NCBI GenBank assembly: GCA_965237415.1
Contig: CBDEFM010000002.1
Span: 3,872,001-3,936,000 of the forward strand
Origin: Alphaproteobacteria bacterium
Lineage (GTDB): Bacteria; Pseudomonadota; Alphaproteobacteria; UBA828
DNA: 64,000 nt
Reading direction: 5' to 3'
Of this stretch, positions 1 to 64,000 are shown piece by piece. The position numbers were made by a program, and so were the translations under genes. A model generated the notes under the pieces. The model made no database searches, was not told where the DNA came from, and was given only the letters and a program-made list of their open reading frames with translations. Each line of letters starts with the position of its first letter. The stretch's first letter is position 1.

Positions 1-2
1 AC

Positions 3-2249
3 ATTTCGCTCGACGGCGAGGTGCACGCCTGCTTCGTGCGCTCGCCCCATGCCCATGCGGACATAACGGCGATCGACACATCGGCGGCAGCGGCCGCCGA
101 AGGCGTGCTCGCCGTCTATACCGGCACGGACGTGGCGGCGGACGGACTCGGCACGCTGCCATGCATCGCCGATGCCTTCGTGGCCCTCACACGCCCGGAC
201 GGCAGCCCCGCCTGCTACCCGCCCAATCCGATGCTGTCGAGCGACCGCGTGCACCACGTCGGCGAGGCGGTAGCCATGATCGTGGCCGAGACGCTCGCCG
301 CCGCGCAGGATGCGGCAGAGCTCGTGAGTGTGGAGTACGCATCGTTGCCGGCGGTGGTCGACGCGGCGCAAGCACGCGAGCCGGGCGCGCCGGAGATTTG
401 GCCGGAGGCGCCGGGCAACCTTTCCTGTACGTGGGCACAGGGCGACGCCGACGCCACCGACGCCGCCTTCAGGGCCGCTGCCCATGTCGTGGAGATCGAG
501 CTGGTCAACAACCGCCTGGTCGTGAGTACCATCGAGCCGCGCGGTGCGCTCGGCGTCTACGATCCCGCGAGCGAGCGCTACACCCTCTACATCAACAGCC
601 AGCACGTGCACGGCGCGCGCGCCATCGTCGCCGGCATTCTCGGGATCGAAGAGGACCGCCTGCGCATCCTCTCTTACGACCTCGGCGGCGGCTTCGGCAT
701 GAAGTACTTCACCTATCCCGAGCAGGTCCTGGTGGCCTGGGCGGCGCGCAAGCTGGGGCGCCCTGTGCGCTGGCTGTGCGGCCGCACCGAGGGTTTTCTC
801 AGCGACACCCAGGCGCGCGACCATCTGACCCGGGCGGCGCTGGCGCTGGATGCCGACGGGCTGTTCCTGGGTCTCCGCGTGCGCACGCTCGCCAATCTCG
901 GCGCCTACGTCTCCAATCTGGGCCCCATCTCGCCCACCCTGCTCTACACGCGCATGCTCGCGAACGCCTACCGCACTCCCGCGATCCATGCCGAGGTGGA
1001 AGGCGTGCTCACCAACACCGTCTTCACGGATGCCTACCGTGGCGCCGGCATTCCGGAATCGAACTACGTGGTCGAGCGCCTGGTCGACAAGGCCGCGGCG
1101 AAACTCGGCCTCGCGCCCGACGAGATCCGCCGGCGCAACCTGATCCCGGCGGCGGAGATGCCGTATCAGGTGCCGCTCGACCTCACCTACGACTCGGGCG
1201 ACTACGCCCGCAACCTCGATGACAGTATGGCCCTTGCCGGCTGGTCGGGCTTCGCCGAGCGGCGTGCGGAGGCGGCGGCGCGGGGCAGGCTGCGCGGCAT
1301 CGGCATGGCGGTCTACGTCGAGTCGACCGTGGGCGACCCGGCTGAGCATATCTCCATCCGCTTCCGCGCCGACGGCGGCGTCACTCTCAGCTCCGGCACG
1401 GGCGCGTCCGGCCAGGGGCACGAAACCACCTATGCCCAGCTCCTCGGCGAGAGCTTGGGGATTCCCTTCGAGGCAGTCGACCTCGTCGAGGGAGACAGCG
1501 ACGACCTGCCGGCCGGCGGCGGCTCCGGCGGCTCGCGCTCCACCTACATGGTGGCGCTGGCGATCGAAGACGGTGCCGCCAAGGTGATCGACAAGGGCAC
1601 GAAGGTCGCCGCCAATCTGCTTGAAGTCGCGCCGGCGGACGTCCGCTTCGCCGACGGCAACTTCGCCATCGCCGGCACCGACCGCGCCATCGACATCATG
1701 GAACTCGCGGCGCAGGCGAGAGATCCCGCCAATCTGCCGGAGGGCATGGAGCCGGGGCTCGACGCCGACGGCAGGACGGAAACCTTGGACGGCACCTTCC
1801 CCAACGGCTGTCATATCTGCGAGGTCGAGGTCGATCCCGACACCGGGGCGGTGGATATCGTCAACTATGCCGCGGTCAACGACTTCGGCCGCATCGTCAA
1901 TCCCGTGCTGGTCGACGGGCAGGTTCACGGCGGCGTGGCGCAGGGGCTGGGCCAGGCCGTGTACGAGAACTGCGTCTACGACGAGCAGTCGGGGCAGCTG
2001 CTCTCGGGCTCCTTCATGGACTATTGCCTGCCGCGCGCCGACGACATGCCCCCCTTCTCGCTGGCCTCCAACGGCGTGCCGACCAACCAGAACCCGCTCG
2101 GCATCAAGGGCTGTGGGGAGGCGGGCGCAATTCCGGCACCCGCTGCCGTGGTGAACGCCGTCCTCGATGCGCTCAAGGAGCGCGGCGTCACCGATATCGA
2201 CATGCCGCTCACCCCGGAGCGCGTGTGGCGCGCGCTCGAAAATACTTGA
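3..2249 (+). CDS. Xanthine dehydrogenase/CoxL-like molybdopterin-binding large subunit (5'-truncated by window edge)
   Basis: Motifs RSPHAHA, GGGFGMK, AYRGAG, GQGHET, GQVHGG and KGCGEAG; the frame is open to the window start. Confidence 0.92.
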
Positions 2250-2262
2250 GGATCAGACGCCC

Positions 2263-2802
2263 ATGGCTGCCGCGATCGACCCCGTCTTCACCGACCTGCC
2301 CAATAGCATTATCGGCCAGACCCGGCAGATCTGCATCGTCACCCGCGACCTCGACGCCTGCGTCCGCAACTATGCCGACCGCATGGGGATCGGCCCCTGG
2401 TGGGTCCAGGAGTACGCGCCGCCCGTCCTGACCGACAGGCACTATCGCGGCGGCCCCGGCCAGTTCTCCATGCGCCTCGCGCTCGCCTGGACGGGCGATC
2501 TCAATTGGGAGATCATCGAGCCGCTGGAGGGGCCCAGCATCTATCACGAGTTCCTCGAAGAACACGGCGAGGGACTGCAGCACGTGGGCTTCCTGCTTCA
2601 GGACACGGGCCTCGACTGGGACGCCTGCGTCGCCGACATGGAGGCACGCGGATTCGCACGGGTCATGAGCGGGGGCTGGCGCGGCGTACGCTTCTGCTAC
2701 TTCCAGACCGAGGACGCGCTCAAGACCACGCTGGAGCTGATCTACCGCCCGGAGGGCTATCAGCGCCCCGACCCGCTATACTGGTACCCGCCCCGCGACT
2801 AA
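2263..2802 (+). CDS. VOC/glyoxalase family protein (methylmalonyl-CoA epimerase-like)
   Basis: Motifs [15 protein letters not shown] and [27 protein letters not shown]; ATG at 2263 follows GAGGA. Confidence 0.85.
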
Positions 2803-2824
2803 AGCGACGTAGGGAAAGTCGAGA

Positions 2825-3637
2825 TCAGCTGTCCCGCCAGACCGGGTCCCGCTTCTCCAGGAAGGCCGTGATGCCCTCGCGCGCATCGTCGGCCTGGATG
2901 GTGCGGTAGATCACCTCGCCGGCGTAGTCGTAAGCCGCGCCGCGGTCCATCTCCAGCTGGCGGTAGAAGGACTGCTTGCCCTGGGCGATGGCGTAGGCTG
3001 ATTTTGCCGCGATATGCCGCGCCACTTCCTCCACCCTCTCGCCCAGCTTGTCCGGCGCCACGACCTCGCTGACCAACCCCATGCGGAACGCGGTCTCCGC
3101 GTCCACCATCTTGCCGGTGAGCAGCATCTGCATCGCGTGCTTGGGCGCGACGGCGCGGCTCACCGCGACCTGCGGGGAGTGGCACCAGAAGCCGATGTTC
3201 ACGCCAGGGGTGGCAAACCTGGCCTCCGACGAGGCGTAGACGAGATCGCAGCTCGCGACCAGCTCGCACCCTGCGGCGGTGGCGATGCTGTGGACCTTGG
3301 CGATCACCGGCTGAGGCAGGCTGATCAGGCTCTGCATCATGCGCGAGCACGTGGCGGTCGCCTCCCGCTTGGTCTCCGGCGCCTTCATGGCCTCGACCGA
3401 TTCGTTGAGATCGTGGCCGGTGCAGAAAAGCCGCCCCTGCGCCGCCAGGATCACCACCCGCACCGAGCGGTCGTCCCTGATCTCGTCGAGAGTGTCCTGC
3501 AGCTCGTGAACCAGCTGGTGGGACAGGCTGTTGCCCGACTTGGGCCGGTTCAGCGTGAGCGTCGTCACACCCTGATCGTCCTTGCGGCGCAGCGTGCGCG
3601 CCGTCCCCGCCGGCAGTTCCACAATCTCGGTCGCCAT
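2825..3637 (-). CDS. Enoyl-CoA hydratase/isomerase family protein
   Basis: Motifs LTLNRP, FCTGHDL, ATAAGCELVASCD, FATPGVNIG and EGITAFLEKR; start trimmed to the ATG after GGAGGG. Confidence 0.9.
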   Translation of the reverse strand: MATEIVELPAGTARTLRRKDDQGVTTLTLNRPKSGNSLSHQLVHELQDTLDEIRDDRSVRVVILAAQGRLFCTGHDLNESVEAMKAPETKREATATCSRMMQSLISLPQPVIAKVHSIATAAGCELVASCDLVYASSEARFATPGVNIGFWCHSPQVAVSRAVAPKHAMQMLLTGKMVDAETAFRMGLVSEVVAPDKLGERVEEVARHIAAKSAYAIAQGKQSFYRQLEMDRGAAYDYAGEVIYRTIQADDAREGITAFLEKRDPVWRDS

Positions 3638-3815
3638 CATTCCCTCCGCTCTCGGGCTTGCGGGCGGCATTCTAGCACCATGCGACACGGAACGCGCAGG
3701 TGGTGGGCGCGGTCGGACGGCCGGCTTGCGGCGCCGCCGGTTGTGGCCTATGTCGTGGCCCGGCGGAGGTGGTGCCGTGCAGGCGCGCGTGCATCCGAGA
3801 GAAGCGGGAGACCCT

Positions 3816-4577
3816 ATGTCACAGCTTGAAGGGAAGGTCGCCATCGTCACCGGCGGCGGGCGGGGCTTGGGCCGCGCCTATTGCGAGGCGCTGGCGCGCG
3901 AAGGCGCGACGGTGGTTGCCGCCGATATCCGCGACACGGCCAAAACGGTCGAGGCCATCCGCGCCACCAACGGGCGCGTCACCGGCATCGCGCTCGACGC
4001 CGCCGACATGGCGAGCTGCGAGACCATGGCCAAGCACGCCGTCAACGAATTCGGGCGTATCGACGTGCTCGTGAACAACGCCGCGCTCTACGGCGACATC
4101 CAGGGCGGGCGTTTCGACAAGATTTCCGAGGACGAGTGGGACCGCACCATGGCCGTCAACGTGCGGGGCGTCTGGCAATGCTGCAAGGCGTGCGTGCCGG
4201 CCATGCGGGACGCAGGGGGCGGCTCGATCATCAACATCGCCTCCCTCGCCGCGGTCTATGGCATGCCCTTCGGGCTGCACTACGCGACGTCGAAGGCCGC
4301 GGTCATCGGCATGACCCGCGCGCTCGCCCGCGAGCTCGGGCGCGACTGGGTCAGGGTCAACGCGATTGCGCCGAGCGCGGTGCTGACCGAGGGCACCGAC
4401 GAGTTCTTCGGCGCCAAGAAGGACAAGTTGCTCCAGGCCGTCGCCACCGGCCAGAGCCTGCAGAAGAACCTTACCACCGACGATCTGGTCGGCACCGTGC
4501 TCTATCTCGCCTCCGACGCGAGCCGGATGGTCACGGGCCAGACCCTCATGGTGGACGGCGGCACGGTCTTTCTCTAG
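3816..4577 (+). CDS. SDR family NAD(P)-dependent oxidoreductase
   Basis: Motifs TGGGRGLG, NNAA and YxxxK (YATSK). Confidence 0.92.
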   Translation: MSQLEGKVAIVTGGGRGLGRAYCEALAREGATVVAADIRDTAKTVEAIRATNGRVTGIALDAADMASCETMAKHAVNEFGRIDVLVNNAALYGDIQGGRFDKISEDEWDRTMAVNVRGVWQCCKACVPAMRDAGGGSIINIASLAAVYGMPFGLHYATSKAAVIGMTRALARELGRDWVRVNAIAPSAVLTEGTDEFFGAKKDKLLQAVATGQSLQKNLTTDDLVGTVLYLASDASRMVTGQTLMVDGGTVFL

Positions 4578-4630
4578 CCCGCACCGCCCGCGCGCGGCTT
4601 CTTGCGCCCAGCAGTATTCTTATTGGCGGG

Positions 4631-5419
4631 CTACCGGCCCGTGAACTTGGGGGCGCGCTTTTCCATGAACGCGGTGCGCCCCTCGGTGTAGTCGGCGCTG
4701 GTGAAGCAGGCCGTTACCAGCTCCTCGCAGAGGGCAGGGTCGACTCCCTCGGCGCCGCTGCGTGCGAGCTCGGCTATCATGCGCTTGCTCGCGCGCACGG
4801 AGAGCGGCGCGTTGGCGGCGATGCCGGTGCAGTAGCGCTCGATGGTCTCGTCCAGCGTGTCGTCGGGGACGGTCTGGTTGACGAGTCCGATGCGCTCGGC
4901 CTCCGAGGCGGAGAAGCGCCGCGCGGTGATGAGGATCTCCTTGGCGAAGGCGGGGCCCACGAGATCGGTCAGCAGCTTGAGCGAGCCGACGCGATAGCCG
5001 ACTCCGAGCCTCGCGGCCGGGATCGCGAAGGTCGCGCCAGTGCCGGCGATGCGCAGGTCGCAGGCGATGGCGAGGCCGAGGCCGCCCCCCATGCAATAGC
5101 CGCGGATCATGGCGATGGTCGGCCGGTCCGCATTACGGAGCCGCTGGGCGGCGCCTTCCGCGAGTTCGTCGTAGGCCGCGACCGCCTCCTCGCTCGCGCG
5201 CTCGGTCGCGAACTCGGAGATGTCCGCGCCCGAGACGAAGGCCTTGTCGCCGGCGCCCTTGAGCACGATCACGCGGATCGTGGGATCGGCTTCCAGCCGG
5301 TCGAGCGCCTCCGGCAGCGCGCGCCACATGGCGACGGAGAGCGCGTTGTGCTTCGCCGGGTTGTTGAAAGTGATCCAGCCGACGGCGCCGGCTGTCTCGA
5401 CAAGCAGTTGGTCAGTCAT
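4631..5419 (-). CDS. Enoyl-CoA hydratase family protein
   Basis: C-terminal part of the 705-aa track ORF, from MTDQLLVE: motifs AFVSGADISEF, GYCMGGG and IPAARLG. Confidence 0.9.
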   Translation of the reverse strand: MTDQLLVETAGAVGWITFNNPAKHNALSVAMWRALPEALDRLEADPTIRVIVLKGAGDKAFVSGADISEFATERASEEAVAAYDELAEGAAQRLRNADRPTIAMIRGYCMGGGLGLAIACDLRIAGTGATFAIPAARLGVGYRVGSLKLLTDLVGPAFAKEILITARRFSASEAERIGLVNQTVPDDTLDETIERYCTGIAANAPLSVRASKRMIAELARSGAEGVDPALCEELVTACFTSADYTEGRTAFMEKRAPKFTGR

Positions 5420-5467
5420 GGGGCATTCCTGAAAGGCAAGCAGGGGAGGGGGGGGGCGCCGGGCTGG

Positions 5468-6788
5468 GGTACAGACCGGATAGATAGGTAACAGAATGGA
5501 CCGGATAGATGGGTGACAGGTTATGGCAGGGCCAGGAGGTGGCCGATGCCGTGGAAGGAGACCTGTCGCATGGAGGAGAAGTTGGTTTTTGTCGCAGACT
5601 GTCTGCGTGGCGAGTTGCCGATGACAGCGCTTTGCGAGGACTACGGCATCAGCCGCAAGACGGGCTACAAATGGCTCGGTCGCTATCGCGAGCACGGCCC
5701 GGAGGGCCTGGTGGAGCGCTCTCGTGCGCCGCACCGTCATGGTCGGTCGATGGCGCCGGAGATGGCCGAAGCGATTGTTGCTCTGCGCAGGCAGCGTCCC
5801 CATTGGGGTCCGCGCAAGCTGCGCGCAGTGCTGATGGGAGAGCGCCCCGAGGCGGTGTGGCCTGCGGCCAGCACGATGGGCGATCTGCTGCGTGCGGAAG
5901 GGCTGGTGAGCGCCCGCCGCCGGCGTCGTCGGGTAGCTGCGCCTGGTCGGCCGTTCCGTGCCGTCACCGCACCCAACGATGTGTGGTGCATCGACTTCAA
6001 GGGTTGGTTCCGCACCCGCGACGGCGAACGCTGCGACCCGCTGACCGTCAGCGACGCTTACAGCCGTTTCCTTCTGGCCTGTGTCATCGTCCCGCCCCGG
6101 ACCGACACGGTCCGTGTGGCGGTCGAGCAGCTCTTCAAGCGCTACGGCCTGCCTCTGGCCATCCGCTCGGACAACGGGGCACCGTTCGCCGGAACGGGCG
6201 CGGGCGGACTGTCTCGTCTGTCGGTCGGCTGGATCAAGGCCGGCATCGCGTTGGAGCGCATCGAGCCGGGCCAGCCCCAGCAGAACGGACGGCACGAGCG
6301 CATGCATCGGACCTTGAAGGCCGAGACGGCCAAACCGCCGGCCGCGAGTGCGGGCCAGCAGCAGGTCCGCTTCGACCGCTTCCGCCAGGACTTCAACGAC
6401 AACCGTCCCCACGAGGCGCTTGGCCAGCAGCCGCCTGCGGCGTTCTACCGGCCCTCGCTGCGGCCTTACCCCGAACGCCTGGACGAGCCCTGGTACGATG
6501 CCTGGCACGCCATGCGCCGGGTGCGCACCGACGGGTCCATCAAGTGGGGCGGCGACCTGGTCTTCATCAGCGAGACGCTGAAGGGCGAACCCGTCGGCAT
6601 CGCCGAGACCGACAGCGGCGACTGGATCGTTCGCTTCGCCGACATCGACCTCGGCATCATCGATCGCCGGACGAAAAAACTTCATGGCTTCCGCGCGGCC
6701 CGGCCGGGCCGCGCGGAAGCCAAACAAACGACGAACACTGTTACCCATGTAACCGGTCCATAGCGTTACCTATGCTTCCGGTTGCACA
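5468..6788 (+). mobile_element. IS481-family insertion sequence
   Basis: Imperfect terminal inverted repeats of about 50 bp: left GGTACAGACCGGATAGATAGGTAACAGAATGGACCGGATAGATGGGTGACA; the right end finishes ...CCGGTTGCACA. Each end has two internal repeat units. Encloses a single transposase. No target duplication seen. Confidence 0.85.
5546..6763 (+). CDS. IS481-family DDE transposase
   Basis: Starts MPWKETC after AGGAGG; HTH region (GISRKTGYKW); rve core motifs WCIDFKG, SDNG and QQNGRHERMH. Confidence 0.92.
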   Translation: MPWKETCRMEEKLVFVADCLRGELPMTALCEDYGISRKTGYKWLGRYREHGPEGLVERSRAPHRHGRSMAPEMAEAIVALRRQRPHWGPRKLRAVLMGERPEAVWPAASTMGDLLRAEGLVSARRRRRRVAAPGRPFRAVTAPNDVWCIDFKGWFRTRDGERCDPLTVSDAYSRFLLACVIVPPRTDTVRVAVEQLFKRYGLPLAIRSDNGAPFAGTGAGGLSRLSVGWIKAGIALERIEPGQPQQNGRHERMHRTLKAETAKPPAASAGQQQVRFDRFRQDFNDNRPHEALGQQPPAAFYRPSLRPYPERLDEPWYDAWHAMRRVRTDGSIKWGGDLVFISETLKGEPVGIAETDSGDWIVRFADIDLGIIDRRTKKLHGFRAARPGRAEAKQTTNTVTHVTGP

Positions 6789-6790
6789 GT

Positions 6791-7984
6791 CTACACGATA
6801 CCCCGGCCTCGAAAATCCTCGATCTGGGCGGCGCCGTAGCCGAGCGCGCCCAGAATCTCTTCGGTGTGGGCGCCGAGCTCTGGCGTCGCCCCGTGTACCG
6901 TGAATGGCGTGCGGCTGAGCCGCGCCGCCTGGGAGACGATGTGCGTTTGCCCGAGGGTCGGGTGCTCCACGGGCTCCGCCATTCCCAGGTGTTGCACCTG
7001 CGGGTCGGCGAACATCTCGTCGATGGCGTAGATCGGCCCGCAGGGCACGCCCGCCTGGTTGAGTGCCTCGACCCATGCGGTGCTCGGCTTCGTCCGCGTG
7101 CGCTCGTTGATGATGGCGTTGAGCGCCGCCCGGTTCTCGGAGCGGCCCTCGCCAGTCGCAAACTGCGGGTCGGTGATCAGCTCCGGCATGCCGAGCGCCT
7201 CGCACAGGCGTTCATAGATGGCGCCGCCGGATGTCGCGATGTTGATGTGGCCGTCGGCGGTCTCGAACACGCCGGTCGGGATGCTCGTCGGATGATCGTT
7301 GCCGGCCTGGCCGGGTGCCTCACCTTCGAACAGGTAGCGGGCGGCCTGGAAGTCGAGCTGCGCGATCATCGCTTGCAACAGCGAGGACTGCACCCACTGC
7401 CCTTCGCCCGAGCGCTCGCGCTCCAGCAGCGCGACGAGGATGCCGATTGCCGTATAGAGCCCGGCGCTCAGGTCCGCGATCGGGATCCCGACGCGCATCG
7501 GCCCCCGGCCGGGCTCGCCGGTGATCGACATGAGCCCGCCCATGCCCTGGGCGATCTGATCGAAACCCGGCCGCGTTGCGTAGGGGCCGTCCTGACCGAA
7601 GCCGGAGAGGCTGGCATAGACGAGGCGGGGGTTGAGCGCGCTGAGCGTCTCGTAGTCGATGCCGAGGCGGTGCTTCACGTCGGGCCGGTAGTTCTCCACC
7701 ACCACGTCGGCGCCCTCGGCCAGGCGCTTGAAGATGGCGACGCCGTCGGGCTCCTTGAGGTTGAGGGTGAGGCTCCGCTTGTTGCGGTGCAGGTTCTGGA
7801 AGTCGGGGCCGTGCCGGGCCTTGATGGGGTCGCTCGCCGTCCCCGGCGTCCCCGGCGCCTCGATCTTGATGACGTCGGCACCCCAGTCGGCGAGTTGGCG
7901 CGCGGCAGTCGGCCCCGCCCGGTAGCGGGTGAGGTCGAGCACGGTGAAGCGCGCGAGCGCGCCGTCTGCCGGGGGATGTGTCAT
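6791..7984 (-). CDS. CaiB/BaiF (family III) CoA transferase
   Basis: Motifs VLDLT, AGP, GADVIKIE, RNKRS, ENYRP and GFDQIAQGMGG. Confidence 0.92.
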   Translation of the reverse strand: MTHPPADGALARFTVLDLTRYRAGPTAARQLADWGADVIKIEAPGTPGTASDPIKARHGPDFQNLHRNKRSLTLNLKEPDGVAIFKRLAEGADVVVENYRPDVKHRLGIDYETLSALNPRLVYASLSGFGQDGPYATRPGFDQIAQGMGGLMSITGEPGRGPMRVGIPIADLSAGLYTAIGILVALLERERSGEGQWVQSSLLQAMIAQLDFQAARYLFEGEAPGQAGNDHPTSIPTGVFETADGHINIATSGGAIYERLCEALGMPELITDPQFATGEGRSENRAALNAIINERTRTKPSTAWVEALNQAGVPCGPIYAIDEMFADPQVQHLGMAEPVEHPTLGQTHIVSQAARLSRTPFTVHGATPELGAHTEEILGALGYGAAQIEDFRGRGIV

Positions 7985-8019
7985 CGGGGCTGTTCCACTG
8001 CCGCTATTGTAGAGCGCGC

Positions 8020-8907
8020 TCACTCCTCCGAGAAATCTCGGACCGCGCTGTCGAATCGTCCGTAGCCGGCGTAGTCCACGATGTCATAGAGGTGCGCCCT
8101 GGTCATCATGCGCGGCACGAGGCCCGGCTGATCGTCGCTCTCGTCGAGGTCCCGCAGCCCGTCCTCCACGGCCTTCATGGCGAGCCGGAAGGTCGTGACC
8201 GGGTAGATCACCAGATTGTAGCCGAGCCCCGCCAGCGCGTTGCGCGAGAGCAGGGGAGACTTGCCGAACTCGGTCATGTTGGCCATGAGCGGCACGTCGA
8301 GCGCCGCGCGAAAGGCCTCGAACTCGCGCTCGTCCTGCAGCGCCTCGGGGAAGATCATGGCGGCGCCCGCGTCGACATAGGCCTTGGCCCGGTCGATGGC
8401 CTTGGCCAGGCCCTCGGGCGCGCGCGCATCGGTGCGGGCGATGAGCAGGAAGTCCGCGTCAATCCGGGCCTCAGCCGCGGCGCGCACGCGGCGCACCATC
8501 TCAGGCGTCGGCACCAGGGTCTTGCGCTCGAGGTGACCGCAGCGCTTAGGCGCCTCCTGATCCTCGATGTGGCAGCCGGCGAGGCCGGCTTCTTCCAGCA
8601 GGGCTATGGTGCGGGCGGCGTTGAGCGGTGCGCCGAAGCCGGTGTCGACATCGACGATGACGGGCAGCGTGCAGGCGCGTGCGATCGCCTGCGCGCGGGC
8701 GACGACCTCGCTCTGGGTCACCAGCCCGATGTCGGGCAGGCCGAGGTCGGCGGCGAGCGCCGCGCCGGAGACGTAGACGCCGTCGAAGCCCTGGCGCTCG
8801 ATGAGCTTCGCCACGATCGGCGCGAACGCGCCGGGGAAGCCCAGCAGGGCGCCGCTTGCGAGCGCTGCGCGGAGCGCCCGGCGGCGTTCAGGCGCGGGCG
8901 CGATCAT
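8020..8907 (-). CDS. prpB: 2-methylisocitrate lyase (ICL/PEP mutase family)
   Basis: Signature KRCGH, plus GLPDIG, DVDTGFG, IARTDA and ANMTEFGKS. Confidence 0.85.
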   Translation of the reverse strand: MIAPAPERRRALRAALASGALLGFPGAFAPIVAKLIERQGFDGVYVSGAALAADLGLPDIGLVTQSEVVARAQAIARACTLPVIVDVDTGFGAPLNAARTIALLEEAGLAGCHIEDQEAPKRCGHLERKTLVPTPEMVRRVRAAAEARIDADFLLIARTDARAPEGLAKAIDRAKAYVDAGAAMIFPEALQDEREFEAFRAALDVPLMANMTEFGKSPLLSRNALAGLGYNLVIYPVTTFRLAMKAVEDGLRDLDESDDQPGLVPRMMTRAHLYDIVDYAGYGRFDSAVRDFSEE

Positions 8908-9038
8908 GGGCGGCCTCCCGGCTTCCACGCCGGGGTGCGTTGGCGATGCATATGGTGGTATATGATGCGCCGGTCCGCCCCAGGGCGGGCAGGGCGCGGA
9001 CTCCCGCGCGCGGCGCCAGGGGGCAGAGGAGGAGATCG

Positions 9039-10142
9039 ATGAAGCTTGGCCTGTTCATGATGCCGATCCACAACCACAAGAGGGACTATCACACGACCCT
9101 CATGGAGGATATCGAGGCGATCGTCCATGCCGATAGCCTCGGCTTCAGCGAAGCCTGGGTCGGCGAGCACTACAGCTCCAAGTCGGAGCAGATCACCTCG
9201 CCCTTGCTCTTCCTCGCCCATCTGCTGCCGCAGACCAAGCAGATCGTCGCCGGCACCGGCGTGATCTGCCTGCCGCAGTATCACCCGGCGGTCACGGCCG
9301 GGCAGATCGCCATGTTCGACCACCTGGCGAAGGGCCGCTACATCGCGGGCCTCGGCCCCGGCGGGCTGCCGCCCGACTTCGAGGTCTTCGGCGTGATGGA
9401 CGCGGACCGCAACTCGATGATGATCGAGGCCATCGACATCATGATCGATATCTGGACCTCCGATCCGCCCTACGAATACAACGGCGAGCACTGGCAGATC
9501 TCCCTCAAGGACTGGGTCTACGAGGATATCGGGCTCGGCTATATGGCCAAGCCCTATCAGAAGCCCTATCCGCCGATCGCGATCTCGGCGATGAGCCCCT
9601 TCTCGGGCTCGATCAAGTTCGCGGGCTCGCGCGGCTATATCCCGATCTCGGCGAACTTCATCGGCACCTGGTCGGTCAAGTCCCACTGGCAGGTCTACGC
9701 CGAGGCGGCGGCCAAGGCGGGCCACGCGACCGACCCGGAGATCTGGCGCGTCGCGCGCAACATCCACGTGGACGAGACCGACGAGGCGGCCGAGGCCTTC
9801 GTCAAAAAGGGTGAGGACAGCACCGACTGGTACTTCAGCTACCTCTTCAGGATCTTCGAGCGCGCGGAGATGAAGGGGCCGTTCGTCGTCAACCAGGGCG
9901 ACGACCCGGCGGTGCTCACCCACGAGTCGATCCGCGACAACTACACGATCTACGGCAGTCCGAAGACGGTCGCCGAGAAGATCCTGGCGCTCAGAGACGA
10001 GATCGGGCACTTCGGCACGCTGATGCTGACCGCGCAGGACTGGACCGACAAGGAGCGGATGAAGCGCTCCATGTTGCTGCTGGCCGAAGAGGTCATGCCC
10101 AAGGTGAACGCCGCCATCGGCGCGCGGGCGGCGGCCGAGTAG
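9039..10142 (+). CDS. LLM-class (luciferase-like) flavin-dependent oxidoreductase
   Basis: Starts MKLGLFMMP after GAGGAG; motifs AWVGEH and FDHLAKGR. Confidence 0.9.
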   Translation: MKLGLFMMPIHNHKRDYHTTLMEDIEAIVHADSLGFSEAWVGEHYSSKSEQITSPLLFLAHLLPQTKQIVAGTGVICLPQYHPAVTAGQIAMFDHLAKGRYIAGLGPGGLPPDFEVFGVMDADRNSMMIEAIDIMIDIWTSDPPYEYNGEHWQISLKDWVYEDIGLGYMAKPYQKPYPPIAISAMSPFSGSIKFAGSRGYIPISANFIGTWSVKSHWQVYAEAAAKAGHATDPEIWRVARNIHVDETDEAAEAFVKKGEDSTDWYFSYLFRIFERAEMKGPFVVNQGDDPAVLTHESIRDNYTIYGSPKTVAEKILALRDEIGHFGTLMLTAQDWTDKERMKRSMLLLAEEVMPKVNAAIGARAAAE

Positions 10143-10176
10143 GGCCGCCACGCCCGAACGCCGGGGAGGGCGGGCG

Positions 10177-10905
10177 ACGAGCGACTATGCGCTGATTACC
10201 GGCGGCGCTCGCGGGATCGGGCGGGCGACGGCGGCGCGGCTCCGTGCCGGCGGCTGTCGTGTCGTGGTCTTCGACCGCGTTGAGCCGGAAGACCCGGTGG
10301 ACGAATTCGTGGCCGTCGACCTCGCCGATACCGCGGCCACCGCAGAGGCGCTGGAGCGGGTGCTCGCGGACCGCGCCATCACGCGGCTCGTCAACAATGT
10401 CGGCGCCGTGAGGCCGGCGCTGCTCGAGGACGCGACCCTCGACGACTTCGACTATCTGATGGCGCTCAACGTGCGCTCGGCCATCCAGTGCACCAAGGCG
10501 CTGGCACCGGGGATGCGGGCCGCAGGCTTCGGGCGGATCGTGAACGTCTCCAGCCGCTCGGTGCGCGGCAAGGAACTCCGCACCAACTACGCCGCGACCA
10601 AGGCGGCGCTGATCGGGCTCACGCGCACCTGGGCGCTGGAGCTCGGCGGCGACGGCATCACGGTCAACTGCATCTGCCCCGGCCCGACGGCGACGGAGCT
10701 TTACGTCGAGGCAAACCCGCCGGATTCGCCCCGCACCAAGGCCGCGCTCGCCGCGATCCCTGTCGGCCGGATCGGCACGCCCGAGGACATGGCCCACGCC
10801 ATCGCTTTCTTCCTCGACCGCGAGAGCGGCTTCATCAGCGGGCAGGCGCTGATGGTCTGCGGCGGCTCAAGCCTCGGCAACCGCGAGAGCTACGCGCCGA
10901 GTTAG
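10177..10905 (+). CDS. SDR family oxidoreductase (apparent ACG start)
   Basis: The in-frame Rossmann motif ITGGARGIG lies upstream of the track start at 10264; also NNVG and YAATK. The only start-like codon behind GGAGG is ACG at 10177. Confidence 0.82.
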   Translation, partial: TSDYALITGGARGIGRATAARLRAGGCRVVVFDRVEPEDPVDEFVAVDLADTAATAEALERVLADRAITRLVNNVGAVRPALLEDATLDDFDYLMALNVRSAIQCTKALAPGMRAAGFGRIVNVSSRSVRGKELRTNYAATKAALIGLTRTWALELGGDGITVNCICPGPTATELYVEANPPDSPRTKAALAAIPVGRIGTPEDMAHAIAFFLDRESGFISGQALMVCGGSSLGNRESYAPS

Positions 10906-11001
10906 GTCTTTAGCCCGAGTCCGTCTTTGACGGACTCGCGACAAGCCGCGACCGCGGCCCGACGCCAAATTTCCGCAGCGTTCCAAGCCTACGGGAGCAG
11001 A

Positions 11002-11439
11002 TCAGGCTGCCTCGCCGACGGTGACGGTCACGCGCTTCCCCAGCCGGCGGAGGGCGCGGTCGATCGTTGCAGCCTTGGTGCTATGCTCCGGATTCAACAT
11101 ACGCCGCACCTCGCTCTCGGCGACGTCGAGATCGCGAGCAAGACGGCGTTGCGAAATCCCGGCTTGGCGCCAAGCCTCGTAAAGGGCCGCCTTCAGCGCG
11201 ATCTGCACCGGCGGGACGACCAGGGGCCTCCCCTTACCCGCGCGCGACGGCTCGGGCAGGTTCTCGCCCTCCCGAATCGTGGTTGCGATCAGCTCGCGAA
11301 GCAAATCCTTGGCTTCGAGGAGTGCCTCGTCGCGAGTGGCGCCGTCCGTCGCACCCCATCCGAAATCCGGGAACGCGACGATATACCGGCCGTCCTTGTC
11401 GCGTTCGATTTCGGCAGGATAGTTGTAGGTGTCAGGCAT
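11002..11439 (-). CDS. hicB: HicB family antitoxin with C-terminal HTH
   Basis: YPAEIERD..YIVAFPDFG..ATDGATRDEAL plus an XRE-like HTH (ISQRRLARDL). Confidence 0.88.
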   Translation of the reverse strand: MPDTYNYPAEIERDKDGRYIVAFPDFGWGATDGATRDEALLEAKDLLRELIATTIREGENLPEPSRAGKGRPLVVPPVQIALKAALYEAWRQAGISQRRLARDLDVAESEVRRMLNPEHSTKAATIDRALRRLGKRVTVTVGEAA

Positions 11440-11477
11440 GCGTTCGGTCTCCGGGGACACTTGCGTCGTTCCGTTAC

Positions 11478-11690
11478 CTAGAAATCGTCCCTGTCGATCC
11501 CAAGGTCGGTGAGCATCTTGGCGAGCAGTCCCTTGCCAATTTCCTTTTTCCGGTCCTTGACGGTCGTTCTGCGCTCGCCCGCATAGAGCGTTCCATGCGA
11601 ACCGGCGCCTTCGGACGCCACGAAGCGCACCTCCAGATTCCGGCTCCGCGCCCACTTGCGGACCCTCGCGTTGAACTGCCGCCCGTTCAT
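11478..11690 (-). CDS. hicA: HicA family toxin (mRNA interferase)
   Basis: 70 aa, basic, with GSH motif and KEIGKGLLAKMLTDLGI; lies directly upstream of hicB. Confidence 0.82.
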   Translation of the reverse strand: MNGRQFNARVRKWARSRNLEVRFVASEGAGSHGTLYAGERRTTVKDRKKEIGKGLLAKMLTDLGIDRDDF

Positions 11691-11806
11691 GCCGCCACAG
11701 TGTGAGCCGGCGCCCGCGTCGATCAAGGATACGTGCGCACATTTTTGCGCGCAACAGTCCGTTCCCGACGACTACTCGAGCCAAATTCGCTAAAGCGCTT
11801 TCTTTC

Positions 11807-13150
11807 TCAAACCGGGCGGATGAAGGTGCCGGTGCCTGGGGCGCCGGTGACCCTGCCGCCGGCATAGACGGGCGTACCCCTGACGTAGGTGCCCGTTACG
11901 CGCGCGCCGAAGGTCATGCCGTCGTAGGGGCTCCACTTGACCTTGGACGCCATGCCTGCGGCATCGAAGGTCCAGGGTCCGGGGGCGACGATGGCGAAGT
12001 CCGCATCGGCACCCGGCGTGAGCGCACCCTTGCGGGGATAGAGGCCGAAGTGACGCGCCGGACGCTCGGAGAGCAACGCCGCAACCCGGCTCGGCGCGAG
12101 GCCACGCTCCGTCACCATGCCGGTGTAGAGCGCGGCGAACAGGGTCTCCAGCCCCGGCACGCCCGAGCCGTTCTCCGAAAACGCGGGGTTCGACTTGCGC
12201 GAGAGCGGCCAGGCAACGTGATCCGACGAGACGAAATCCACCTCGTCCGCCACCACCTTCTCCCAAAGCGCCGCGCGCTCGTGGGCCGGGCGGATGGGCG
12301 GGTTCTGCTTGAGCTTGGCGCCCAGCGGCAGCACCTGACTCTCCTCGAAGACCAGATATTGCACGCAGGTCTCGGCGCTGGCCGCGACGCCTTCCTCCCG
12401 GTAGCGCTTGACCTGATCGAAGCCGCGCGCGAGCGAGCTGTGCACGATGTGGCAGCGCACGCCCGTCGCTCGCGCGATCTCGAAGACGGCGGCATTGGCC
12501 ACCACTTCGGCGACCGCCGGGCGGCCGGCGCCGTGGCTCTCCGGCGTGTTGCGGCGCTCGTCGAGGAAGCGCTGCGTGAGGCGGCGGACAATGGCGGCGT
12601 CCTCGTTGTGGAAGGCGACGGAAAGGCCGGTCTCGCGGATCGCGGGGAAGAGCTCGTAGAGCTCGCCCATGTCGTAGCCGGGGAAGCGCACCGGGTGATA
12701 CTCGTAGGTCGAGACCTTGAAGGCGCAGACCCCGGCGTCCGCGAGCTCCGCGATGCCCTCGGTGCCCGCACCCTTCTTCGGCGCGCCGTAGAGGGCGACG
12801 TCGACGACGGCGATCCGCTCCAGGGTCTCGACCTTGGCCTCAAGCAGGTTGACCGCGTTGACCGGCAGCGGGTCGTCGAAGGGCATGTCGACGATGGTGG
12901 TGACCCCGCCGGCGGCTGCCGCGACTGATGCATCGGCGAGCCCCGCGATCCCCTCGCAGCTCCCGGCATGGACCTGGCCGTCGATGACGCCGGGGAAGAT
13001 CAGGTGGCCTGCGGCATCGACGGCCTCCGCCGCCTCCGGCGCCTCGCCGGTGCCGAGCGCGCCGATCGTGCCGCCCCGGACCGCGAGGAAGCCCTCGGCA
13101 AGCACGCGGTCGGGGAGCACGAGGTCGCCGCGCACGACGAGGTCGAACAT
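11807..13150 (-). CDS. Allantoinase/dihydroorotase-family cyclic amidohydrolase
   Basis: Motifs PGVIDGQVH, AAAGGVTTIVDMP, HNE, HIVH, NPPIR, SSDH and GVPGLE. Confidence 0.88.
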   Translation of the reverse strand: MFDLVVRGDLVLPDRVLAEGFLAVRGGTIGALGTGEAPEAAEAVDAAGHLIFPGVIDGQVHAGSCEGIAGLADASVAAAAGGVTTIVDMPFDDPLPVNAVNLLEAKVETLERIAVVDVALYGAPKKGAGTEGIAELADAGVCAFKVSTYEYHPVRFPGYDMGELYELFPAIRETGLSVAFHNEDAAIVRRLTQRFLDERRNTPESHGAGRPAVAEVVANAAVFEIARATGVRCHIVHSSLARGFDQVKRYREEGVAASAETCVQYLVFEESQVLPLGAKLKQNPPIRPAHERAALWEKVVADEVDFVSSDHVAWPLSRKSNPAFSENGSGVPGLETLFAALYTGMVTERGLAPSRVAALLSERPARHFGLYPRKGALTPGADADFAIVAPGPWTFDAAGMASKVKWSPYDGMTFGARVTGTYVRGTPVYAGGRVTGAPGTGTFIRPV

Positions 13151-13252
13151 CGTTCCTATACTCGCATTGGTACTTTGTCTCTACTCTGGCTCAGTCCTTC
13201 CAACTTCCATCTACACAACATGAGACATTTTCATAGCTTTCTTTTTGACCCT

Positions 13253-13810
13253 TCATGCGCATTTCCCTCGATCACTAGACGCAGCTTCGGCGAGCATAAC
13301 ATCAAGCTCAACGATAGCCTCCATCGCTGCATCTTTGGCTATATGTGGCTTTAGCTTCGCCAACATCAAAGCTCTGTTCTCAGCCGTTGTGTTTCCAGAA
13401 GTTTTCTGAGAAACAAATAGAGCCGTAGCCAAACGTTCGAGGTCTGCGACGTCTCTATTGCCTAGCCGCTCCGCTACGAAGTTTATATCACCTTCGTACT
13501 TGGATAAGGTTTTGGAGTAGACTGATTGTATGTATTTACCTCGCTCTGTCGAAGCAATCTTGGGACCGTAGGGATACTGAGGTTCGAGAGTGAGTATTCC
13601 GTCCGCTCGCAAACCGGTCAATTCGTCCCTAAGATCGAACGAAAAGGGACCATGCTTATATAATACGAACTCACACTTGAGCGGCACACTCAGGAGGTAC
13701 TGCAAGAAGTAAGCGGCCTTTTGCACATGTGTTTCGCCACACCAGCTGCCTGCCGACCGAAGTTGCTCAACCAGACGCGCAATTAGAGCAGCTCTCCTAA
13801 CTCGATCCAT
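13253..13810 (-). CDS. Hypothetical protein, YwgA / DarG C-terminal / Panacea-like
   Basis: Motifs VQKAAYFLQ, YKHGPFSFDL and LERLATALFV; overlaps the HD gene stop; preceded by GCGGGA; AT-richer than flanks. Confidence 0.65.
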   Translation of the reverse strand: MDRVRRAALIARLVEQLRSAGSWCGETHVQKAAYFLQYLLSVPLKCEFVLYKHGPFSFDLRDELTGLRADGILTLEPQYPYGPKIASTERGKYIQSVYSKTLSKYEGDINFVAERLGNRDVADLERLATALFVSQKTSGNTTAENRALMLAKLKPHIAKDAAMEAIVELDVMLAEAASSDRGKCA

Positions 13811-15125
13811 GTCCCGCCAGCTCCTCTTCGTTTGGCAATTTCACAATGTCAGTTCGATTTTTTTCGAGCCAACTCTTCACCTCATCGAATACGGAACGCT
13901 CTGCATACACATTATCGATTGCTACGACTGGTACGTTCTTTAAAGTCTCGGATTTCGCAAGTGATGAAATAACTTCTCCATCGCGCAACTTGACTGGGAA
14001 ATCCGGCGCACCACCGCGCTGAGAATATCTATCTACCCGAAAATCCTTCGCGTCATACTTATCGGCTAGAGCACCAAATACATAAGCTCCCGCTTCCGGA
14101 TTTACGTGCAGGTCACCGGGGTTCCGTTCATACAGCAACTTGTAGTGCTCGCGACCCACGATGCGTTGCGCATGCAATCTCCCGGAAGCGTTTGCAGAGC
14201 GGGATGATTCCATTATGGCGGAAGTAACTTCATTATCGGTCAACCTCAGGTGCTCCTCCAGATCCGTAGAGAATTTTCCGCCATCCAACCACTCTTCGAG
14301 AAAATTCATAAGGTGAATATCGTAGATTCTTCTAACCGGATGAAAGTATACTTGAGAGTACATAAAATAGCGCGCGAGCATCAGCGCCTCGGCTGAATGA
14401 AGGCCGCCTTCTTCGACACCAAGCGCAGGTTCTCCGGACGGACGGGCTGGAAGAATGCGGAGCGTATCGATGAGGCGATAATGGTCGAATCGGCCATAGC
14501 CCACGCCGGTGTGGTGAGAGTCGCGCAGAAGATAGTCCATACGGTCGACGCCAAATGCGTCTCCAACGATTATCTCTGATAGAATAGTTTCCCAGTAGGT
14601 AAAATTAAGATCGTTTGCCTTCTTCGGACCTAAGGCCAGCTTTACAACGTCCTCGGTTCGCAGTGGGGGTGTCATATCGTTCCAAATGTTTTGCATCTCG
14701 TCGCAACAAATAAGTTGTCTTGTAAGTCTCTCGTGATCCCAACCCTCAGGGAGCAAACGCTGCTCCGCTGCATGGGAAAACGGCAAGTGTCCTATATCGT
14801 GACAGAGCGCTGCCATGCGCAGAGCCAAGCGCCAATAGTTCAAAGGGGTTTCATGGCCGATCGGTTCCAAACGAGCTCGAATTTCGTCGGACACATTGTC
14901 GACATGGGTGACGATGTCGAAGACTCGCCCCGCTAGTTCCATTACTCCTAAGGAGTGTTCAAATCGCTTATGCGTTGCACCGGGATAGACAAGATAGGTC
15001 AAGGCAAGTTGGTGAATGTGACGTAATCTCTGAAATGGTCTTGAATTAAGTACCGCCCGTTCGTAGCTGTCCATCCGCACAAAGACGTGGATAGGATCGC
15101 GGACTTCATGGATGTATTTTGGCAT
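13797..15125 (-). CDS. HD-domain phosphohydrolase, SAMHD1/YwfO-like putative dNTP triphosphohydrolase
   Basis: Motifs DPIH, FQRLRHIHQL, YPGATHKRFEHSLGV, HDIGHLPFSH, DRMDYLLRD and RYFMYSQVYFH. Confidence 0.9.
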   Translation of the reverse strand: MPKYIHEVRDPIHVFVRMDSYERAVLNSRPFQRLRHIHQLALTYLVYPGATHKRFEHSLGVMELAGRVFDIVTHVDNVSDEIRARLEPIGHETPLNYWRLALRMAALCHDIGHLPFSHAAEQRLLPEGWDHERLTRQLICCDEMQNIWNDMTPPLRTEDVVKLALGPKKANDLNFTYWETILSEIIVGDAFGVDRMDYLLRDSHHTGVGYGRFDHYRLIDTLRILPARPSGEPALGVEEGGLHSAEALMLARYFMYSQVYFHPVRRIYDIHLMNFLEEWLDGGKFSTDLEEHLRLTDNEVTSAIMESSRSANASGRLHAQRIVGREHYKLLYERNPGDLHVNPEAGAYVFGALADKYDAKDFRVDRYSQRGGAPDFPVKLRDGEVISSLAKSETLKNVPVVAIDNVYAERSVFDEVKSWLEKNRTDIVKLPNEEELAGHGSS

Positions 15126-15260
15126 GATCAAATATCAGATCGAGAATAGGATAGCTCTTCATGTAGTGTATGCCCGAAGATCACACTGGAAGGAGGGGCA
15201 GTAACCAGTGGATTGCGGCGGACTGCGCAAAGCAGTGTCTCCAACATGAGCTCCTGCCAC

Positions 15261-15289
15261 AGTATGTTCTCTCATTGTTCTGTTTGCAA
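15261..15289 (-). promoter_or_regulatory. Sigma70-type promoter overlapped by an alphaproteobacterial LexA (SOS) box
   Basis: Minus strand TTGCAA-N17-CATACT; GAAC-AATGAGA-GAAC (GTTC-N7-GTTC on +, 15266-15280) spans the spacer and touches the -10. Confidence 0.72.
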
Positions 15290-15439
15290 GCCCCTAGATC
15301 TTGAGGTTTATGTAACAGTAGGCTCAAGATATAGCAATAGTGAGTCGGAAATTCGGGTAAGCATGCCTGCCGAGAGCTGCATGCTGTCTTCATCACCTTC
15401 TTACTTTGGACGTGCCGCGGAGTGATGTCCCGAGCGGCA

Positions 15440-15808
15440 CTAAACGGGCACGTCGTAGTAGTCGCCGGCGTCCTCGGTGTAGATGTGGCGCTCGATGGAA
15501 AGCCCCGTCGCGCCGTCGAGCGTGCCTGCCGTGATGGAGACGCGATCCTCGCCCACCGGCTCCCAGAACAGGTTGCCGCCGCAGCGGTTGCAGAACCCGC
15601 GCCGGGCGATCTCCGAGGAGTGGAACCAGACCAGGGTCTCGTCGGAGTCGAAGGCGAGACGGGCGCGGGGCACCGAGGTCATGGCCGCATGGTGGCCGGA
15701 GGTCTTGCGGCATTGCCCGCAATGGCAGGCGATGACCTGGCGGAGCGGGCCGGTCGCCCGGTATCTGACGCCGCCGCAGAGGCAGCTTCCGGTGTGTACG
15801 TCGGTCAC
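15440..15808 (-). CDS. GFA/CENP-V family protein
   Basis: Motifs GSCLCG, CHCGQCRK and RGFCNRCG; GTG start after GGGAGGGA. Confidence 0.9.
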   Translation of the reverse strand: MTDVHTGSCLCGGVRYRATGPLRQVIACHCGQCRKTSGHHAAMTSVPRARLAFDSDETLVWFHSSEIARRGFCNRCGGNLFWEPVGEDRVSITAGTLDGATGLSIERHIYTEDAGDYYDVPV

Positions 15809-15834
15809 GTCTCCCTCCCGAAATGTGGCATTCG

Positions 15835-17121
15835 TCAACCGGCAAGCCGGGCGATCGCGGTCGCGAGCACCGCAGCGCCCGCGCCGAAATCGTCGAGCGT
15901 CATGGCCTCGTCCGGATTGTGGCTGCCGTGGGCGTTGCGTACGAGGACCATGGCGGCCGGAATGCCGGCGCGCTGGAAGACGGCGGCATCGTGGCCGACG
16001 GTAGCGAAGCTGCGCATGGGTATGTCCAGCGCCGCCGCCGACTCTTCCAGCACGGCGCGAAGATCGGCATCCAGCGGCGCCGGCGCCGCCTGCACGCACC
16101 GGCCGAGATCGAACGCGACCCGGCGGCGCGCGCCGATCTCCGCCGCGCGGGCCTCGACCTCGGCGCGGCACGCGTCGAGAAAGGCCTGGCTCGTGCCGCC
16201 GAAGTTGAGGGTGAAGTCGCAGCGTCCGGGAACCTTGGTCATCGCGTGATGGGCGCCGTCGGTGAAGAACTTGCCGACGGTGAACACCGTGTCGGGCACG
16301 CCGCTTTCCTCCTGCGCGATCCAGAACGCCTCCAGCGCTTGCACGAGCTCGGCCACGGCCAGCACGGTGTCCTGCCGGTGCGCGCGGGGAGTCGCGCCAG
16401 AATGATCGTAGCGGCCGAGGCAGCATGCGCCCGGCCAGCGCAGATTGCCGCGAATGGTGGTGGGAACCGCCACCTGCGCGCCCTCCGCCACCAGCACGGG
16501 CCCCTGCTCGATGTGAAGCTCCAGGAAGGCGCAGGCGTTGGCGGGGGAGAGGCGGGGGGCGCCCTCGCCGCGCAGCGCGTCCACATCGAGGCCGAGCGCC
16601 GCCATGTGCCAGGCGAGGGTGCGCCCTGTGTCGGCGCGCCGCAGCGTGTCCAGGTGATCGCGGGAGAGCGAGCCGAGGGCGAGGCGGGCGCCGATGAAGG
16701 GGATGCCGAACCAGACGCTCTCCTCGGCTCGGGTGGCGATGGCGCTCACGTCGCGGCCCGGCTCCCAGCCGACATCGCGGAACGCGGCGAGCACGACAAG
16801 GCCGGCGACGGCGCCGGCGAGCCCGTCGAAGTGCCCGCCCGTCGGCACGGAATCGACGTGCGAGCCGGTGAGGATGGCGGATGCGCTCCGGTCGCGTCCG
16901 GGGAGCGTGCAGTAGAGGTTGCCCGCGTGGTCGAAGGCGGTCTCGAGCCCGAGCGCGCGGGCGGCGTCGGCGATGCGCGCGGCGGCGATCTGGTCCTGTT
17001 CGCTCCAGGCGGGGCGGGTCACGCCGACCTCTGCGGCGCTGGCCGCGCGAATCTCGTCGAACAACGAGTCCGCGAGCGGCAGGCGGGCCTCCACCGCGGC
17101 GCGCAACGCCTGCGCGCTCAC
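15835..17121 (-). CDS. M20 Zn-dependent hydantoinase/carbamoylase-family amidohydrolase (N-carbamoyl-amino acid or allantoate hydrolase-like)
   Basis: Motifs GSHVDSVPTGGHFDG, AEE, ELHIEQGP, HSGATP and GHDAA; GTG overlaps the upstream TGA. Confidence 0.88.
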   Translation of the reverse strand: MSAQALRAAVEARLPLADSLFDEIRAASAAEVGVTRPAWSEQDQIAAARIADAARALGLETAFDHAGNLYCTLPGRDRSASAILTGSHVDSVPTGGHFDGLAGAVAGLVVLAAFRDVGWEPGRDVSAIATRAEESVWFGIPFIGARLALGSLSRDHLDTLRRADTGRTLAWHMAALGLDVDALRGEGAPRLSPANACAFLELHIEQGPVLVAEGAQVAVPTTIRGNLRWPGACCLGRYDHSGATPRAHRQDTVLAVAELVQALEAFWIAQEESGVPDTVFTVGKFFTDGAHHAMTKVPGRCDFTLNFGGTSQAFLDACRAEVEARAAEIGARRRVAFDLGRCVQAAPAPLDADLRAVLEESAAALDIPMRSFATVGHDAAVFQRAGIPAAMVLVRNAHGSHNPDEAMTLDDFGAGAAVLATAIARLAG

Positions 17122-18119
17122 GGCGCGAAGACCTCCAGGATCTCGTCGTAGTTGCGGCTGAGCGGGATCAGGATGAGCCCATCGAGGCCGGTATCGAGCC
17201 AGCGTTGCGCATGCGCGCGGCACTCGTCGGGCGTGCCGTGGGCGATCAGCTCGTCCACCAGCGCATCGTCGACCAGCGCCATGGCCTCCTCGATCCCGCC
17301 GGGTTTCGGCGGCCAGCCGCCCATCACCTGCTTGATCTCGGCGAGGCGGTCCTCGGGGAACTCCCAAGCCTTGGCGAAGTGGGGCTGCTGGCCGAGATAC
17401 TGGGTCACGAGGCGCTTGGCGTCGTAGAGCGCCTTGCCGCGGTCGGCGTCCATCGAGATGTTGACGAGCTGCAGCTTCTCGACTTCGGCGAGCGTGCGGC
17501 CTGCGCGGGCGGCGCCTGCCGCGACGCGCTCCAGCGAGCGGCTCGTATAGGCGGGCGAGAGGATGCCGTTGATCAGCACCCCGTCCGCGACCTCGCCTGC
17601 AAGCTCCATCATGCGGGGCCCGGTCGGGCCGATGAAGATCCTGACGGCGGGCGGCACGCGCGCATCGCCGTGGCCGAGGTCGAGGGTGAGATCCCGCACC
17701 CTGACCAGCTCGCCCTCGTGAGTCACGCCGTCCTCCAACGCGAAGAGCCGGCGCAGGACTCCCACGTATTCGCGCATCTGGCTGAGCGGCTTGCGGCGCT
17801 CGATACCCTGCTTCCAGGCGAGCGGATCCCAATAGGCGCCGAGGCCGAGGTTCATGCGCCCCGGCGCCAGGTTGTCGAGGGTGGCGAAGGTCATGGCCAT
17901 GAGCGCAGGGCCGCGGGTCCAGCTGTTGACGATGCAACTGCCAAGCCGCACCCGCTCGGTGGTGGCGGCCATGGCGCCCAGCACCGAGACCGCGTCACGC
18001 GCGAGCCTGGTCTCGGTGACCCAGAGCGAATCGTAGCCGAGCGCCTCGGCCTTGGCTGCGAGCCTGAGCTGCTCGCGCACCCCCGGACGATCGAGGAAGC
18101 CGAAGCCGAGCGTGGTCAT
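17118..18119 (-). CDS. LLM-class (Mer-like) flavin/deazaflavin-dependent oxidoreductase
   Basis: Motifs AEALGYDSLW, APGRMNLGLGA and GPRMMELAGEVADGVL. Confidence 0.88.
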   Translation of the reverse strand: MTTLGFGFLDRPGVREQLRLAAKAEALGYDSLWVTETRLARDAVSVLGAMAATTERVRLGSCIVNSWTRGPALMAMTFATLDNLAPGRMNLGLGAYWDPLAWKQGIERRKPLSQMREYVGVLRRLFALEDGVTHEGELVRVRDLTLDLGHGDARVPPAVRIFIGPTGPRMMELAGEVADGVLINGILSPAYTSRSLERVAAGAARAGRTLAEVEKLQLVNISMDADRGKALYDAKRLVTQYLGQQPHFAKAWEFPEDRLAEIKQVMGGWPPKPGGIEEAMALVDDALVDELIAHGTPDECRAHAQRWLDTGLDGLILIPLSRNYDEILEVFAP

Positions 18120-18152
18120 TGCGCGGTCACTGCGCTCCACTCGCGGCGCCCA

Positions 18153-18404
18153 TCAGCTCCGGGCCTGGACCATGGTGCAGGCGATGACCTCCTCGCCGAG
18201 CGCCTTGCAGGCCTCCAGGCGGTGCAGCCCCTCCACGAGCACGTAGCGCGAGCCGTCCTCGCGCACCAGGATCGGAACCTTCAGCCCGTCCTCCATGATG
18301 CTCTCGGCGAGCGCATCGACCGTCGCCTGCTTGAGCGTCCGGCGGCGCTTGGCCGGCACGTAGATGTCGGCGATCGCGAGGTCCTTGTTCTCCAGTAGCG
18401 GCGT
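18153..18404 (-). CDS. Small ParB N-terminal/sulfiredoxin-like domain protein (apparent ACG start)
   Basis: IYVPAKRRRTL..VDALAESI..PILVR..LVEGLHRLEA; GGAGG sits 5 nt before an ACG at 18404. Confidence 0.75.
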   Translation of the reverse strand, partial: TPLLENKDLAIADIYVPAKRRRTLKQATVDALAESIMEDGLKVPILVREDGSRYVLVEGLHRLEACKALGEEVIACTMVQARS

Positions 18405-18544
18405 CGTGTCCTCCCTGCTCCGGCGGCGCGGGCCCAGCGTGACTCTCTCAAAGCCACCCTTTCCACGCAATGGACGGGTGACGGCCGGCGCGGCATGATG
18501 GCGGGCAGGGACAGAGGGGCCGGCGACGCCCCAGGGAGGCGAGG

Positions 18545-19957
18545 ATGAGTGCAACCGTTATTCGGAACGGGCGGATCGTGACCGCGGTGGACGACTACAA
18601 GGCCGACATCCTGATAGAGGACGGGCGGGTGCGCATGATCGGCACCGATCTCCCTGTCGGTGAGGGGGTTGCCGAGCACGATGCGTCGGGGCTGCTCGTG
18701 CTGCCCGGCGGCGTCGATGTGCACACGCACCTCGACTGGGACTTCGGGCCTACGCGCACGGCGGACACCTTCTACACCGGCTCCCAAGCGGGGGCCTTCG
18801 GCGGCACCACCACGATCGTGGACTTCGCTGCCCAGGTGAAGGGGACGAGCCCGCTCGAAGGCCTTGCTGACTGGCACGAGCGCGCCTCGATCGCCGCCGT
18901 CGATGTCGGTGCGCACATGATCATGACCGAGGTGAACGACCAGGCGCTCATCGACATGAAGAGCCTGATCCACGACGAGGGCGTCACCACCTTCAAGCTC
19001 TTCACCGCCTATCCCGACCTGCTGATGATCGACGACGGGTCGATCTTCAAGACGATGCGTCAGGTCGGCGCGAACGGCGGGATGGTGCAGATCCACGCCG
19101 AGAACGGCCACGTCATCGACGTGCTGGTGCAGGAGGCGCTCGCCGCCGGCAATACGAGCCCCAAGTGGCACATGCTGACCCGGCCCTCCCTGATGGAGGG
19201 CGAGGCGACCCACCGGGTCATCCGCATCGCCGAGCTTGCCGAGGCGCCGGTCTATATCGTGCACCTCTCGGCGAGCGAGGCGCTCGACGCGGTGACGGAA
19301 GCGCGGGACCGCGGGCTCCCCGTCCATGCCGAGACCTGCCCGCACTATCTCTTCCTCACCGAAGAGGAGTACGACCGGCCGGGCTTCGAGGCAGCGAAGT
19401 TCGTGATGACGCCGCCGCTCAGGAGCGCGGCGCATCAGCATGCGCTCTGGCGCGGGCTCAAGACCGACGACCTCCAGGTCATCGCCACCGATCACTGCCC
19501 GTTCTGCTTCAGCGAGAATGTGCTGGGGCTCAGGCTCTCCAAGGAGCTCGGCCGGGACGACTTCAGCAAGATCCCCAACGGCGCGCCGGGCCTCGAGACG
19601 CGCATGCCGCTGGTCTATGACGGCGGCGTGCGGCGCAACGGCATGTCGCTCAACCGCTATGTGGAGCTGACGGCGACGGCGCCGGCAAAACTCTTTGGCC
19701 TGTTCCCGCGCAAGGGCACGATCGCGGTGGGCTCCGACGCCGATATCGTGCTGTTCGACCCGGACGAGACCTGGACCATCCGCGCCGCCGAGCATCACAG
19801 CCGGGTCGAGTATTCGATGTTCGAGGGCCGCGAGGTGACGGGCCGGGTGAGCAAGGTGTACCTGCGCGGCGAGCTCATCGTCGACGGCCGGGAATGGCTC
19901 GGGCGCGAGGGCGGCGGCCAGTTCATCAAGCGCGGCCAGGCGGGGAAGCAGAAGTAG
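18545..19957 (+). CDS. hydA: Dihydropyrimidinase / D-hydantoinase
   Basis: Motifs PGGVDVHTH, GGTTTIVDF, FKLF, HAENG, ETCPHYL, TDHCPF and KIPNG. Confidence 0.92.
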   Translation: MSATVIRNGRIVTAVDDYKADILIEDGRVRMIGTDLPVGEGVAEHDASGLLVLPGGVDVHTHLDWDFGPTRTADTFYTGSQAGAFGGTTTIVDFAAQVKGTSPLEGLADWHERASIAAVDVGAHMIMTEVNDQALIDMKSLIHDEGVTTFKLFTAYPDLLMIDDGSIFKTMRQVGANGGMVQIHAENGHVIDVLVQEALAAGNTSPKWHMLTRPSLMEGEATHRVIRIAELAEAPVYIVHLSASEALDAVTEARDRGLPVHAETCPHYLFLTEEEYDRPGFEAAKFVMTPPLRSAAHQHALWRGLKTDDLQVIATDHCPFCFSENVLGLRLSKELGRDDFSKIPNGAPGLETRMPLVYDGGVRRNGMSLNRYVELTATAPAKLFGLFPRKGTIAVGSDADIVLFDPDETWTIRAAEHHSRVEYSMFEGREVTGRVSKVYLRGELIVDGREWLGREGGGQFIKRGQAGKQK

Positions 19958-20003
19958 GGCGCGCGACACTTATTTTGGGGGCCTTCCGGCGCGACGCCCC
20001 GCT

Positions 20004-21032
20004 CTACGGCACCAGCACCATCTTGCCGAAGACGTCGCGGTCTGCGGTGCGCCGCGCGGCCGTCTGGACGTCGGCGAGCGGATAGACGGTATCGATCACC
20101 GGAGCGAGCCTGCCTTCCGCCATCAGTGCGAAGACTCGCGCAAGCTCGCGGCGGCCGCAGAAGTGGCTGCCGTGGATGGTCATGTGCTTGCGGAAGAGCT
20201 CGATCACGTTAAGCGGCACCTCCTCGCCGGCGTGGGCCCCGCAGGTGACGAGGCGACCGTTGAAGCAGACCGCGTCGATGCTCTGGCGCAGCACGTCGCC
20301 GCCCACGCTCTCGATCACCAGGTCGACGCCGCGCCCGTCGGTGAACCTGAGCGCTTCCTCCCGGATGCTCTGGCGCGTGTAGTCGATCGTCTCGGCGGCG
20401 CCGAGGTCGCGCGCCTTTTTCAGCTTCGCGGCCGAGCCCGCGCTCGCGATCACCCGTGCGCCATGCAGCAGCGCGACCTGGATTGCCGATGAGCCGACCA
20501 CGCTGCCGGCCGCGTTGACCAGCACCGTCTGCCCGGCCTGCACGCGGCCGAGGGCGACCGTCATGTGCCAGGCGGTGCCGAGGCCGATCATGCCGGCGGC
20601 GGCGGTCTCGAAGGGCAGATCGTCCGGCAGCGGGATGACCGATAACGCGTGCGAGACGGTGTATTCGGCGTGCGTCCCCCACTGGCCCGCGCCGATGCGG
20701 CCGTGGGTGAAGTCTACGCCGTCGAGGCCGCTCAGCCAGGGCTCCGACAGCGGGTCCCCCTGGGCGAAGTCGATGGCGACGCGGGTGCCGAGGGCGGGGC
20801 CCGACACGCCGGGGCCCAAGGCCGCCACTTCGCCCGCGCCTTCGCTGCCGGGCACGTGCGGGAGCGTCACCGAAATGCCGGAGACCCCCTCGCGCACGTC
20901 ATGGTCGAGGTGGTTGATGCCGCTCGCCCGGATGCGCACCAGCAGCTCGCCGGGCCCGGGCTCGGGCGTCTCGACCTCCTCGTAGAGCAGGTTCTCCACG
21001 CCGCCGTGGGCGCGGATGACGACCGCCTTCAC
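20004..21032 (-). CDS. Zinc-binding alcohol dehydrogenase / quinone oxidoreductase family (MDR)
   Basis: Motifs PGPGELLVRI, PHVPGSEGAG, GRGVDLV and FGKMVL. Confidence 0.88.
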   Translation of the reverse strand: MKAVVIRAHGGVENLLYEEVETPEPGPGELLVRIRASGINHLDHDVREGVSGISVTLPHVPGSEGAGEVAALGPGVSGPALGTRVAIDFAQGDPLSEPWLSGLDGVDFTHGRIGAGQWGTHAEYTVSHALSVIPLPDDLPFETAAAGMIGLGTAWHMTVALGRVQAGQTVLVNAAGSVVGSSAIQVALLHGARVIASAGSAAKLKKARDLGAAETIDYTRQSIREEALRFTDGRGVDLVIESVGGDVLRQSIDAVCFNGRLVTCGAHAGEEVPLNVIELFRKHMTIHGSHFCGRRELARVFALMAEGRLAPVIDTVYPLADVQTAARRTADRDVFGKMVLVP

Positions 21033-21041
21033 GGCGGGCCG

Positions 21042-21686
21042 CTACTCGGCCGCGTGCGCCGCGACGGCGCCGGAGAGCGCGGCGATCGCGTCCGCGCTCG
21101 TGACGATGTCCGCGTACTTCTGGGCCATGTCGAAGAGGTTGGCCTCGTGGGGCCCGAGCGCCCGGTCGCCGACGCAGTCGCTGATCACCACCGGGCGGAA
21201 GCCGTGGCACATGGCGTCGAGCACGCTTGCGCGCACGCAGCCGCTGGTGGTGCAGCCCGCGACCATCACCGTGTCGATACGCATCCTGGCGAGGGCTGGC
21301 GCGAGGTCGGTGCCGAAGAAGGCCGACGGCACCCGCTTGCGGACGACGATCTCCCCCGGCTTGGGCTCAAGCGCGTCGACGATCTGGCTCTCCGGCGCAT
21401 CCTCGGTGAGCGTCGTGAGCGAGGGCACCTTCATGCACATGATGTTCGCGTCCGCCGCGTCGTCGGCGAAGATCACGCGGGTGTGCGCGACCGGCACGCC
21501 CCGCGCCCGGCAGAAGGCGAGGAGGCCCACGGTCGCGTCGATCGCCTCCTGGATATTGCCGCCGCCGAACTTCGCCGGATCGGTGAAGCCGTTGACGAAA
21601 TCGACGATGAGCAACGCCGCCTTCTCGCCGAAGCCGAGCCGGTTGCCGAAGTTCTGGGTCTTGTAGATGTCGATGTCCGAAGCCAT
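21042..21686 (-). CDS. Isochorismatase-family amidohydrolase (maleamate/N-carbamoylsarcosine amidase-like)
   Basis: D-K-C catalytic triad motifs ALLIVDF, KRVPSAFFGT and GCTTSGCVRAS. Confidence 0.9.
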   Translation of the reverse strand: MASDIDIYKTQNFGNRLGFGEKAALLIVDFVNGFTDPAKFGGGNIQEAIDATVGLLAFCRARGVPVAHTRVIFADDAADANIMCMKVPSLTTLTEDAPESQIVDALEPKPGEIVVRKRVPSAFFGTDLAPALARMRIDTVMVAGCTTSGCVRASVLDAMCHGFRPVVISDCVGDRALGPHEANLFDMAQKYADIVTSADAIAALSGAVAAHAAE

Positions 21687-21819
21687 GCCGCACCCCGCGT
21701 CTCCGGCCGGGCGCCTGTCGCCGCTGAGTTGCCCGCCGACGCCCGCCAAACGCATCTTGGACGCATCGGCGGCGGGAACGCAAACACGCCGTCGTTCCCC
21801 TGGGCAACCGCAGCGAATG

Positions 21820-21933
21820 CCCCCACCTCACCCCGGCCCTCTCCTCCCGAGGGAGGAGAGGGAGAGCAGGCCGTCGCCACCTACGTCCCCTCTCCGCCCT
21901 CGGGGGCGGAGAGGGTTAGGGAGAGGTGGGGGG
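21820..21933. repeat. RIME/REP-like intergenic mosaic palindrome
   Basis: Outer inverted repeat CCCCCACCTC...GAGGTGGGGG enclosing two CCCTCTCC...GGAGAGGG hairpins. Confidence 0.8.
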
Positions 21934-21986
21934 AACCAGAAGGTGCAGCAGTTCGGTACGTGTCAGGCCTACGCTCGTGGTGGGGA

Positions 21987-22373
21987 TCAGATCGTGGCGT
22001 TGCCGCCGTCGCTCTCTACCGTGACCGCGGCCAGCTTGCCGTTCTCGAGGCGGAAGGCGGCCTGCCCGCTGGTCTCATGCGCGCGGCCCTCGGCGTCTTC
22101 CAGGCGGAGGGTGAAGCGGCAGGTGGACCGCTGCGCGGCCTCGTCCGCCTCATGGCTCAGCACCTCGTGGCGGATCGTGGGATAGTCCGCCAGCATCTGC
22201 GTGAGGTACTGCTTGATCTCGCCATCGCGGCCGCGGTGGGGCCGGCCGTCGACCGAGAGCACCGCATCGCGGGCGAAGCAGTCGAGCACCGTGCCGAGGC
22301 GCCGGAAGTCGATATTGCTGTAGTAGCTGTGCTCGACCAGATTGACGATCTGGGCGCGCCTGAGCATCACCAC
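21987..22373 (-). CDS. NTF2/SnoaL-like protein
   Basis: About 128 aa; YY..ID..VLDCFARDAVL..HRGRD pattern; GAGGAG upstream. Confidence 0.7.
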   Translation of the reverse strand: MVMLRRAQIVNLVEHSYYSNIDFRRLGTVLDCFARDAVLSVDGRPHRGRDGEIKQYLTQMLADYPTIRHEVLSHEADEAAQRSTCRFTLRLEDAEGRAHETSGQAAFRLENGKLAAVTVESDGGNATI

Positions 22374-22508
22374 CGGCGCCTCCTCTCCTCGTGAGAGCGC
22401 ATCGTAGCCGCCGCCGGCGACCAGCCGAAAGCCCGGTATCCCCGTGACCATGGTCCTCTGGCAAAATCGGTGCGAAGGCCATAGTCTGGCCGGAGAGGAG
22501 CGCGCGCC

Positions 22509-23300
22509 ATGCATGCATTCAACTATCGTCGAGCGACATCGGTGGAAGACGCGGCCGCCGCGTTTCAGGGCGCGGAGGACGGCGCCTATATCTCGGGCGG
22601 GCACACGCTGCTGCCCACGATGAAGCAGCGCCTCGCGGCGCCTTCGGACCTGATCGACCTGGCGGGAATCGCGGAGCTTGCCGGCATTGCGGTCGATAGC
22701 GAGACGGTCGAGATCGGCGCGCTCACGCCGCATGCGACCGTTGCGGCGTCCGCCGAGGTGCAGGATGCGATTCCGGCGCTTGCCGTGCTCGCCGGCAAGA
22801 TCGGCGACCCGCAAGTGCGCAACAAGGGCACCATCGGCGGCTCCATCGCCAACAACGACCCGGCGGCGGACTATCCGGCCGCCCTTCTCGGGCTCGGCGC
22901 CACCGTCGTCACCGACCGGCGCACCATCGCGGCGGACGACTTCTTCACCGACTTGTTCGAGACGGCGCTTGAGAGCGGCGAAATCATCACGGCAGTGCGC
23001 TTCCCCCGGCCCAGGAAGGCCGGTTATGCGAAGTTCCCGAACCCGGCGTCGCGCTACGCCATCGTGGGTGTCATGGCGGCGGAGACGGCGTCAGGCGTGC
23101 GCATCGCCGTAACCGGCGCCGGACCCTGCGTGTTCCGTGCGACCGCCATGGAAGGTGCACTCGGCGGCGGGCTGGACCCCGATGCGGCGCTGCCGGCGCT
23201 CTCTCCAGACGACCTCAATTCCGACATCCACGCGAGCGCCGAGTACCGCGCGCATCTGGTGGGTGTCATGGCCCAGCGCGCGATGGCCGCCGCTTGCTGA
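22509..23300 (+). CDS. CoxM/CutM-like FAD-binding subunit of a xanthine dehydrogenase-family enzyme
   Basis: Motifs SGGHTLLPTMKQRLA, IGDPQVRNKGTIGGS and KFPNPASRYA. Confidence 0.92.
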   Translation: MHAFNYRRATSVEDAAAAFQGAEDGAYISGGHTLLPTMKQRLAAPSDLIDLAGIAELAGIAVDSETVEIGALTPHATVAASAEVQDAIPALAVLAGKIGDPQVRNKGTIGGSIANNDPAADYPAALLGLGATVVTDRRTIAADDFFTDLFETALESGEIITAVRFPRPRKAGYAKFPNPASRYAIVGVMAAETASGVRIAVTGAGPCVFRATAMEGALGGGLDPDAALPALSPDDLNSDIHASAEYRAHLVGVMAQRAMAAAC

Positions 23301-23527
23301 CCCGGAATTCTCGCCCAGCGCACGGCCGGCGGAGAAAGGCGAAATTACAAAACGAAGCCAATTTCGCATAAGCCATTCTTTCACAATAGAAATAATGATT
23401 TCGGCTGGCACGCCGGAGGCTCTGCCGGTGCGGCGCGGGCCCCGTCACGACAAATTGAAGCATCGCGATTGGCGCCGCGCCCGCGCAGCCCCGACATTCC
23501 ACCCGTCACTGGACGGAGGATGACCCG

Positions 23528-24532
<1,005 letters not shown>

Positions 24533-24720
24533 TCGGCGACTTATTCGTAACCCTCAGGCGCCGGGCGCTCGCTCCGCTCGATCGCGTGCTTATGCGCGCG
24601 TCTCCGCGCGACGCTACGCGCCATTCGGCGCGCGGCGCGGTCGCGCCGTCCGGGCCTGCGGCCCGGCCCTTCCAGTATTCCAACATCCCGTTGGCCGCTG
24701 GGCGCTTCGGCTGGCGCCTG

Positions 24721-25506
24721 TCAGTGCTTCGCGAGGAACTCTTTCAGTGCGGCGGTGAAGGCCGGCGCCTGCTCGATGTTGGAGAGATGGGCGGCGTCGA
24801 GTTCGACATACCGGGAGCCCTTGATCCGCTCGTGCATCAGGCGCATGCCGGCGGGTGGCGTGGCGGCGTCCTGCGTGCCGGCGATCAGCAGCACGGGATG
24901 GTCGAGCGAGTCCAGATTTTCGAGATAGGCGAGCCCCTGGATGGCCCGCGCACAGCCGGTGTACCCCGCGACCGAGGTCGTGCGGATCATGGTCCGCACG
25001 TCTTCGAGCCGCTCGGCGCCGCTCGCCCGGTAGCTCTCGCTGAACCAGCGCTCGATGGTCGACTCGACGACCGCTTCCATGCCGCCGTCGGCGACCGCCG
25101 CCACGCGCTGATCGAAGGCGGCGCGGAAATCGTCGCTGCAAAACGCGGTGGTGTTTCCCATGACGGTCGCCGCGACCCGGTCGGCATGGCGGAGCGTCAA
25201 CCCCTGCGCCGTCATCCCACCGATCGAGAGACCCACGACATAGCTCTGCCGGATACCCAGGCGATCCCAGAGGCCGACGATGTCGTCGATCAGATCGTCC
25301 AACGAATAGGGTCCCTCGACGGGCGCCGACTTGCCGTGTCCGCGCTTGTCGTAGCGCAGGATACGGAAGTCTCCGGCGAGCGCGGCCTCCTGCTCGTCCC
25401 ACATGCGCAGGTTCGTGGCCAGCGAGTTGGAAAAGGTCAGCCAAGGCCCGTTCTCGTTTCCCGAAACCTCGTAGTTGATCGTCACGCCTCGAATATCGGC
25501 CAGCAT
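24721..25506 (-). CDS. pcaD: 3-oxoadipate enol-lactonase (alpha/beta hydrolase)
   Basis: Motifs SNSL, YDKRGHG, GLSIGG and AAHLSNIEQ. Confidence 0.82.
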   Translation of the reverse strand: MLADIRGVTINYEVSGNENGPWLTFSNSLATNLRMWDEQEAALAGDFRILRYDKRGHGKSAPVEGPYSLDDLIDDIVGLWDRLGIRQSYVVGLSIGGMTAQGLTLRHADRVAATVMGNTTAFCSDDFRAAFDQRVAAVADGGMEAVVESTIERWFSESYRASGAERLEDVRTMIRTTSVAGYTGCARAIQGLAYLENLDSLDHPVLLIAGTQDAATPPAGMRLMHERIKGSRYVELDAAHLSNIEQAPAFTAALKEFLAKH

Positions 25507-25722
25507 TCGCTCTCTCCCGGTCGGTAGGGCACGCTCTCGCTCCGGCGGGACTTTAGCCCGCATTTCTCGCCAGGGTCACGGACAGCGCCGCCTTTCGGGT
25601 CGCGCCCAGGCGCTCGCCCGCTGCGCCGCCGCTTGACCGCCCCCGCGAACGCTGCGAAAACCGCCGGGCGGCGCGGCCGGTCGCCGCCCGCCTCCGCAAC
25701 GTCATCGAAATCGGGGGAAGCC

Positions 25723-27041
25723 GTGGGGCGAGGGGAATACCTGTTCACCAGCGAATCGGTGTCGGAAGGGCACCCGGACAAGGTCTGCGACCGCATTTCC
25801 GACGCGGTGGTCGATGCCTACCTGGCGCTCGATTCCAATGCCCGTGTGGCTTGCGAGACCCTGGTCACGACCAACCGGATGGTGCTGGCCGGCGAGGTCC
25901 GCGGCCCCGAGTCGATCACCAGCGAGGCCCTCGAGTCCATCGCGCGGGCCTGCGTCCGCGAGATCGGGTACGAGCAGGAGGGCTTCCACTGGGCCAAGGC
26001 CGCGGTCGAGATCCATGTTCACGCTCAGTCGGCCGACATCGCGCTCGGCGTGGACCACCGCCGGGCGGCGCGGCCGGTCGAGGTCCGCGGGCCGGCAACA
26101 AGGACCAGGGCGCGGGCGACCAGGGCATCATGTTCGGCTATGCCTGCCGCGAGACCGATGCGCTCATGCCGGCGCCGATCCACTATGCCCACGCGATCCT
26201 GGACCAGGCCGGCAACAAGGACCAGGGCGCGGGCGACCAGGGCATCATGTTCGGCTATGCCTGCCGCGAGACCGATGCGCTCATGCCGGCGCCGATCCAC
26301 TATGCCCACGCGATCCTGGCCGCGCTGGCCCGCGCCAGGCACGCGGGCGATGCGCCCGGCCTCGGGCCCGACTCCAAGAGCCAGGTGACGCTCCGCTATG
26401 AGGACGGCGTGCCGGTGGGCGCCACCTCGGTCGTCGTCTCGACCCAGCATACGGCGGAACTCTCCCAGGACGACGTGCGCGCCATCGTGCGCCCCTACGT
26501 CGTGGCCGCGCTCCCCGACGGGTGGATGTGCGAGGAGGACTGGTTCTACGTCAATCCGACCGGCCGCTTCGTCATCGGCGGACCCGATGGCGATGCCGGG
26601 GTGACGGGACGCAAGATCATCGTCGATACCTATGGCGGGGCGGCACCGCACGGCGGCGGCGCCTTCTCGGGCAAGGACCCGAGCAAGGTCGACCGCTCGG
26701 CGGCCTACGCGGCACGCTATCTGGCGAAGAACGTCGTCGCCGCCGACCTCGCGTCGCGCTGCACCATCCAACTCGCCTATGCGATCGGCGTCGCCTATCC
26801 GCTGGCGGTCTATGTCGATACCCACGGTACTGGTGAGATCGATGAGGCAAGACTCGCCAAAGCGCTCGAGTCGGTGATGGACCTCTCGCCGCGCGGCATC
26901 GGCGAGCATCTCGACCTCGCCCGTCCGATCTTCGAGCGGACCGCGGCTTACGGCCACTTCGGCCGCGAGCCCGAGGCCGACGGCGGCTTCTCCTGGGAGC
27001 GGACGGACCTCGTCGACCGGCTTCTCTCTGCGGTGGGCTGA
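25723..27041 (+). CDS. metK: S-adenosylmethionine synthetase, frameshifted as assembled by a 149-bp insertion/duplication
   Basis: N-terminus [13 protein letters not shown] is in one frame; GAGDQG (twice) and GGGAFSGKD are in another. Removing 26058-26206 restores one ORF. Confidence 0.9.
26090..26319 (+). repeat. 113-bp exact direct repeat (period 117 bp) inside metK
   Basis: 26090-26202 is identical to 26207-26319. Confidence 0.92.
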
Positions 27042-27075
27042 GGGCGCGCCCGGCCGGCGCCCGACCTTCCGCGCG

Positions 27076-27774
27076 ATGGAGGATCGCCGGCGCCGCGTCC
27101 ATGGGCGCAGACTCGGCTACCGGCTCCGCCCCGGCCGCCAGGCGCTGCTTGAGCGTGCCCTGCCGGGGCTTCGGATCGCGCTTCCCGACGATGAGGGCGC
27201 GCGACTCCAGCCGAACGGCCTCTTCCCGGCGCCGGTCCGCGACCTCTGGCTCGAGATCGGCTTCGGCGCCGGAGAGCACCTCGCCCATCAGGTGCGCACC
27301 AATCCGGACGTGGGGTTTATCGGCTGCGAGCCGTTCGTCCAGGGCGTTGCGGGCCTTCTGCGCCATTTGGAGGCGGACGGCACGAGCAGGCGGGTCCGCG
27401 TCTTCCCCGACGACGCGCGGCTCCTGCTCGATCGTTTGCCGGACGCCTGCGTCGGCCGGCTGTTCGTGCTGTTCCCCGATCCCTGGCCCAAGAAGCGCCA
27501 TCACAAGCGCCGCCTGATCGATGCCGAGACCCTCGTCGACTTCGCCCGCATCCTGAAGGACGGCGCGGAGTTCCGATGGGCGTCGGACGATATGGACTAT
27601 GTGGAGTGGACGCTTGAGCGTGTCGCGGCGAGCGGGGCGTTTGCGGGGCCTGAGCAGAGTTCCGGCGATTGGCCTTCGCGGCCGGCCGACTGGCCCGAAA
27701 CCCGCTATGAGCAAAAGGCCCGCGCCGCCGGCCGGGCGCCGGTCTTCCTCCGCTACGTCCGCATCCCTCGATAG
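27076..27774 (+). CDS. trmB: tRNA (guanine-N7)-methyltransferase
   Basis: Motifs LEIGFGAGEH, FPDPWPKKRHHKRR and TRYEQKA. Confidence 0.93.
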   Translation: MEDRRRRVHGRRLGYRLRPGRQALLERALPGLRIALPDDEGARLQPNGLFPAPVRDLWLEIGFGAGEHLAHQVRTNPDVGFIGCEPFVQGVAGLLRHLEADGTSRRVRVFPDDARLLLDRLPDACVGRLFVLFPDPWPKKRHHKRRLIDAETLVDFARILKDGAEFRWASDDMDYVEWTLERVAASGAFAGPEQSSGDWPSRPADWPETRYEQKARAAGRAPVFLRYVRIPR

Positions 27775-27952
27775 TCAGGGGCTCGGGGGCGATGGCGAGG
27801 TGCCCTTCCGTGCCTCGATTGCAACGGTTGGACGACGGCACCGGGGAGAAACTCCTTGAAGTAGGGGCAGTATGCGCGATAGGTTAGCGGCGCGGTGTTC
27901 CTCGGGAGCGAGGGGTGCCGCGTTGACTATGCCCAGGGTTTTTAGTGATCGT

Positions 27953-27979
27953 GGTGGGCAGTGCTGGCCCGCCTTTTTT
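27953..27979 (+). terminator. rimP-leader terminator/attenuator-like hairpin
   Basis: GGTGGGC-N7-GCCCGCC followed by TTTTTT, 30 nt upstream of rimP. Confidence 0.7.
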
Positions 27980-28009
27980 CTGTCCTGCGGTGTGACGAAG
28001 ACGCGAGAC

Positions 28010-28501
28010 GTGGACACGGAACGGCAGATCGAACGTGCGATTGCACCGGTGCTGGCGGCGATGGGGTATGAGGTCGTTCGAATCCGCCTCGGCGGGGGTA
28101 TGCAGACGGTGCTTCAAGTGATGATCGAGCGGGCCGACCGCGTGCCGCTGACCGTAGACGACTGTGCTGCGGCAAGCCGCGCTATCTCGGCACAATTCGA
28201 AAACGACAACCTGCCTGCTGCCGACTATGCGCTGGAGGTGAGCTCGCCGGGAATCGACCGGCCGCTGGTGCGGCTCGCCGACTTCGCGCGGTTCGCCGGA
28301 TTCGAGGCCAAGGTGGAGATGGGTGAGCCGCTGGACGGCCGCCGCCGCTTTCGCGGCCGGCTGCAGGGCGCCGGCGATGGGTGCGTGCGCATGACCGTGG
28401 ACGATCAAGACGTCTCGCTGCCCTATGACGGGATTCGCGCGGCGAAGCTCGTGCTGACCGACGAATTGTTGGCCGCGAGCCAGGCGGCGGAGCGGCTGTG
28501 A
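28010..28501 (+). CDS. rimP: Ribosome maturation factor RimP
   Basis: Motifs LEVSSPGIDRPL and AKLVLTDEL; upstream of nusA; GTG start inferred. Confidence 0.92.
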   Translation: MDTERQIERAIAPVLAAMGYEVVRIRLGGGMQTVLQVMIERADRVPLTVDDCAAASRAISAQFENDNLPAADYALEVSSPGIDRPLVRLADFARFAGFEAKVEMGEPLDGRRRFRGRLQGAGDGCVRMTVDDQDVSLPYDGIRAAKLVLTDELLAASQAAERL

Positions 28502-30087
28502 TGGCGGATCAGGACAGCGCGGGCCTCGCCCGCATAGAGCTCCTCCAGGTGGCCGATGCCGTCGCCCGGGAGAAGGGGATCGAGCGCGAGCTCGTGCTCG
28601 AGGCGATGGAGCAGGCGATCACCCACGCCGGCAAGCGAAAGTACGGTCAGGAGCACGATATCCGCACCGATATCGACCGCGAGACCGGCGAGATCAAGCT
28701 GATGCGTTACCTGGAGGTCGCCGAAGAGATCGAGAACGAGGCCACCCAGATCCCGATCAGCGAGGCTCAGGAGCGGAACCCCGCCGCGCAGGTCGGCGAC
28801 TATCTGGCGGATCCGCTGCCGCCCATCGACTTCGGCCGCATCGCGGCGCAGACGGCGAAGCAGGTGATCGTCCAAAAGGTGCGCGAGGCCGAGCGGGCGC
28901 GTCAGTACGAGGAATACAAGGATCGCGTGCAGGAGATTGCGGGCGGCCTCGTCAAGCGCACCGAATATGGCGGGCTGACCGTCGACCTGGGCCGGGCCGA
29001 GGCGGTGATCCGCCGCGAAGACCTGCTGCCGCGCGAATCCTTTCGCAACGGCGATCGCGTGCGGGCTTACATCTACGACGTCCGCCGCGAACCGCGCGGG
29101 CCGCAGATCTTCATGTCCCGCACCCACCCCAACTTCATGTCCAAGCTCTTCGCCCAGGAAGTGCCGGAGATCTACGACAGCATCATCGAGATCGACGCCG
29201 TGGCCCGCGACCCCGGCAGCCGCGCCAAGATCGCCGTTCATTCCAACGACAGCAGCATCGATCCCGTCGGCGCCTGCGTCGGCATGCGCGGCTCCCGCGT
29301 GCAGGCGGTCGTCGGCGAGCTCCAGGGCGAGAAGATCGACATCATTCAGTGGTCGCCCGATCCTGCGGCGTTCATCGTCAACGCGCTGGCGCCGGCCGAG
29401 GTGACCAAGGTCGTGCTCGACGAGGAATCGAAGCGTATCGAGGTGGTGGTGCCGGATGAGCAGCTCTCGCTTGCCATCGGCCGGCGCGGGCAGAACGTTC
29501 GGCTCGCGTCCAACCTCACCGGCTGGGACATCGATATCCTGACCGAGGCCGAGGAATCGGAACGCCGTCAGGAAGAGTTCCACTCGCGCTCCGAGATGTT
29601 CATGGAGGCGCTCGACGTCGACGACGTGATCGCCCACCTGCTGGTGACGGAAGGGTTCTCCACCGTCGACGAGGTGGCCTACGCGCCGGTCGAGGAGCTG
29701 GCTGCGATCGAGGGCTTCGAGGAAGAGCTGGCGAGCGAGCTGGCCAACCGCGCCGCGGCCCATGTCGAAGCAACCAACCGCGAACTGAACGAACGTCGGC
29801 TCGAGCTCGGCGTCAGCGACGAGGTGGCCGCTATCGAGGGCCTGGATCCGGCGATCCTCGTCGCCCTCGGCGAGAACGGGGTCAAGACGCTGGACGATCT
29901 CGGCGATCTCGCCGGCGATGAGCTCATCGAGATCCTGGGCGACCTCGCGCCCTCGATCGACGAGGCCAACGCCGTCATCATGCTGGCGAGGGCCCACTGG
30001 TTCGGCGACGAAGAGCCGGTCGATGGCGCGGAGGCCGACGAGGCCGCCGAGGCCGCGGCCGACGAGCACGAGAGAGCGAACGTTTGA
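28501..30087 (+). CDS. nusA: Transcription termination/antitermination factor NusA
   Basis: Motifs [22 protein letters not shown] and [12 protein letters not shown]. Confidence 0.97.
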
Positions 30088-30710
30088 CCGCGCGGGCACA
30101 CATGCACGAGCGTCCGGCCTCGTCGGATGCCGGCTTCCGGCGCTGTATCGCGAGCGGCGTCAGCAGGCCCCGCGACGCCATGCTGCGCTTCGTGGTCGAC
30201 CCGGGCGGGGCGTTGGTGCTGGACCTCGGCGAATCGTTGCCTGGGCGGGGCCTTTGGGTCTCGGCCGAGCGCGCCGCGCTGGAAAAGGCCTGCGAGCGCG
30301 GGCTGTTCGCGCGCGCCGCACGCCGGCCGATTGCCGTGGCGCCCGCTCTGATCGACGAGGTGGAGCGGCAGTTGACCGCACGGGGGCTGGATATTCTGGG
30401 TTTGGCGCGGCGCGCAGGCGCTCTCGTCACGGGCTTCGACAAGGTGCAACGCGCGCTCGTAGAGCGGCGGGTGGCTGTCCTGGTCGAGGCGAGCGACGGC
30501 GCGCGGCACGGCCGGGCGCGCCTCGGCGCGCTCGCGCGGGACATTCCCGTGATCGCGCAATTCGACGGTGCCGCGTTGAGCCGCAGCCTGGGCCGTGAGA
30601 ATGTGGTGCACGCCGCGTTGGCGCCTGGCGGGCTCGCCGATCGTTTCCTTCGGGAATCAGCGCGGCTCGGTGGCGTGCGTGCAGAGTCCGGCGACCGGGA
30701 TAAGGCATAA
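30084..30710 (+). CDS. YlxR/DUF448 plus L7Ae-like RNA-binding protein
   Basis: Motifs RRCIASG, LRFVVDP, LPGRGLW and LGLARRAG; lies between nusA and infB. Confidence 0.85.
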
Positions 30711-33349
30711 TGAGTGACGAAACCGAAGCCGGTGATCAGGAGCGACGCAAGCCCTTGTCGTTGAAGCGACCGGGGCGACTCGAGCTCAAGGAGACGGTCG
30801 ACGCCGGCCAGGTGCGGCAAAGTTTTTCCCACGGCCGCAGCCGCGCTGTCGCCGTCGAGGTGCGCAAGAGCCGTACGCTGAAGCGTGGCCCTGCGGCCGA
30901 TGGGGCAGTGGCGCCCAAGCCGAAGGCAGCGCCCAGGGCAGCGCCGCCCGAGCCCGTGGCCGAGGCGCCGCCCCTGCCTCAGGATGACGTGTACCAAACT
31001 TCCAGGGCGCCACGCTCCCGGGTCGTTCTGCGCACGCTGACGAGCGACGAGAAGGCCGCCCGCGCGCGCGCCGTCGAGGACGCGGTGCGCTCTGAGCGTC
31101 AAGAGCGGGAGCGGGCGGTAGAGGAAGCCCGCCGGCGCGCTGTGGAGGAAGAACGACATGCCGCCGAGCACGCCCAGGCCGAGCGGCGGAAGAGCGAAGA
31201 GGACACCCGCCGCAAGGCCGAGGAAGATGCGCGCAAGAGGGCGGAGGAGGATGCCGCACGGAGGCTTCCACAGCCAGGGGAGCCCAAGGCGGAAGAAGCC
31301 GCCGCTCCGGGGGCGGCGGGCGCGGTACGACCCGCCCGGCCCGGCGCAGCCCCGGCGGAAGAGGAGCGCGGGAGACCCCGCCGTCGCGGCGAGCAGCGTC
31401 GCCCCGCCAGCCCTTCGCGGCGTGACCAGCCCCGCCGGCGCGGTGGCAAGATCAGGCTCTCGGAGGCCCTCGACGGCACCGTCGGCGAGCAGCGCGGCCG
31501 CAGCCTTGCGTCTCTGCGCCGCCAGCGCGAGCGCGAGAAGCGCCTTGCGCGAGAGGCGATGCGCGCCGACGGGCTCAAGCCCGTTGTGCGCGAGGTCGTG
31601 GTACCCGAGGCGATCACGGTGCAAGAGCTTGCGAGCCGCATGGCCGTGCGCGGCGCCGAGGTCGTAAAGCGCCTGATGGAGATGGGTACGATCGTGACCA
31701 TCACGCAATCGATCGATGCCGACACGGCGCAGCTCGCGGTCGAAGAGTTCGGCCACAAGGTCAGGCGCGTCAGCGAGGCCGATGTCGAGATCGGGCTCAA
31801 GGGCGAGGACGATACTATCGACGCTCTGCTCATCCGCTCGCCCGTGGTCACGGTCATGGGCCATGTCGATCACGGCAAGACGTCGCTGCTCGACGCCATT
31901 CGCTCCAGCGACGTTGTCTCCGGCGAGGCGGGCGGAATTACGCAGCACATCGGCGCCTACCAGGTGGAGACCCCCAGGGGCGCCCGCATCACCTTCATCG
32001 ACACGCCGGGCCATGCCGCCTTCACGGAGATGCGCGCTCGCGGCGCGAGCGTGACGGATATCGTGGTTCTCGTGGTGGCGGCGGACGATGGCGTCATGCC
32101 GCAGACCGCCGAGGCAATTAATCATGCGCGCGCGGCGGGCGTCCCCATCCTCGTCGCCATCAACAAGATCGACCGGCCGGACGCCGATCCCAACCGCGTG
32201 CGCCAGGACCTGCTCCAGCACGAAATCGTGACCGAGGCGATGGGCGGCGACGTGCTCGCCGTCGAGATATCGGCGACCCAGAAGCTCAACCTCGACAAGC
32301 TGGAGGAGGCGATCCTGCTCCAGGCGGAGTTGCTGGAGCTCACCGCTAACCCGGACCGCGCTGCCGAAGGCGTCGTGATCGAGGCCAAGGTGGACCGCGG
32401 GCGCGGCGCGGTGGCGACCGTACTGGTCCAGCGCGGCACGCTCCGCATCGGCGATATCGTCGTTGCCGGTGCGCAATGGGGCCGGGTGAGGGCGATGTAC
32501 GACGACCACGGCGCTGCCACCAAGGCGGCGGGACCGGCGGTGCCGGTAGAGGTACTCGGGCTCAGCGGCGCGCCCCAGGCAGGCGATGAGGTCGTGGTGG
32601 TCGAGAACGAGCGCCGGGCTCGCGAGGTCTCCGAGTTCCGCCACGCGCGTACCAGAGAGAAGGAGGTCGCGCGCGGCGCCCCGCTCAACCTGGAGCAGCT
32701 CTTCTCCGAGATCCAGGAGAAGGAGAGCAAGAGCGAGCTTCCGCTCGTCATCAAGACCGATGTCCAGGGCTCGGCGGAGGCGCTGGTCGGCGCACTCGCG
32801 CGGCTCGGCACGGACGAGGTGGCGGTGCGCGTGCTCCATTCGGGCGTCGGCGGCATCACCGAATCGGACGTGACGCTCGCCGCGGCGTCCGACGCGACGG
32901 TCTTCGGGTTCAACGTACGCGCCAACGCACAGGCACGCGAGCTCGCCGCGCGCTGCGGGATCGAACTTCGCTATTACGCCGTCATTTACGACGTCGTCGA
33001 CGAGGTCAGGGCCAGTCTCGAAGGGATGCTGCGCCCGGAGGCGCGCGAGCGGGCGCTGGGCAGCGCTCAGATCCTCCAGGTGTTCGAGGTGGGCCGCGTG
33101 GGCAGGATCGCGGGATGCAGGGTGACCAACGGCCTCGTGCGACGGGGCTCGAAGGCGAGGCTGCTGCGCGACGATGTCGTCATCCACGACGGCGCGCTCA
33201 AGACGCTCCGGCGATTCAAGGACGATGTCCGCGAGGTGAAGGAAGGTTACGAATGCGGCATGTCGTTCGAGAACCATTCCGATCTGCGCGAGGGCGACGT
33301 CGTCGAGCTCTATGAGATCGAGGAGGTCGCGCGCAAGCTGGAGGCGTAG
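30710..33349 (+). CDS. infB: Translation initiation factor IF-2
   Basis: Motifs [23 protein letters not shown] and NKID. Confidence 0.98.
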
Positions 33350-33370
33350 AGCGCGCTTGCCCAACGGTCG

Positions 33371-33748
33371 ATGACGAGGAGAAGCGGCAGCGCGCCGAGC
33401 CAGCGGCAACGGCGAGTCGGCGAGCTTATCAGGGAAGCGCTGTCCGAGTCGCTTGCCCGCGCCCAGTTCCGCGATCCCGTGTTGAGCGAGGTACGCCTCA
33501 CCGTGACCGAGGTTCGGCCGGCGCCTGATCTGCGCTCCGCCAAGGTCTATGTGATGCCGCTCGGCGGCGATCGGGCGGCGGAGACGATCGACGCTCTGCA
33601 GCGCGCCGCGGGTTACTTGCGCGGCGAGGTGAACCGCCGGGTCAGGCTGAAGTTCTCGCCCATGCTGCACTTCGAGCTCGACCGCAGCTTCGAGAACGTG
33701 GCGCACATCGACAGGCTGCTGGACGCAAGCGGCGGCTCCGATGACTGA
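33371..33748 (+). CDS. rbfA: 30S ribosome-binding factor RbfA
   Basis: Motifs RQRRVGELIR, PDLRSAKVY and PMLHFELD. Confidence 0.95.
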   Translation: MTRRSGSAPSQRQRRVGELIREALSESLARAQFRDPVLSEVRLTVTEVRPAPDLRSAKVYVMPLGGDRAAETIDALQRAAGYLRGEVNRRVRLKFSPMLHFELDRSFENVAHIDRLLDASGGSDD

Positions 33749-33753
33749 GTCCG

Positions 33754-34650
33754 ATGACTGAGAAAACCGCTGCACGCGGCCCCCACGGCTGGCTGGTGGT
33801 CGACAAGCCCGGCGGGATTACCTCTGCGGCCGCCGTCGCCCGCATCAAGTTCCTCGTCGGCCGCGGCGCAAAGGTGGGGCATGCCGGCACGCTCGATCCG
33901 ATGGCCACGGGTGTCCTGCCTGTGGCCATCGGCGAGGCCACCAAGACGGTCGCGTTCATGATGGATGCACCCAAGCGCTACCGCTTCGGCGTACGCTGGG
34001 GGGAGCAGCGCGATACGGACGATGCCGAAGGTACGGTCATCGAGACAAGCCAACGTCGACCCGCCGGATCGACGGTCGCAAACGTGCTTCCCGGCTTTAT
34101 CGGCCGGATCGAGCAGGTGCCGCCTGCGTATTCCGCCCTCAAGGTCGGTGGCGAGCGCGCCTATGCGCTGGCGCGCCAGGGCCGGCCGCCGCAGCTCCCG
34201 CCGCGCACCGTCCATGTCATGAGCCTGACGCTGACGGAGGCCGACGACGACGGCGCTGCCTTCGAGGTCGAGTGCGGCAAGGGAACCTATGTCAGGGCGC
34301 TGGTCCGCGACATCGCGCGCGCCGCCGGAACGGTGGGCCACGTGAGTTGGCTGCACCGCGCTGCGGTCGGGCCGTTCGCCGAAGAGGATGCGAAACCACT
34401 GGATAAACTGGTTGCGCTCGGGCATAGTCTGGCCCTCGCCGAAAGCCTGCTTCCGGTCGACGCGGCGCTGGCCGACATCCCGGCACTGCCCCTGACCGCA
34501 CGCGAGGCAGATCGTCTGCGCCACGGCCAGCCCGTGCCCGCGCGCGGTGCGGCACCCGGAAGGGTCCGCGCCATCGCCGGGTCCCGCCTCGTGGCGCTAG
34601 CCGAAGTCGGCGCGGGTCAGGCCCGCCCGGTGCGGGTCTTCAACATGTGA
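33754..34650 (+). CDS. truB: tRNA pseudouridine(55) synthase
   Basis: Motifs [18 protein letters not shown] and CGKGTYVR. Confidence 0.96.
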
Positions 34651-34666
34651 AATGCGGAGTAGCCAG

Positions 34667-34936
34667 ATGTCGATCACCGCGGTGCGGAAGACAGAGCTGA
34701 TATCGGATTACGCCACCAAGACCAACGATACCGGCTCGCCGGAAATCCAGGTTGCGATCCTGACAGAGCGGATCAACAACCTGACCCAGCATTTTCGGAC
34801 CCACAAGAAGGATCTTCATTCGAGGCGGGGCCTCCTGAAGATGGTCAGCCGCAGGCGCCGCCTGCTCGACTATCTGAAGCGCAGCGATCAGGAGCGCTAT
34901 GCCACCGTGATTAAGCGGCTGGGTTTGCGGAAATAG
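34667..34936 (+). CDS. rpsO: 30S ribosomal protein S15
   Basis: Motifs [13 protein letters not shown] and [11 protein letters not shown]. Confidence 0.97.
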
Positions 34937-35082
34937 TATTGGCGTTCGCGTGGTCCGCTAGGATGCGGCACGCGGGTCAAGAGGGCACGGCGGGAGGCGC
35001 GGCATGGGCCGCCGCCACCGGCGTTGCGCCTGTGTAGGGGCGCGCCGAATTAGCGGCTCGCCACTGGAACGAAGGAAACAGC

Positions 35083-37209
35083 ATGTTCGATATCACACGT
35101 CGTGAGGCCATGTGGGGCGGGCGCAAGCTCATCCTCGAAACGGGGCGCATCGCCCGCCAGGCGGATGGCGCAGTCCTCGCGAGCTACGGCGAAACGGCGG
35201 TGCTCTGCACCGTCGTCGGCCAGCGTTGGGCGCGGGAGAGGCAGGATTTCTTCCCGCTGACAGTCAACTATGAAGAGAAGGCGTCCGCCGCCGGCAAGAT
35301 CCCGGGCGGCTTCTTCAAGCGCGAAGGGCGCCCGAGCGAGAAGGAAACCCTGGTCTCCCGTCTCATCGACAGGCCGCTCCGGCCCCTCTTCGTCAAGTCG
35401 TTTCGCAACGAAACCCAAGTTATCTGCACGGTGCTCTCGCACGACCTGATCAACGATTCCGACATCGTCGCCATGATCGGCGCGTCGGCCGCGCTCACCA
35501 TCTCGGGTTTACCCTTCATGGGGCCGATCGCGGGCTGCCGGGTGGGCTTCGCCGACGGCGCCTACGTGCTGAACCCGACCTACGACCAGCGCGCGGCCTC
35601 CGACCTCGATCTGGTCATGGCCGGGACGCTAGAGGGCGTGCTCATGGTCGAATCGGAGGCGTCCGAGCTCTCCGAGGATCAGATGCTGGGCGCCGTGACC
35701 TTCGGTCACGAAGAGATCAAGCCGGTGATCGAAGCCATCGTCAGCCTTGCCGAGGCCTGCGCGAAAGAGCCCTGGGAACTGCCGGAGGAGCAGGTGGACA
35801 CGGCGCTCGTCGAGCGCATCCGTGCCAGTGCCGAGGCCCCGCTCCGCGAAGCCTATGCCATCGCCGGCAAGACCGAACGGCTGGAGAAGGTGGCGGCGGC
35901 CAAGGCGGAGACCGCCGCGCAGTTCCGCGAGGAGGAAGGCGCTGCCGGCATCCTCGACGGAACGCTGAAGTCGCTTGAGAAGGACATCGTGCGCGGGCAG
36001 ATCCTCGACAGCGGAGCGCGCATCGACGGCCGCACGACCAGCGATGTTCGCGCCATCGAGTGCGAGGTGGGCGTGCTGCCGCGCAGCCACGGCTCGGCGC
36101 TCTTCACGCGCGGCGAGACCCAGGCGCTGGTCACGGCGACCCTCGGCACCGGTCAGGACGAGCAGATCATGGACATGCTCGAGGGCGAGTACCGCGAGCG
36201 CTTCATGCTGCACTACAACTTCCCGCCCTATTCGGTGGGTGAGGCGCGCTTCCTGCGTGGCCCCGGCCGGCGCGAGATCGGCCACGGCAAGCTCGCCTGG
36301 CGGGCGCTTCATCCGCTCATGCCGGATGCCGAGACATTCCCCTACACCATCCGCGTGGTCTCGGAGATCACGGAGTCGAACGGCTCCTCGTCGATGGCGA
36401 CGGTGTGCGGGGCATCGCTCTCGCTGATGGATGCCGGCGTTCCCGTTACCCAGCCCGTTGCCGGAATCGCCATGGGGCTGATCAAGGACGAGGACCGCTT
36501 CGCGGTGCTCTCCGACATCCTCGGCGACGAGGATCATCTCGGCGACATGGACTTCAAGGTCGCGGGCACCGAGCAGGGTATCACGTCGCTGCAGATGGAC
36601 ATCAAGATCACCAGCATCACCGAGGAGATCATGCGCACCGCGCTCGCCCAGGCGCGCGACGGCCGCCTGCATATCCTCGGGGAGATGGCGAAGGCGCTCT
36701 CTCGCGCGCGCGACAGCGTGAGCGACAACGCGCCCCGCATCACCACCTTCTCGATTCCGAAGGACCGCATCCGCGAGATCATCGGCCCCGGCGGCAAGAT
36801 CATTCGCGAAATCTGCGAGACCACCGGGACCAAGATCGACATCGAGGACGACGGCACCATCAAGGTTGCGGCCGTCGAGGGCGAGGCGGCGGAGGCGGCG
36901 ATCAACATGATCCGCGATATCATTGCCGAGCCTGAGGTTGGCGTGATCTACGACGGCAAGGTGGTCAAGATCGTCGACTTCGGCGCCTTCGTGAACTTCA
37001 TCGGCAAGCGCGACGGCCTGGTTCATATCAGCGAGATCGCCCCGCGCCGGATCAAGAGCGTGAGCGACGTGCTGAGCGAAGGCGATAACGTCAAAGTGAA
37101 GGTGCTCGGTATTGACGACCGCGGTAAGGTCAAGCTGAGCATGAGGGCCGTGAATCAGGAGAGCGGAGAGGACCTGAGCGCGGCCGAAGAGAAAGCGCAG
37201 GCCGGGTAG
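35083..37209 (+). CDS. pnp: Polyribonucleotide nucleotidyltransferase
   Basis: Motifs [22 protein letters not shown] and DFKVAG; KH and S1 domains. Confidence 0.98.
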
Positions 37210-37348
37210 GAAGAGCCGCCAACAGAAGCGACATCTTGCAATCGGCGCCCCCGCTGCCCACATCGCGGTGCAGCGGCGGCGCCGGCCCGTCACCCTGCCT
37301 CGCCACGGCGCTAGGATCGAGCCAGGCGCAACGGTGGACGGACCGACT

Positions 37349-38746
37349 ATGAAGGTGTTGAACGCAATCAGGTTGTCTGGGCGCGAGGTCCTGCCCTTGA
37401 TCGAAGGGGGCAAGGGCATCGGCGTGACCAACGGCCTGAGCTCGGGCGCCTGGGCCGCCGCCGGCGGGGTCGGAACCTTCTCCGGCGTCAATGCCGACTA
37501 CTACGACGAGAACGGCCGGGCCATTCCGCAGATCTATCGCGGCCGCACCCGCAAGGAGCGCCACGAGGAGCTGGTCGACTACGCCATCAGGGGAGGCATC
37601 GCCCAGGCGCGGATCGCCCACGACGTCTCGGGCGGCGAAGGGCGGCTCCACATGAACGTTCTGTGGGAGATGGCCGCCGCCGAGCGTATCCTGAACGGCG
37701 TCCTCGAGGCGACGCGCGGCCTCATTCACGGCGTGACCTGCGGTGCCGGCATGCCCTACCGCCTGGCCGAAGTGACCGCGCAGTACGAAGTCAATTACTA
37801 CCCGATCGTCTCGTCGGCGCGGGCCTTCCGCGCGCTCTGGAAGCGCGCCTATCATCGCTTCTCCGACTGGATGGGCGGCGTCGTCTACGAGGACCCCTGG
37901 CGCGCCGGCGGCCACAACGGCCTCTCCAACAGCGAGGACCCGGAACAGCCCGAACCCGCCTATCCGCGGGTCCTCGCGCTGCGCGAGCAGATGCGCGAAT
38001 ACGGTCTCGACGACGTGCCCATCGTGATGGCGGGCGGCGTCTGGTACCTGCGCGACTGGGAGGACTGGATCGACAATCCCGAGCTCGGGCCCATCGTCTT
38101 CCAGTTCGGGACCCGCCCGCTGGTGACCGAAGAGAGCCCCATCTCCGAGCAGTGGAAGCGCAAGCTGCTGTCGATGGAGGAGGGGGACGTGAAGCTCAAC
38201 CGCTTCAGCCCGACCGGGTTCTATTCGTCTGCGGTGCGCAACGACTTCATCAGGGAGCTCGCCGAGCGCGAGCACCGGCAGGTCGCCTACACCGCCGAGC
38301 CCATCGGCGACCACGACCGGGTGTTCACCCCGGGGCCGCGCGGGCGCACGTTCTATCTCACCAAGGGCGACCTGGCGCGAGCCGAAGAGTGGATGGGGGA
38401 GGGCTTCAACTCGGTGATGAAGACCCCCGACACCACGATCATCTTCGTGACCGACGAGAAGGCGCGCGAAATCAGGGCCGATCAGGCGGCCTGCATGGGC
38501 TGCCTCAGCGCCTGCCGGTTCAGCAACTGGGCGACCAACGAGCCGGGCTCGACCGGCAAGAAGACCGATCCCCGCAGCTACTGCATCCAGAAGACGCTGC
38601 AGGAGATCATCCACGGCGAAGACATCGACAACCAGCTCATGTTCGCCGGCCACGCGGCCTTTCGCTTCGCGAGCGATCCCTTCTACTCGAACCGCTTCAT
38701 CCCGACCGTTCGCCAGCTGGTAGAGCGCCTGCTCACCGGCGACTGA
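37349..38746 (+). CDS. Nitronate monooxygenase/2-nitropropane dioxygenase-family flavin oxidoreductase
   Basis: Motifs PLIEGGKG, CGAGMP, AGGHNG and FQFGTR, plus a CMGCLSAC cluster. Confidence 0.85.
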   Translation: MKVLNAIRLSGREVLPLIEGGKGIGVTNGLSSGAWAAAGGVGTFSGVNADYYDENGRAIPQIYRGRTRKERHEELVDYAIRGGIAQARIAHDVSGGEGRLHMNVLWEMAAAERILNGVLEATRGLIHGVTCGAGMPYRLAEVTAQYEVNYYPIVSSARAFRALWKRAYHRFSDWMGGVVYEDPWRAGGHNGLSNSEDPEQPEPAYPRVLALREQMREYGLDDVPIVMAGGVWYLRDWEDWIDNPELGPIVFQFGTRPLVTEESPISEQWKRKLLSMEEGDVKLNRFSPTGFYSSAVRNDFIRELAEREHRQVAYTAEPIGDHDRVFTPGPRGRTFYLTKGDLARAEEWMGEGFNSVMKTPDTTIIFVTDEKAREIRADQAACMGCLSACRFSNWATNEPGSTGKKTDPRSYCIQKTLQEIIHGEDIDNQLMFAGHAAFRFASDPFYSNRFIPTVRQLVERLLTGD

Positions 38747-39186
38747 CCGCCCGGCGCGCGCAAGGCGCGCGATGCGCTACCGGGCTGTAACGGAAGAAGC
38801 CTCCCTGCCTGCCCGATGCCCCGGACCATGGCGCATTTCTTGGTTCATCGCATGGTGGCATCGTGGACACGGTAAGTGAGTCTTATTATACGTTATTAAA
38901 CAGTGTGTTATGACTCACGCTCTCTCGACACAATGCTGCTGTCCCATTTGCCGGGCACAATATAGGTACCACTTCATTTCCGTTTCCTGCGCACTCGCGT
39001 CGCATCAACGCTACACATGTTTACGCCATCTTTTTCGAATATCGAAATTCGTAGCGAGCGCCAGCGCGGCGCACCGAGGCGACCGCGATGGTAGCCTCGA
39101 TCGGCCAAATCGGCTCTCAGGCGCAGGGCGTCGCCTGCTTCGAGCCCAACGGCTACTCTTCGCCGCCTTTCCTTCACCATTCCCCA

Positions 39187-39305
39187 ACCGCGCCCGCGCC
39201 AAGGACCCGCCGCCGGGAAACATCGTCATGTGGCGCGGCCTCTCTCGCCTCAACGACATAATCCTCGGAGCCAACCTGCAAGCCGATGTTGTGGGTAATT
39301 GAAAG
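39187..39305 (+). mobile_element. IS4-family (IS50-like) transposase 3' remnant with probable right end
   Basis: Encodes RAKDPPPGNIVMWRGLSRL, resembling the IS50/Tn5-type C-terminus; ends TTGTGGGTAATTGAAAG. Confidence 0.7.
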
Positions 39306-39322
39306 CTACGCCGGAGGCTTAC

Positions 39323-39344
39323 GGTTCAAATCCTGCCCCCGCAA
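39323..39344 (+). other. 3' fragment of initiator tRNA-Met (att-like scar)
   Basis: GGTTCAAATCCTGCCCCCGCAA matches the T-arm and acceptor 3' strand of tRNA-fMet; the 5' half is absent. Confidence 0.7.
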
Positions 39345-39482
39345 GCGTTGTCGAGTGCGCTGTAATGACCTCCATGAAGAAGGCCAATGATTGGGGTGCC
39401 GATCAGCGTGGAACCGACACTCCAAACCGTAGTTAAAGGCAAAATAGTGGTGTCGTCACTCGGCGCCGGCGGGGTGCCCGTT

Positions 39483-40346
39483 TCAGCGCGCCTGGCCGGT
39501 GCGGCTGAACAGGATCCAGAAGAAGGTGCCGATGATCGGTAGCGTGACGCCAAAGATAAGCGAGGCCAGGCCGAAAATGATCGGCACGTTGGACTGATGC
39601 GAGGACGCCTGCGCCCAGGTGTAGATCGGCATCGTCGTCTCGGTGCCGCGCAGGAAGATCGAGCGCAGGAGCTCGTTGAACGAGAGGATGAAGCCGAACA
39701 GGCCGGCGCCGACGATGCCGGGGCGCATGATCGGGAACTCGATCTGCCAGAACCGCTTCCAGGCGGAGGCCCCGAGATCCTCCGCCGCCTCCAGCAGGCG
39801 GTGGTCGAAGCGCGTGGCCAGCACGATCACCAGCAGAAAGGCGAAGGGCAGCGCCCAGACCATGTGGCCGACGAAGACCGACCACATGCCGAGCTTGAAG
39901 TGCATGTAGGAGCGGATGAAGAGGAACAGCGCGGCCCCCATGGTGAGCCCCGGCACGAACAGCGGCAGCAGCGTGATCAGCAGCACCCCGCCGCGCCGCT
40001 TCATCCGCGGGATCGCGCGGCCCACAGGCACCGAGACGAGGACGCAGCAGGCGCCGACGGCGAGCGCGAGCCACAGGCTGTCGGTCATCGGCTCGATCCA
40101 GGCGGAGGTCGCGAACAGCTGGTCGTACCAGCGAAGCGTCAGGGGATGGGGAATGCCTGAGAGCGGCCGGTCGCTGAACGACATGACGACCAGCCAGACC
40201 AGAGGAATATAGGTGAGCACGATGAGCACGAGGCCGATCCACACGGCCAGCGGCCGCCAGATCGGCGCATACACCGCATGCTCCCACAGGCGCAGGCGCG
40301 GGCCCCGCCTGGTCCTGCCGCCCGCTTGCGCGTCCGCCGCGCTCAC
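39483..40346 (-). CDS. ABC transporter permease (PotC-like, polyamine/opine type)
   Basis: Motifs TLRWY and the EAA loop LLEAAEDLGAS; hydrophobic; GTG overlaps the upstream TGA. Confidence 0.88.
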   Translation of the reverse strand: MSAADAQAGGRTRRGPRLRLWEHAVYAPIWRPLAVWIGLVLIVLTYIPLVWLVVMSFSDRPLSGIPHPLTLRWYDQLFATSAWIEPMTDSLWLALAVGACCVLVSVPVGRAIPRMKRRGGVLLITLLPLFVPGLTMGAALFLFIRSYMHFKLGMWSVFVGHMVWALPFAFLLVIVLATRFDHRLLEAAEDLGASAWKRFWQIEFPIMRPGIVGAGLFGFILSFNELLRSIFLRGTETTMPIYTWAQASSHQSNVPIIFGLASLIFGVTLPIIGTFFWILFSRTGQAR

Positions 40347-41056
40347 AGCTTCAGCGCCTCGAACAGGCCGGCGATACCGCCCCGCCGCCGGGTGAGCAGC
40401 GTGAGTGCCGCCAGCAGTGCGACCAGGACCGCGAGCACGAAGGCCGAGAGGGAGGCCGCGGTCGGATAATTGAGCGTGGACAGCGCATCCTCGGTGGAGC
40501 GGCCGATCATATTGACCTTGCCGCCGCCCATCAGCTGCGGCACCACCCACTCGCCCAGCGCCGCGAACATCGGGGATTTGGTGTAGCTGTAGATGCCGAC
40601 CCGCGCCGGTGCCTCGATCCGGCAGATGAAAGTGAGCGTGACCGTCTCGCACGTTTCGAACGGGGCGGTATGTCCGGCGCGGCGCATCTCTGCGCGGAAA
40701 TGCAGTCCCCCGCCGGTATGTCCGGGATCGAGGAAGACGGGCGTGCCCTCCGCCAGAACCCCAGCGAGCCGCTCGGCGTACCAGGCGTGGGCGACCGAGG
40801 GCACCACCAACATGACGAGATCGGTGCCGGCGATCGCTTCGGCGACGTCGGTGGTCAGGAGGGCCGGCATCTCGCGGCCCTCAAAGATGCCGCGGACATC
40901 GATGCCGCCATTGGCGCGAATCGGCTTGAGTCTCTCCTCGCGGCGCGCGTGGAGCCGGACCTCGAATCCCCGCCGCGTCAGATCGGCGGCGGCGGCGTAA
41001 CCCCCATGTCCCGCCCCCATCACCGCGACCGACCGGATTTCCATTGCGCCTGCCAT
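40343..41056 (-). pseudogene. In-frame chimera: N-terminus of NAD/NADP octopine/nopaline dehydrogenase plus C-terminus of a PotB-like permease
   Basis: GAGHGG, VVPSVAH and PGHTGG, then an abrupt switch near 40560 to LGEWVVPQLMGGGK..NYPTAASLS and a transmembrane tail. Confidence 0.75.
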
Positions 41057-41260
41057 CGGTCATCACCCGAGGGCGATGTTGCTGGTCACCGCGAGCCGAG
41101 GCAAGCCGCTCAAACCCGCATTCTCCGCCGCCGCCAATGACGGAAGGACGCGCTCCACCCGTCATTTCGAGCAGAGCACCGAGGGCGCGGAGCGGATAAA
41201 CCTCGTCTTTCAAGCGCCCCGCCGTGCCGAGAAGATATCTCCGCTCCGCCGTTCTGCTGG

Positions 41261-41660
41261 CATAGGTGGCGCAGGAGCCGGGCAGCTACAAGGTGCTGCG
41301 CTACGTCTACGCGACCATGAAGAGGCGCGAGACGCGGGAGGTTCTATCGCCTGCGGCGCGGCCCGCTGTGCTGGAGCGCAGCTGCGCGGATGTGAGCTTC
41401 CTGGCCGGGATGCTGGTGGAAAAGTTCGTCTGGCACCTTCCGCTTCACCGCCAGCACAAGCGGCTTGAGGCGAGCGGCGGCTATGTCGCCTACGTAGCTT
41501 ACGCGAAGGTGCGGGCGGGGTTTGTCACCCATGCTCAATGCTGGAGCCATGCACGCAGGGGGTTTGAGGGGGCGCAGGGGGCGGAGCCGAGACTGGTGGG
41601 CGAGGCGCTGGCGCTGATGGGTGCGCTGTACCGCGAGGAGAAGCGCATCCGCGAGAAGGC
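41261..41660 (+). mobile_element. IS66 TnpC transposase remnant, internally deleted
   Basis: ADVSFLAGMLVEKFVWHLPLHRQ is joined directly to GY.AY..HAQCWSHARRGF..ALY; the central part is missing. Confidence 0.78.
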
Positions 41661-41760
41661 GACTTGGGGCTCCGGCACGCTCAAGCGCGGCGGAGCCCCG
41701 TTCGGTCGTCGGGGGCGGGGTCTCCGCCCTTCCGGCCGACCCCCCCGCCAATGGATGCTG

Positions 41761-42741
41761 CTACAGAAGCTCCATGTCGCTTAGCAGCTTCTGGATCGCC
41801 GGCTCGTTCATGTTCTCCAGCGTCACGACCTGGGCCGGGATCGCCACGGTGCGCGGCTCCACCTTCTCGCCCTTCAGGATCTTGTCCATGGTGTAGACGC
41901 CGTCATAGCCCATCTTGTACGGATCTTGCAGGATGAGCGCGTCGATGAAGCCCTCCTTGAACAACTCGAATTCCTCCGCCGAGCTGTCGAAAGCGACGAT
42001 GCGGAGATCGAGGTCCTTCTGCTTGGTGAGCTGGCCCGCGCCGGTGCCGGCGCCGTCACACGCCCCGTAGAAGCCGACCAGGTCTGGATTGCCGGTGTAC
42101 GTGTCGGTCGCGATGTTCAGCGCCTTGGCCGGGCTGCATCCCGAATACTGCACTGGCACCACCTCGATGTCGGGGTAGTTCTTCATCTCCTCGAGGAAGC
42201 CGCTCTCGCGCTCGTAGCCGGTCTGGGAGCCGGCGGTGATGCCGATATCGCCGACCTTGCCCTTGCCACCGATCAGCTCCGCCAACGTCTTTGCGGCAGC
42301 CTTGGCGGCTCCGATGTTGTCGGTGGCGATGTAGGCGAGGGAGGTGTCGGGGTCGATTCCGGAATCGACCGTGATGACCGGCACGCCGGCCTCGATGGCC
42401 TTGGTCACCGGCGCCGACAGTGCCTTGGCATCGGTCGCGGCGATGAGAATGCCGTCGATCCTTCGGGTTACCATGTCGTTGACCAGGTTGATCTGGCCCG
42501 CGATTTGGGTCTGGTCCTGTGTGCCGACATAGAGGACCTCGTAACCGAGCTCCTCGCCGGCCTTCTCGGCGCCCCGCTTGATGGCGAGCCAGAAGGACGA
42601 ATCGGTTGATTTCGGGATCCACGCCAGCGTCTTGTCTGCCGCGATGGCGTCAGAGCCGAAGCCCACCGCGGAGAATGCGGCGATCACGGCCGCTGCCGCG
42701 ACCGCGCGGCAAGCCTGTGACATTGGTGCGCGATTCTTCAT
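41761..42741 (-). CDS. Sugar ABC transporter substrate-binding protein (RbsB-like)
   Basis: Signal peptide; motifs FWLAIKRGA, PVITVDS, ATDN and QDPYKMGY. Confidence 0.9.
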   Translation of the reverse strand: MKNRAPMSQACRAVAAAAVIAAFSAVGFGSDAIAADKTLAWIPKSTDSSFWLAIKRGAEKAGEELGYEVLYVGTQDQTQIAGQINLVNDMVTRRIDGILIAATDAKALSAPVTKAIEAGVPVITVDSGIDPDTSLAYIATDNIGAAKAAAKTLAELIGGKGKVGDIGITAGSQTGYERESGFLEEMKNYPDIEVVPVQYSGCSPAKALNIATDTYTGNPDLVGFYGACDGAGTGAGQLTKQKDLDLRIVAFDSSAEEFELFKEGFIDALILQDPYKMGYDGVYTMDKILKGEKVEPRTVAIPAQVVTLENMNEPAIQKLLSDMELL

Positions 42742-42799
42742 GCTTTTTTCTCTCCCTGACGGCACAATCGCCGCTGCCCAGCGCGCGGCGACGTTGTTT

Positions 42800-43825
42800 C
42801 TATTCTTCTCCGCCGCTCCTCAGACGCCGCCAATTGTCGATGTAAACGGCGGCGATCAGGATAGCACCGATAGCCACCAGCTGCCAGAAGGCGTAGACGC
42901 CGAGCACGTTGAGACCGTTGCGCAGCGTGGCGATGATGAGCGCGCCGATCAGCGAGGCGATCAGGCTGCCCTGGCCGCCGAACAGGCTGGTGCCGCCGAT
43001 GACCACGGCGGCGATCGAATCGAGCTCGTAGCCGACCCCGCCCGCCGGCTGGCCGCTGCCGATGCGCGAGGCTTCGGTGAGTCCAGCGATGGCGGCGGTG
43101 ATGCCGCTCAAGCCGTAGATGAGGATCAGATAGAGAGGGACGTTGATGCCTGAGACCTTGGTGGCCTGTTGATTGCTGCCGATGGCGAAGGTGTAGCGGC
43201 CGAGCCGGGTGCGGAGCAGCACGAAGAGCCCGATCGCATAGAGTCCGAGCGTCGCGATCGTCGGCACCGGCACCACCCCCCACACGCGGCCCTGGCCGAG
43301 AACCTCGAAGCCCTCCGCCACTCTGAAGATGGGAATGCCTTCGGTGATGATCAGGGCATAGCCGCGGGCAATGCCCATCATGCCGAGGGTCGCAACGAAG
43401 GGCGGGATCCTGAGGACGCCGACCGCTATGCCGTTCGCCGCGCCGAAGAACGCGCCGCAGAGGAGCCCTGCGATGACGCCGGCGGGGAGCCCGTAGCCGG
43501 CATCCATGACCATGGTCGAGGTGACGGCGGCGGCGGCGAGGATCGCTCCGACAGAGAGGTCGATCCCCTTGGCAAGGATGACGAAGGTCTGCCCCACCGC
43601 GATCAGCGCGATCACGGCGGCCTGCACGGTGATCTCGAACAGGTTGCCGACGGTGAAGAAGTAGGGCGAGAGCTGCGACAGCACCAGCCACATCAACAGC
43701 AGGATGCCGGCGGTGAATACGGTGGGGTTGTCGATGACCCCCCTCAGCGCCGCACCAAGGAGGCGCCCCGCAGCCGAATTCGGGTTCAGGCCGGGCAGGC
43801 GGGGCGTGAAATCGGATCGGGCCAA
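42800..43825 (-). CDS. Sugar ABC transporter permease (RbsC-like)
   Basis: Motifs GIDLSVG, IPPFVATLG and YELDSIAAVVIGGTSL. Confidence 0.92.
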   Translation of the reverse strand: MARSDFTPRLPGLNPNSAAGRLLGAALRGVIDNPTVFTAGILLLMWLVLSQLSPYFFTVGNLFEITVQAAVIALIAVGQTFVILAKGIDLSVGAILAAAAVTSTMVMDAGYGLPAGVIAGLLCGAFFGAANGIAVGVLRIPPFVATLGMMGIARGYALIITEGIPIFRVAEGFEVLGQGRVWGVVPVPTIATLGLYAIGLFVLLRTRLGRYTFAIGSNQQATKVSGINVPLYLILIYGLSGITAAIAGLTEASRIGSGQPAGGVGYELDSIAAVVIGGTSLFGGQGSLIASLIGALIIATLRNGLNVLGVYAFWQLVAIGAILIAAVYIDNWRRLRSGGEE

Positions 43826-44083
43826 GGCGTGCCCTCGCGCAACATACCGGCGCCGACTCTAGATCAAGAACGCCGGGGCGCGCAATTTCGGCTTCCGCGG
43901 GTCGTGTCCCGGGCCGTGGTGTAGGAGCCTCGCGCCCGTCGCGGTATCCGGCGGGTAGGGCCGGCACGTTCAGTCTGCCCCGGCGGGCAGCTTGATTAAT
44001 TCATCGTCGCCCGTGGGAGCGATGGATTCCAGGGTCATGTAACGGGCGGTGACGTGCGCCTCGCGGCGGTGGCGCGGAGCCGC

Positions 44084-44860
44084 TCAATGCAGGGTCGCTA
44101 TGTCCTCGGCGGTTTCCTCGCCCGGCTGCTTGCCGAGGATGATCATGCTCAGCACCTGGTCCTTGGTGACCTCGGCGGTGCGGTGGGTGCCGATCTGGCG
44201 GCCGTTGGTCATCACCGTGATCCGGTCCGACAGGTCGAACACGTCGTGGATGTCGTGGGAGATCAGGACCATGGCGATCCCCTCCGACTTGAGCCGGAGT
44301 ACGAGCTCCTTGAAGACCGTGGTCTCGCGATGCCCGAGCGCCGCGGTCGGCTCGTCCATGATGAGGACCTTGGTGTCGAAATAGAGCGCCCGCGCGATGG
44401 CCACCGACTGGCGCTGGCCGCCCGAGAGCCGCTGCACCGGCTCCCGCAGGTTGACGAAGTTGGGGTTGATGCGGGCGATGACCTCGCGGGCGGCGCGCTC
44501 CATGGCATTGCTGTTCAGAGTCGCCCAGCGGGTCATGATCTCGCGGCCCAGGAACAGATTCGCCACCGCGTCGAGATGGTCGGCGAGCGCCAGGTCCTGA
44601 TAGAGCGTCTCGATACCGTGGTTCCTGGCTTCGCGGGGAGTGCTGATCGAGACCTTCTCGCCGCGGACATAAATCTCGCCGCTGTCCATGCGGTAGGCGC
44701 CGGCGAGGATCTTGATGAGTGTCGACTTGCCGGCACCGTTGTGGCCGACGACGCCGAGCACCTCACCGGCCTGGACGGCGATGGAGACATCCTCGACCGC
44801 ATGGGTGCCGCCGAAGCTCTTGTAGATATTGCGCATCTCGACCAGGGTCGGCGCTGTCAT
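44084..44860 (-). CDS. Sugar ABC transporter ATP-binding protein (single domain)
   Basis: Motifs GHNGAGKS, LSGGQRQ and MDEPT. Confidence 0.92.
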   Translation of the reverse strand: MTAPTLVEMRNIYKSFGGTHAVEDVSIAVQAGEVLGVVGHNGAGKSTLIKILAGAYRMDSGEIYVRGEKVSISTPREARNHGIETLYQDLALADHLDAVANLFLGREIMTRWATLNSNAMERAAREVIARINPNFVNLREPVQRLSGGQRQSVAIARALYFDTKVLIMDEPTAALGHRETTVFKELVLRLKSEGIAMVLISHDIHDVFDLSDRITVMTNGRQIGTHRTAEVTKDQVLSMIILGKQPGEETAEDIATLH

Positions 44861-45226
44861 CGACTCCCTCGGTGGATCATGCGTGCTGCGATCGCGCCGG
44901 TATTCTCGAAAGCGCACCTGCGCCCGTCAAGCACCCGCCATTCCGGGCCATTCGGGCTGCCCGCCCCGCCCCTGGCGGAGCTATTCGGCGGCCCACTGCC
45001 CCTTGCCATCCCTGGCGCGTGCGATGGCCTCGGCCGGCTCGTCCGCCTCTTCACAGGGACCGCCACAGATTTCCTCAAGCATCGTTGACCTGCCCCCGGC
45101 GACTTGTCCAGTTTGAATGTTAGTGCGTTGACGGCTTCGCCGCCAAGCTGGGTGACCGGCGGAGTGGAGCCGGGCGGCCGGCTTGGCATGACGCGCTCCT
45201 ACTGACCTCGCAGAGGCCGCGCGGCG

Positions 45227-46399
45227 ATGAGCGAGGCCGCGGAAGGGCCGCTCGCCGGCCTCCTGGTGGCCTCGGTCGAGCAGGCCGTCGCCGCGCCCTT
45301 CGCCACCAGCCGCCTCGCCGACGCGGGCGCGCGCGTCATCAAGGTCGAGCGGGCGGAGGGCGATTTCGCCCGCTTCTACGACCATGTGGTGGCGGGGGAG
45401 TGCGCCTGGTTCGTCTGGCTCAACCGCGGCAAGGAGTCCGTCGTCCTCGACATCAAGGACGCCACCGACAACGCCCTGCTTCACCGCATCATCGCCCGCG
45501 CCGACGTCTTCGTGCAGAACCTGGCACCAGGTGCTGCGGCACGGGCGGGCTTCGACTCAGGCGTGCTCCGAGGGCGGCATCCTCGCCTCATCACCTGCGA
45601 CATCAGCGGCTATGGCGAGAGCGGCCCCTATGCCGCGATGAAGGCCTACGACTTCCTCATCCAGTGCGAATCGGGGATCGCGTCGGTGACCGGCACGCCC
45701 GACTCCGCGAGCCGCGTCGGGGTCTCGGTCTGCGATATCGGGGCCGGGCTCAACGCCTACGGCGCGATCCTGGAGGCGCTGCACGGGCGCCACCGCACCG
45801 GCCGGGGCAGCGGCATCAGGGTCTCGCTCTTCGACGGCATGGCGGACTGGATGACCGTGCCGCTGCTGCACCTGGAGCACGGCGGCAAGGCGCCCGCGCG
45901 CACGGGCCTCAACCACGCCATGATCGCACCCTACGGCGCCTATCCCGTGGGCGACGGCGGGCAGATGGTGATCGCGATCCAGAACGAGCGCGAGTGGGCG
46001 CGCTTCTGCGAACACATCCTGGGCGACGCCGCCCTCACGACGGACCCGCGCTTCGCCGGCCACCCGGCCCGCCTCGCGAACAGACCCGAGATGGACGCGC
46101 TGATCGTCGAAGTTTTTGGCCGCCACACCATGGACACGCTAGCGGAGGCACTACGCGGCGCGCAGATCGCCTTCGGCCGCCTCAACGAGGTCGCGGGGCT
46201 TTCGGCGCACCCGCAGCTTCGCCGGGCAGCCGTCGCGACACCCGCTGGCACGGTCGAGATCGTGGCACCCCCAGCCCGCCACGGCGCGGGCGAGGGGGAC
46301 GACCGCCCCCTCCGCCCCGTGCCCGCGCTGGGTGCACAAAGCGACTCGATTCGCGCCGAATTTGCCGCTGCGGGCAATGATTCGCTGGGTGGAATTTGA
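45227..46399 (+). CDS. CaiB/BaiF family CoA transferase
   Basis: Motifs EQAVAAP, GARVIKVER, NRGKES and KAYD. Confidence 0.92.
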   Translation: MSEAAEGPLAGLLVASVEQAVAAPFATSRLADAGARVIKVERAEGDFARFYDHVVAGECAWFVWLNRGKESVVLDIKDATDNALLHRIIARADVFVQNLAPGAAARAGFDSGVLRGRHPRLITCDISGYGESGPYAAMKAYDFLIQCESGIASVTGTPDSASRVGVSVCDIGAGLNAYGAILEALHGRHRTGRGSGIRVSLFDGMADWMTVPLLHLEHGGKAPARTGLNHAMIAPYGAYPVGDGGQMVIAIQNEREWARFCEHILGDAALTTDPRFAGHPARLANRPEMDALIVEVFGRHTMDTLAEALRGAQIAFGRLNEVAGLSAHPQLRRAAVATPAGTVEIVAPPARHGAGEGDDRPLRPVPALGAQSDSIRAEFAAAGNDSLGGI

Positions 46400-46660
46400 T
46401 CCGCTACGCCCCACATCTTGGGTGACTCGCCGAATGCCGCTGCGGATGTTGTGCATGTAGCTTGCGGCGCATTGACAAGCGTATGTCGATCTGGGAATAT
46501 ACCTTGGACGTGACTAGGCCGGGGCGGACACCCCGGCCTAGTCTCCCTGCCAATCGTCTAGAGACCCCTCGGCAGGGAGGTGTTCTGGTCACGAATCCAG
46601 CGTAGCCGGCTCAGGGTACTTCGACCAGAGGGGTCTCTGTCAACAGAGGAGTCTCCTCGC

Positions 46661-46840
46661 ATGGCGAAGAGACCGAGCGGGCTTAAGCCCGGACAATCAG
46701 CCCCGCAATCAGGCCAGTACCAGCAGATCGGCCCTCGGGGCGTCAAAGGACCGGAACGAACAGTGGTGAAGGGAGAACCGCTCCCTCCAGCGCCGAAGCC
46801 CGGCACGACCTACAAGCTGGTCGATCCGACGAAGCACTGA
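46661..46840 (+). CDS. YjzC-family small protein
   Basis: 59 aa: KPGQSAPQSGQY..GPRG..KGEPLPP..Y; GAGGAG upstream. Confidence 0.8.
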   Translation: MAKRPSGLKPGQSAPQSGQYQQIGPRGVKGPERTVVKGEPLPPAPKPGTTYKLVDPTKH

Positions 46841-46850
46841 TGGCTTTGTA

Positions 46851-46897
46851 GTGCCCGGCCGAGATGCATTCACGCGCGTTCGGCCGGGCGCTTTCTT
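46851..46897 (+). terminator. Probable intrinsic terminator after the yjzC-like gene
   Basis: GTGCCCGGCCGA...TCGGCCGGGCGC stem followed by TTTCTT. Confidence 0.55.
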
Positions 46898-47123
46898 CAC
46901 CAATTGAAATCAAGAGCGCTTCCGAGAGTTGGATGATTCGGGTCTTCTAACCTCGGATCAGCAAACTTGGCCTTGTACGCCTTGCCTACAAAGAGCCGAA
47001 TGCATCGGTGGGATATGTCAGCCGTTGGGAGCGTTGAGGCAAGGCTTCATTGGATCACTTCTTGGCCCAATGTGGTGCAACTGCTTGTAGCCAACGGAAT
47101 GACGGCATGAGAGGTGTAGTACA

Positions 47124-47669
47124 ATGAATGATCGAGAGTACGTGCTCTTTACGCGGGGCATTTCCCAAGAAAGCATAAATGAACTTGTTAAGGTACTTTG
47201 GAGTGTTTCAGCTTCGAATCGCGAGATTTATCTCTTATTGAATTGCAACGGAGGAAATGTACAAGCAGGAATTTATTGCTACAATATTATGCGCTCTTTA
47301 CCCACAAAGATGATTTCACATAACGTTGGAAATGTCGGTTCAGTTGCCAATATTCTTTTCTTAGCTGCAGATGTTCGATATTGCGCTCCACCCTCCACCT
47401 TCATGTTCCATGGGGTCAAATTTGACAGATCGGGCCAACTCAGTTTGGATGAGAGGTACTTGAGAGAGCATCTGGATAGCATCATAGCCGATCACGACCG
47501 CATTGGAACGATTATGGCTGAACGAAGCGCGCTCACGCTTGACGAGGCTCGAAAAATGTTTAGAGAACAACGAGTTAGGGACGCAGCTTGGGCGCTCGAA
47601 AATGGCATGATACATGAGATTTTGGACTTGAATCTTCCCCCCGGCTCCGTCATCCATCAACTCACTTAG
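47124..47669 (+). CDS. Stand-alone divergent ClpP-like (S14) protease
   Basis: LLLNCNGGNVQAG (compare NSPGG), NVGSVA (catalytic Ser) and FMFHG (catalytic His); GAGGT upstream; AT-richer than flanks. Confidence 0.8.
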   Translation: MNDREYVLFTRGISQESINELVKVLWSVSASNREIYLLLNCNGGNVQAGIYCYNIMRSLPTKMISHNVGNVGSVANILFLAADVRYCAPPSTFMFHGVKFDRSGQLSLDERYLREHLDSIIADHDRIGTIMAERSALTLDEARKMFREQRVRDAAWALENGMIHEILDLNLPPGSVIHQLT

Positions 47670-47946
47670 TCGGGAGACCGACATGTCCATAGGGTTGACC
47701 GCGAAGTCGCAGTTTCTCCCAATCGAGTACAGTATCGATCCCGAATTTTGAGCGGGAGAGCGCTGCGAATGAGTGGTCGCATCGCCTCGGTGTTGAACAG
47801 TCGTGTCTACCCGCGCCGGCAAGACGCCTCGCTCAGATCAGGCCGAAATCCTTGAAGCGCGGGCTGAAGCGCGACAATTGGCCGCTGCGGTCGACGCTCG
47901 TGCCCTGTTCGAGAGTTTCCTACGCATTTGCATGACATCCCCACTG

Positions 47947-48041
47947 CGTCATGGCCGGACTCGTTCCGGCCATCCACGCGACTGCCCACCCACGGGCGGG
48001 ACTGGCCGAGAGAGATGCCCGGAACAAGTCCGGGCATGACG
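47947..48041. repeat. REP-like paired palindrome
   Basis: CGTCATGGCCGGACTCGTTCCGGCCATC...GATGCCCGGAACAAGTCCGGGCATGACG, two inverted hairpin units. Confidence 0.8.
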
Positions 48042-48322
48042 GCGTGGGGGCGTGACCGGGTCGGAGAGTACGCGAGCCGATCCAACACCGCCTGAGCGTC
48101 GGGAACAGAGCGCTGGCACGGGTTCCTCGCCACGGTCTCGGTCTGCGCGGTGCTCTTAGTCCATGACGGAAGCAAGGGGTCTCTCATCTTCTGGACCCCG
48201 AACCATTGTGCGGTGCACGGCGCGCGCCGCCGGCGCCAGGATTGCCCGCCATGCGGCGATCATTTTCCCGCGCGCGTGTCCGCGCGACACAGTGCCAGAG
48301 CACGCCGGGCACGGCAGATGCG

Positions 48323-49162
48323 ATGGGCGGACGCGCATCGGACGAGCTGTTGCCGGCCGCAATCCAGGACGCCGTCGCCGCAGCAATCGAGGACGGCTCC
48401 AGCCTGGACGAGATCGTGGCGCGCGTCCGCGCGGGCGACGGCGAGAGTTCGGTTTTGATCCCGCGCGCACGACGCTGCGCGCGTGCGCGACCTGCCGAGG
48501 GCCGCTGGGCCGAGCGCATGGACGGCCTGATTTGCCTGCAGCGCGAGGCCGTTCGCTTTGCCGAGGAATGGGAGCGCACGCGCGACCCCTGCGCCGAGGG
48601 GCTTAGCGCCCTCATCGCAATCGAAACCCTGCGAACGCTGGCGCTCTGCACGATGGCCGAGCTCGGCCAGCGCGCGGAGCCGGTGCCGACCGAGGACCTC
48701 GCCCGCCTCGCGCTCGCGCTCCATCGCATCGAAAGCGCCGACAGGCTCCGCATCGAGCGTGAGCAGGCGATGGCCGATGCCGCCGCGCACGCCGGGCCGG
48801 CCGCGCGCGCGGCCAGTATGACGCATGCCGAACGGGTCGAAACCGTCCGCCGGGCTCTCGAGGGGCACGTCTTCCCTGGGCGCACAGATCCGCCACCGTC
48901 GGAATCGGGGTGGGCCGCGGCCTCTCCCGCGGACTCCCCCGTCACCTCGCCGGACTCCACGCCCGAGTCACCTGCCGACGGCGGGGCGCAGGATGCATGG
49001 GGCGCAAGCGGGGCGCAGGATGTGTTGGACGCGCGCGGGGCGCGCGATACGTGGGACGCGCACAGGGCGCGGGATGCTGAGCTGAGACGGCGGGAGGCGG
49101 AAGGCCGACTCTGGCCGACCGACCCTCCCTTCTGCCCTGCGGAGTGGAGCGGGCCAGGGTGA
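48323..49162 (+). CDS. DUF3486 / Mu gp27-like (putative small terminase) protein with low-complexity tail
   Basis: N-terminus MGGRAS..LPAAIQDAV..IEDG.SLDEIVARV and a later ED..LA.LALALHRIESA helix resemble Mu gp27-type proteins; recognition by eye only. Confidence 0.55.
   Translation: MGGRASDELLPAAIQDAVAAAIEDGSSLDEIVARVRAGDGESSVLIPRARRCARARPAEGRWAERMDGLICLQREAVRFAEEWERTRDPCAEGLSALIAIETLRTLALCTMAELGQRAEPVPTEDLARLALALHRIESADRLRIEREQAMADAAAHAGPAARAASMTHAERVETVRRALEGHVFPGRTDPPPSESGWAAASPADSPVTSPDSTPESPADGGAQDAWGASGAQDVLDARGARDTWDAHRARDAELRRREAEGRLWPTDPPFCPAEWSGPG
48983..49077 (+). repeat. Degenerate 27-bp coding tandem repeat (about 3.5 units)
   Basis: GGGGCGCAGGATG-like units at 48983, 49010, 49037 and 49064 encode GAQDAWGAS / GAQDVLDAR / GARDTWDAH. 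Confidence 0.8.
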
Positions 49163-49402
49163 GGCGGGGGGCTCCTCCTCCGCCGCGACCAGGCAGACGC
49201 GCGCCCGGCTCATCGTGCGGCCCGGATGTCTCACCGCGGCCGCGGTCTGCGCGCAGCCGGCGCAGTTGCCGTGCCGTACAGTGCAAGAGCGAACGGGGCG
49301 CGGCAGGCGAAGGCAGAGGAAAGCGGCCGCCTATTGCCGGGGCGGCTGGTGCCCGCAGCCCCCGCCGTCATCATGGAGGACCGCCGGCGGTTGTCCCCGC
49401 GG

Positions 49403-49470
49403 AATCCCACTTGTCCCACTTAATCCCACTTATCCCACTTAATCCCACTTAATCCCGGCGAATCCCGCCC
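49403..49470 (+). repeat. 9-10 bp tandem repeat (AATCCCACTT-type)
   Basis: Five TCCCACTT cores followed by two degenerate AATCCCG units. Confidence 0.92.
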
Positions 49471-49516
49471 AAAGTTTATGTTCTGCGCGTATCGCGGGCC
49501 GTTGGCGGGCGCCGCT

Positions 49517-50830
49517 TCAGTGCCCGCGCCCTTCCGGAATGATGCCGCGCGGGCTGAAGCGCATGACGACGAGGAGGATGAGTCCCATGATGATGAGCCG
49601 CATGTAGGCGGCGCTGTCGAGCAGGTGAGCCCGGAGCGAGTTGTCCTCAGGCAGCCCTGCAGTGATCGCGTCCATCAGCCAGAACGCGGCGGGCTCGGCC
49701 TCGACCCACAGGAACCACACCAGGAAGCCGCCGAGCATCGCGCCCCAGTTGTTGCCCGAGCCGCCGACGATCACCATCACCCAGATCAGGAAGGTGAAGC
49801 GGAGCGGCTGGTAGCTGCCCGGCGTGAACTGCCCGTCGAGGGTGGTGAGCATCGCACCGGCGATTCCCATCACCGCCGCGCCCAGAACGAAGATCTGCAT
49901 GTGGCGCCGGGTCACGTCCTTGCCCATCGCGGCGGCCGCGTCCTCGTTGTCGCGGATGGCGCGCATCATGCGGCCCCAGGGAGAGTTCAGCGCCCGCTCG
50001 GCCAGCCATACGATCGCCATGAGGACGAGCGCGAAGAGCACCGCGTAGCAGAGCTTCACGAAGATGCTCGAACCCTGGATCGGGTCCGCCCCCAGCCAGT
50101 GCGCGAGATCGAGGAACCAGGGGCTCGCCTGCAGGTCGATCTCGTAGGGCACCGGCCGGTCGAGGCCGGTGACGTTCTTCACGCCCCGGCTGAGCCAGTC
50201 CTCGTTCTTGATGACGGTGATGACGATCTCGGCGATGCCGAGGGTGGCGATGGCGAAATAGTCGGCGCGCAGCCCGAGCGCGACCTTGCCGATGAGCCAG
50301 GCCGCGCCGGCGGCAAGCAGCCCGCCGAGCGCCCAGGAGAGGACGATCGGCAGGCCGGCGCCGCCGAGATAGCCGGTCCTGGCGCTGTCGACATGCTGGA
50401 TCGCATCGACCGCCGGGTCGAAGAAGATGCGGATGAGGAAGAACCCCCCGACCAGGAGGAGAACCGTCGCCGCCGTGCGCAGCGGACCCTTGCGCAAGAG
50501 GCGGCGCACCAGCACGACCAGCAGCACGATGCCTGCCAGCACGGCGAGCGCGAAACCGAGGCCCTCGCCGCCCGCCGCCCACGCATCCGCCACCGGCGCC
50601 TGCGAGACCAGAACGCCCGCCAGTCCGCCGAGCGCGGCGAAACCCATCACGCCGACGTTGAGCAGGCCCGCATAGCCCCACTGCATGTTGAGGCCGAGCG
50701 CCATGATCGCGGAGATCAGGCAGAGATTGAGGATCGAGAGGCTGACCACCCAGGACTGGCTGGCGCCGACCGCGATGAGCAGCAGCGCCATGGCGGCGAA
50801 GAGCGCCGGCGTGCGGAGCCCCGGCCTCAC
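49517..50830 (-). CDS. livM: Branched-chain amino acid ABC permease (LivM-like)
   Basis: Motifs GLNMQWGYAG, LRADYFAIATLG and SPWGRMMRAIRDNE. Confidence 0.88.
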   Translation of the reverse strand: MRPGLRTPALFAAMALLLIAVGASQSWVVSLSILNLCLISAIMALGLNMQWGYAGLLNVGVMGFAALGGLAGVLVSQAPVADAWAAGGEGLGFALAVLAGIVLLVVLVRRLLRKGPLRTAATVLLLVGGFFLIRIFFDPAVDAIQHVDSARTGYLGGAGLPIVLSWALGGLLAAGAAWLIGKVALGLRADYFAIATLGIAEIVITVIKNEDWLSRGVKNVTGLDRPVPYEIDLQASPWFLDLAHWLGADPIQGSSIFVKLCYAVLFALVLMAIVWLAERALNSPWGRMMRAIRDNEDAAAAMGKDVTRRHMQIFVLGAAVMGIAGAMLTTLDGQFTPGSYQPLRFTFLIWVMVIVGGSGNNWGAMLGGFLVWFLWVEAEPAAFWLMDAITAGLPEDNSLRAHLLDSAAYMRLIIMGLILLVVMRFSPRGIIPEGRGH

Positions 50831-51843
50831 GACAGCACCCGCCCGCGGAAGAGCCCGGTCGGGCGCACCAGCAGCACGACCACCAGGATGACGAAGGAGA
50901 TCGCGAGCTTGTAGTCGGTGGACAAGAGCTGGATGAGGCTGCTCGGCTCCCAGCTCTCGGGCAGGAGGTAGCGCAGGAACTTCTTGTAGGCGTATGTCAC
51001 CCCCGTCTCCGAGAGCGCCACGATGAAGGCGCCTGCGACCGCGCCCAGCGGATTGCCGATCCCGCCGAGGATCGCGGAAGCGAAGATGGGGAGGAGAAGC
51101 TGAAAGTAGGTGAACGGCTTGAAGCTCTTGTCGATGCCGTACATGGTGCCGGCCACCGCCGCCAGCGTGGCGGCGATCAGCCAGGCGTACAACACCACCC
51201 TGTCCGGGTTGACGCCGGAGAGCAGCGCCAGGTCCTCATTGTCCGAATAGGCCCGCATCGCCTTGCCGGCCCGCGTGCGGTGCAGGAACCAGAAGAGCGC
51301 CGTCACCGCGATCGCCGTGACGACCACCGTCAGCCCCTGGGAGAGCTTGATCGCGAGGCCTTCCTTCAGCCCGGTCGCGACCTTGAACTCGGAGGCCTTG
51401 ATCAGGAAGCGCGCCCCGTCGGCGAGCCGCCGGTCGTCGGGTCCGATGATGAAGCGGACGATACCCTGCAGCGCGAACATCACGCCGACCGAGGCGATCA
51501 GCAGGATCACCGGCGGGCTCCTGCGGCGCCGGTAGAAGCGGAAGACGAGGCGGTCCGCACTCAGGTTGAAGGCGGCCGTGGCCACGATGCCGAAGGGCAA
51601 GGCGATCAGCGCCGTCGGCAGCGGCGCGATGCCGACGTCCATGCCCTGGAGCCACCATGTCGTCAGCAGAACCACCATGGTGCCGAACGCCATCACGTCG
51701 CCGTGGGCGAAATTGGCGAAGCGCAGGATGCCGAAGATGAGCGTAACGCCGAGGGCGCCGAGGGCGAGCTGGGAGCCGTAGGCGACGCCCGGCACGATGA
51801 CGAAGTTCGTCAGCAGAACGACCGCGTTCGCCACGTTCTCCAT
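50827..51843 (-). CDS. livH: Branched-chain amino acid ABC permease (LivH-like)
   Basis: Motifs FANFAHGD, GKAMRA, GGIGNP and RPTGLF. Confidence 0.88.
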   Translation of the reverse strand: MENVANAVVLLTNFVIVPGVAYGSQLALGALGVTLIFGILRFANFAHGDVMAFGTMVVLLTTWWLQGMDVGIAPLPTALIALPFGIVATAAFNLSADRLVFRFYRRRRSPPVILLIASVGVMFALQGIVRFIIGPDDRRLADGARFLIKASEFKVATGLKEGLAIKLSQGLTVVVTAIAVTALFWFLHRTRAGKAMRAYSDNEDLALLSGVNPDRVVLYAWLIAATLAAVAGTMYGIDKSFKPFTYFQLLLPIFASAILGGIGNPLGAVAGAFIVALSETGVTYAYKKFLRYLLPESWEPSSLIQLLSTDYKLAISFVILVVVLLVRPTGLFRGRVLS

Positions 51844-51846
51844 GGG

Positions 51847-52551
51847 CTACCCGCCGAGGAACGAGCGCCGCACTTCGGGATCGGAGAGGAGCGCCGCGCC
51901 GGTATCCGTGTGGCGGTTCTCGCCGGTGACGAGCACATAGCCCCGATCGGCGATGGAGAGCGCCTGGGCGGCGTTCTGCTCGACCATGAGGATGGCGATG
52001 CCGGTCGCGCGAATTTCCAGGATACGGTCGAAGAGATCGTCCATGACCACGGGCGAGACGCCGGCGGTGGGCTCGTCCAGCATGAGCAGCCGGGGTTCGG
52101 TCATCAGCGCCCGGCCGATCGCCACCTGCTGACGCTGGCCGCCCGAGAGCTCGCCGGCAAGCTGGCGCCGCCTCTCCTTCAGGATCGGGAAGAGGTCGAA
52201 GACCAGCGCCATGGTGTCGGCGACGCCGTCGTGGCGAATGTAGGCGCCCATCTCCAGGTTTTCCTGGACGGTCATGGTGGTGAAGACGTTGCGCTCCTGC
52301 GGCACGAACCCCATGCCCTTGCGCACGCGCTCCTGCGGGCTGAGCCGGGTGATGTCCTCGCCGTCGAGCCGGATCGCACCCTCCCGCAGCATGACCATGC
52401 CGAAGATCGCCTTCATGGCGGTCGACTTGCCGGCGCCGTTGGGGCCCACGATGACCGCGACCTCGCCCTGTTCGGCCTCGATCGTGCAGCCGCGAATGAT
52501 GTCCGCACCGCCGTAGCCGCCGGTCATCCCTTCGCCGGCAAGAAAGCTCAT
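51847..52551 (-). CDS. livF: ABC ATP-binding protein (LivF-like)
   Basis: Motifs GPNGAGKST, LSGGQRQ and VEQNA. Confidence 0.9.
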   Translation of the reverse strand: MSFLAGEGMTGGYGGADIIRGCTIEAEQGEVAVIVGPNGAGKSTAMKAIFGMVMLREGAIRLDGEDITRLSPQERVRKGMGFVPQERNVFTTMTVQENLEMGAYIRHDGVADTMALVFDLFPILKERRRQLAGELSGGQRQQVAIGRALMTEPRLLMLDEPTAGVSPVVMDDLFDRILEIRATGIAILMVEQNAAQALSIADRGYVLVTGENRHTDTGAALLSDPEVRRSFLGG

Positions 52552-53387
52552 GACACGCCGAGGCCGCGTCTCCGGCCGTGTCCAAGGTAAGAGTCGATCA
52601 CCCGATGATCCGCCTTGACCTCGTCCGGGGAGCCCTGGGTCAACACCTTGCCTTCGGCCATGACGATGACCGGCTGGCAGAGGCGCGAAATGAAGTCGAT
52701 GTCGTGCTCGATCATGCAGAAGGTGTAGCCGCGCTCCCGATTGAGGCGGAGGATGGCGTCGCCGATGCTTCGCAGCAGGGTGCGGTTGACGCCGGCGCCC
52801 ACCTCGTCGAGGAAGACGATCCTGGGCTCGGTCATCATCGTCCGTCCGAGTTCCAGAAGCTTCTTCTGCCCGCCGGAAAGGGCGCCTGCGCGCTCGCTCG
52901 CGACCTCGTCCAGGCCGAGGAAGTGGATGACGTCCGCCGCCCGGGCGCGGAGCTCCGCCTCTTGCGCGCGCACCCTGCCGCGGCGGAACCAGGCACTGAC
53001 CAGCTCCTCCCCGGCCTGCCCGGCAGGCACCGTCGTCAGGTTCTCGGCGACGGTGAGGCTCGAGAATTCGTGGGCGATCTGGAATGTGCGCAACACGCCC
53101 CGGTGGAAGAGCCGGTGCGGCTTCAGCCCGGTGATGTCCTCGTCCTGCAGGAAGACCCGGCCCTCGGAGGGCTGATAGACGCCGGCGATGACGTTGAAGA
53201 GGGTGGTCTTGCCGGCCCCATTGGGGCCGATCAGGCCGGTGATCGATCCCTCCGCGATCTCCAGGCTGACCCCGTCGACGGCGCGGATGCCGCCGAAATG
53301 CAGGTGAACATTCTCGACCCGGATCATGGCAGGCGCGGCGTCCGCGCCGCCTGCCGGGGCAGGGGATGCGGCCGGCGGCCCGGTCAT
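52548..53387 (-). CDS. livG: ABC ATP-binding protein (LivG-like)
   Basis: Motifs GPNGAGKTT, RTFQ, LSGGQKK and IEHD. Confidence 0.9.
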   Translation of the reverse strand: MTGPPAASPAPAGGADAAPAMIRVENVHLHFGGIRAVDGVSLEIAEGSITGLIGPNGAGKTTLFNVIAGVYQPSEGRVFLQDEDITGLKPHRLFHRGVLRTFQIAHEFSSLTVAENLTTVPAGQAGEELVSAWFRRGRVRAQEAELRARAADVIHFLGLDEVASERAGALSGGQKKLLELGRTMMTEPRIVFLDEVGAGVNRTLLRSIGDAILRLNRERGYTFCMIEHDIDFISRLCQPVIVMAEGKVLTQGSPDEVKADHRVIDSYLGHGRRRGLGVS

Positions 53388-53420
53388 CGCTGCCCGAGCC
53401 GCCGTCCCTGGTGCGCTAAC

Positions 53421-54629
53421 TTAACGGATGGCCTTGGTCACGAACTCACCACCCTCGACCTCAAGCTCCTTGTAGGACCCCGCAGCCTCGCCCACATCGG
53501 TGAACTCGACGCCGCTCGCCCCGACATAGTCGATCTCCCCGCCGTCGGCGAGGATCTGCAGTCCCTTGGCCAGCTCGCCCGGCAGGATCTGCTCGCCCGG
53601 TGCGTTGGCGACGGCCATGACGTGCGCCTGGATGGCGCCGCGATCGGCCGAGCCTGCGGCCTGCATGGCGAGCGCGATGAGCGCCGCGGCATCGTAAGAC
53701 TCACCACGGAACGGACCATCGCCTTCCACTCCGTTGGCGGCGGCATGATCGAGGAACATCTGGGCGCCCTCGGATGCGGAGCCCGGCACCGTGCCGATCG
53801 TGCCGTTCAGCGCGTCGCCGATTGCCTCGATCAGCGTGTCTCCGATCATGCCGTCGGCGATGACGAAGTTCTCGAAGGCGCCGGTGTCGACGGCCGTCTG
53901 GATGATCCCCTTGCCGCCCTGGTCGACATAGCCGAAGACGACCAGGTGTTCGGCACCCGAAGCGGCGAGTGCGCCCACCTCGGCCGAGTAGTCGCCCTTG
54001 CCGTCCTCGTGGGCCGCCGAGATTTCGACGGTGCCGCCGAGGGCGGTGAAGGCGTCGCTGAAGCTGCCGTCGAGCCCCTTGCCGTAGTCGTTGTTCGTGT
54101 AGGTGACAGCGACGCTGTCGATGCCGCGCTCGATCAGGATTTCGGCCATCACCTGCCCCTGCCTGGCATCGGAGGGCGCGGTGCGGAAGAAGAGGCCGTT
54201 GTCCTCGATCGTGGTGAGTGCCGGCGAGGTCGCCGACGGCGAGATGGTGACCACGCCATTCGGCACCGAGACGTTGTTGGTGATGGCGATGGTGACGCCG
54301 GAACAGTCGGCGCCGAAGATCGCGGCGACCCCTTCGGCGGTGACCAGACGCTCCGCTGCGGCCGTGGCTGCGGCCGCGTCGATGCAGGTCGAATCGCCCC
54401 TGACCGGCACAAGCACCTTGCCGCCCAGGAAGGCGCCGGAGTCCGATGCTTCCTTCAAGGCCAGCTCCGCCGAAGCCCCCATGGCGGGCGTCAACGACTC
54501 GATCGGGCCGGTAAAGCCGAGGATGACCCCGACCTTCACCTCGTGGCCGTCGGCCTTGGCCTCCGGCGCCATTCCAAGACACAGCGCGGCGGCAGCCGCG
54601 ACGAATGCAACCCACCGTATTCTGCTCAT
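53421..54629 (-). CDS. Branched-chain amino acid-type ABC substrate-binding protein
   Basis: Signal peptide from MSRIRW; motifs SPSATSP, FFRTAPSD and NNDYG. Confidence 0.9.
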   Translation of the reverse strand: MSRIRWVAFVAAAAALCLGMAPEAKADGHEVKVGVILGFTGPIESLTPAMGASAELALKEASDSGAFLGGKVLVPVRGDSTCIDAAAATAAAERLVTAEGVAAIFGADCSGVTIAITNNVSVPNGVVTISPSATSPALTTIEDNGLFFRTAPSDARQGQVMAEILIERGIDSVAVTYTNNDYGKGLDGSFSDAFTALGGTVEISAAHEDGKGDYSAEVGALAASGAEHLVVFGYVDQGGKGIIQTAVDTGAFENFVIADGMIGDTLIEAIGDALNGTIGTVPGSASEGAQMFLDHAAANGVEGDGPFRGESYDAAALIALAMQAAGSADRGAIQAHVMAVANAPGEQILPGELAKGLQILADGGEIDYVGASGVEFTDVGEAAGSYKELEVEGGEFVTKAIR

Positions 54630-54846
54630 GATGCGTGCCTCCCTGTCCTCGGGTCGCGACCGCACGCCCCAACGATGTCCCGGCGCGCCGGCCGGTTGGC
54701 CAATCATAGCGCGGTTCGCACCGCGATTCGAAGAGATTGGGGCCGCCGCTTCCATTCCGATAGGCGTTGGCGACGGTCTGCGCGTTGACGGGTGGCGGGG
54801 CAGGGACTATCTCTCAGGCCAAGTGGCGCATCAGACGGATGACGCG

Positions 54847-56781
54847 ATGGTGGACGTGCAGACCGAGCGGCCGACCACGTCCGTCACGGACGATGCCGCG
54901 GCGCTTGCCGACCCGGGAGTCTCGCTCGAGCGCGGAGTCGCGGCGCTGCGCAAGGCGCTGACGACCATGCCGGCGAGCGCGGGCGTCTATTGCATGCGCG
55001 ACCGGCACGAGAAGCCGCTCTATGTGGGCAAGGCCAAGAGCCTGAAGAAGCGGGTCGCGACCTACGTCAACGTCCGCACGCTGCCCGTCCGCCTGCAGCG
55101 CATGATAGCGGGCACGACATCGGTCGAGGTGATCACGACGGAGAGCGAAGTCGAGGCGCTCCTGCTCGAGAGCAACATGATCAAGCGGCTCAAGCCGCAC
55201 TACAACATCCTGCTGCGAGACGACAAATCGTTCCCATACATTCTGCTTCGCCGGGGCCATCGCTGGCCGCAGATCACGAAGTACCGCGGCGCCAAGAGCG
55301 GGCAGGGCGACTACTTCGGCCCATTCGCGTCCGCCGGCGCCGTGGACCTCACGATCAACGCGCTCCAGCGCGCGTTCCCGCTGCGCTCGTGCTCGGATTC
55401 GGTGCTGGAGAGCCGCACCCGGCCCTGCCTGCAGTATCAGATCAAGCGCTGCACCGCGCCCTGCGTCGGCCGGATCGGCAAGGCCGACTACGACGGGCTG
55501 GTGGAGGAGGCGCGGGCCTTCCTTGCCGGGCGGAGCCGGCAGGTCCAGCGCCGCCTCACCGATCGCATGACAGCGGCGAGCGACGCGCTGGAGTTCGAGA
55601 CGGCCGCAGCCTATCGCGACCGCATCAAGGCGCTCGCCCATATTCAGATGCGCCAAGGCATCAACCTGCCCTCCATGGGCGATGCCGATGTCGTCGCCAT
55701 CCACGACGAGGCGGGCCAGGCCTGCGTGCAGGTCTTCTTCTTCCGCTCGGGCCAGAACTACGGCAATCGGGCGTTCTTTCCGCGCCACGGGGCCGACGAC
55801 ACGCCCGAGGCGATCCTCCGCGCCTTCATCGGGCAATTCTACAGTGGGCGGGAGGCGCCACCCCTCGTTCTGGTGAACCGGCCGTTGGAGGAGGCGCCGC
55901 TGCTCGCCGAGGCGCTCACGCTCAAGGCGGGGCGGCGGGTCAAGCTCCATCGCCCCCTACGCGGCGCGAAGCGCAAGCTGCTGGAGGATGCCGAGCGCAA
56001 CGCGCGGGAGGCGCTCGCACGCAGGCTCGGCGAGAGCACGGCGCAGCGGCGTTTGCTGGAGAGCCTGGCCCAGCGCTTCGAGTTGGAGGGCGCGCCGGAC
56101 CGGGTCGAGGTCTACGACAACAGCCACATCTCGGGCACCGATGCGGTCGGCAGCATGATCGTCGCGGGGCCGGAAGGCTACATCAAGAGCGCCTATCGCA
56201 AGTTCACGATCCGCTCGACGGCGGCATACGACTCGGCCTCGCCTGGCGACGACTACGCCATGATGCGGGAGGTGCTGACCCGGCGCTTTTCCCGCCTTAT
56301 CAAGGAAGACCCCGGGCGTTCCGGCGAGTCGTGGCCCGACCTGGTGCTGATCGATGGCGGCGCCGGTCAGCTTGGCGAGGCGCGCCGGGTGTTCGCCGAT
56401 CTCGGCATTGCCGATCTCGCGGTCGCGGCGATCGCCAAGGGGCCGGAACGCAACGCCGGGCGCGAGCGCGTCTTCCTGCCCGACCGGCCGCCGGTCGCTC
56501 TCGGCGCGCGCGATCCGCTGCTCTACTTCCTGCAGCGCCTGCGGGACGAGGCGCATCGGTTTGCTATCGGCACCCACAGGGCCAAGCGGGCCAAGGCGCG
56601 CGCCCGCTCGGCGCTCGACGAGATTCCGGGCGTCGGCCCCCGGCGCAAGAAGGCGCTGCTCCACCGCTTCGGCTCGGCGCGGGGGGTGAGCCAGGCGGGA
56701 CTCGCCGATCTTGAGACCGTCGACGGCATATCGAGCGCGGTCGCGCGCGCGATCCATGACCATTTCCGTGCCGATGGCTGA
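54847..56781 (+). CDS. uvrC: Excinuclease ABC subunit C
   Basis: GIY-YIG region (GVY..LYVGKAK), then YDNSH, DGGAGQ, RDEAHRFA and an HhH tail. Confidence 0.97.
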   Translation: MVDVQTERPTTSVTDDAAALADPGVSLERGVAALRKALTTMPASAGVYCMRDRHEKPLYVGKAKSLKKRVATYVNVRTLPVRLQRMIAGTTSVEVITTESEVEALLLESNMIKRLKPHYNILLRDDKSFPYILLRRGHRWPQITKYRGAKSGQGDYFGPFASAGAVDLTINALQRAFPLRSCSDSVLESRTRPCLQYQIKRCTAPCVGRIGKADYDGLVEEARAFLAGRSRQVQRRLTDRMTAASDALEFETAAAYRDRIKALAHIQMRQGINLPSMGDADVVAIHDEAGQACVQVFFFRSGQNYGNRAFFPRHGADDTPEAILRAFIGQFYSGREAPPLVLVNRPLEEAPLLAEALTLKAGRRVKLHRPLRGAKRKLLEDAERNAREALARRLGESTAQRRLLESLAQRFELEGAPDRVEVYDNSHISGTDAVGSMIVAGPEGYIKSAYRKFTIRSTAAYDSASPGDDYAMMREVLTRRFSRLIKEDPGRSGESWPDLVLIDGGAGQLGEARRVFADLGIADLAVAAIAKGPERNAGRERVFLPDRPPVALGARDPLLYFLQRLRDEAHRFAIGTHRAKRAKARARSALDEIPGVGPRRKKALLHRFGSARGVSQAGLADLETVDGISSAVARAIHDHFRADG

Positions 56782-57406
56782 CGGCTCCGAGGCCCGGAAG
56801 CCCGTGGCAGAGGACGACCCGCTGCGCGTGGCGAGCTGGCCCAATGCCGTCACGGGGCTTCGCATCGTCATGGTTCCCGTCCTTGTCGGCGCATTCTTCA
56901 TCGACGGCCGGACCGGGCTTTGGCTGGGGTTTGCGGTCTTCGCGGCCGCGGCCCTCAGCGATTTTTTGGACGGCTGGCTAGCACGGAGGCTCGATCAGCA
57001 CTCGCTGCTGGGGCGGATCCTCGATCCCATCGCCGACAAGCTCCTCGTCGCGGCGGCGCTGGTCATGCTGGCCACCGACGACAGGGCGCCGGTGATCGCC
57101 GTGGTGGCGATCCTCGGTCGCGAATTCCTGATTTCGGGGCTCAGGGAGGCTCTGGCCGGCACCGTGGCGCTCCCGGTCCAGACTCTCGCCAAGTGGAAGA
57201 CTGCCGCCCAGATGGGCGCCATCGCCCTGCTGCTGCTCGCCCCCGCCATCGCACCGCTCTTGCCCGGCACCGCTGCGGACGGACTCGCCACCGCCGGCGA
57301 GTGGCTGCTATGGCTCGCAGTGGTGCTGACCTGGGGCAGCGCAATCGGCTATGTTCGGGACGCCGTGCGTGGCCTTCGCGCTGCACGGTCGCGTGAGGAG
57401 GAATAA
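56774..57406 (+). CDS. pgsA: CDP-diacylglycerol--glycerol-3-phosphate 3-phosphatidyltransferase
   Basis: DFLDGWLARR..GRILDPIADK and REFLISGLRE; follows uvrC. Confidence 0.92.
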   Translation: MADGSEARKPVAEDDPLRVASWPNAVTGLRIVMVPVLVGAFFIDGRTGLWLGFAVFAAAALSDFLDGWLARRLDQHSLLGRILDPIADKLLVAAALVMLATDDRAPVIAVVAILGREFLISGLREALAGTVALPVQTLAKWKTAAQMGAIALLLLAPAIAPLLPGTAADGLATAGEWLLWLAVVLTWGSAIGYVRDAVRGLRAARSREEE

Positions 57407-57955
57407 GTGCAACGCTTCGGGGTCACGGGATTGAGCGACAGCGGCAAGACCACGCTGGTCTGCCGGCTGCTGCCGCGGCTACGCGAGCGTGGCTTGCGCG
57501 TGGCGACCGTGAAGCATGCGCACCATGGCTTCGACTTACTGCCCGAGGGGCATCCGGCCCACGCGTGGCGTGCCGCCGGTGCCCGCGACATCGTGCTGGC
57601 GGCGCCCGACCGCATCGCCCATCTCTGCGAGACGGGCGATGACGGCGAGCCGCCGCTGGATCGGCTGCTTGAGCGCGTAGAGCCCGCCGACCTCGTGTTG
57701 ATCGAGGGATACAAGCGCGGCGGCCACGACAAGATCGAGGTGCGGCGAGGCGCGCGCGAGGGTCCGCTCCTCGCTGCATCGGATTCGACCGTCGTCGCCA
57801 TTGCCAGCGACCGGCCGGTGCCGGAAGCGGCCTCGCTCCAGCATCCGGTGCCGGTATTCGAAATCGACGACGTGGCGGCGATTGCGTCGTTCGTGGTGAC
57901 GCATTGCGCCGCTGCCGACAACGATGACTCGGTGTCGATCAATGGCACAGCTTAG
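57407..57955 (+). CDS. mobB: Molybdopterin-guanine dinucleotide biosynthesis protein B
   Basis: Motifs GLSDSGKTT, KHAHH and DLVLIEGYK. Confidence 0.9.
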   Translation: MQRFGVTGLSDSGKTTLVCRLLPRLRERGLRVATVKHAHHGFDLLPEGHPAHAWRAAGARDIVLAAPDRIAHLCETGDDGEPPLDRLLERVEPADLVLIEGYKRGGHDKIEVRRGAREGPLLAASDSTVVAIASDRPVPEAASLQHPVPVFEIDDVAAIASFVVTHCAAADNDDSVSINGTA

Positions 57956-59198
57956 CGACGACTGCTTCGCCTTCGGCGGTGCCCTGACCCCGGCGGCGGA
58001 AGCGCTGGCCCAGCTTGAGAGCGTCGTCCATCCCATCGCCGAGACCGAGACGGTCGACCTGCGCGCGGCGAACGGGCGCATCCTGGCGGAGACCGTGATC
58101 TCGGAACGTGCCGTGCCGCCGCACGACAACGCCGCCGTGGACGGCTATGCCGTCTTCTTCGACGACCTCGATGCCGCAGAGGACACGCGGCTGCCCTGCA
58201 CCGGGCGGGCTGCCGCCGGGCACCCGCTCGGGCGCCCGGCCGTGCGCGGCGAGGCGATCCGCGTCTTCACCGGCGCCCCGATGCCGCCCGGCCCCGACAC
58301 CGTGCTCATGCAGGAGGACTGCCGCGCAGATGGCGACGCCGTCATCGTGCCGCCCGGGATCAAGCGCGGCGCCAATCGGCGGAATGCCGGAGAGGATATC
58401 ACGCCCGGCACGACCATCCTGACCGCCGGCCGGGCTCTCAGGCCGCAGGACATCGGCCTCGCCGCTTCCGTCGGACGCACCGGGCTCGCGGTCTTCCGTC
58501 GGCTGCGGGTGGCGATCTTCTCAACCGGCGACGAGGTCTATGAGCCCGGCGCGGCGCTCGGCGAGGGCGGCATCTACGATTCCAACCGCTACGTCATCGC
58601 CGGCCTCGCGGAGCGGCTCGGCTGCGCCGTCACCGATATGGGCATCCTGCCCGATTCGCTGGGCGTGATTACCGACGCCCTGGCTGCGCGGAGCCACGAT
58701 CACGACCTTCTGCTCACCTCCGGCGGGATGTCGACCGGCGACGAGGATCACGTCAAGGCCGCGGTGGAGGCCCTCGGCCATCTTCACTTCTGGCGCCTCG
58801 CCATTCGGCCGGGGCGGCCCATCGCCCTCGGCCAGGTCGGCCGCGTGCCCTTCATCGGGCTTCCCGGCAACCCGGTAGCCGTCATGGTCACGTTCCTGCG
58901 CTTCGCGCGCCCGTTGATCCTGCGTCTCGGTGGCTGCACCGAGGTGGAGCCTGCGCACTATCGGGTGGCGGCGGGTTTCGACTACCGGAAGAAGAAGGGG
59001 AGGCGCGAATGGCTGCGCGCCCGTTTGTCCACACGGCCGGACGGCACCCTCGCGGCGGAAAAATTCGCCCGTGACGGTGCCGGGATCCTCACGTCGGCGG
59101 TCTTCGCCGACGGCCTGATCGAGCTGCCAGAAGACCTCACCACGCTCAGCGTGGGCACGATGGTCGACTTTCTTCCGTTCAACGAGATGTACCGATGA
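57942..59198 (+). CDS. moeA: Molybdopterin molybdotransferase MoeA
   Basis: Motifs AVDGYA, TGAPMP, STGDE, SGGMSTG and GLPGNP. Confidence 0.95.
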   Translation: MAQLSDDCFAFGGALTPAAEALAQLESVVHPIAETETVDLRAANGRILAETVISERAVPPHDNAAVDGYAVFFDDLDAAEDTRLPCTGRAAAGHPLGRPAVRGEAIRVFTGAPMPPGPDTVLMQEDCRADGDAVIVPPGIKRGANRRNAGEDITPGTTILTAGRALRPQDIGLAASVGRTGLAVFRRLRVAIFSTGDEVYEPGAALGEGGIYDSNRYVIAGLAERLGCAVTDMGILPDSLGVITDALAARSHDHDLLLTSGGMSTGDEDHVKAAVEALGHLHFWRLAIRPGRPIALGQVGRVPFIGLPGNPVAVMVTFLRFARPLILRLGGCTEVEPAHYRVAAGFDYRKKKGRREWLRARLSTRPDGTLAAEKFARDGAGILTSAVFADGLIELPEDLTTLSVGTMVDFLPFNEMYR

Positions 59199-59455
59199 CG
59201 CTGCTCTATTTCGCCTGGGTCAGGGAGCAGATCGGCCGCGATGCCGAGGAGATCGCGCTCCCCTCGGACGTTCAGACGGTGGCGGCGCTGCTCGACTGGC
59301 TGCGGAGCCGCGGCGGCGGCTATGCCAGCGCGCTCAATGACCTCTCGGTGATCCGGGTCGCGGTAAATCAGGAATTCGCGGCACCCGACCATGCGGTCGC
59401 CGATGGCGACGAAATCGCGCTCTTCCCGCCGGTGACCGGTGGAGCCCCGTCGTGA
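59195..59455 (+). CDS. moaD: Molybdopterin synthase sulfur carrier subunit (with a 3-aa extension after GG)
   Basis: Motifs LLYFAWVRE, AVNQE and DEIALFPPVTGG, followed by APS. Confidence 0.92.
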   Translation: MTLLYFAWVREQIGRDAEEIALPSDVQTVAALLDWLRSRGGGYASALNDLSVIRVAVNQEFAAPDHAVADGDEIALFPPVTGGAPS

Positions 59456-59910
59456 TTCGCGTCCAGCGCGAGGACTTCGATATCGGTGCCGAAATCGAGG
59501 CGCTCACGGGCGGCAACAACGAGATCGGCGCCGTCGCGTCGTTCGTCGGCATCACCCGTGCCGACGCGGGCGCCGGCCCGGCGATCAAGGCGATGACGCT
59601 GGAGCACTATCCGGCGATGACCGAGAAGCAGCTCGCGGACATCGAGGCCGAGGCGTGTCAGCGCTGGGACCTGACCGCCTCGCTGATCATCCACCGCTAC
59701 GGACGGCTCGAGCCCGGCGATCGGATCGTGCTGGTGGTGACCGCTGCCTCTCACCGCCGCGCCGCGCTCGATGCCTGCGCCTTCCTCATCGACTGGCTCA
59801 AGACCAAGGCGCCGTTCTGGAAGCGCGAGGAAACCGCCGACGGCCCGCGCTGGGTCGCTGCGCGGGCCGCTGACGACCAAGCCGCCTCGCGCTGGCGCGG
59901 CGCGTCGTGA
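59452..59910 (+). CDS. moaE: Molybdopterin synthase catalytic subunit
   Basis: Motifs LEHYPAM, IHRYG, HR and LKTKAPFWKRE. Confidence 0.95.
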   Translation: MIRVQREDFDIGAEIEALTGGNNEIGAVASFVGITRADAGAGPAIKAMTLEHYPAMTEKQLADIEAEACQRWDLTASLIIHRYGRLEPGDRIVLVVTAASHRRAALDACAFLIDWLKTKAPFWKREETADGPRWVAARAADDQAASRWRGAS

Positions 59911-59970
59911 CTGCGCCGCTGCAGCGGCCCCAATTCGTACACCCCCTCGCGAGACGGACAGCACTCTCGT

Positions 59971-60915
59971 ATGCCGGGCGATGAGCGCATTCTCGTCATC
60001 AAGCACGGCGCGCTCGGCGATTGGGTTCTTGCCACCGGGTGTTTCTCGGCGATCCGCCGTCATCACCCGTCCGCGCGCATCACGTTGCTGACGACGCCGG
60101 CATTCGCGGACTGGGGCGCGCGCTGCCCATGGTTCGACGAGGTATGGACGGACGAACGTCGGAGTCTGCTTGCCAAGCCGCTCGCGTGGGCCAAGCTGCG
60201 CCGACGCCTGATCGACGCGGAGTTCGCGCGCGTCTACGACCTCCAGACCTCAGGCCGCACGGGCCTTTACTTCCGGATGCTTCCCCGTCGCCGCCGCCCC
60301 GAATGGTCGGGAGAAGTCGCCGGTTGCTCTCATCCGCACCGCAATCCTCAGTGGGCGTCCAGGCATACGGTCGCGGTTCGGGCCGAGCAGCTCGGCATCG
60401 CGGGGATCGGCGGCGTGCCGCCGCCGACTCTCGACTGGCTGGACGCCGATGTGGGGGAGCTGGCACCGCCCGGAGCCTTTTCGCTGATCGTTCCGGGAGG
60501 ATCGCCGCATCGACCCGAAAAGCGCTGGCCGGCGGAGCATTTCGCCGATCTTGCCAGACGCCTGTCGGAGCGCGGTTGTCCGCCGGTCCTGATCGGCACG
60601 GCTGCCGAGGCGTCGGTCCTGGCCAGCATTTCGCGCGAGGTGCCGGGCGCGATCAATCTCGGCGGGCGCACCAGCCTCGGGCAAGTCGCTGCCGTGGCGC
60701 GGCGCGCGACATGCGCCGTGGGCAACGATACGGGACCCATTCACATCGCGGCCACGGTCGGCTGCCCGACCGTCGCGCTGTTCGGGGCTGCCTCCGACCC
60801 CAAGCGGAGCGCGCCGTGCGGACAAGCCGTTACGACTCTGCGTCGCGTGCCGCTCGCCAGCCTTGCAGTCGATGACGTCATCGACGCCACTCAACGAATA
60901 TCTAATGGCGCCTGA
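59971..60915 (+). CDS. Glycosyltransferase family 9 (LPS heptosyltransferase-like)
   Basis: Motifs ILVIKHGALGD, KRWP and NDTGPIHIA. Confidence 0.9.
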   Translation: MPGDERILVIKHGALGDWVLATGCFSAIRRHHPSARITLLTTPAFADWGARCPWFDEVWTDERRSLLAKPLAWAKLRRRLIDAEFARVYDLQTSGRTGLYFRMLPRRRRPEWSGEVAGCSHPHRNPQWASRHTVAVRAEQLGIAGIGGVPPPTLDWLDADVGELAPPGAFSLIVPGGSPHRPEKRWPAEHFADLARRLSERGCPPVLIGTAAEASVLASISREVPGAINLGGRTSLGQVAAVARRATCAVGNDTGPIHIAATVGCPTVALFGAASDPKRSAPCGQAVTTLRRVPLASLAVDDVIDATQRISNGA

Positions 60916-60933
60916 CAGCGCCCTGTGACTGCC

Positions 60934-62184
60934 ATGTCCCCATCTTCCAAAAGCCCCGGCGGGGAGACCGCAGTGACACGGACCTTGAACAGGCCAAGGG
61001 CGCTTCTGACAGCGATATTCTGCGCGTTCGCCGCGCTTCTGCCGATCGTCAGCGTGATGGCGCCCAAGGGCACGGTGGTGCTCCTGCTGCTCGCAGTACT
61101 CCTCGCCGTCCCGACCTATTGGTGGGCCTACAGGCGACTTCCGGTTCCGGATTTGCGTTTCTCCATTGCTCTCATCCTCCTGGTCGTGTGGTGCGCCATC
61201 GCTTCGGCTTGGAGCGACGACCCGACGCGATCTCTCGTGCTCGCCCTTCGCATCGCAGTGATTTTCGCGGCCGGTATGGTCTTGTTCCCTATCGTGGCTA
61301 CCTTGGATGACGCGGCGAAAAATCGCATTGGCCTGTGGCTCGTCGCCGGGTTCGGTCTGAGCCTAGCCCTCATGGTAGTGGAATTCGGGCTCGACTATCC
61401 GACCATTCGTTCCGTAAAGGAGGTAAGCAGCGGGCGCGAAGCAACCTCTCTCAGTCGTGGTGCGATCGCGCTGTCGTTAATTGTGTGGCCGGTGGTGGCA
61501 TATCTCTGGAGCAAGGGGATTGGCTGGAAAGCGCTCGTCATCCCTGTTTTGCTCGGGATCCTTTCGACTTTTCTTGAAAGCGCGGCGGCGACTCTCGGAT
61601 TCGCTATAGGCTTCGCGACAGTTCTTCTCGTCGCCAGCAATCGCAAAATCGGGCGCTTTCTTACACTTGCGGCTTGTGTCGTAGCGTTCGTCGCACTGCC
61701 CTTCGCAATGCGGGAAATGCACAACCAGGAATGGCAACGGGCCGATTGGCTATCCGGCTCGGAACGGCATCGCGTGGAGATATGGAATTTCTCGTTGGAA
61801 CGAATCGTAGAGAGGCCTGTTCTCGGATGGGGATTCGACGGTTCCCGACATCTCGCAGAGAACTTCTTTGGCGCCGACGAAGCCGGTCGTAGCATATTGC
61901 CGTTGCATCCGCACAACGGGCCGCTGCAGATCATGCTCGAACTGGGTGCCGTCGGTGCCGTTATTGTATTGGCGCTGCTTTGGCTGATTGCGATCCAAAT
62001 GAACAATTTGTCACGCCGAACCCGGGAATGTGGGCAGGCCCTGCTAGTCGCCGCCTTGGCTATCGGGTGCGTGGCCTTTGGTCAGTGGCAGAACTGGTGG
62101 CTCGCGTTAATCTTTTCGGTCGCCCTTTTGGTGCCACTTATGGCCACCCCAGCAGTGCGGAATGGCGCGAGTCAACCACTATAG
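60934..62184 (+). CDS. O-antigen ligase family (WaaL/Wzy_C) membrane protein
   Basis: Multiple transmembrane segments; motifs R.EIW, P.LGWG and HPHNGPLQIMLELG; exact start uncertain. Confidence 0.88.
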   Translation: MSPSSKSPGGETAVTRTLNRPRALLTAIFCAFAALLPIVSVMAPKGTVVLLLLAVLLAVPTYWWAYRRLPVPDLRFSIALILLVVWCAIASAWSDDPTRSLVLALRIAVIFAAGMVLFPIVATLDDAAKNRIGLWLVAGFGLSLALMVVEFGLDYPTIRSVKEVSSGREATSLSRGAIALSLIVWPVVAYLWSKGIGWKALVIPVLLGILSTFLESAAATLGFAIGFATVLLVASNRKIGRFLTLAACVVAFVALPFAMREMHNQEWQRADWLSGSERHRVEIWNFSLERIVERPVLGWGFDGSRHLAENFFGADEAGRSILPLHPHNGPLQIMLELGAVGAVIVLALLWLIAIQMNNLSRRTRECGQALLVAALAIGCVAFGQWQNWWLALIFSVALLVPLMATPAVRNGASQPL

Positions 62185-62234
62185 GGCCTGCCCGTCAAAT
62201 TGTGCTCGCGCGTTCCCTGACGATCCTGCAGTGT

Positions 62235-63056
62235 CTAGTGCGGTTTATTGATTGAAGGTTCGATCGAGACCCTACTGCGAAAAACCATTTCACAGTGCTC
62301 TATCTCGCCTACAACCATTCTCCCTGTGGTGACGAATTTATGAGGAATTGTTTTGATATTCTTCAGTACTCGTCTCAGCCCTCGTGTTGACCCTGCGGCC
62401 TCTCGAAATTCATCTAAATTGGAGTCAAAAATCTTATTAGGTTGACACACCAGACCCGGCAAAACTTGTATCGGGCGGAGACTTCTGGCTATTGTACAAT
62501 TACGCACATCGAAAAGAACGTGGTCCATTGGATAAGTTACATTACGACACTCGTTTAGTAGGTAGTGCGCTGACTCCCGACTAACAATATATCCGCAAGC
62601 GCCTGCCACAAACACTGCTATCCGACGCAGTTCTCTTCCTTGGTAAGGCTCCGCGCATACACGACCAAGTAATCGCGCCTTTTTTCCCCAAGTCTCAAGT
62701 TTAACTAGTCTAGCGCCAACGGGCCACCAATCGATGGACTCGATGAACATGGGGAGGTCGTCAGCGAGTTCTGCATCGTCTTCAAGAATAAGGGCCGCCG
62801 GTGCCTCGGAGTCAGATAAAAACATATCGAACGCCTGCAAGTGACTGAGCACGCACGCACCAGCACCGCGATCAAGTTTTATCGAACGAAACGATCCGTT
62901 GAGGCTCACTCGCTCATTCAGTTCCTCGTCTGTGACGGTTCTTGCGTCGACTGCTGGGATTCGATTGGCCTTCAAACCTATCTGGTCCAGATTGGCCGCA
63001 ATAGATCGCAGCCGGTCTGGTCTGCGGTCAAGATTAATTACAAATATGGGAAGCAT
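62235..63056 (-). CDS. Glycosyltransferase family 25
   Basis: Motifs FVINLDRRPDR, ACVLSH, LILEDD and GYIVS; AT-richer than flanks. Confidence 0.9.
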   Translation of the reverse strand: MLPIFVINLDRRPDRLRSIAANLDQIGLKANRIPAVDARTVTDEELNERVSLNGSFRSIKLDRGAGACVLSHLQAFDMFLSDSEAPAALILEDDAELADDLPMFIESIDWWPVGARLVKLETWGKKARLLGRVCAEPYQGRELRRIAVFVAGACGYIVSRESAHYLLNECRNVTYPMDHVLFDVRNCTIARSLRPIQVLPGLVCQPNKIFDSNLDEFREAAGSTRGLRRVLKNIKTIPHKFVTTGRMVVGEIEHCEMVFRSRVSIEPSINKPH

Positions 63057-63727
63057 GTCTGTGCCCTGCTTGCCGACCCACTGGGCGCCGGGCCGTTGCA
63101 ATCGTCACAAGCAATTGGTTCCTGCCCATTCGCCAAGCGCGGGGCGCTGCTCCTCGACGGCTCCAAGCTGCTCTATTCAGCAGGCGGCACGAAAGTGCGC
63201 ACACTTTAGCGTTGGCGATTGTGAGCGTGGACGGACTGGCTCAGGCTGTCAACGAGAATGTCTGCGGAATCTTGCGTTCAGCGGTTGGCTCTGCCTGGCT
63301 TGCGCAGGCGTTTCAAGTTCTCGGGTATCGTGACGACCGGCACGGTTGTTTACCTGCCGCTGTGGGTGTTCGTGGCTGAAGTTGTGGAACATTTCGCTGT
63401 GCGCTCATTCGAGGCGAAGTACGCCGACCCGGCAGTGATGGATTGATTCCGGGTGGTCCTCACACGCCTTGCTGCAACCCTTCTCGAATTCGTCAGAGTT
63501 CCGCTCGCCGTGCGGGAATGCGCGGTCAAGGATGGCTCCGGGCCGACCAGTTGGCAGAATTGTTCCGACACAGCCGGACCAAAAATTATGCCGAACTAAC
63601 CTATGGGAGCCGGTCAGTCGGTGATGCCGACCAAGTGCTCCGTCGAGGAGAGCGGTCAAGGAGTGCTCTACATATTACCACAAAGATATATCGATATGCC
63701 GTTTCTGATGCACTCGTTTGCAGTACC

Positions 63728-63897
63728 ACGACGCCAACGAATCCGGGCAGGCCCTGTTCGTCGCTGCGTCAGCGATTGGACGTGTGGTCTACGGCATGCG
63801 GCAAAATTGGTGGCTCGCTCTGATCGTCTCGGTTGCCCTTCTGGTCCCGCTCACGGCTGCGCCGGCCGCACGCGAAGGCGGAAACGCGCGGCGCTAG
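63728..63897 (+). pseudogene. Diverged 3' fragment of a second O-antigen ligase gene
   Basis: GGGCAGGCCCTG...TGGTGGCTCGC...GCCCTT.TGGT.CC aligns with 62012-62184 (GQAL..QNWWLALI.SVALLVPL). Confidence 0.78.
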
Positions 63898-63901
63898 GAC
63901 G

Positions 63902-64000
63902 ATGCGTATTGCCCAAATCATGCTGGCGCGCCAACTGGGCGGAGGGGAGCAGGTCTTTATCGACCTGTGCGGGGCGGCCGCATCGCGCGGGCATGAGGTT
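63902..64000 (+). CDS. Glycosyltransferase (GT4-like) N-terminus, truncated by window edge
   Basis: MRIAQIMLARQLGGGEQVFIDL...RGHEV. Confidence 0.75.
   Translation, partial: MRIAQIMLARQLGGGEQVFIDLCGAAASRGHEV

Follow-up and report, generated by a model that had tools for sequence, protein, structure and literature searches.

The stretch of DNA analysed here, which we call the window, is 64 kb long and contains a short AT-rich islet with two overlapping genes on the minus strand. The islet extends from the start of an amidohydrolase gene (13150) to the stop of a GFA gene (15440), approximately 2289 bp, within a co-oriented run: the amidohydrolase, the GFA gene and the next genes out are on the same strand as the pair, and the flanks are metabolic or housekeeping genes. 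The islet is as AT-rich as the original prediction had stated. Its G+C content is 0.46-0.52 over positions 13200-15400, compared to approximately 0.70 on either side, and that of the gene pair is 0.498, compared to 0.675 for the remaining window (50% and 68%). We distinguish the following features.

13797..15125, minus strand: HD gene, encoding a predicted SAMHD1/COG1078-type HD phosphohydrolase (Pfam, PDB sequence matches, SAMHD1 alignment)
13253..13810, minus strand: partner gene, encoding a 185-aa stand-alone protein resembling the DarG C-terminal domain (profile and fold)
13797..13810, minus strand: 14-nt overlap of the HD and partner genes (ORF coordinates)
15126..15439, no strand: AT-rich upstream spacer, from the HD gene to the GFA stop, G+C 0.475-0.575, with two ORFs of 70-71 aa
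13151..13252, no strand: AT-rich downstream spacer, from the partner stop to the amidohydrolase start, the islet's downstream edge

The overlap between the two ORFs (13797-15131 and 13253-13810), noted in the original prediction, suggests that translation of the two genes may be coupled. The two small ORFs in the upstream spacer are the only others of at least 60 aa wholly between the pair and its neighbour genes. The recognised genes of the islet are those for the HD protein and its partner, with no recognised mobility gene among them. There was no standout direct or inverted repeat at the islet edges, only short ones at chance level, and there are no tRNA genes within the 64-kb window. The upstream spacer is presumably the islet's promoter region. 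Neither a promoter-like sequence ahead of the HD gene nor a terminator-like one in 13151..13252 was found on the minus strand by simple scans. Nucleotide similarity to 80 related loci (blastn) ends at 15133, and the upstream spacer is not common to the other loci. By its composition, the islet is foreign.

The HD gene encodes a predicted SAMHD1-type enzyme

The HD protein has 442 aa when translated from the ATG at 15125, and 444 aa from an in-frame TTG upstream at 15131. We prefer the ATG because the protein then begins MPKY..., in agreement with the consensus of its homologues (MPKN...); this start also coincides with the end coordinate given in the original prediction. Residue numbers follow the 444-aa form. 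The protein matches the Pfam families HD (2.5e-7, 31.4 bits, cut-off 22) and HD_assoc_2 (1.7e-14, 54.3 bits, cut-off 23.1). Its closest solved relative is 2hek (1.8e-52), with further PDB sequence matches to 2o6i (EF1143, 1.8e-32) and SAMHD1 (approximately 1e-22); E. coli Dgt scored 0.12. One homologue (P0121) is 97% identical.

The H..HD..D motif set originally read in this gene, of the SAMHD1/YwfO type, was borne out by alignment with SAMHD1. Residues R56, H59, H111-D112, H115, H120, H133, D196, Y200, D204 and H264 are at conserved SAMHD1 positions, and Q34 and R37 align with the QRLR segment, which belongs to the guanine-binding allosteric site. The aligned catalytic and allosteric residues, including H59, H111-D112 and D196, do not vary among 35 sequences, whose mean column identity across phyla is 73%. 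Apart from the four residues named next, the numbers and roles of the SAMHD1 residues in this alignment are in part what we take them to be. Q34, R37 and H264 align with SAMHD1 Q142, R145 and H376, and N29 is in place of D137 (numbers and roles of these four as given in the available text of PMC7854603). Both the HD protein and the partner have thousands of homologues, and the motifs are beyond chance.

Judged from its sequence, the first gene encodes a SAMHD1-type (COG1078/YdhJ) HD enzyme with all the catalytic residues, and this enzyme most likely hydrolyzes dNTPs to nucleosides and triphosphate. The available text of PMC7854603 groups 3IRH, 2Q14 and 2HEK with SAMHD1. The HD protein shares the HD fold, the catalytic residues and the QRLR segment with SAMHD1 and with the bacterial SAMHD1-like dNTPases (EF1143 of Enterococcus faecalis, Aquifex 2HEK and Bacteroides 2Q14). 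It differs from this group in having no SAM domain, in a conserved extra C-terminal region (approximately 340-444) predicted to hold a dedicated partner, in being co-encoded with that partner in most of the best loci (see below), and in that its activity is a predicted one.

The partner resembles the C-terminal domain of DarG

The N-terminal part of the partner is a winged helix, and its C-terminal part is helical. The three motifs originally noted in it (QKxxYFLQ, YxHGP[FY]S and LExLAT) appear in the translation as VQKAAYFLQ (29-37), YKHGPFS (51-57) and LERLATA (124-130). In 52 sequences, W23, G25, T27, H28, Q30, K31, G54, P55, F58, G82, L124, E125 and K154 are invariant. No Pfam family matched the partner, those of the nucleotidyltransferases included.

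We found that the kinship with the DarG C-terminal domain proposed originally is visible by profile and fold only, because a PDB sequence search with the partner gave just a chance-level match (E 0.15). The partner matched the PADLOC DarG profile (6.3e-9) at positions 165-299 of 329 and the NCBIfam DarG profile (NF048014; 3e-8, 33.3 bits, compared to a cut-off of 250) at positions 170-318 of 338. Its AlphaFold2 model had a pLDDT of 96.4, and Foldseek with this model recovered 7yk3_D and 7yk3_B of the DarTG complex (TM 0.67, probability 1.0) and nothing beyond these chains at E <= 0.001. From their length of approximately 187 residues, we take each of the two chains for the DarG C-terminal domain. 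Profile and modelled fold thus make the partner a homologue of this domain, which in the antitoxin DarG binds and inhibits DarT according to the available text of PMC13621843 (citing Deep et al. 2023). We also considered whether the partner is a complete DarG, and rejected this: it has 185 aa and no N-terminal macrodomain, and DarT is not adjacent. Since the macrodomain is missing, the partner is not a DarG.

Two other kinships proposed for this protein fared differently. The link to YwgA is reflected in naming, as JGI labels several of the listed partner homologues 'uncharacterized protein YwgA'. The link to Panacea did not hold at the level of the Pfam model: PF13274 matched none of the 52 partner family members at E <= 1. 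It is therefore limited to the superfamily level, where it is indicated by the available text of PMC13621843 and by an Atlas lead, a cluster that scored 0.90 and has PF13274 in 13% of its members.

Predicted complex of the HD protein and its partner

Modelling of the two proteins together gave a complex score of 0.89 in three runs, compared to 0.00 for the best of three controls. The mark set for this score was reached by 116 of 157 solved complexes and by 2 of 215 mismatched pairs. Contacts agreed to at least 98% among the runs, and the partner had a pLDDT of at least 88. The modelled interface comprises residues 47-53, 58-83, 120-125, 153 and 156 of the partner and residues 341-346, 370-377, 386-404 and 432-436 of the HD protein, and overlaps invariant columns in both alignments. 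The model thus supports binding of the partner, through its own invariant motifs, to the conserved C-terminal region of the HD protein (residues approximately 341-436). The HD protein modelled alone with AlphaFold2, from 35 close homologues, was poor (pLDDT 64.7), and therefore no structural claim about its C-terminal region stands alone.

The pair is conserved and shows signs of horizontal transfer

In a scan of 185,579 species genomes, a relative of the partner was encoded in 527 of 559 candidate stretches. Among the best 80 loci, an HD match lay directly upstream on the same strand in 74, from many bacterial phyla and from archaea. The ends of the HD and partner tblastn matches are -10 to +90 nt apart in most loci, and -4 nt apart in 11 of the 74. 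The two proteins have correlated pairwise identities (r 0.73 over 54 rows, a value reached in 0 of 999 permutations), and each of the four long homologues fuses HD and partner, in one case over nearly the full length. Clustering of the flanking ORFs revealed no third gene common to most of the 80 loci; the largest cluster, an Hma helicase, was found in 8.

Several observations indicate that the pair moves between genomes. Compared with its flanks, the pair is lower in G+C content by more than 5 points in 53 of 73 loci and higher in none, and blastn similarity to the 80 related loci is confined to the HD and partner genes. On the HD tree the phyla are mixed: one starred clade combines Acidithiobacillus with Syntrophobacteraceae, and another combines four archaea with one Bacteroidota and one Acidobacteriota row. 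The original prediction had weighed a foreign islet against vertical conservation at this locus. We found the former: the pair occurs at more than one locus, with varying flanks, and the nearest relative (L002) is in a context other than that of the window. HD gene and partner gene form a conserved module that shows signs of horizontal transfer, and we explain the islet as a two-gene module gained by such transfer.

Housekeeping contexts and Bacillus-type counterparts

Mobility of this kind could also belong to a system for housekeeping control of nucleotide pools, for instance in stationary phase or upon DNA damage, with the partner as a regulatory subunit and no role against phages. In favour of this, housekeeping genes flank the pair in many loci (gidA-gidB and parB in L020, tRNA synthetases in L032, dprA-topA in L047), as metabolic genes do in the window. 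In the phage collection there was no record of a partner homologue and no close HD homologue, and among the plasmid records there was one partner homologue (archaeal, 28% identity) and no close HD homologue.

The original prediction had stated that ywfO and ywgA are neighbours in Bacillus, and we found a corresponding arrangement in Priestia megaterium. At the ywfO-ywgA position, a distant HD protein (approximately 36% identity) is followed by a 169-aa protein, and the genes around the two are pta, lipoate ligase, ywhB-like and ywhD-like. The small protein shares 152 aligned columns with the profile of the partner family (hhalign probability 61%, E 7.9e-5; BLASTP E 0.001). Listeria has kept the HD gene alone in the same neighbourhood. 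Thus, SAMHD1-like enzymes can be housekeeping, and YwgA may likewise be a regulatory subunit of YwfO in Bacilli. Extending this to the pair studied here meets several difficulties. The identities and E values just given make the Bacillus-type pair only a distant counterpart, and 527 stretches with relatives among all the species genomes scanned fit a core function poorly. The systematically low G+C content, the mixing of phyla on the tree and the insertion of the pair in Hma operons in several HD lineages (described below) also argue against it. We regard a housekeeping role as rather doubtful for this family.

Defence genes near the pair

Defence, toxin-antitoxin or mobile Pfam families, by our own classing, were present among the four nearest ORFs in 36 of 78 loci. 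A comparison of near and far positions, made with no genome-wide baseline, found such families nearest the pair in 14 of 33 loci and at 6-10 kb in 10 of 33. These counts do not separate, and we therefore make no claim of enrichment by proximity; we count them against a simple defence reading and on the side of a housekeeping role. Two neighbours recur: a helicase, upstream in 8 loci, and a DUF1156 methylase, downstream in 7. Other neighbours identified with PADLOC are GajB, pAgo, type IIG restriction-modification and NsnB.

A further association is with the Hma (DUF499-centred, BREX-related) systems. In several HD lineages, the pair sits between hmaA and hmaB, with genes overlapping or abutting. 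In L010 the order is HmaA-HD-partner-HmaB-HmaC (HmaA 2e-186, HmaB 6e-114, HmaC 4.6e-114). The Hma-linked loci are scattered over the HD tree (L016/L012/L009/L010, L049, L061, L052 and L007).

This arrangement raises the possibility that the pair is an accessory effector cassette for Hma and restriction-modification systems, which would sense a nucleic-acid or nucleotide cue from those systems through the partner's winged helix or at the allosteric site of the HD enzyme. Parts of type IIG, III and I restriction-modification systems among the further neighbours fit this idea, as do the auxiliary 'backup' effectors around BREX-related systems in the available text of PMC12839542 (NAR 2026) and the binding of oligonucleotides at SAMHD1 allosteric sites in that of PMC7854603. 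On the other hand, Hma parts adjoin the pair in only about 10 of the 80 loci, and there is no Hma or restriction-modification gene beside it in the window or in most loci. The pair is also absent from the Hma components in PADLOC and in the available main text of PMC12839542, which has no HD, phosphohydrolase or dNTP term. A dedicated accessory role is, in our estimate, unlikely.

Relation to DarTG, PanAT and other toxin-antitoxin systems

Like the C-terminal domain of DarG, which it resembles, the partner has as its gene neighbour an enzyme of DNA metabolism, here a predicted one. The differences from DarTG are the missing macrodomain and the neighbour itself, an HD hydrolase and not the ADP-ribosyltransferase DarT. 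Of the traits of a type II toxin-antitoxin system, binding is predicted here by the complex model, and toxicity and neutralisation are putative. The adjacent, overlapping genes and the predicted binding would also suit an antitoxin of the Panacea kind.

The PanAT (Panacea/DUF4065) systems are similar in combining a small antitoxin-like protein with varied enzymes, in toxin-then-antitoxin order, and in their overlapping genes. A G-P motif is conserved in both, HGPF in the partner and the 'GPV motif' in the available text of PMC8832971 (Kurata et al. 2022). Dataset S1 of that paper, in the part available, contains five pairs from Firmicutes in which a DUF4065 protein accompanies an 'HD domain-containing protein' (CDD YdhJ). 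They form the putative toxin cluster T34 and are marked 'notest'; the available main text has no HD term, so that these pairs occur only in the dataset. HD-Panacea pairs were thus already listed as candidates in a 2022 supplementary table. The T34 pairs are putative relatives of the pair studied here; PF13274 does not match the partner family.

The T34 listing, the gene order and the overlap would also suit a plain self-stabilising addiction module, or an HD enzyme acting on another substrate, such as a nucleic acid or a signalling nucleotide. Consistent with this, 2hek was deposited as a 'hypothetical protein', and where the partner occurs without the HD gene, different candidate effectors adjoin it, namely a P-loop protein next to pAgo (L033), BsoBI restriction-modification (L077) and BrnA-like genes (L037 and L060). 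Conservation of the full catalytic set and part of the allosteric set of SAMHD1 argues for the expected substrate, and both the 73% mean column identity across phyla, which we judge unusual for addiction toxins, and the near absence from plasmids argue against addiction. We consider these explanations quite improbable.

A possible role in antiviral defence

The pair is probably an antiviral or toxin-antitoxin module, and we treat it as a candidate for one. That viruses can be fought by depleting nucleotides is proven for animals (SAMHD1) as well as for bacteria (Dgt-type dGTPases, dCTP deaminases and Clover). The more specific reading, in which the pair is a toxin-antitoxin-like defence module and the partner restrains the dNTPase, is the likeliest of the readings considered, and we hold it to be about evenly balanced between right and wrong. 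The partner would hold the enzyme in check, or control whether it oligomerises and is activated allosterically. Once a cue from a phage, or loss of the partner, set the enzyme free, dNTP pools would drop and viral DNA replication would stall. The substrate, toxicity, direction of regulation (inhibition or activation), trigger, neutralisation by the partner and defence itself are what we infer from the genes and the models. More tentatively, and with a clearly smaller chance of being correct, the pair could be a self-contained mobile antiviral cassette in which a DarG-C-terminal-like clamp sits on the C-terminal lobe and is released on infection, and which Hma/BREX-related methylation systems have co-opted several times as a second-line effector.

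In the literature on YwgA, YwfO, COG1078/YdhJ and anti-phage SAMHD1, we found no activity, toxicity or phage test of the HD-partner family, and no experimental report that ties the SAMHD1-type branch to prokaryotic immunity. If the pair defends against phages, SAMHD1 would gain a functional counterpart in prokaryotes, HD dNTPases would join the effectors controlled by DarG-C-terminal or Panacea-like domains, and there would be a tractable case for studying how a dangerous dNTPase is silenced in cells. The cassette reading, if true, would link SAMHD1-type dNTP depletion to immunity in bacteria, archaea and animals, and the insertion between hmaA and hmaB would offer a way into the recruitment of auxiliary effectors by methylation-based systems.

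The closest analogy in logic is Clover, in which the CloA dGTPase is restrained by the CloB nucleotidyltransferase (available text of PMC12265719); depletion of nucleotides by an HD dNTPase, checked by a co-encoded partner, is what we propose here by analogy. Clover and the other anti-phage dGTPases are of the Dgt type, whereas the HD protein is of the SAMHD1 type and scores far below the cut-offs of the dGTPase models: 13.3 bits compared to 400 for NF041026 and 26.1 bits compared to 152 for TIGR01353, with a PADLOC dGTPase match confined to residues 27-126 (1.4e-6). Unlike CloB, which is of the Pol-beta type, the partner is a predicted binding protein, with a DarG-C-terminal-like fold and no nucleotidyltransferase motif.

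An AT-rich islet with two overlapping genes

We rated the pair of genes described here as real and widespread, and as a candidate relative of nucleotide-depleting defence systems and of antitoxin modules of the DarG-C-terminal/Panacea type. In the window, the pair occupies an islet (approximately 13200 to 15400) with a G+C content of 0.46-0.52, compared to about 0.70 on either side. The G+C of the pair itself is 0.498, and that of the remainder of the window is 0.675. The two open reading frames (ORFs), which overlap by 14 nt, are:

13797-15131, minus strand: HD gene, 444 aa from a TTG start; alternative ATG at 15125
13253-13810, minus strand: partner gene, 185 aa

Initiation at the ATG would give MPKY..., which agrees with the consensus of homologues; residue numbers below follow the 444-aa form. 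The islet takes up the entire gap from 13150, where an amidohydrolase gene starts, to 15440, where a GFA-domain gene stops; these two genes are part of a minus-strand metabolic run that includes an M20 peptidase and luciferase-like monooxygenases. We found no repeat pair at the islet edges, no tRNA genes in the 64-kb window, and no mobility genes within the islet. The coordinates and G+C agree with the original prediction of an AT-rich islet with two overlapping genes, and without a mobility gene, between the GFA and amidohydrolase genes. The sequence motifs that it reported for the two proteins were all found, at alignment positions with little or no variation, confirming its observation of genes, islet and motifs.

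Three other features near the pair were recorded:

15181-15425, opposite strands: two ORFs of 70-71 aa in the AT-rich spacer 5' of the HD gene, which may be chance
11002-11726, minus strand: HicB-like ORF and overlapping 82-aa HicA-like ORF, about 1.4 kb from the islet
18153-18554, minus strand: 133-aa ORF with a ParB N-terminal-like domain (1.5e-6)

The HicB- and HicA-like ORFs sit in a second, smaller G+C dip (0.61-0.62). Their Pfam scores (24.4 and 23.0 bits) are under the gathering cut-offs (27), and the HicB-like match starts at residue 149 of a long ORF. The third feature lies between luciferase-like monooxygenase and amidohydrolase genes, an odd setting for a ParB-like or sulfiredoxin-like protein.

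The HD protein resembles SAMHD1

The product of the HD gene matched Pfam HD and HD_assoc_2, both over cut-off. Its best PDB sequence match was Aquifex 2hek (1.8e-52), and it also matched the Enterococcus dNTPase EF1143 (2o6i; 1.8e-32), mammalian SAMHD1 (about 1e-22) and 9mr6, a fungal SAMHD1 (PMC12042053). Matches to Dgt-type dGTPases in the PDB had E values of only about 0.1, and the PADLOC and NCBIfam models for anti-phage dGTPases scored far under threshold. In an alignment with SAMHD1, the metal ligands and catalytic histidines correspond to H59, H111-D112, H115, H120, H133 and D196. Q34 and R37 align with the QRLR segment, and H264 with a conserved histidine that follows the YxxH motif. 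Every one of these residues is invariant in 35 homologues (65-82% identity). Roles for SAMHD1 D137, Q142, R145 and H376 have been described in a paper that also places 2HEK, 3IRH and 2Q14 with SAMHD1 under COG1078/YdhJ (PMC7854603). Taken together, the SAMHD1-type PDB matches, the aligned residues and the sub-threshold anti-phage models indicate, at the level of sequence, a SAMHD1-type rather than a Dgt-type HD enzyme, in keeping with the SAMHD1/YwfO-type family originally proposed. The protein is likely to have dNTPase activity.

The partner resembles the C-terminal domain of DarG

Neither the partner nor any of 52 family members matched a relevant Pfam family, including PF13274 (Panacea). 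DarG profiles aligned the whole length of the partner with the C-terminal third of DarG (PADLOC E 6.3e-9; NCBIfam 3e-8), at a score far under the equivalog cut-off because the macrodomain is absent. An AlphaFold2 model built from the 52-row alignment (pLDDT 96.4) predicts a winged-helix-like fold for the N-terminal half and helices for the C-terminal half. With this model, Foldseek found only two PDB matches at E <= 0.001 (TM 0.67), both to chains of about 187 residues in the M. tuberculosis DarTG complex 7yk3, which we took from their length to be the DarG C-terminal domain. The remaining matches were weak and of the MarR/PadR winged-helix type. DUF4065 proteins are described as homologous to the DarG domain that binds and inhibits DarT (PMC13621843, 2026), PF13274 occurs in 13% of the members of the partner's Atlas look-alike cluster, and JGI names several partner homologues 'YwgA'. 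On these grounds, the original recognition of a YwgA/Panacea/DarG-C-terminal-like protein is right at the superfamily level, whereas membership in DarG or Pfam Panacea does not hold, the macrodomain being missing and PF13274 unmatched. The original homology calls were largely right, for the SAMHD1-type enzyme and for DarG-C-terminal kinship.

Predicted HD-partner complex

Modelling of the pair as a complex, as the original prediction had proposed, gave a score of 0.89 in all three runs, compared to 0.00 for the best of three controls. Among solved complexes, 116 of 157 reached this score, as did 2 of 215 mismatched pairs; these counts are only roughly valid here because our own alignments were used. 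The runs shared at least 98% of contacts, with a partner pLDDT of at least 88; the predicted structure of the HD protein alone was poor. To our knowledge, no SAMHD1-like enzyme has been solved in complex with a partner of this kind, so it is unlikely that the model recalls a known structure. The predicted interface involves partner residues 47-53 (the YKHGP hairpin), 58-83, 90-101, 120-125, 153 and 156, and HD residues 169-182, 230-234, 341-346, 370-377, 386-404 and 432-436, and many of these columns are invariant in the family alignments. The model supports binding, and is compatible with either inhibition or activation. On the HD side, the interface falls mostly within a C-terminal region that is specific to the family and distant from the metal ligands; we therefore infer that the partner would control assembly or allostery rather than plug the active site.

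The pair in other genomes

We identified 3093 partner homologues at E <= 0.001 (90% clusters), and 1275 clusters at 50% identity. Of the 150 top-ranking homologues listed, nearly all stand alone, with lengths near 180 aa. With one genome per species, a partner relative was encoded in 527 of 559 candidate stretches. The best 80 loci come from Alpha- and Gammaproteobacteria, Desulfobacterota, Acidobacteriota, Planctomycetota, Latescibacterota, Bacteroidota, Bacillota, Spirochaetia, Thermomicrobia and methanogenic/ANME archaea. In 74 of these 80, an HD homologue (45-75% identity) lies directly 5' of the partner on the same strand; 54 of these copies are intact ORFs spanning 400 residues or more, and the others are broken or cut by contig ends. 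Sequence identity of the HD protein rises and falls with that of the partner (r 0.73; Mantel 0/999; 54 rows); neighbours inherited together should show this, and it does not in itself argue for interaction. Four long homologues (P0391, P0392, P0393 and P0394) are all predicted HD-partner fusions, which are rare, P0393 being nearly full-length (613 aa); each is a single sequence, and they may be genuine fusions or frameshift artefacts of the overlapping genes.

Six of the best 80 loci have the partner without an HD gene, next to other conflict genes or unrelated genes:

L033, 6754-10543 (Methanoperedens MAG): partner after a short pAgo and a 395-aa P-loop protein
L077: BsoBI restriction-modification pair and ParE adjoin
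L037 and L060: BrnA-like genes adjoin
L072 and L073: unrelated genes adjoin

In L033, the pAgo matched PADLOC pAgo_I (4.7e-150) and the P-loop protein had no family match; the partner may serve another effector there.

Defence genes around the pair

On either side of the pair we took a maximum of two ORFs, 100 aa or longer and not overlapping, and scanned them with Pfam (273 ORFs from 78 loci; two short contigs gave none). At least one restriction-modification, defence, toxin-antitoxin or mobile family, by our own classing, was present in 36 of the 78 loci. These included DUF1156, DUF499, SNF2+NOV_C helicases, Type ISP, HSDR_N, Methylase_S, BsoBI, Uma2, HNH, KAP NTPase, AAA_15/21, HEPN_Toprim_N and NurA, as well as PIN, FitA, BrnA, ParE, DUF4258, transposases, integrases and recombinases. 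PADLOC matched 21 of 30 picked neighbours, including HmaA (2e-186), HmaB (6e-114), HmaC (4.6e-114), GajB (2.9e-223), type IIG restriction-modification (1e-274), NsnB and several PDC candidates. In many loci, including the window, the flanking genes are of housekeeping or metabolic type. Where both flanks were complete (33 loci), the families were found among the nearest ORFs in 14 loci and among the outermost ORFs (127 in total, 6-10 kb off) in 10, so that this within-locus comparison did not set near apart from far. No partner homologues were found in phage records and only one plasmid record had one; HD matches on plasmids were all below 60% identity.

The most telling pattern is the placement of the pair inside a known defence operon, in the order HmaA helicase, HD, partner, HmaB methylase, HmaC ATPase (for example L010, 5147-16367). 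This order occurs in L009, L010 and L016, and in part in L007, L012, L049 and L052. The recurrent helicase is 5' of the pair in eight loci and the DUF1156 methylase 3' in seven, and the Hma-linked loci are scattered over different parts of the HD tree. Hma, a DUF499-centred BREX-related system, has experimental support as a defence system (PMC12839542); we did not find the pair inside its operon described in the literature consulted.

Full-text literature searches found no experimental work on the pair. Dataset S1 of the Panacea paper lists, for five Firmicutes genomes, an 'HD domain-containing protein' (CDD YdhJ) followed by a DUF4065 protein, as putative toxin cluster pT33/T34, 'notest'; this cluster is absent from the main text (PMC8832971). 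Clover shows that a dNTPase kept in check by a partner can work in defence, but its enzyme is Dgt-type and its partner a nucleotidyltransferase (PMC12265719). A defence or toxin-antitoxin mechanism is the best-supported reading, drawing on genomic context and the complex model, and we consider the chances for and against it evenly balanced.

A distant version of the pair bears on a possible housekeeping function instead. In Priestia megaterium, the gene for an HD protein (60% of the query aligned, at about 36% identity) precedes that for a 169-aa hypothetical protein, between pta/lipoate-ligase genes and tautomerase, site-2 protease and YwhD genes, which we take to be the ywfO-ywgA position on the B. 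subtilis map. Against the profile of the partner family, the 169-aa protein aligned across 152 columns (hhalign probability 61%, E 7.9e-5; BLASTP E 0.001). Listeria has the HD gene in the same neighbourhood and lacks the small gene. In Bacilli, the distant pair thus seems to belong to the chromosomal core, and a housekeeping reading therefore remains alive.

Signs of horizontal transfer

The G+C of the pair stays at about 0.46-0.56 irrespective of host. Where 3 kb or more of flanking sequence was available (73 loci), the pair was over 5 points poorer in G+C than its flanks in 53 loci and over 5 points richer in none. At the nucleotide level, the window resembles other loci only within the two genes (15133 to 13341). 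In a quick tree of HD proteins (LG+G4; 54 rows; 27 loci without both intact ORFs left out), phyla are mixed: Pseudomonadota need 8 changes, at least 2 of them forced by starred branches. One starred clade nests Acidithiobacillus in Syntrophobacteraceae; another holds four archaeal, one Bacteroidota and one Acidobacteriota rows. The nearest relative of the window pair (L002, 75% identity) has neighbours unlike those of the window, a penicillin amidase and an IS1595 transposase. Vertical conservation at this locus, which would have counted against the original prediction, was not seen: with phyla mixed and the setting of L002 different, the pair is not vertically fixed at the window locus among the genomes seen.

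In two Rhodospirillales-type MAGs (L042 and L048), the pair lies just 3' of an AFG1-like ATPase gene and the HD proteins form a starred clade; within this lineage, the pair seems to have been kept vertically. In an alphaproteobacterial MAG (L020, 5090-11640), gidA-gidB and parB, the classic origin-proximal gene cluster, flank the inserted pair on its two sides.
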